From Candidatus Methanoperedens sp. (GTDB lineage: Archaea > Halobacteriota > Methanosarcinia > Methanosarcinales > Methanoperedenaceae): a stretch of DNA of 32,000 nt. The notes beneath the pieces are model-generated. The model saw only the letters and a program-made list of their open reading frames with translations, was not told where the DNA came from and did no database searches. Positions 1-32,000 of this stretch are shown here, piece by piece. Within the stretch, counting starts at the first letter, position 1. The number at the start of each line of letters is the position of its first letter. Location: positions 240,001 to 272,000 of the forward strand of contig JBGQBI010000004.1 in NCBI GenBank assembly GCA_041494705.1. The letters run 5' to 3'. Made by a program: the position numbers and the translations under genes.

Positions 1-744
1 AGAAACGAGAGTGTGACCCTGACGCTGCTGACCGACTCCTCGGATACCACATCAAGCGGCATAATCATTAATTTCATGAAGCAGTTATTTGCAGGAACAT
101 CAGGTTCGCTTATTTCGTTGAAGGTTCCTGATATCTACGGAAAACTGGAATACCTGGACTTCCTCACGCCTGCGGTAATTGCCCTGACTGTGTTCTTCGG
201 TACCGTGCAGAGCACGGGATATGCGATAGCAGGAGAGCGGCAGGACGGCACCCTTGTTCGCATCATGATGACACCAGTCAGCCGGGGGGCCGTTATTCTC
301 GGTAAAACCTTACATCAGCTTATATTGCAGCTTGCAAGGGCTGTGATCCTGATTCTCGGCGCGACCATTATTCTCGGGGTCACGATGAATGGAAGCTGGC
401 TCCTTGTCGCCCTGGTGCTTATTGTCTTCACTTTTGGTGCGGTGGGTCTTGGGATTGCGATGTCCGCAATATCTGAGGATATGACCTCTTTCCAGCAGTT
501 AAGCTTGATATTCACCATGCCTTCCATGTTTGCCACTGGTGTTTTCTATCCTTTGAGCTCGGTTCCTGACTGGATGCGCTGGATAGCCTATACCATGCCG
601 CTGACGTTTGCTAACAATGCAATGCGTACTATCATGGTCAAGGGGCAGGGTTTGGCTTTTATAGCTGATGATTTGATTATACTTATTTTCTTTGCGATTT
701 TTTATTTCGGTTTAGGCGTTTATCTTTTCAGGAGGGAAGTATAA
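1..744 (+). CDS. ABC-2 type transporter permease (5' end outside window)
   Basis: The frame is open from base 1. The protein has multiple hydrophobic helices. The motif AGERQDGTLVRIMMTPVSRGAVILGK resembles the conserved ABC-2 permease loop. Confidence 0.7.
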   Translation, partial: RNESVTLTLLTDSSDTTSSGIIINFMKQLFAGTSGSLISLKVPDIYGKLEYLDFLTPAVIALTVFFGTVQSTGYAIAGERQDGTLVRIMMTPVSRGAVILGKTLHQLILQLARAVILILGATIILGVTMNGSWLLVALVLIVFTFGAVGLGIAMSAISEDMTSFQQLSLIFTMPSMFATGVFYPLSSVPDWMRWIAYTMPLTFANNAMRTIMVKGQGLAFIADDLIILIFFAIFYFGLGVYLFRREV

Positions 745-746
745 AA

Positions 747-1736
747 ATGAGAATGAAGAAAATTTTGATTATATGTTTCTTGTTGGTTGTTCTGGCGACA
801 TGCGCCGCGGGCGCCGATGTTCCGGGCACGTATAATGTGCCCAGGAGCTTTGATTTTGGGGCACATTACTATTCTGCATATGGCAGCCCGGATATTAATG
901 CTACCATTGTGGGCACCAATGAATTCGACAGGGACCAGACCATTACTTTATCCGTTGACTTAATGAACCGGGGCAAATTTTTAGGATTTGAGAGAGACCA
1001 TACCCCTGTAACCAATGATGAAATATATGCCGCCCAGACCGAAGTGAAGCTTGACGGCAGGATAGTTGATGCGACCGGTATAATTGCATCGCTTTCTGTA
1101 GACCCGGATAGCCCGCTTGAAGTCAAGTCTCCGGCCCAGCAGGTGGGTTCCATAAAAAGCGGAGAGAATACGCTTTCCCCAATAAAGTTCGATATAAAAA
1201 TCGCCAGGAAAGCAAAGGCCGGCGAATATAATCTCCGCTTGAATCTCACCTATGATTATCAGAAATATGTGCAGGTTTCGAATCCGAATGCAACCGCACA
1301 AACATATGATGCAAGCTACTGGTACGGGATGATGGCCCAGAACCAGACCCTGAAACTCAAGGTAAAAACACAGGCGGATTTCGAGGTCGTGCGAACCACA
1401 GGCAGCCTTTACGCCGGAAGGGAAGACGTTGTGGAAATAGCGATTAAAAATACGGGGGAGGAAGAAGCCAAAGATGCCAGGGCAATAATCAACCCCGGAG
1501 ACCCCCTGAGCACCACAGATGACCAGGCGTTCCTCTATACCATAAAGCCAGGCGATACGGTAGTTGCCAGTTATAAAATCAAGGCAGATAGCAAGGCCGT
1601 ACCCAAAACCTATGCAGTAGACACAGTGATAAGATACGAAAACCCGGACGGGGATATCAAGTATTCAAGCACCCTGCAGGCGCCTGTGGAAGTGAAAGAA
1701 CTGGGCTTTTTCCAGCGATTATTCGGATGGGTTTAG
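747..1736 (+). CDS. Secreted beta-rich protein with signal peptide (S-layer-related/COG1361-like, function unknown)
   Basis: The N-terminus MRMKKILIICFLLVVLATCAAGA is a signal peptide. The gene starts 3 nt after the permease stop. The product is a repetitive beta-strand-like sequence with no catalytic motif. Confidence 0.55.
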   Translation: MRMKKILIICFLLVVLATCAAGADVPGTYNVPRSFDFGAHYYSAYGSPDINATIVGTNEFDRDQTITLSVDLMNRGKFLGFERDHTPVTNDEIYAAQTEVKLDGRIVDATGIIASLSVDPDSPLEVKSPAQQVGSIKSGENTLSPIKFDIKIARKAKAGEYNLRLNLTYDYQKYVQVSNPNATAQTYDASYWYGMMAQNQTLKLKVKTQADFEVVRTTGSLYAGREDVVEIAIKNTGEEEAKDARAIINPGDPLSTTDDQAFLYTIKPGDTVVASYKIKADSKAVPKTYAVDTVIRYENPDGDIKYSSTLQAPVEVKELGFFQRLFGWV

Positions 1737-1782
1737 AGAGTAACCAGAAGGTTTTTATCCAGATTATCCTTTTTAGAATACC

Positions 1783-2907
1783 ATGGTGGATTTCGAAGAG
1801 ATTGAAGAGGTTTATAAAAGGCTTGAAGGGAAACTTACGCGTGACGAATTCAAGTCAAAGGTCGATGAAAAAGTAACAATGATGAACGGTCTTTGCGACT
1901 CAAAGACCGCCGCGATGCTCGTTGCAAGCGAGATGGGGTTAAACGAAACAGTTAAAATCAAGGACATTGCAGCTGATAAGAGTAATGTTGTCTTTATCGC
2001 AAGGGTGACCGCCGTAGGCGATATCCGGGAATTCTCGCGCGATAACGACACTACAGGCCGCGTGGTAAACCTGACACTTGCGGATGATACCGGTTCCATC
2101 AGGGCTGCGCTCTGGGATGAGGCCTGCGACCTTGTGAAAATAGGCGACATATTGGTGGGGCAGAGCCTGAAAGTGAAAGGATATATAAAAGAGGGGCAGC
2201 GCGGGCTTGAGGTCAGCGTTGGCAAGGGAGGGAATATCGAGCATGTGGAAAAAGAAGTGCCGGTGAATATCAAGCCGCAGAAGATAATCGATATTAAGAC
2301 CGGGATGAATGGTTTGAATCTTATAGCGAAAGTAATTGATACGGGAAAGGTGAGAACCTTCGCGCGCAAGGACGGGACGACAGGAAAAGTAACAAACGTG
2401 ACCCTTGGCGATGATACGGGCAAAATTCGCATTACTCTGTGGGATAAAAAGGCAGAGGAGCCGGGTTTCAAGGCTGGTGATACGGTAGAAATAACCAATG
2501 CCTATGCCCGCGAGAATACGTTCAGCAACCAGACAGAACTCCAGCTCGGTTCCGGCGGCGGGATAGCTAGGAGCAGCACGAACGTGGATTATTCCGAACC
2601 ACTTACTCCAATTGCTGATATAGGAATAAATTCTGCTTACAGCGTGTCCGGGCATGTCTCGGGGCTTGATGAGATAAAGGAATTTGAGAGACCGGACGGC
2701 ACCAAGAGCAAGGTATCGAACATCTATGTCTCAGACGATACCGGGCGCATTAAAGTGGCGTTGTGGGGCGAGCATGCAGACCTCGTTAATGAACTCGATA
2801 TAGGAAGCGAGATACGCATCATCGACGCATATGCCAAATCTGGCAGGAATGAGGAAGTGGAACTGAGCGCAGGCGCAAGGACTGGCATACAGATTATAAG
2901 AAAGTGA
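1783..2907 (+). CDS. rpa: Replication protein A (single-stranded DNA-binding protein, three OB folds)
   Basis: Three internal repeats match the OB-fold signature. They are GRVVNLTLADDTGSIRAALWD, GKVTNVTLGDDTGKIRITLWD and SKVSNIYVSDDTGRIKVALWG. The N-terminal helical region is typical of Methanosarcinales/haloarchaeal RPA. Confidence 0.85.
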   Translation: MVDFEEIEEVYKRLEGKLTRDEFKSKVDEKVTMMNGLCDSKTAAMLVASEMGLNETVKIKDIAADKSNVVFIARVTAVGDIREFSRDNDTTGRVVNLTLADDTGSIRAALWDEACDLVKIGDILVGQSLKVKGYIKEGQRGLEVSVGKGGNIEHVEKEVPVNIKPQKIIDIKTGMNGLNLIAKVIDTGKVRTFARKDGTTGKVTNVTLGDDTGKIRITLWDKKAEEPGFKAGDTVEITNAYARENTFSNQTELQLGSGGGIARSSTNVDYSEPLTPIADIGINSAYSVSGHVSGLDEIKEFERPDGTKSKVSNIYVSDDTGRIKVALWGEHADLVNELDIGSEIRIIDAYAKSGRNEEVELSAGARTGIQIIRK

Positions 2908-2923
2908 TGTCTTCCGGCACCTT

Positions 2924-2945
2924 CTCCAGTGGAAATAAAGGGGTT
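2924..2945 (+). promoter_or_regulatory. ORB-like box (CTCCAGTGGAAATAAAGGGGTT) between rpa and radA
   Basis: The sequence nearly matches the boxes in the origin at 8687, 8724 and 8864. It also resembles the general archaeal ORB core TTCCAnnGGAAA...GGGGT. Confidence 0.45.
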
Positions 2946-3077
2946 CATCATGATGAGCATATTTGGCTCTGCGATTACTTTCACCCCGCTCCGGGAAGGT
3001 TTATAACAACGTATGGAGATTTGGAAATATAATAACTGTGCACCACACAACAATTAAATCGTGCACTGGAGGAGAAC

Positions 3078-4055
3078 ATGGTAGAAAGAAAAGGATTGGA
3101 AGATTTGCCTGGCGTCGGCCCGGCAACAGCAGAGAAACTGAAAGAAGCGGGTTTTGGCTCGATTGAGGCCATTGCCGTATCGTCGTCATCCGAACTTGCA
3201 AGCATAGCTGAAATCGGGGAGTCGACCGCGCAAAAAATCATCAATGCGGCGCGCCAGGCTGCGGACGTTGGGGGATTTGAGACCGGCGATCTTGTGCTTG
3301 AGCGCAGGAAACTTGTGGGAAAACTCAGTTTCGGCACAAAGGCTTTTGACGACCTGATGGGCGGGGGCGTTGAGACACAGGCAATAACCGAATTCTATGG
3401 CGAGTTCGGTTCAGGGAAAACGCAGGTCGGCCACCAGATGGCTGTGAATGTCCAGCTGCCGCAGGAAGATGGCGGCCTCGGGGGCTCTGTTATAATAATA
3501 GACACTGAAAATACCTTCAGGCCTGAAAGAATCACGCAGATGGTAATGGGCTTGTCTGCAAAGAAGGGGAAGGAATACGACCCTGAGGAGTTCCTGAAAA
3601 AGATCCATGTTGCAAAAGCCTATAATTCGAACCACCAGATACTGCTTGTTGACACGGCCAATGATCTCGCTCTTAAATTGAAAGATACTGATGCGCCTGT
3701 GCGCCTTCTGATAGTTGATTCCCTGACTGCGCATTTCAGGGCTGAATACGTGGGACGCGGCACGCTTGCAGACAGGCAGCAGAAGCTCAACAAGCATATG
3801 CACGAACTGATGAAATTTGGGACCCTTAACAATGCGGCCATCATCGTGACGAACCAGGTGATGTCAAAACCCGACGCCTTCTTCGGCGACCCCACAAAAC
3901 CTATTGGCGGACATATCGTGGGACATACTGCAACGTTCAGGCTGTACCTGCGCAAATCCAAGGGCGAGAAGAGAATTGCAAGGCTTGTTGATTCCCCGAA
4001 CCTGCCAGAGGGCGAGGCGATATTCTCGGTCACCACGGAAGGGCTTAAGGATTAA
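3078..4055 (+). CDS. radA: DNA repair and recombination protein RadA
   Basis: The N-terminus has an HhH motif ([20 protein letters not shown]). Walker A is GEFGSGKTQ and a Walker B-like LLIVDS is present. A GGAGGAG Shine-Dalgarno sequence precedes the ATG. Confidence 0.95.
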
Positions 4056-4072
4056 AAATCTGTATTAAAGAT

Positions 4073-4747
4073 GTGGAATACAAAGCTGTAGTGGTAGATG
4101 TTGACGGGACAATCACATATAGTGACAGGAGCCTTGATTTCAGGGCTGTTGAAGCGCTCCGGAGCCTTAAAGTACCTGTGGTGATTGCCACCGGCAACGT
4201 CCTTTGTTTCGCAAGGGCTGCCTCAAAACTTGTCGGGACAGGAGGCATCGTGATAGCAGAGAACGGCGGGATCGTGGAGTGCGGGAGTGTTGAATCCGAC
4301 ACTTCGCATATGAAGGAGTGCGAGGAGGCTTTCGAGTTCCTGGAAAGACATTTTACACTTGAAAGGATTGACCCTGAATACAGGATTACAGAGATTGGGC
4401 TGCGGCGGGATTTTGATGTGGAGAGTGCGAGGGAGCTGCTAAAGGAGTTTCCTGAGGTTGAGATTGTGGATACCGGGTTTGCGGTGCATATCAAGAGCAA
4501 GAGGATTAATAAAGGGATTGGGCTTAAACGGATTGCGCAGATGATGGGGCTTGATGTGCGGGAGCTTGTGGCTATCGGGGATTCTCCGAATGATGTCGAG
4601 ATGTTGAAGGTATCGGGTTTTGGGGTGGCTGTGGGGAATGCGCATCCTGAGGTAAAGAGGGTGGCGCGGATGGTGACGAAAGGGGAGTATGGGGCAGGGG
4701 TGGCGGAGGCAGTGGGGAAGCTGAGAAGGAGAGGGGAGATAAGATGA
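4073..4747 (+). CDS. HAD-superfamily phosphatase, archaeal phosphoglycolate phosphatase type
   Basis: HAD motif I is VVDVDGTIT and the TGN motif is VIATGN. AENGG is present, and the C-terminal motif is IGDSPNDVEM. The start codon is GTG. Confidence 0.7.
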   Translation: MEYKAVVVDVDGTITYSDRSLDFRAVEALRSLKVPVVIATGNVLCFARAASKLVGTGGIVIAENGGIVECGSVESDTSHMKECEEAFEFLERHFTLERIDPEYRITEIGLRRDFDVESARELLKEFPEVEIVDTGFAVHIKSKRINKGIGLKRIAQMMGLDVRELVAIGDSPNDVEMLKVSGFGVAVGNAHPEVKRVARMVTKGEYGAGVAEAVGKLRRRGEIR

Positions 4748-4839
4748 GAATCGAAAGGATTTACAGCAAGAAATATTATATAGCGAAGACACTATTAAAC
4801 ATCTAATACATATCGAGTTTGCTTAACTTGGGTTAAAAT

Positions 4840-5055
4840 ATGAAAGAATACAAAGTGGCTTTATCAAGGGCGTATATTGTAACCATTGAGGCGGAAAACG
4901 AAGAAAAAGCATGTAGATATGCAGAGTATTTTTTAGGCCATTGTTATGATGCATCTGATTTAAAAGATAAACAGGAATATAAATTTTCGATTAGAGAAAT
5001 TGAGCCTACTATAAATGATGCTATTGACGTTGAAGAAGTAAAAGAACATGAGTGA
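4840..5055 (+). CDS. Hypothetical small acidic protein (first gene of low-GC islet)
   Basis: This 71-aa ORF overlaps the next ORF by 8 nt, which suggests translational coupling. I recognise no motif in it. Confidence 0.45.
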   Translation: MKEYKVALSRAYIVTIEAENEEKACRYAEYFLGHCYDASDLKDKQEYKFSIREIEPTINDAIDVEEVKEHE

Positions 5056-5983
5056 AAGTTTTAAAAAGCCATCACAAACGGAACTTTTAGTAGATGATTT
5101 TTTACAAAAAGCTAAAGAATTTCAAACCCATATTGAGTTGATAAAAGTTCTAAAATCGCGAACATATAAAATAGCTGAAGCAAACGTTTTAATCCGTGCG
5201 GCATCAGAAGGAAATCGAAGATATTTCTTTGGGTTGAACTACATTACAGCAGAGGAAATGGCTAATCTTGATAACCCATTCATTGCTTTTATCTGCGGTT
5301 CTTTGGACAGAACAATTATTATGCCCGCCCAGACTTTATTTAAACATTTGCCGAAGATAAGTCACGATAGAAATGGTGAATATAAAATAAATATTGACAA
5401 CGATTTGAATATTGTTTTAGCAGGACGCAACAATAGAATAGATTGTAGCAAATATATTAATTCATGGGAATTACTTTTAAACTCCACAAATAAACCAGAA
5501 GAAAAAAATACAATAGAAGTAAGTTTACATACTATTTTAGAGGGGAGACTTTTAGAAATAGGTAATATACGTGGCTTTCAAACATATTGCCCTGATAAAG
5601 CCAAAAAGTTTAACGATAATAAATTATCGGATATTTCTTCTTTAGAAACTTGCCCAAACTTGCAGTTTTCTGATTATGATGTTTTGAGATATATTGATGT
5701 ACTTTGGTTTAAGGAAAAGGGTAAAAATTTCATTCCCGAATGTGCATTTGAAGTAGAACTTAATACAGGAACTTGGTCAGGAGTTGGCAGATTGGCAACA
5801 CTGGTTGATTACAGTAATGTAAAACTGTATATTATTTCAAATGATTCGCGAAAATATAAACAAGTTCTGAACTCTTTTCCGGAATACGATCACCGTTATA
5901 AAAACATTCCTTTCGATCAGATCGGCGAGTTATATTCGGCTGAAAAACAATTAAAAGATTTAAGATATAGTATCGGTTTATAG
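5048..5983 (+). CDS. Hypothetical two-domain protein; C-terminal PD-(D/E)xK-like nuclease motif
   Basis: This is a long ORF in a strongly AT-rich segment. The C-terminal pattern IDVLWF...ECAFEVELNTG...GRLATL...KLYIISND resembles restriction-endonuclease-fold cores. That assignment is by eye only. Confidence 0.5.
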   Translation: MSESFKKPSQTELLVDDFLQKAKEFQTHIELIKVLKSRTYKIAEANVLIRAASEGNRRYFFGLNYITAEEMANLDNPFIAFICGSLDRTIIMPAQTLFKHLPKISHDRNGEYKINIDNDLNIVLAGRNNRIDCSKYINSWELLLNSTNKPEEKNTIEVSLHTILEGRLLEIGNIRGFQTYCPDKAKKFNDNKLSDISSLETCPNLQFSDYDVLRYIDVLWFKEKGKNFIPECAFEVELNTGTWSGVGRLATLVDYSNVKLYIISNDSRKYKQVLNSFPEYDHRYKNIPFDQIGELYSAEKQLKDLRYSIGL

Positions 5984-6074
5984 GAATTTTTAAAATGATA
6001 GTATATGATTTTCATGTTTTTCCAAGCAAATTAAATCTGCGTTCATCGGCTTCATGCACGCCGTTATGCATAGG

Positions 6075-6126
6075 CACGTATGCCCGCAGGCATACGTGGA
6101 TGCGCCCTCCCGAGGCGCGACTCGGG
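6075..6126 (+). repeat. Double-hairpin element (CACGTATGCC-cgca-GGCATACGTG, then CCCGAG-gcgcga-CTCGGG)
   Basis: Perfect 10-bp and 6-bp inverted repeats can be read directly. A T6 run follows at 6146-6151. A related copy lies inverted at 17174-17224. Confidence 0.6.
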
Positions 6127-6170
6127 GCGTTCATCTGCGGTTCGGTTTTTTCTGAGGCTGATGTTTTTCA

Positions 6171-7658
6171 ATGACCACCGAACCCCTCTCCCTCGCCAAA
6201 TACCTCGCCTCCTCCCGCACCGAGTTCGCGCTCTCAGAGATGAACCAGTACCTCAGCAGGAAATACGAAGAAAAAGAGCTCTTCGAACTTTTAAAACCTC
6301 ACTTTTATGACCTTGACCTCTTTTGCGATGCAGGCTACAAATGCACGAAACTCGTGAAGCTCCCCCTTCCTTCCGACGAGAACGTGGTCAGGGAGCTTGA
6401 GGCGCTTTTCAAAAACCCCCAGCTTCCGGCGCGCGTCGAGAAACTGGTTAATTCCTACATAGAACGCTCCTGCGGGAATGACTGGCATACGGGCGAGAGG
6501 GGGCTATTGATTCGCGAAAATATCGTAAAGCAGAAAGAAGAATACTGGAAAGGGGCGGGGAGCTCACAGTATCCGAAAATCAGGATAATTTCCTACCTCC
6601 TCTACCATTTTCCTGTTTATTTCTGCTCATTCCAGTACATGCTGCTTGAACTATTCAGGGGCGGACTGCTCACGAATAAAATGAGCATCCTTGACGCCGG
6701 GGCAGGACCCGGGACGATAACGCTCAGTACACTTGATTTCATACAGGAATTACAGGAGATTTACTCAAGGAACAAAATAGACGTCAAGCTGAATATCAGG
6801 ATTGATTCGATTGAAAGGGCGCCTGAAAATATCGATTGTTATAAAGAGCTTACCTCTTTTTATCTCTCCGGTCTCACGCAGGAAAACGCGAATGTCACTA
6901 TAAATGAACCTGTCCATTCGTCTATTGAGGCTGCGCCTGTTCTTCCGAATGTCGACCTTATGGTTTTTTCAAATGTGCTGGCTGAGATGAACGCTCCCCC
7001 TTCGTATCGTGCTGATATCGTGGATAGGGTGGCTTCAGGAAGTAATAATCCCACCATGGTCATTATCGAGCCTGCCGACCTTGCTAATTCAAAAGCGCTC
7101 AGGGTCACCCAGCACGCCCTCGTAAAAAAAGGGTTTACTGTGTATAGCCCGTGCTCTTTTATCTGGGGGCTTGGATGCTCAGGGGAAAACTGCTGGAGCT
7201 TTCAGGAATTGGGGAATATCCGGGCGCCGGACTTCATGGAAAGGATAGCAAATACGGGGGAATTTTATAGATACATAAATACGGATATGAAATTCTCATT
7301 TGTAATATTGAGAAAAGACGGCCTGGCAAAACACAAATACCTGGCAAAAGGGAAATTCATGAGACTCTCAAACCTCAAAAAGCATATCGAAAAGCGGGTC
7401 AATATTGCGGTATCCGTGATGTCGGGAAATCTCGGGGATGAGAAAACGTTTGTGTACAAGGTATGCGATGGTACCGCTTCAGTCCCGTGTTATGCGGTAC
7501 TGCCTGCGTATCACATAAGCGATAATAACAGCATGCTTTTTGAGGCAGGATATGGAGGCATAGTTGAGATTTACGGCACTCTCGTCCGGGAAAATAAGGC
7601 TTTGTCCTCGTATAATCTCCTGGTAATGCGAAATACTATGGTCAGAGCTGCGGAATAG
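6171..7658 (+). CDS. Class I SAM-dependent methyltransferase, Rsm22-like, with Cys cluster and C-terminal extension
   Basis: SAM motif I is ILDAGAGPGTITL and the post-I/IV region is DLMVFSNVLAEM. The Cys-rich segment YSPCSFIWGLGCSGENCWSF is reminiscent of the Rsm22 family. Confidence 0.6.
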   Translation: MTTEPLSLAKYLASSRTEFALSEMNQYLSRKYEEKELFELLKPHFYDLDLFCDAGYKCTKLVKLPLPSDENVVRELEALFKNPQLPARVEKLVNSYIERSCGNDWHTGERGLLIRENIVKQKEEYWKGAGSSQYPKIRIISYLLYHFPVYFCSFQYMLLELFRGGLLTNKMSILDAGAGPGTITLSTLDFIQELQEIYSRNKIDVKLNIRIDSIERAPENIDCYKELTSFYLSGLTQENANVTINEPVHSSIEAAPVLPNVDLMVFSNVLAEMNAPPSYRADIVDRVASGSNNPTMVIIEPADLANSKALRVTQHALVKKGFTVYSPCSFIWGLGCSGENCWSFQELGNIRAPDFMERIANTGEFYRYINTDMKFSFVILRKDGLAKHKYLAKGKFMRLSNLKKHIEKRVNIAVSVMSGNLGDEKTFVYKVCDGTASVPCYAVLPAYHISDNNSMLFEAGYGGIVEIYGTLVRENKALSSYNLLVMRNTMVRAAE

Positions 7659-7685
7659 GTCGCAAGATTCGGTTTTCGTCGCTCT

Positions 7686-8060
7686 TCATTCCTGCAATAG
7701 CTTCAATATCTTTATACCCTGCTCAATGCAATCCAGTTTATCCTTCATCCTGTGGAGGTCGGTCTCGTCTTCAAGACTCGTTGCGATATCCTGGATTTTT
7801 GTCTGGATGATGAGCTTGATGGATTGAAGATCCCCGGGCTCTGGTTTCTGTGTTTTGGCGGATTTGGGGGATTCTGGCGCTCTTTTCGATTCTCTTGCGG
7901 GTTCCGGCTTTTCCTGGAAATCGCAGACAGGGCAGACTACTTTTCCCTGGTACCTGAACATGGGAGCTCCGCATTCGTGATGGTTGGCCAGCATGGTCCC
8001 GCCGATTTCAAGAAGTTTTGTAATCCTCTGTAATTTGTCATTTGTTTCTTTTTCATTCAT
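7686..8060 (-). CDS. UPF0148 / Sjogren autoantigen p27-like zinc-ribbon protein
   Basis: The motif HHECGAPMFRYQGKVVCPVCD is present. I prefer the ATG at 8060 (MNEKETND...). The track ORF's TTG start at 8153 would overlap the divergent neighbour. Confidence 0.65.
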   Translation of the reverse strand: MNEKETNDKLQRITKLLEIGGTMLANHHECGAPMFRYQGKVVCPVCDFQEKPEPARESKRAPESPKSAKTQKPEPGDLQSIKLIIQTKIQDIATSLEDETDLHRMKDKLDCIEQGIKILKLLQE

Positions 8061-8125
8061 GATATCACCGAAAGTCTTTTCATTCAATAGCCTTATAAGC
8101 TCTTTTTGTTTTATAATAACATCCC

Positions 8126-8407
8126 GTGGTGATAACTGTGCCTGAAAACTCAAGTGAAGTCATAAAACAGTGTATTGATGCCCTTGATAAAATAATCAAT
8201 GACGACTCGGTCCCCAGAAATATTCGACGGTCTGCTGATAATATCAAAAAAATTCTCTCCAGTGAAAAGGAGTCGCCATCAAGAAGGGCGGCAATGGTTA
8301 TTTCAAATCTTGACGAGATTGGTAATGATCCCAATGTTCCTCTCCATACAAGGACCATGATTTGGGGCTTGTCCAGTCGGCTTGAGTCCATCCCGGTTGA
8401 TAGATAG
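8126..8407 (+). CDS. UPF0147 family protein
   Basis: The motifs DDSVPRNIRRSA and LDEIGNDPNVPLHTRTMIW are characteristic of archaeal UPF0147. The start codon is uncertain, with GTG candidates at 8126, 8129 and 8138. Confidence 0.7.
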   Translation: MVITVPENSSEVIKQCIDALDKIINDDSVPRNIRRSADNIKKILSSEKESPSRRAAMVISNLDEIGNDPNVPLHTRTMIWGLSSRLESIPVDR

Positions 8408-8554
8408 TTGGGGTATGTAGATTTTTTCTTCATCTCCAGAGTGTAAGCGTTTTCTGGGGTACCCTGTTGTTTCTGCTGGAGATTGTTAATTGCTGTTTAG
8501 GTTTTTGATTATAGATTTGCCACAATTTAGCGGTTTTCCTTCTTCAACGGATTT

Positions 8555-8625
8555 TTAATCTTTATTTATTAATCTCTATTTTTATATTATGTATAAACAG
8601 AAAAATTTATATATTGTGAAGCACT
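8555..8625. other. Candidate duplex unwinding element (AT-rich core of origin)
   Basis: The sequence atttttaatctttatttattaatctctatttttatattatgtataaacagaaaaatttatatatt is almost devoid of G/C. Confidence 0.55.
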
Positions 8626-8686
8626 TACTGAGTCCCATGGGTTTTTGTTGTTTTTCTATTATATGAACCAACAGGTTTTTGTTGCC

Positions 8687-8708
8687 TTCCAGACGAAACA
8701 ATGGGGTT
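8687..8708 (+). promoter_or_regulatory. ORB box TTCCAGACGAAACAATGGGGTT
   Basis: It matches the ORB-type pattern YTCCA-NN-G(G/A)AA...GGGGT. It lies in the origin region. Confidence 0.6.
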
Positions 8709-8723
8709 GGTCTTCCCTCAAAA

Positions 8724-8745
8724 CTCCATAGGAAATAAGGGGGTT
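8724..8745 (+). promoter_or_regulatory. ORB box CTCCATAGGAAATAAGGGGGTT
   Basis: It matches the ORB-type pattern and lies in the origin region. Confidence 0.65.
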
Positions 8746-8863
8746 TTGGTGACAGATGTCAAATCTGATTTATGAACAGGTAATAACAGGTTATAAGTGT
8801 GTGACTTATAATCCATCTCTAAATCTCGGTTTTTAATAATAAAACCTGCAGAGGTTCCACGTG

Positions 8864-8885
8864 CTCCAATGGAAGTGAGGGGGTG
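8864..8885 (+). promoter_or_regulatory. ORB box CTCCAATGGAAGTGAGGGGGTG
   Basis: It matches the ORB-type pattern and lies about 60 bp upstream of orc1/cdc6. Confidence 0.65.
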
Positions 8886-8942
8886 AGAACCATAAGTCTT
8901 AATACCTATCTTTCTGTTGGAGTTCTATAGGAGGTTAAAGGT

Positions 8943-10184
8943 TTGGATAGCAAAGCGATGACAATAAATGGTATTTTCGAGGACATGTTAATGGGTGTAA
9001 ACATATTTGAGAACAGGGAGGTTCTCCGTTCATCATATACACCGGATTATCTTCCACATAGGGACGAACAGGTTAAAGGGCTGGCCACGATACTGGTATC
9101 CGCGCTCAGGGGAGAAACACCCTCAAACATTTTGATATACGGGAAGACGGGAACAGGCAAGACCGCGGTTGCAAAACATGTAGGCAAGGAGCTTGAGCGG
9201 ACCGGCGAACTGCATGGCGTGCCGTGTGTTGTTGTATATATAAACTGTGAAGTCGTGGATACGCAGTATCGCCTTCTGGCATCCCTGGCAAGGCACTTTG
9301 ATAAAGAGGTTCCCATGACCGGCTGGCCGACCGATCAAGTATATACTGAACTTAAGAATGCGCTTGATTCTGATAAGCGCATCGCGATAATTATTCTTGA
9401 CGAAGTGGATAAGCTCATAACCAAAGGGGATGATGTCCTGTACAATCTCACCAGGATAAATTCAGACCTGAAAAAAGCAAAAGTGAGCCTGATAGGTATT
9501 ACCAACGACCTGAAATTCACTGAATTCCTTGATCCGAGAGTAAAAAGCTCGCTTGGCGAAGAAGAGATAATCTTCCCGCCATATGATGCCAACCAGATAA
9601 GGGACATCCTGCGCCAGAGAGCCGATACAGCTTTTAAACCGGGAGCTCTTGAAGAGATGGTGATACCCCTGTGTGCCGCATATGCTGCACAGGAGCATGG
9701 TGATGCAAGGCGTGCGCTTGATTTATTACGGGTGTCAGGCGAGCTTGCAGAGCGGGTGAAAGCACCCACGGTACAGGAGATACACGTTAAACGTGCCCAG
9801 GAGAAAATAGAGATAGACAGGATAGCTGAGGCGGTGAGGACCCTTCCAAGCCAGTCCAAGCTCATCCTCTTAAGCGCGGTTCTTCTTGGTCATAATGGCA
9901 ACAGCAGCATAACAACGGGTGAAGCCTATAATATTTATAAACAGATGTGCAGGATAATCGGAATCGAGGTCCTGACACAGCGCAGGGTGACGGATTTAAT
10001 ATCCGAGCTCGATATGCTTGGAATCCTGAACGCGACTATTGTCAGCAAGGGACGGTACGGGCGAACCAAAGAAATATCCCTCTCAGTCCCGACCGACAGC
10101 ACCAGCAAAGTTCTTTTTGAAGATTACAGGCTAAAACCTCTTGAGGATTACAGGCCCCCAAACCAGACAAAACTATACGCCTAA
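8943..10184 (+). CDS. cdc6: ORC1-type DNA replication protein (Orc1/Cdc6)
   Basis: Walker A is GKTGTGKT and Walker B is IIILDEVD. A sensor region and a C-terminal winged-helix part are present. The start is TTG 8943 (GGAGGT lies 7 nt upstream) or ATG 8958. Confidence 0.95.
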   Translation: MDSKAMTINGIFEDMLMGVNIFENREVLRSSYTPDYLPHRDEQVKGLATILVSALRGETPSNILIYGKTGTGKTAVAKHVGKELERTGELHGVPCVVVYINCEVVDTQYRLLASLARHFDKEVPMTGWPTDQVYTELKNALDSDKRIAIIILDEVDKLITKGDDVLYNLTRINSDLKKAKVSLIGITNDLKFTEFLDPRVKSSLGEEEIIFPPYDANQIRDILRQRADTAFKPGALEEMVIPLCAAYAAQEHGDARRALDLLRVSGELAERVKAPTVQEIHVKRAQEKIEIDRIAEAVRTLPSQSKLILLSAVLLGHNGNSSITTGEAYNIYKQMCRIIGIEVLTQRRVTDLISELDMLGILNATIVSKGRYGRTKEISLSVPTDSTSKVLFEDYRLKPLEDYRPPNQTKLYA

Positions 10185-10748
10185 AATCTTTCTGGGAATA
10201 AGAGACACATAACCAAGAACAGGAACCCTATAAAATCGCGCAACTCCGATGACCCACTCCTTTTTTACGGGCTGGAGATAACTTATACTGCCCTGCTGGT
10301 CATAAGCAGGGTTTGTCTTTGTATTGTCCCCTTTTGTGATATAGCCGGCATGAGGCGCGGGTGGACCGCCTGCCCACATGGGTTCTCCATTTTCAACATA
10401 ATCCATGGCACGGTGGATGATGGGCGTGACGCCCTCCCGGCCAAGAGGTCGGTATAAAATCACATCACCGGGTTCCTCAAAGGACGTATATTCTGTTTCT
10501 TGTCCTGTTTTGTATGTTATTATCTGGGTACGGTCTATGCTCTGAACAAAAATAATATCCCCTATCTGGATGTGGGGAATCATGCTGCCGCTTTCCACAG
10601 CCACCATGGGCGCCCAGAGCCCAAGGGCTATGTGGGAAACGGAAGCAAAAATCGCTACAACCGAAACAACGAAGAGAATGTCCCGTAATAAAGCTACCCA
10701 GAAATTCTCACTTTCATTGAATGATTTTAGTTTTTCCTTCAGGCTCAT
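10173..10748 (-). CDS. Signal peptidase I, archaeal/ER (S26B, Sec11-like) type
   Basis: The motifs are VESGSMIPHIQIGDIIFV, PIIHRA and GYITKGDNT, with an N-terminal TM segment. I take the start at ATG 10748 (MSLKEKL). The longer track ORF would run antisense into hisS. Confidence 0.8.
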   Translation of the reverse strand: MSLKEKLKSFNESENFWVALLRDILFVVSVVAIFASVSHIALGLWAPMVAVESGSMIPHIQIGDIIFVQSIDRTQIITYKTGQETEYTSFEEPGDVILYRPLGREGVTPIIHRAMDYVENGEPMWAGGPPAPHAGYITKGDNTKTNPAYDQQGSISYLQPVKKEWVIGVARFYRVPVLGYVSLIPRKILGV

Positions 10749-10845
10749 AAGCAGGCAGATAATATCGGAAGAAGTAATAAGGTTTGCCCCGAACCAATAA
10801 TCATACAGTTTATAAAGGACAAAGCCATAATCGTGGCGGATATTT

Positions 10846-12096
10846 ATGGAACTCCAGAGACCCCGCGGCACACGCGATTTTTTACCGGATGAGATGGCAA
10901 AACGAAGGTATGTTGAGAATAAGCTGCGTGACGCTGCAACACGATGGGGATACGGCGAAATCAAGACCCCGACTTTTGAGCATATCGAATTATTTACATT
11001 AAAGTCTGGCGAAGGAATCCTTGGCGAGATATACAATTTCAAGGATAAAGGAAACCGCGAGATTGCACTGCGCCCCGAACTCACTGCGCCCGTGGTAAGG
11101 ATGTATGTCGAGGAACTCCAGAAGTCGCCAAAGCCCCTGAAATTCTTTTATTTTGACAACTGCTTCAGGTACGAGCGCCCGCAGAAAGGGCGGTTCCGCG
11201 AGTTCTTCCAGTTCGGCGTGGAGATAATTGGAAGCGCGCGCCCGGAGTCGGATGCAGAGGTTATAGCTCTGGCTGTTGAAATGCTAAACAGCGCAGGCGT
11301 TCAAGGGGACCTGCATGTGGGGCACCTGGGGATTGTGCGGGCTTTGCTCAAGGACATACAGCCTGAGCACCAGAGCAGGATAATGCGCCTTGTGGATAAG
11401 AAGGACGACAAGGGGCTTGAGGAGTTCCTTGATGAGCTCCAGGCGCCGGATGAGATGCGGGGGAAGCTATTCCGCCTGATAGGACTTCGGGGTGAAAATG
11501 CTGTGCATGAAGCCCGGGAACTCGTGGGGGAAATTGATGCGATGTCGCAGTTCGAGGCGCTTCTTGACCTGCTGGATGTGTACGGGCTGGAATACCAGGT
11601 TGACCTTGGGATTGCAAGAGGTCTTGATTATTATACAGGCATGGTGTTTGAGATATACTGCGAGGGCCTGGGCGCGCAGAACCAGGTGTGCGGCGGCGGC
11701 TCCTATCGCCTCGCGGCGCTCTTTGGGGGCGAGGATACGCCCTCAACCGGATACGCTATCGGGTTTGACAGGATAATGGAGATATGCGAGGCAAAACCCG
11801 CAGAAATAAAGCGAATCGTGGTAGTTTCTTTTGATGATACGCGAAAGGAGGCAATCGTTATCGCAAGGAAGCTGAGAGAGCATGTCTCGACATACTTAGA
11901 CGTCATGGGGCGCAAGTTCAAGGACCAGATTTCCTATGCAAATACGATTGGCGCAAGTCATGTAGTGATTGTGGGGAAGAACGAGCTTGATGCAGGGAAG
12001 GTGGCGCTCAAGGATATGAAGACAGGGGTGCAGGAGCTGGTTACGGTGGAGGAAGTGGTGGGGAGGTTGGGTAATACCCCAAAACCATTCCAATAA
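10846..12096 (+). CDS. hisS: Histidine--tRNA ligase
   Basis: The N-terminus is [10 protein letters not shown]. Motif 2 is [20 protein letters not shown] and motif 3 is GGGSYRL. A C-terminal anticodon-binding domain is present. Confidence 0.95.
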
Positions 12097-12128
12097 CTTA
12101 TATAACATTAGACTAACAACTATCCTTT

Positions 12129-12428
12129 ATGTCCACCGAACTTAAATCCCTAAAAGGAACCCTAATCAAGCTCGGTTTCTATTCAGACGAGAAGAGCCTG
12201 CTTTCCGATGCCTTTCGCGCTCTTTTTGAGATCAGACCCGAATTAAAGACAGAGATAGCGGTCGAAAGATACAAAAATGGTGAAATCAGCCTCTGGAATG
12301 CAGCAAGAGCCGCCGGATGCAATCTGGAAGAATTTAAGGAGATACTCCACAGCAGGGGTATTGTGATTAAAATATCTTCTACAAAAAAGGAAAGCGATGA
12401 GAGATTGAAGCGGTTTACTGGTGTTTAA
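12129..12428 (+). CDS. UPF0175 family antitoxin-like protein
   Basis: The pattern AVERYKNGEISLWNAARAAGCNLEEFKEIL is typical of UPF0175. The gene overlaps the downstream DUF3368 gene by 8 nt. Confidence 0.7.
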   Translation: MSTELKSLKGTLIKLGFYSDEKSLLSDAFRALFEIRPELKTEIAVERYKNGEISLWNAARAAGCNLEEFKEILHSRGIVIKISSTKKESDERLKRFTGV

Positions 12429-12930
12429 CTTGGACATAGTATTGGACTGTGATATTATCAGCACACTCGCAAAAATAGATAGAATAGATATTTTAGTTGA
12501 TTTGTTTAAGCACAGCAGATTAGTAATTCCAAATGCGGTGTATGTAGAATTGCTCGAAGCAGGGAAGATGGGGTTTACATTCCCCAGGAAGATATTCAAT
12601 AGCAAAATTGAATTGGCAACAATGAGCCAGCAAGAGCTCGATGATTTTGAAAAAACTGTAAAAAATCCAAAAATCCACAGCGGCGAGGCTGAAGGGATAA
12701 CTATTGCCAGAAACAGGACTGGAGTTTTTTTGACAAATGACAGAGTAGCAGTTAAATTCTGCGAACAAGAAGATATAGCAGTTCTGGATTTAAAAGACAT
12801 ACTTAGACTGGTTGCAAAGAAAAGGATAGTCAACGAAACCGAGATGATGCAAATAATCAAAGATATCGAAGTAAAAGATAATACAGTTATAGTTGAAACG
12901 AATGAAATTTTTGTAGAATATGAAAATTAA
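12421..12930 (+). CDS. DUF3368 PIN-like nuclease (toxin partner of UPF0175)
   Basis: The N-terminus is VLDCDIISTLAKIDRIDIL, followed by IPNAVYVEL and GEAEGITIA. This is the classic gene order for UPF0175-DUF3368 pairs. Confidence 0.7.
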   Translation: MFNLDIVLDCDIISTLAKIDRIDILVDLFKHSRLVIPNAVYVELLEAGKMGFTFPRKIFNSKIELATMSQQELDDFEKTVKNPKIHSGEAEGITIARNRTGVFLTNDRVAVKFCEQEDIAVLDLKDILRLVAKKRIVNETEMMQIIKDIEVKDNTVIVETNEIFVEYEN

Positions 12931-13057
12931 AGTGCCATCTTCACAGGACGTAGTCGCCATCTTCAGGAAAAGCGCAAAAGGCATGGGTAAACTCAAGTCC
13001 CATCCTCATGAAGCGTATGAAGAGGAACTGGAAGAAAGGATAAATTGAATTATATAG

Positions 13058-13255
13058 TTTGAATCAGACCTGAGGTTTATCGATGTTAATGATGGTGTGA
13101 TATGGAAAGCCCTTGAACTTATCAGGGAATACCAGCTTCTTCCGAGAGATGCCATACACGCAGCAACAGCTTTTATTGCAGGCGCAGAGACCGTATTTTC
13201 AGAGGATAAGGATTTTGATAACATCCCGGGTTTAAAGAGAAAGTGGAAATTTTGA
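13058..13255 (+). pseudogene. Truncated PIN-domain (VapC-like) toxin, C-terminal half only
   Basis: My own translation gives ...DLRFIDVNDGVIWKALELIREYQLLPRDAIHAATAFIAGAETVFSEDKDFDNIPGLKRKWKF*. This is the typical VapC C-terminal half. A TAG at 13055-13057 closes the frame upstream, so the N-terminal acidic-residue half is missing. Confidence 0.6.
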
Positions 13256-13623
13256 CAGAAAGAAAATAAGCCCAATTCATCACGTTTAATCACACACTCT
13301 TCACACCCACACTAATACAATTGTGAACGGCTTAGTGTGAGAGCCGCAATGAGGTTGTATCGGCAAGGTAATAATATGAAATGCAAACATTCAGACATCA
13401 ATTGCGTAACGCGCATCATCACCCAGACATGGGAAGAGAGCCGCGCATGTGAATATGGCGTATCCTGCAGCTACAAGGAAAAACGCTTGATAAATAATTA
13501 GGATTGGCTAAAGAGCCCAATCAAAATTGAGCCAATAGCTCCATCTCCAGCTAATTTTATCTTAGTTAAACCGTTTTTCAAGATTAGTTTTAAGAGCATC
13601 CATGCATTTTACAGACTCAACTG

Positions 13624-14616
13624 GTGAATCTATTGTCCCTCCCCGAACTAACCTTAATAATAACCGTAATAATTTTCCTGATGCTGGCATCGATATTCTT
13701 CAGCCTTTCTGAAACCTCGATAACATCCCAGAACAGACTTCGCCTCAAAGGCCATCTTGCAAAAGGGCGAAAAAATGCCGACATCCTGAAAGACCTTCTC
13801 AATACCCCTGAAAATTTCCTTGCCGTGATCTTAATCGGCAACAACATTGTCAATATAACCATCTCGGTGCTCATAACGGTCGTTGTAATCGATATTTTTG
13901 GCCCGGGTGCCATAACACTGGCGACTATAATCGCAACTCTCCTGATTGTGGCTTTTGCAGAAATAACCCCGAAAGCCTATGCTGCAAGGAACCCGGAGAT
14001 AGCCTACAAACTCGCACCCGTAATGAAATTCCTCGTATGGCTTCTAAAACCTTTAATCGTCTTTTTTACTGGATTCACGAATGTATTATTGAGGTTAATC
14101 GGGTCGAGCACTTCCATCAGGGAGCCCATCTTCCTGCGCGAGGACCTCTCCCATCTGATTGAAATGGGTGAAGAAGAAGGAGTAATCCAAAAACAGGAGA
14201 CGCACCTTCTCAAATCTGCGCTTGACTTTTCAGGGATAAAAGCAAAAGATATAATGATACCTATCGAAAAAGTCACCTGCATAGATTCCTCGGCGACACT
14301 GGAAGATGCAATTGAACTTGTCCGCACAAAAAAATTTGCAAGAATCCCTGTAATCAATGAAGGCAAAATCCTGGGATTTGTGCATATGAAAGATGCATTG
14401 AACAATCTTACCAGCAGGAAAAAACCTATAAGGGAACTGGCAAGACCGGCGCTATTTGCATCTCCTGACACTTCCCTGCTTGAACTGGTGGATTTGATAA
14501 AAGGCAGCCAATCAAGCATGTGCTTTGTTGTAAACGGGGAAGGAAAACCGCTCGGTCTTATAACGCTTGGGCTGCTGCTTGAAAATATCGTGGGTGAAAT
14601 CAGGCATATAGAGTAG
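13624..14616 (+). CDS. CNNM/DUF21 transmembrane domain protein with tandem CBS domains (CorC/HlyC-type transporter)
   Basis: The N-terminal membrane domain has about four TM segments and contains FAEITPKA. Two CBS-like repeats follow. The start codon is GTG. Confidence 0.85.
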   Translation: MNLLSLPELTLIITVIIFLMLASIFFSLSETSITSQNRLRLKGHLAKGRKNADILKDLLNTPENFLAVILIGNNIVNITISVLITVVVIDIFGPGAITLATIIATLLIVAFAEITPKAYAARNPEIAYKLAPVMKFLVWLLKPLIVFFTGFTNVLLRLIGSSTSIREPIFLREDLSHLIEMGEEEGVIQKQETHLLKSALDFSGIKAKDIMIPIEKVTCIDSSATLEDAIELVRTKKFARIPVINEGKILGFVHMKDALNNLTSRKKPIRELARPALFASPDTSLLELVDLIKGSQSSMCFVVNGEGKPLGLITLGLLLENIVGEIRHIE

Positions 14617-14618
14617 TA

Positions 14619-15440
14619 TTAATCCCGGATTGCAACGCCTTTTTCCCTCAAATACTCCTTTGCCTCGCCAATCGTGTACTCCCCGAAATGGAAAATACTA
14701 GCCGCAAGCGCAGCATCAGCCTTGCCTTCTGTGAAAGCGTCATACATGTGCCCGATATTACCGGCGCCGCCAGAGGCTATTATCGGGATATCCAGTGTTT
14801 CTGAAAGCGTCCTAGTTACAGGCAAATCATAACCGTCCTTTGTCCCGTCCCTGTCCATGCTGGTAAGCAGGATTTCACCTGAACCAAGTTTTTCAACCTT
14901 CTGCGCCCACTGGACGGCGTCGAGGCCTGTGGGTGTCCTCCCCCCGTAGATTACAACCTCGTACCAGGCTTTTGTCCCGTCTTCAAGCCCGATTATGGTT
15001 TTATCCTTATTATCCTTAATATTGAAATTACGCTTGCAGTCTATCGCTGTAACTATGCACTGGGAGCCGAATATCTCTGAAGATTCCCTCACAAAATCGG
15101 GATTCTTCACAGCGGCGGTATTGATGGAGACCTTATCAGCACCGGCGCGAAGGATGTTCCGTATCGCTTCCGTGCTGGCGATTCCACCGCCCACGGTAAG
15201 GGGGATGAACACCTCGTCCGCTGTTCTCTCTATCACGTCAATCATCGTACAACGCCGTTCATGGGATGCTGTAATGTCCAGGAAAACAAGCTCATCCGCT
15301 CCCTGCTCGTTATATCTCTTTGCCAGTTCCACCGGGTCTCCCGCATCTCGCAAATGTACGAACTCGACTCCCTTGACCACACAGCCCCCTTTCCTGTCGA
15401 GTGTTACATCAAGGCACGGGATGATTCGTTTGGTAAGCAT
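14619..15440 (-). CDS. hisF: Imidazole glycerol phosphate synthase, cyclase subunit HisF
   Basis: The N-terminus is [12 protein letters not shown]. The motifs [17 protein letters not shown] and ASGGAG are present. Confidence 0.95.
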
Positions 15441-15490
15441 TGCCCTGCTTTTGTTGTTATGGAATGAAATAGTTTTGGTTTCGCGGGCGC

Positions 15491-15790
15491 TTACTTTTTG
15501 ATTGTCGTCTCCCCGAGCACCCTTTTTATCAAAGGCGCATTCCCGAACACGTCCTCACGATTGCCTTTTCCATTAAGATAGATAGCCACAAGCACTATAG
15601 TAAGCCCGATTAATGGGTTTCCCAGCGTGACAACCATGCCCACCCAGGCAAGCGCCCCCGCAAGCATGCCGCGTATTGCGCCTTTCCTGTACGATTCAAT
15701 CCTGGTGCGATGGAAGATGCGAATATCGCGAAGTGTCAGGAAAATAATTGCGGCAAAACCAAAAAGTGCGATATAGAGATATATGTCCAT
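15491..15790 (-). CDS. Small integral membrane protein, unknown function
   Basis: This 99-aa protein has three hydrophobic segments. Its start lies 1 nt after the stop of the upstream PIN-like gene, suggesting an operon. Confidence 0.5.
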
Positions 15791-15791
15791 A

Positions 15792-16487
15792 CTATATCCT
15801 GCTTTCCACTCTTTCAGGTTTTACACGTTTTAAGTATTCTTTTATCATGGCAGGAAAGGATTTTGCTTCCACGAAACGAAGACCAAGCTGCTCAGCCCAT
15901 TTCTGGATGCCGATATCGCTTGCGACAACGGCGGCGTCAAGCTCCTTGGCAAGCAAAAGCACGTCAATATCGGGCGCGCTGTCAAGAATACCGTACCGCA
16001 GCGCGTTCCTGTATTTGTCACGGAATGAATTTATTATAGCACCAATGACATTGCGCTCTATCTCAGGCTCAATCTCCTGTTTCGTCTTTGCCTTGGTGGT
16101 GCGGAAAAGGCACTCTGTAGCGGATTCCCATATCGCGTCCTCTGCAACGTTCATCCCTTTGTTGATGCGCCCGCGCATGAAATCCACGTAATCATAAAAA
16201 ATCTTGGAGGGGATTTTCACTTCATACCTGTCCGGGGTTTTCTTGACAAGCCACGTATCTATCTTTGCCAGCGTCTCCTCGTCGCAGCCATTGTTCCTGG
16301 CAAATTCCCTCATCTCGTTATATACAGAAGGATACGGGATGTAGCAGCTGATACCAAGGTTAAGGCGCGCCTCGGCTATGATATCAAGAATTCCTCCCAT
16401 TGCAACGCAAAGAGTCCCGCCCTCAAGTTCCCTTGTCTGTGTATCGGTGAGGGCGCTGGTATCAAGAACGAATCTCTGGCGAATCAT
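15792..16487 (-). CDS. UPF0278 / RNA ligase partner (MJ_0950 family) PIN-like protein
   Basis: The N-terminus is [13 protein letters not shown]. The motifs [35 protein letters not shown] and [15 protein letters not shown] match my memory of UPF0278. This was not checked against a database. Confidence 0.65.
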
Positions 16488-16589
16488 ATAATGGATTATT
16501 ATCTTTATCGAGTTAAGAAACTTTCTGTTTATGCATGCTTTACGCTTTACAACACCTTTATATTCTGCCTGACTAATATAATCCCCATC

Positions 16590-17165
16590 ATGAGGGAATC
16601 AAAAGTATCGCGAAAAACAAACGAGACAGACATTGAAATAAAAATCAACCTGGATGGCTCCGGGAACACTGACATCAATACAGGCATAGCGTTCTTTGAC
16701 CACATGCTCAACTCGTTTGCAAAGCACGGTTCCTTTGACCTCAAAGTTTCCGCGCGCGGTGACCTCACGGTGGATGACCATCATACAGTGGAAGATGTGG
16801 GTATTACTCTCGGCAGTGCAATTCACAAGGCGCTTGGAGATAAGAAAGGCATCGAGCGCTTTGGTGAGGCGCGGGTGCCAATGGACGAGGCGCTTGCAAC
16901 AGTGGCTATAGACCTCAGCGGGCGCAGTTTCCTTGCCTTCAATGCCGCATTTGCAAACCAGAAAATTGGAGGATTCAATCCCCAGAATACACGTCATTTC
17001 TTTGAATCGCTGGTCGGTAATGCAGGTTTGAATGCGCACCTCAATGTCACAGGAGAGAACGACCACCACAAGATAGAGGCGCTTTTCAAAGGATTCGGCA
17101 TTGCATTAAAACGGGCGGTCAGGATAAGCGGTACAGGCGTGCCGAGTACGAAAGGCGTTTTATAG
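16590..17165 (+). CDS. hisB: Imidazoleglycerol-phosphate dehydratase HisB
   Basis: The motifs are [30 protein letters not shown] and [17 protein letters not shown] take the start at ATG 16590 rather than the track's 16491. Confidence 0.9.
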
Positions 17166-17173
17166 TAATTTAT

Positions 17174-17224
17174 AAACCGAAACCTCGGTTTACGTAGTGT
17201 CCACGTATGGCTTCGCCATACGTG
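17174..17224 (-). repeat. Double-hairpin element, second copy (AAACCGA-aacc-TCGGTTT and CACGTATGGC-ttc-GCCATACGTG)
   Basis: Perfect inverted repeats can be read directly. The long arm differs from the 6075 copy at 1 of 10 positions. The element sits between the convergent genes hisB and the UbiA-family gene. Confidence 0.6.
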
Positions 17225-17243
17225 TTGAATTTAATAAACTTTT

Positions 17244-18098
17244 CTAAAGGTTTTTGAAAATACTCCCCGCAATGAACGCCAGGAGGGCGAAGAACATGGC
17301 GATTTTAAAATATTTTGAAGATGCTGAAGGGTTCTTTTTCAGTATCAATAACACAGCATATAAGAAAAGGGCATCCGCAATCCCGACAATATAAAGATAG
17401 GATTCGTTAAACAAACTCATGAGATACGGCAGCGGGCTCAGGATAACTGCCAGAATCCCGAATGTGCAGGCAACGTAAGCCGAAGGGCCTTCTCCGATTC
17501 TTATGGGCAGGGTTGACGCCCCTTCTTTCCTGTCCCCGTCAATATCCTCGATTGCCTTGACAATTTCACGCGCAAGAGTTGCAAGCACGGAAAGGAAAAA
17601 AAGAACCAGGGTTATCCGGATACCTTTCTCTCCAAAAGCAGCGCCGCCGAAGAGGAATGTTGAGCCAGTCAGGTATGCAACGCTTAAGTTCCCAACAAAG
17701 ACCTTTCTTTTCAGCGAGAAGGCATAGAAATATAAAAGCAAGGAGTTAAATGCTGCAATAAAAAAAGGGAAGCGCGATGTGCCGATAAAGTAAGAAATGA
17801 TAACGCCTGCTGCAAAAAGTGCAATTGAGAATTTATAAGCGGATTCTTTAGTTATTCTCCCTGAAGGTATGGGGCGGTCAGGGCGGTTAATAGCGTCAAT
17901 ACCGGCGTCGAAATAGTCGTTTATAGCATTGCCGGCGCCAGTGACAAGGAAAACAGTGAGAAATACAGGCAACAGCCAAATTAACGGACCCGGCGCCGCG
18001 CTATAAGCTATGAAACCCCCGACCACGGCTGCAAGTCCTGCCATTGCGCAGTTCCTGTATCGCATCAGTTCAAGGAGTATCCTAAAGTTTCCCATCAA
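17244..18098 (-). CDS. UbiA-family prenyltransferase, digeranylgeranylglyceryl phosphate synthase type
   Basis: The motif NAINDYFDAGIDAINRPDRPIPSGRI is present, along with a second Asp-rich region (EDIDGDRKEG). The protein has about eight TM helices. Confidence 0.75.
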   Translation of the reverse strand: MMGNFRILLELMRYRNCAMAGLAAVVGGFIAYSAAPGPLIWLLPVFLTVFLVTGAGNAINDYFDAGIDAINRPDRPIPSGRITKESAYKFSIALFAAGVIISYFIGTSRFPFFIAAFNSLLLYFYAFSLKRKVFVGNLSVAYLTGSTFLFGGAAFGEKGIRITLVLFFLSVLATLAREIVKAIEDIDGDRKEGASTLPIRIGEGPSAYVACTFGILAVILSPLPYLMSLFNESYLYIVGIADALFLYAVLLILKKNPSASSKYFKIAMFFALLAFIAGSIFKNL

Positions 18099-19003
18099 TC
18101 ACCGCGCCCCATTTCAAGCATCCTGTCAAGCGTCCGTTTTGCTTTTACCCTCACACCCTCAGGGATTTTAATTACGTGCTCGTTTCTCTCAAGCGCGCAG
18201 ATTATACTCCCGAGCGTGTTCATTTTCATGTTCGGGCAGACAGCGTATTTCGTTGCCGGGATAAAGGTCTTGTCCGGGTTTTCCTTGTTCAACCTGTGCA
18301 AAAGCCCAACCTCGGTTCCTATGATAAACTCCTTTGAGTTCGATTGCCTGGCATATTTTAACATTCCTGCTGTACTCAATACCTGGTCTGCAAGTGCTAT
18401 GACTTCAGGCCTGCACTCAGGATGGACAAGGATTTCAGCATCAGGATGCTCTTCTTTCTCAAGCAATATGTCGCCGGGCAGTATCAGGTGATGGGTGGGA
18501 CAGTAGCCGTTCCAGGGAATGATTTTCTTTTCTGTGTGGGCTGCAACGTAAAGGGCAAGGTTCCTGTCAGGGACAAAGATTATTTCGTTTTCCGGCAGTG
18601 CATTAACCACTTTAACAGCGTTTGCCGATGTGCAGCATATATCGCTTTCTGCCTTCACCGATGCCGGCGTATTAACATAACAGACAACAGCAGCGCCGGG
18701 ATATTTTTCCTTTTCACGTCTCAGGGATTCCGGGGTTATCATGGCTGCCATGGGGCACTGGGCTGACAGTTCGGGCATGAGTACGGTTTTTTCAGGGTTA
18801 AGTACAGCCGCGCTTTCTGCCATGAAATCCACGCCGCAAAAAACAATGATATCCGCGCCGCTTGAAACTGCTTTCTGGCTCAAGCCAAATGAATCCCCTA
18901 CGAAATCAGCAATATCCTGCACGTTCCCCCGCTGGTAGTTATGTGCGAGAATGATTGCGTTTCTTTCTTTTTTCAATTGTCTTATTCTTTCAACTTCGTC
19001 CAT
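18095..19003 (-). CDS. nadA: Quinolinate synthase NadA
   Basis: The N-terminal region is KERNAIILAHNYQ. The motifs FCGVDFMAE and VHPEC and conserved Cys residues are present. A 4-nt overlap links it to the downstream UbiA gene. Confidence 0.93.
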   Translation of the reverse strand: MDEVERIRQLKKERNAIILAHNYQRGNVQDIADFVGDSFGLSQKAVSSGADIIVFCGVDFMAESAAVLNPEKTVLMPELSAQCPMAAMITPESLRREKEKYPGAAVVCYVNTPASVKAESDICCTSANAVKVVNALPENEIIFVPDRNLALYVAAHTEKKIIPWNGYCPTHHLILPGDILLEKEEHPDAEILVHPECRPEVIALADQVLSTAGMLKYARQSNSKEFIIGTEVGLLHRLNKENPDKTFIPATKYAVCPNMKMNTLGSIICALERNEHVIKIPEGVRVKAKRTLDRMLEMGRGD

Positions 19004-19083
19004 ATTTCAGGGTCAAACATTATCCTATTGCTTAAATTGTTTTCTAACTTTCATGGCAATATTAAAGTGAATTGAAAGACTTT

Positions 19084-26294: not shown

Positions 26295-26917
26295 ACCCCA
26301 TATGCCCACAATTCGATAATCTTATATGTTATACTGTTTTTTTTAATGAATTCCATAATCTTATTTTTATTTTCAGCAGGAACGGCAATAACACTCCGTT
26401 CTATTTTTTTACCTGATAATTCTTCCAACAGCCCTTTTGAAACAAAGATTTTCTCCCCAACTCTTTGCTTGTAGCCGTATAATTCTCTCCAGAGTTTAAT
26501 CTTTTTGTTCCTGTCCATCCTGCTGAAATCCAGGACAAACATGGCATAATATTTCGCTCCTTTCGGCATTTCTTCAAATTTCCCATATAAAATGATGCCG
26601 CTGCTGATAACGCTTCTGTAAATATCCCATTTCTCAAGCTTGCCAGCTTTTATCGACAGAGGATTCTTCAATCCTTTGAGTCCCCATTTTTCATTTATCT
26701 CTGATTTTTCAAATGCCTTCATCAGTTTTTTTATGGCATTTTCAACGGCTTTTTCTTTTTCCGTATCTATAAAAATGTCTATATCACTTTCGCTGTCAAA
26801 GTCCCCGCGTGCTACTGAACCAAAAAGAATTATTTTGTTTATGTCGGCGCCTATTTCCGACTTCAGCAAAAATGAGGAAAAATCCATAGCATAAGCTACA
26901 AGTTCATTTTTATTCAT
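26291..26917 (-). CDS. Nucleotidyltransferase-domain protein with ~95-aa C-terminal extension (Cas2/VapD-like by eye)
   Basis: The NTase signature is ILFGSVARGDFDSESDIDIFI. The C-terminal part YYAMFVLDFSRMDRNKKIKLWRELYGYKQRVGEKIFVS... resembles the Cas2 N-terminal beta1-alpha1-beta2 pattern. Confidence 0.75.
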   Translation of the reverse strand: MNKNELVAYAMDFSSFLLKSEIGADINKIILFGSVARGDFDSESDIDIFIDTEKEKAVENAIKKLMKAFEKSEINEKWGLKGLKNPLSIKAGKLEKWDIYRSVISSGIILYGKFEEMPKGAKYYAMFVLDFSRMDRNKKIKLWRELYGYKQRVGEKIFVSKGLLEELSGKKIERSVIAVPAENKNKIMEFIKKNSITYKIIELWAYGV

Positions 26918-27308
26918 TGAGTATCCCCAGAATAATCATCTCAACTTCGTTGAAAAGTTCTATAATCTCTTTTATGTTCTCTTTCGACTTTGGGGCACCG
27001 TAGGTCAGCAACTCGCTTGAATTTTCCAGAACAATCATTTTTTTAAGAATCTTGTCCTTATTCTCAAAAGCAGGTAGTTTTTCAGAGACCTTTTCAGACT
27101 TGAACCACCTGTGATTTAGCTGAAAGCCTTCATCAACAAGCTTTTTCCTGTGCAGATATGCGGAAAGAAGCTCGACTACTGCTCGCGAGGCATTAAGCCC
27201 GACGGTTCTCTGGGATTTCTCCAAGCCTCGTATCTCAAGAGCCCATGAGAAAATGTTGTCTTTATATTCCTGATACGCTTTCAGGTGGTCTTCCTCTTTC
27301 ATGAGCAT
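26910..27308 (-). CDS. Helical 132-aa partner protein (possibly divergent HEPN-like), unknown function
   Basis: It overlaps the downstream NTase gene by 8 nt. The segment SRAVVELLSAYLHRKKLVDEGFQLNHRW loosely recalls the HEPN helix pair. No clean Rx4-6H motif is present. Confidence 0.5.
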   Translation of the reverse strand: MLMKEEDHLKAYQEYKDNIFSWALEIRGLEKSQRTVGLNASRAVVELLSAYLHRKKLVDEGFQLNHRWFKSEKVSEKLPAFENKDKILKKMIVLENSSELLTYGAPKSKENIKEIIELFNEVEMIILGILNE

Positions 27309-27352
27309 GTTATTATGTGACCTGATACATAAAGGTTATGTTACCTTGTCGC

Positions 27353-27396
27353 ATATGTGACATGGTATATAAAATTTTTGAGACCATGTCGCATAT
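27353..27396. promoter_or_regulatory. 14-bp inverted repeat bracketing a TATA-like box upstream of the 132-aa/NTase operon
   Basis: The left arm ATATGTGACATGGT (27353-66) matches the reverse complement of ACCATGTCGCATAT (27383-96) at 13 of 14 positions. The spacer contains TTTTATATA when read on the minus strand. Confidence 0.5.
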
Positions 27397-27445
27397 TGTC
27401 TATAGAAGATGGAAACCTGTTTCTATATCCGCGTTGACTGATGTA

Positions 27446-28015
27446 TCAAGCCTTCCCCGTTGACTCCCCCAGCACAACACCAGTCGCGATAAGATGCGCC
27501 ACGCGAAGAGGCTCAGGGATATTGCTGTGTGTTGATGTCGTGCGCACAAGCTCAACCGCGCTTTCCTTATCGATTCCGCACAACTGGATAAAAACCGGGT
27601 TCTCCTGCGTTATTTTATATATTTTGCCTGCACGCCGGATTATTTCCCATCTTTTTTCTTTCTCAGGCAGGTGTTCGAGGGCGAGTTTTATTTTTTCAAA
27701 GTCAGGACATGAGCGCATGAAAACAATGACAGGAATATTTGTTTCTTCAAATATTTTTTTTATATCCACGGGATTGAACCCTGCGTATGTGACGCCGTCT
27801 AGCATTATTACCCTTATCTGTGAGTAATATTTCGAATTCCTGACCATCCCGGTAATAATATCGGTTGCATCCATTCCGTCCTTTGTTATTTCGGACTTCA
27901 GGATGCCATCGAGCTGCCCGCCACCCCTGAAAAAAGCGCCTATGATTGTGACCTTTTCATTTATCAGGGCAGAATCATCGATACCAAGAATCCTTATTTG
28001 TGGTTTTATGTGCAT
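27446..28015 (-). CDS. UPF0215/DUF99 family protein (endonuclease V-like fold)
   Basis: The N-terminal IRILGIDDSAL is typical of DUF99. The protein is about 190 aa. Confidence 0.75.
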   Translation of the reverse strand: MHIKPQIRILGIDDSALINEKVTIIGAFFRGGGQLDGILKSEITKDGMDATDIITGMVRNSKYYSQIRVIMLDGVTYAGFNPVDIKKIFEETNIPVIVFMRSCPDFEKIKLALEHLPEKEKRWEIIRRAGKIYKITQENPVFIQLCGIDKESAVELVRTTSTHSNIPEPLRVAHLIATGVVLGESTGKA

Positions 28016-28074
28016 AGTTTTTTTATATAGATTTCAGTTAATCTTAATACTGCTCGCTATAATATAAACGGCTT

Positions 28075-28800
28075 ATGATGTTCGCCAAGAAATGCCCGAA
28101 GTGCGGCGGCAATGTTCAGACAAAGAGTCTAAAAAAGTCCATCGGACTTGGATTCGTAAATATCCCGGTGGCACAGTTTTGCCTGAATCCGGTATGCGAT
28201 TGGTACCAGGATTTCGCTGAAACCAAAGAACCGGAAGAGATTAAAGAGGGGTTTCAAATTAAAGTACCGTCTATCAAAAGTAAGTTACCTGAACTTAAAA
28301 AACCCAATTTATCCCAAAAACATTTCATTGCGCTGGCGGCTGTTGTAGTTATTATTGGAATTTACATTCTGTTTTCGTATTTATCGCCCACAGTTCATTC
28401 CCCGGGACTCCTGCCACAGCAACCAGACGTGCCCAAAACAAATATGCCTCTGGTAAATACAACCCACCCGCCTGTGGCCGCTTCACCTCAAACCCCGGCA
28501 GTACCGCAGGTGATTGCGGAGCAAAAGAAATATTCAATAAAATTTGATGTTTCGCATGGTTTTAATCCTAAAGTTCTAACCATAAACAGGTCAGATACCG
28601 TAATCTGGAATAACGATGAAAACCAGCGTCCGAGGGTGGTTCTTGTAAGTAAGGATGGTCTTTTTAAAAACAGGCTCATGGAATATTCTGAAAAATACCA
28701 GTACCAGTTCAACCAGTCGGGAAGCTATATTTTTGTGCAGGCTGAATATCCTTCCTTGAATGAATACCCGAATGCCACGAATGAAATCATTGTCAAATAA
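28075..28800 (+). CDS. Membrane-anchored protein: N-terminal zinc ribbon, one TM helix, Pro-rich linker, C-terminal cupredoxin-like beta domain
   Basis: The zinc ribbon is CPKCGG...CLNPVC and the TM helix is HFIALAAVVVIIGIYILFSYL. The linker is PQQPDVPKTNMPLVNTTHPPVAASPQTPAVPQ. The C-terminal KVLTINRSDTVIWNNDE lacks Cu ligands. Confidence 0.55.
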   Translation: MMFAKKCPKCGGNVQTKSLKKSIGLGFVNIPVAQFCLNPVCDWYQDFAETKEPEEIKEGFQIKVPSIKSKLPELKKPNLSQKHFIALAAVVVIIGIYILFSYLSPTVHSPGLLPQQPDVPKTNMPLVNTTHPPVAASPQTPAVPQVIAEQKKYSIKFDVSHGFNPKVLTINRSDTVIWNNDENQRPRVVLVSKDGLFKNRLMEYSEKYQYQFNQSGSYIFVQAEYPSLNEYPNATNEIIVK

Positions 28801-28871
28801 AATTTTCACGTTTATTCATCTGGAAAGCATTATATTCTATAAACCTGTATAATAGTTATAGGGTGAAAATA

Positions 28872-29105
28872 ATGGCAGTTGGTTTCGTATTAATAAATGT
28901 CGCGCCGGGCGCGGAAAAAAAAGTTTTTGACACGATGATAAAATGGGATGAAATCCAGGAACTATACCCGCTTTTCGGTGATTATGACCTGATAGCGAAA
29001 ATCCAGGCGCCGGATTATGAGGCGTTGAGCGATATCGTAGTGAACAAGATAAGGGCTCTTAAAGGCGTCACAGAAACAAAAACACTGACAGGCGCAAAAT
29101 TCTAG
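28872..29105 (+). CDS. Stand-alone Lrp/AsnC-type ligand-binding (RAM) domain protein
   Basis: The sequence MAVGFVLINVAPGAEKKVFDTMIKWDEIQELYPLFGDYDLIAKIQAPDYEAL...TETKTL shows the typical RAM fold pattern. An alternative GTG start lies at 28863. Confidence 0.75.
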   Translation: MAVGFVLINVAPGAEKKVFDTMIKWDEIQELYPLFGDYDLIAKIQAPDYEALSDIVVNKIRALKGVTETKTLTGAKF

Positions 29106-29122
29106 ATATCATCCCGGCTTAC

Positions 29123-29434
29123 ATGACACAATATGAATCATTAATATTGCCGTGTATCATCTCGATAACGGTTGCTTTAACATGGATTATTTTTCTTTTC
29201 ATGGAAGCTTCATCAAAAATCAATAAATCGTTTGTTGTAGCCTCTTATTCTATAGTATTTGTTTCAATCGCAATGTTCACCGTTTCTTTGTTTTATATAA
29301 TCCAAAATATAATCATGGAAGCCCCAACCAAAAAGTGGGCAGACCCCTTTATCCTGGGGTGGCTGTTTCTTTACATTTCGTTCTTCATAATCATTTACGA
29401 TATCTACTCTGTCATGAAACCGCATAAAAAGTGA
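29123..29434 (+). CDS. Small integral membrane protein, unknown function
   Basis: This 103-aa protein has three hydrophobic segments. Confidence 0.45.
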   Translation: MTQYESLILPCIISITVALTWIIFLFMEASSKINKSFVVASYSIVFVSIAMFTVSLFYIIQNIIMEAPTKKWADPFILGWLFLYISFFIIIYDIYSVMKPHKK

Positions 29435-29449
29435 TAATTACCCGCTCTT

Positions 29450-30214
29450 TTAAAAAAACCTGGATGCGAGAGTAGATTTCACATCGCACATTCCCGTAAA
29501 CCCGCAATATTCGCAGGGCGCATCTTTTGGTTTTTCCGGCATGATGCCATTCTGTATTTTTTTAATTTTTTCAAGAATCTGGAGAACATTTCTCCGTTCA
29601 TGACGCCTGATTGCCGCCTCTCTCACCATACCCAACCGTGCATATTCCACAAACCCGCGCCTGACCGGTATATCATATTTTTCTTCAACCAGAACTGCAT
29701 AGGCGGTCAACTGCAGCCTGTCGCCATGCCAGATGCCATTTAAAGGCATATTTCCTGTTTTTATTATTGATGGTGTGAGTTCATCGTTCGTTCTTATCAA
29801 TCTATCCGGGCTTCCGGTCATACCAAATTTTTCAGATTGGAGCGATTCATTATGGCTCACTTCACCTGCAAAAAAACCATTGTACGAAGAAAGGTTCGAA
29901 CAAATAACTAGAAGACAGGAGCGAACATCCGTAACTGCCTCTGCAAGCATTTCATCATCGATGCTGTCGAGTTCATTGCGATAAATCACAGGGATTTCCT
30001 TTAAAATCCGGTCAAGTTCCAAATTCAGGATGGAAAGTTTATCTTCGCTATTAAAAGCGAGGTCATATACCAGAGCCAGTTCTTTCAGTATAATGCCCTC
30101 CAGATAGCCGGGAGTGCCCTCTTTTATTAAATTATGTCCTTTATTCGTGAAAAAGCACATCCTGGGGCATTTGTGATAAATTGTAATATCCGAGACCCTT
30201 ATCATGGAGTTCAA
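29450..30214 (-). CDS. Cas4-family (DUF83) PD-(D/E)xK nuclease with four-Cys cluster, stand-alone
   Basis: The N-terminus has YHKCPRMCFF and the C-terminus has CEYCGFTGMC. QLTAYAVL provides the QxxxY motif. The core is GSPDRLIRTNDELTPSIIKTG. Confidence 0.72.
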   Translation of the reverse strand: MNSMIRVSDITIYHKCPRMCFFTNKGHNLIKEGTPGYLEGIILKELALVYDLAFNSEDKLSILNLELDRILKEIPVIYRNELDSIDDEMLAEAVTDVRSCLLVICSNLSSYNGFFAGEVSHNESLQSEKFGMTGSPDRLIRTNDELTPSIIKTGNMPLNGIWHGDRLQLTAYAVLVEEKYDIPVRRGFVEYARLGMVREAAIRRHERRNVLQILEKIKKIQNGIMPEKPKDAPCEYCGFTGMCDVKSTLASRFF

Positions 30215-30301
30215 AATACTGCAAACATTTAAAAATATTGCTATTTGAAATCGTTAATTGTCCGGACGGGACGGAAGTCTTTTGTAGAATCAATTTCTTA
30301 C

Positions 30302-30874
30302 ATGGTTATAATGAGGACAGGAACTAACCGAAAGATAATTCTCCTTTCTTTAGGGCTGGCAGTACTTGGCTTTGTGTTTTTTCTTCCATTATATACGGGC
30401 GCTTTTACAAATCCGGATTTTACCAGGTGCGATGCCTGCCATGTGCGGGTGGGGGATGAACTCTCACGGAGTGCCCTCCATAAGGACCTAAAATGCACCA
30501 GTTGCCACAATGTCACCGATTTCGCCCCTGATTTATATTCACACAATGCAACAACCGTTGAGTGTACCTGGTGCCATAATGAGACGAATGCCACCCAATT
30601 TATCGGTGATGCGCACACCGATTTCCAAAATGCCAGTTCCAATAGTTCCATTTTCGTTGGCAGGAATGAGATGTGTGTTTCCTGTCATACAGCTATTGAC
30701 CTTGAAATAGAATGGCATTCGTATAAAGGTATGAATATGACAGTTTCAAGTCGTAGCGGAGCCTGGGAAACGCAGTTCTCCTCCGTGTCCGGAGATAATA
30801 AATCAATCAGTTATACCAATTATACTAACTACCTGAATAATACAAATTGGACAAACAGGTCAAATAATTCATGA
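30302..30874 (+). CDS. Tetrahaem c-type cytochrome with N-terminal signal anchor
   Basis: There are four CxxCH motifs: CDACH, CTSCH, CTWCH and CVSCH. The hydrophobic N-terminus is KIILLSLGLAVLGFVFFLPL. I count about 13 N-x-S/T sequons. I take the start at ATG 30302 rather than TTG 30245. Confidence 0.85.
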   Translation: MVIMRTGTNRKIILLSLGLAVLGFVFFLPLYTGAFTNPDFTRCDACHVRVGDELSRSALHKDLKCTSCHNVTDFAPDLYSHNATTVECTWCHNETNATQFIGDAHTDFQNASSNSSIFVGRNEMCVSCHTAIDLEIEWHSYKGMNMTVSSRSGAWETQFSSVSGDNKSISYTNYTNYLNNTNWTNRSNNS

Positions 30875-32000
30875 AACCAGAGAATATATTTATTTTAATA
30901 ATAGTATTTGTTTCTGTTTCGGTTTTTGCCAGCTCTGCTGCCAACGGGTCTGCAATTGTCATACGGGCGCCTCCGGATAATTATTTGACCAATGTATCCG
31001 TAGTTACAGTTACCGGAGAAGCTGACCCCGGTGCGGTATTGAGTTTGAATGGCGTATTACTTTCAAACAACAACGGTATTTTTTCAAAAAACATAACGCT
31101 GGCTGAAGGATTGAACAGAATAATCATTACGGCTCAACAGAACGGGAATGTATCAACTGCAACCGTAAATGTCACCCTTGATACAATAAGTCCCGGAGTA
31201 ATAATAACATCGCCTGATACGAAATACATTAATACGACTGCTCTTAACATCAGTTACACTTCCAATGCCACAGATATCGAATCGTACAGGGTCCGCCTGA
31301 ACAAACAGGAATGGGTGGTGACCAATGAAACATATTATTTATTCAATGCAACAGAAGGTCCGGCTTTAATTGAGGTTCAGGCAATAGACCATGCAGGCAA
31401 TATCGGGGAGATGAGCCGGAATCTCACTGTTGATACCATCCCGCCATTGATTGAAATAACCAGACCTGACATTAATGAACCTATCATCAGCAGGACTGTG
31501 GAAATTTCAGGCAGGACTGCGATAGGTGCCAATGTTACCCTGAACGGAGTGAACCTTACCAATAATAACGGTACATGGAGCAGCGAAATATTGCTTTGGG
31601 CAGTTAATAATCCTGTCCGCATAGAAAGCACAGACCCTGCCGGGAATAAAGCTGTGAAGACGATTAATATCCGCATCGGGGAAAATTTCAGTAATACAAT
31701 GCCTTTTCAGGATTTCTTCAATCAAACGATTAATTTCAACAGAATAGGGACGTTTGAAGAGAAAAGCAAAGCCGTTTCAGGGAAATATGTGAGCTACCTG
31801 TTTGATAATAATTATTCCGCTTTTATGGGATATTCCATCAACAATTCGGAATCCGAAACAGTATGGTTCAATAAAATATATATTTCAAATTTCACAGCCG
31901 AAAATATCAGCGTTTCCGGCTCTGTTGCCAGATATTTCCAAAACATGAAATTCGGCCGGAAGCATTATATCGGTTTTGAAATGCATGACAACAAAATGGG
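30871..32000 (+). CDS. Large secreted surface protein with repeated Ig-like modules (3' end outside window)
   Basis: My own translation shows the frame open from ATG 30871 to the window end, at least 376 aa. The signal peptide is MKPENIFILIIVFVSVSVFASSAANG. The modules repeat (...LNGVLLSNNNGIFSKNITL... and ...LNGVNLTNNNGTWSSEILL...). The junctions are DTISPGVIITSPD and DTIPPLIEITRPD. This ORF is absent from the track. Confidence 0.78.
   Translation, partial: MKPENIFILIIVFVSVSVFASSAANGSAIVIRAPPDNYLTNVSVVTVTGEADPGAVLSLNGVLLSNNNGIFSKNITLAEGLNRIIITAQQNGNVSTATVNVTLDTISPGVIITSPDTKYINTTALNISYTSNATDIESYRVRLNKQEWVVTNETYYLFNATEGPALIEVQAIDHAGNIGEMSRNLTVDTIPPLIEITRPDINEPIISRTVEISGRTAIGANVTLNGVNLTNNNGTWSSEILLWAVNNPVRIESTDPAGNKAVKTINIRIGENFSNTMPFQDFFNQTINFNRIGTFEEKSKAVSGKYVSYLFDNNYSAFMGYSINNSESETVWFNKIYISNFTAENISVSGSVARYFQNMKFGRKHYIGFEMHDNKM

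Follow-up and report, generated by a model that had tools for sequence, protein, structure and literature searches.

Two genes lie in tandem on the forward strand at the 3' end of the window, by which we mean the whole 32,000-nt stretch of Ca. Methanoperedens chromosomal DNA analysed here: a gene for a tetrahaem cytochrome c, distantly related to the extracellular cytochrome nanowire subunit described from Archaeoglobus veneficus (AvECN; PDB 8E5G; PMC12954529, PMC13046784), and an open reading frame for a predicted membrane glycoprotein (the partner) that runs off the window. The features of the cytochrome gene are as follows.

30311..30874, forward strand: tetrahaem cytochrome c gene, 187 aa (MRTGTNRK...), a remote AvECN/MmcX homologue, with its TGA stop at 30872-30874
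30326..30409, forward strand: N-terminal hydrophobic segment, aa 6-33 (Kyte-Doolittle scan; conserved in the alignment)
30428..30442, forward strand: haem-binding motif 1, CDACH, invariant in 20 of 20 homologues
30479..30718, forward strand: span of the four His codons outside CxxCH, candidate distal haem ligands (homologue alignment)
30494..30508, forward strand: haem-binding motif 2, CTSCH (homologue alignment)
30563..30577, forward strand: haem-binding motif 3, CTWCH (homologue alignment)
30674..30688, forward strand: haem-binding motif 4, CVSCH, within the NEMCVSCHTAIDLEIEW block, which aligns best with AvECN (NEACIACHTYVPVKINW)
30791..30871, forward strand: Asn/Ser/Thr-rich C-terminal tail GDNKSISYTNYTNYLNNTNWTNRSNNS, with 6 sequons
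30871..30874, forward strand: ATGA, in which the cytochrome stop overlaps the start codon of the partner, read as translational coupling

An earlier reading made from the sequence alone (the sequence-only reading) had proposed a tetrahaem cytochrome of about 190 aa behind a signal anchor. Its open reading frame and four CxxCH motifs hold, and the start is better placed at ATG 30311, which is kept in 14 related loci; the upstream ATG at 30302, which would give 190 aa (three more residues), is not conserved. The hydrophobic N-terminal stretch was recovered by the Kyte-Doolittle scan and terminates in a conserved FFLPxYTGA motif, the TGA end of which is a plausible signal-peptidase site, and the segment is predicted to be a signal peptide or a signal anchor. 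The protein contains exactly four CxxCH motifs and eight His residues, four of them within these motifs and four elsewhere (H57, codon 30479-81; H78, 30542-44; H102, 30614-16; H136, 30716-18); H57, H78 and H102 are invariant among the 20 homologues, and H136 is missing from some. The low-complexity tail, as quoted in the sequence-only reading, is NYT-rich in all partner-associated cytochromes and is missing from short orthologues that lack a partner. No gene on record was identical to the window cytochrome by exact look-up.

A profile built from 20 members of the cytochrome family was searched against the PDB with hmmsearch, and the top match was 8e5g_A, the AvECN entry (E 3.4e-9), with NrfH (2j7a_C, E 1.9e-4) and OmcE (E 0.23) ranked lower. 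Alignment of the family to AvECN with hhalign gave a probability of 97.6% and an E-value of 3.6e-12 over 112 columns, in which all four CxxCH motifs together with H57, H78 and H102 are colinear with AvECN and H136 falls one column off the His of its WTH; the single cytochrome sequence matches AvECN marginally (E 0.048; about 27% identity over 112 aligned columns). Both are archaeal tetrahaem c-type proteins, export being a prediction for the window protein, and they have in common the pattern AH-x-F...NE-x-C-[IV]-[AS]-CHT-x-[IV]-x-[LV]-x-I-x-W and a sequon-rich beta-strand C-terminus. AvECN has 262 aa, whereas the window cytochrome has 187 (about 150 when mature) and is without several AvECN insertions; AvECN polymerises into extracellular filaments, which the window cytochrome may or may not do. 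AvECN (AEA46122 / F2KMU8) was reportedly described by Baquero et al. in Cell in 2023, and WP_097300794.1 is the ECN of 'Ca. Methanoperedens BLZ2'. By profile and motif order, the cytochrome belongs to the AvECN/MmcX family as a divergent member, remotely homologous to AvECN, and is not an orphan type. Homologues of the A. veneficus nanowire have been reported from Methanoperedenaceae (PMC13046784), and a clade of MmcX/AvECN-like cytochromes with 3-5 haems takes in this family as well as ANME-1, ANME-2, Syntropharchaeales and Archaeoglobales (PMC11176372). The MmcX of 'Ca. Serpentinarchaeum' Met12 is, by its description, similar (four haems, a signal peptide and homology to AvECN), and the same paper reports no conserved membrane-anchored downstream partner (PMC11176372). 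The labels cytochrome c3/c7 and MtrC domain were rejected, since these Pfam matches are all sub-threshold and mirror nothing more specific than the spacing of CxxCH motifs. An AlphaFold2 model of the cytochrome, computed from the 20-sequence alignment and without haems, was too poor to interpret (pLDDT 42.5).

The NrfH match bears on a different classification, in which the cytochrome would be a quinol dehydrogenase of the NapC/NirT/NrfH type that retains its membrane helix uncleaved and passes electrons outward from a menaquinol or methanophenazine pool, the partner being merely a co-transcribed surface protein. The window cytochrome does resemble NrfH, NapC, NirT and CymA (PDB 2J7A) in architecture, with an N-terminal hydrophobic helix, four CxxCH motifs and a similar size; its first CxxCH lies only about 7-10 residues past the hydrophobic segment, and TIGR03153 (NrfH) is its best NCBIfam match (E 1.8e-5). 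The scores are nevertheless far from the family cut-offs (24.8 bits against 134.2 for TIGR03153; 14.6 against 24.1 for PF03264), and NrfH aligns with the N-terminal third only, whereas AvECN aligns over the full length and with a higher score. A CxxCHxM motif at haem 1, known from the D. vulgaris NrfH structure, is the NrfH criterion, and haem 1 here is without it (CDACHVR in the window; consensus CDACHVQ). The conserved P-x-Y-T-G-A that closes the hydrophobic segment resembles a signal-peptidase site, which speaks against an uncleaved helix, and no reductase gene (NrfA, NapAB, NirS and similar) was found in the window or adjacent to the cytochrome in any related locus. The arrangement that the sequence-only reading had set against its own proposal, a NapC/NrfH-type cytochrome beside a reductase, is therefore not what was found, the matches lying below both thresholds with no reductase adjacent. 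We regard the quinol-dehydrogenase assignment as quite improbable, and retain membership in the AvECN/MmcX family.

The partner is represented in the window by its N-terminal part, with the following features.

30871..32000, forward strand: N-terminal 376 aa of the partner, ending at the window edge; 90% identical to L001:8274-10385
30871..30942, forward strand: predicted partner signal peptide MKPENIFILIIVFVSVSVFASSAA (sequence and hydropathy)
30955..31668, forward strand: three Ig-like beta-sandwich modules (Pfam and alignments), the variable part of the family
31744..32000, forward strand: start of a conserved core domain of about 400 aa, which opens near an invariant GKYV motif and continues past the window

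The reading frame is open for 376 codons to the window end and begins with a clear signal peptide, in agreement with the at least 376 aa and the signal peptide first reported for it. The two Ig-like copies described at the same time were found by Pfam as two stretches of Glucodextran_B (E 1.5e-19), at aa 29-104 and 186-266, which share 37% identity (E 8e-8); a third, differing module that had been missed (aa 105-185, Big_13/OmpL47-like) sits between them. Partner homologues carry 0-3 such modules, and it is not the Ig modules that define the family. The full-length protein was inferred from the L001 locus, in which the cytochrome is 88% and the partner 90% identical to those of the window. Full-length orthologues have 699-706 aa, and the family as a whole ranges from 415 to 912 aa, so that the description of the partner as giant does not apply. 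In these orthologues the C-terminus consists of one TM helix followed by a basic tail, RKAVRKKR, and the core contains a single invariant His, membrane-proximal, in an FSxH motif immediately before the helix (H348 when numbered along the P0040 core). The sequence-only reading had looked ahead to S-layer or PGF-CTERM anchors and further haem sites downstream; a plain TM helix with a basic tail is present instead. The C-terminus (...ALPAGSRELVFSMWWFGSIMMIYILIRKAVRKKR) is without a PGF motif, no Pfam or NCBIfam match to an S-layer domain (such as DUF1608) or to a PGF-CTERM/archaeosortase signal was obtained at E ≤ 1 in the full-length orthologues, and CxxCH is absent both from the window ORF and from the remainder of the full-length orthologues. 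From this layout we predict that the partner is a type-I membrane glycoprotein.

The partner core returned no match in Pfam, NCBIfam or the PDB by sequence and profile searches, and probably represents a beta-rich domain of about 400 aa from a previously undescribed family. When representatives were searched with the partner profile, the core was present in 5 of the best 150 matches (those above 205 bits), which were mostly giant Ig-repeat adhesins. AlphaFold2 modelling of a full-length partner (P0040, 10 sequences) was too poor for interpretation (pLDDT 44.2), the Ig domains being the sole confident part, and Foldseek with this model returned matches to Ig domains only, none at E ≤ 1e-3. A MAST domain label (TIGR04204 / PF27849) was also considered, and TIGR04204 matches one of seven core sequences (14 bits versus a cut-off of 150). 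The divergent homologue P0072 alone has a precomputed PF27849 match and a weak TIGR04204 match (E 0.03), both of which lie in the C-terminal half of the core; literature searches on the 'MAST' domain gave nothing usable.

N-x-S/T sequons were counted in both proteins and compared with composition-preserving shuffles. The cytochrome has 13, against a shuffle mean of 4.1, and the partner fragment has 20, against 7.8; the latter count equals that made by hand in the sequence-only reading, and the observed number was reached by 0 of 20,000 shuffles for the cytochrome and for the partner alike. Expressed per 100 aa, the densities are 7.0 and 5.3, and the 19 other proteins of the window average 0.5. 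Three cytochrome sequons are kept in 16-20 of the 20 homologues, and because they are conserved an extracytoplasmic location of the cytochrome may be argued. Both proteins are candidate extracytoplasmic glycoproteins, with export and glycosylation predicted from signal sequences and sequons.

The pairing of the two genes was assessed across related loci. A family cytochrome lies immediately upstream, on the same strand, in 14/14 distinct loci that encode the partner core. The ATGA at 30871-30874, which had been noted from the window, recurs as the same 4-nt overlap in 11 of the 14 distinct pairs, the other three having a 3-nt gap, an 18-nt gap and an overlap called as 38 nt, and on this gene arrangement the cytochrome and partner genes are a translationally coupled unit. 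The pairing holds where cytochromes are 32-45% and partners about 30-50% identical, and it holds in non-syntenic contexts with other neighbours (L002, L021, L024, L026). The two proteins diverge in parallel, with cytochrome/partner identities of 88/90, 82/83, 58/57, 54/59, 45/50, 43/44 and 32/36%. In locus L025 the cytochrome is fused to the C-terminal anchor of the partner. Orthologues without a partner also occur, three of them (L007-L009) with the cytochrome alone in the same slot between a Cas4-like gene and a GPI gene, and two (L010, L011) with the cytochrome alone at other positions. The pairing is strict from the side of the partner and is not universal for the cytochrome.

These observations have to be weighed against the view of the partner as an adhesin or a glycoprotein of the envelope, unlinked to the cytochrome, their adjacency being an accident of operon inheritance within one archaeal family. 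The N-terminal modules are indeed generic, since Glucodextran_B/Big-type Ig-like modules are common to the partner and to thousands of giant adhesins, and the cytochrome orthologues that stand alone would fit such a view. Every relative with a name belongs to Ca. Methanoperedens or Methanosarcinales, as the mention of Methanoperedenaceae in the sequence-only reading had suggested. Almost all loci are from Methanoperedens, and because nearly all come from one family of organisms part of the co-occurrence reflects shared ancestry. What is conserved, however, is the unique core and not the Ig modules: partner homologues without any Ig module (P0072, P0135) also sit behind a family cytochrome. The cytochrome accompanies the partner even in loci with differing flanking genes, and overlap or near-abutment is kept at about 30% identity. 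A generic adhesin that is not co-conserved with the cytochrome, the other outcome that the sequence-only reading had allowed for, is contradicted by the 14/14 loci, and we consider an unlinked adhesin improbable. Metagenomes scanned for partner and cytochrome patterns gave no match, and scans of viral contigs were likewise negative.

In anaerobic methane oxidisers, Methanoperedens among them, electrons have to leave the cell for minerals, electrodes or partner cells, and structures of cytochrome nanowires are available from two archaea. How electrons are exported beyond the membrane in anaerobic methane oxidisers is an acknowledged gap (PMC13046784), and the secretion, initiation and cell attachment of cytochrome nanowires have been stated to be unexplained (bioRxiv 10.1101/2025.10.22.684050). 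With about even confidence for and against, we propose that the two genes form a module for electron transfer at the cell surface, with the AvECN-like cytochrome anchored or presented by the partner. The gene structure, motifs, AvECN homology, strict adjacency and co-conservation are observed; from these we infer export, glycosylation, physical interaction, possible polymerisation, the direction of electron flow and the role of the partner. Both proteins would be exported by Sec; outside the membrane the cytochrome would gain its haems and both would be glycosylated. The partner, composed of a signal peptide, a stalk that varies from 0 to 3 Ig modules, the conserved core, a TM helix and a basic tail that would be cytoplasmic, would then hold, nucleate or present the cytochrome at the cell surface, either as a monomer or as an AvECN-like polymer, and electrons would pass from the membrane-bound respiratory chain through the cytochrome to extracellular acceptors. 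The predicted topologies are compatible with such a module, both proteins having N-terminal export signals and the partner one C-terminal TM helix. Of the extracellular electron-transfer module suggested in the sequence-only reading, the coupled genes and the sequon density stand and the AvECN homology adds to them, while the giant partner falls away and the surrounding context is one of housekeeping genes.

Polymerisation is not to be assumed, because the homology to AvECN is remote and the mature protein (about 150 aa) is much smaller. In an alternative that we judge unlikely, the proteins would join 1:1 in a surface complex without polymerising. A monomeric cytochrome would dock on the partner core, and the two together, at the S-layer or in the pseudo-periplasm, would serve as a short-range redox contact point or relay rather than a nanowire. 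In favour of this, the ATGA coupling points to similar amounts of the two proteins, the L025 fusion has one cytochrome per anchor, the cytochrome is remote from AvECN and about 100 residues shorter by this comparison, and H136, the fourth of the candidate distal ligands, is not kept throughout the family; against this, the AvECN pattern of haem motifs and His residues is common to the cytochrome family. With a reach of only a few nanometres for one tetrahaem, such a complex would need other carriers. A more specific form of the anchoring proposal, which we hold to be a long shot, is that the partner is the missing cell-surface mount or initiator of an archaeal cytochrome nanowire. In this form the first cytochrome subunit would be bound through its sequon-rich C-terminal tail by the partner core, and the FSxH His would cap the haem that would otherwise be unsatisfied at the filament end nearest the cell. 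The capping would nucleate polymerisation and connect the filament electrically with the membrane; if true, no archaeal cytochrome filament would have had an anchor or initiator identified before.

A similar organisation is seen in the OmcE clusters of Geobacter/Desulfuromonas (PDB 7TFS), in which a tetrahaem filament gene lies beside genes for dedicated non-haem envelope proteins; a putative protein for secretion or anchoring is present in every such cluster, and some lineages glycosylate the filament subunit (bioRxiv 10.1101/2025.10.22.684050). Sequence similarity between OmcE and the window cytochrome is negligible at the E-value given above. Accessory genes in the OmcE clusters encode beta-propeller lipoproteins and a beta-barrel of the outer membrane, whereas here there is one predicted type-I membrane protein, which fits an archaeal envelope. 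The S-layer-fused multihaem cytochromes and the OmcZ-like cluster of ANME/Methanoperedens occur in the same organisms (PMC10542353, PMC10874420) and, like this locus, are proposed to carry electrons across the archaeal envelope; they are single large many-haem polypeptides, in contrast to the small cytochrome and haem-free anchored glycoprotein encoded here by separate coupled genes. The locus thus supplies a specific candidate made of two genes, one for an AvECN-related cytochrome and one for its dedicated, anchored and strictly co-conserved partner, which belongs to an unannotated family. If the partner tethers or nucleates the cytochrome, nanowire anchoring would become directly testable; if it does not, an unannotated cytochrome would still be reclassified, the NapC/NrfH reading excluded and a new surface-protein family confined to the Methanoperedens lineage defined.

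Besides the partner, the neighbouring genes encode a Cas4-like nuclease and a cupin-type GPI, and the surrounding genes are housekeeping genes and do not form an electron-transfer island. Further cytochromes are absent from the 32-kb window, and origin-like repeats were not found upstream of its Cdc6/Orc1 gene. Published electrode and metal studies of Methanoperedens emphasise other clusters. Alignment of the regions upstream of the cytochrome gene in 15 loci revealed one additional feature.

30273..30300, forward strand: conserved 28-nt element GGAAGTCTTTTGTAGAATCAATTTCTTA, 5' of the cytochrome gene

A hairpin at 30258-30274 was rejected as a signal, as it lies in a non-conserved stretch and came from a scan with bacterial promoter and terminator models that are uninformative for an archaeon. 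The GGAAGTCTTTTGTAGAATCAATTTCTTA element may be read as a BRE/TATA-like promoter, and the position of TTTTGTAG, centred about 27 nt 5' of ATG 30311, suggests that the cytochrome mRNA is perhaps leaderless. The element is kept even where other genes lie upstream (L002, L011, L021).

The cytochrome is encoded on the plus strand, and conserved elements precede it:

30311-30874, plus strand, tetrahaem cytochrome c (stop TGA 30872-30874; four CxxCH motifs, CDACH, CTSCH, CTWCH and CVSCH)
30273-30300, upstream of the cytochrome, 28-nt conserved element GGAAGTCTTTTGTAGAATCAATTTCTTA (alignment of 15 loci, non-syntenic ones included)
30226-30239, AT-rich box CATTTAAAAATATT, conserved in syntenic loci only

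The sequence-only reading had described a tetrahaem protein of about 190 aa; the four haem motifs and the hydrophobic N-terminal segment (aa 6-33) stand, and the length was revised. Because 14 related loci align at the second ATG (30311), both in their upstream regions and in their N-termini, this was taken as the conserved start, giving 187 aa beginning MRTGTNRK rather than the 190 aa counted from ATG 30302. The protein contains 8 His in total and 13 N-x-S/T sequons (shuffle mean: 4.1; 0 of 20,000 shuffles as high), three of which are kept in 16-20 of 20 homologues. The centre of the 28-nt element, TTTTGTAG, lies about 27 nt ahead of ATG 30311, the archaeal TATA-box spacing for a leaderless transcript; this would fit a BRE/TATA promoter and a cytochrome mRNA without leader. 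The AT-rich box may serve the divergent Cas4-like gene.

Homologues of the cytochrome were found in only 34 clusters among 5.8 billion proteins; the sole source-named match and 8 of 9 genome loci came from Ca. Methanoperedens MAGs, the ninth being labelled ‘uncultured archaeon’. None of the generic Pfam and NCBIfam cytochrome models reaches its threshold on the window cytochrome. When a profile of 20 family members was searched against all PDB sequences, the top match was 8e5g_A (E 3.4e-9), from Archaeoglobus veneficus, whose extracellular cytochrome nanowire is built from this subunit, AvECN (PMC12954529); OmcE was reached at E 0.23. When the cytochrome family was aligned with hhalign to AvECN (residues 5-120 and 140-246, rebuilt from HMMER output), the match spanned 112 columns with a probability of 97.6% and E 3.6e-12. 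In these columns the block NE-x-C-[IV]-[AS]-CHT...I-x-W lines up, as do all four CxxCH motifs and the His residues at 57, 78 and 102. The window cytochrome is about 75 residues shorter than AvECN. As a single sequence it matches AvECN at E 0.048 only, and by these comparisons the relationship is remote. The AlphaFold2 model of the cytochrome (pLDDT 42.5) was too low for use. The sequence-only reading had also weighed a grouping with NapC/NrfH-type quinol dehydrogenases. NrfH does appear in the profile search, at E 1.9e-4 and over the N-terminal third only, and the family models score below threshold for both NapC/NirT (14.6 bits; threshold: 24.1) and NrfH (24.8 bits; threshold: 134.2), so that we consider this identity improbable.

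The link between Methanoperedens and AvECN is already known in principle: a 2026 review assigns homologues of the A. veneficus nanowire to Methanoperedenaceae (PMC13046784), a 2024 paper places AvECN and Methanoperedenaceae members in the ‘MmcX’ clade of 3-5-haem cytochromes (PMC11176372), and an ‘ECN’ of Methanoperedens BLZ2 is given as WP_097300794.1 (PMC12246660). These published homologues are either orthologues or paralogues of the window cytochrome, which adds a new member of divergent sequence to a known family. One paralogue, with three haems and 38% identity (L020:5773-6327), lies elsewhere in the genome of one related locus, L013; Methanoperedens therefore holds several members of the family.

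The N-terminal part of the partner lies in the window as proposed: the cytochrome stop overlaps its start in an ATGA (30871-30874), and its ORF stays open for 376 codons up to the window end, with a clear signal peptide, 20 sequons (shuffle mean: 7.8; 0 of 20,000 shuffles as high) and no CxxCH. Per 100 aa, sequons number 7.0 in the cytochrome and 5.3 in the partner fragment, against a mean of 0.5 for 19 other window proteins. A third Ig-like module lies between two of the Glucodextran_B type (Pfam E 1.5e-19; mutual identity: 37%). The full-length partner was read from orthologous loci, among which L001 is 88% (cytochrome) and 90% (partner) identical to the window. It has 699-706 aa in the closest lineages and 541-543 aa in versions with one Ig module, within a family range of 415-912 aa. 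All versions combine a signal peptide and 0-3 Ig-like modules with a conserved, mostly-beta core of about 400 aa, bounded by an invariant GKYV motif and an S-x-P-x-F-S-x-H motif. Behind the core lie a hydrophobic stretch, then a TM helix and finally a basic tail (e.g. RKAVRKKR). CxxCH motifs, S-layer domains and PGF-CTERM signals, which the sequence-only reading had proposed to look for downstream, were found in none of the full-length versions examined. The core has no relative in Pfam, NCBIfam or PDB; the AlphaFold2 model (pLDDT 44) is confident only in the Ig module and C-terminal helices, and Foldseek matched its Ig domains only. One divergent partner, P0072 (L021:1417-2664), is matched by Pfam PF27849 ‘MAST’ in a precomputed annotation and, very weakly, by NCBIfam TIGR04204 ‘MAST_ArtA_sort’; a literature search returned no description of the MAST domain.

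Fourteen distinct loci with a partner core were compared (the window, L001, L002, L005, L013-L018, L021, L024, L026 and L027). A family cytochrome lies directly upstream on the same strand in all 14, with the ATGA overlap in 11 (L021, 3-nt gap; L026, 18-nt gap; L024, called 38-nt overlap). The pair is kept where the partner has no Ig module (P0072 and P0135), down to 32-45% cytochrome and about 30-50% partner identity, and with different flanking genes in L002, L021, L024 and L026; the two sequences diverge in step. Judged from the partner side, the pairing is meaningful. An adhesin functionally unrelated to the cytochrome, which the earlier reading had linked to a lack of co-conservation, is unlikely in view of this adjacency. 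The most divergent partner-linked cytochrome (L024:294-1229; called 311 aa) has additional N-terminal hydrophobic segments: either this version stays in the membrane permanently, or its start was mis-called.

From the cytochrome side, however, the pairing is not obligatory. A 153-aa cytochrome occupies the same Cas4-like/GPI slot without a partner gene in L007-L009 (L007:6001-6462), and L010 and L011 carry partner-less cytochromes at other genomic positions. The C-terminal tail (...G-[DE]-N...NYTNYTDYLN-x-T) is missing from the short forms (L007-L010), whereas an extension of this type is present in all partner-linked cytochromes; L011, with tail and without partner, is the exception. Since tail and partner are both missing at the L007-L009 slot, one lineage either acquired both or lost both. 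In L025, syntenic with the window, P0027 (4438-4992) is a cytochrome remnant that has lost haem motif 4, keeps three haem motifs and continues in frame into the hydrophobic anchor from the partner's C-terminus, the entire ectodomain being deleted; this fusion through internal deletions represents either an ‘anchored cytochrome’ that occurs naturally or an operon in decay.

We propose that both proteins, which bear export-type signals, would arrive on the outer side of the membrane, that the cytochrome would take up four haems, for which the conserved extra His are the likely distal ligands, and that both would be N-glycosylated. The partner would then hold, nucleate or present the cytochrome at the surface, as a monomer or an AvECN-like polymer, a reading to which, as a whole, we give an even chance. 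In the bacterial OmcE cluster, putative anchor/secretion proteins are always encoded with the filament subunit, and the mounting of OmcE-type filaments is explicitly called unsolved (bioRxiv 10.1101/2025.10.22.684050); the likeness is between filament subunit plus putative anchor proteins there and cytochrome plus anchored partner here. A non-polymeric 1:1 surface complex appears considerably less probable. In the literature searched, neither the dedicated partner family nor the conserved two-gene module is described, and electron-transfer papers on Methanoperedens highlight other clusters. From comparative genomics, the module is a concrete, testable candidate for attaching an archaeal nanowire-type cytochrome to the cell.

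Elsewhere the window carries the genes of an ordinary chromosome (RPA, RadA, Cdc6/Orc1, HisRS, hisF/hisB, NadA, PyrF, an FprA-like flavoprotein) and holds no second cytochrome, CRISPR array or cas operon. It also encodes DsrE-like proteins and TusA, endonuclease V, AsnC and a Cas4-like nuclease, named from syntenic loci; the order DsrE-TusA-EndoV-hypothetical-AsnC-Cas4-like-cytochrome-partner-GPI is repeated in related genomes. Other features were:

29450-30214, minus strand, stand-alone Cas4-like PD-(D/E)XK nuclease with C-terminal Cys cluster, divergent from the cytochrome and its upstream neighbour in most loci
28075-28800, plus strand, 241-aa conserved hypothetical protein without Pfam match, found at this place in every syntenic locus
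26291-27308, minus strand, nucleotidyltransferase/HEPN-like pair of 208 and 132 aa, flanked by TusA and endonuclease V
24765-24850, minus strand, tRNA-Ser (anticodon TGA), the sole tRNA of the window
5048-5983, 311-aa ORF without Pfam match, within a low-G+C stretch

The nucleotidyltransferase/HEPN-like pair is present in L025 and missing in syntenic L001, L005 and L007, and is therefore read as a mobile toxin-antitoxin-type insertion. The 241-aa protein combines a zinc-ribbon-like motif (CxxC...C) at its N-terminus with a TM segment and a beta-rich C-terminal domain that holds 5 sequons. Just past the GPI gene downstream of the cytochrome-partner pair, L005 (14085-15676) and L027 (6934-8507), from two related genomes, carry a PF01578 gene (Cytochrom_C_asm; CcmC/CcmF/CcsA-type) and a gene for a polytopic membrane protein of about 200 aa; in L001, the closest relative of the window, two-component regulators take this place, and the window stops before that point. 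The stretch at 4001-6000 combines low G+C (0.39) with the highest GC skew of the window (0.28).
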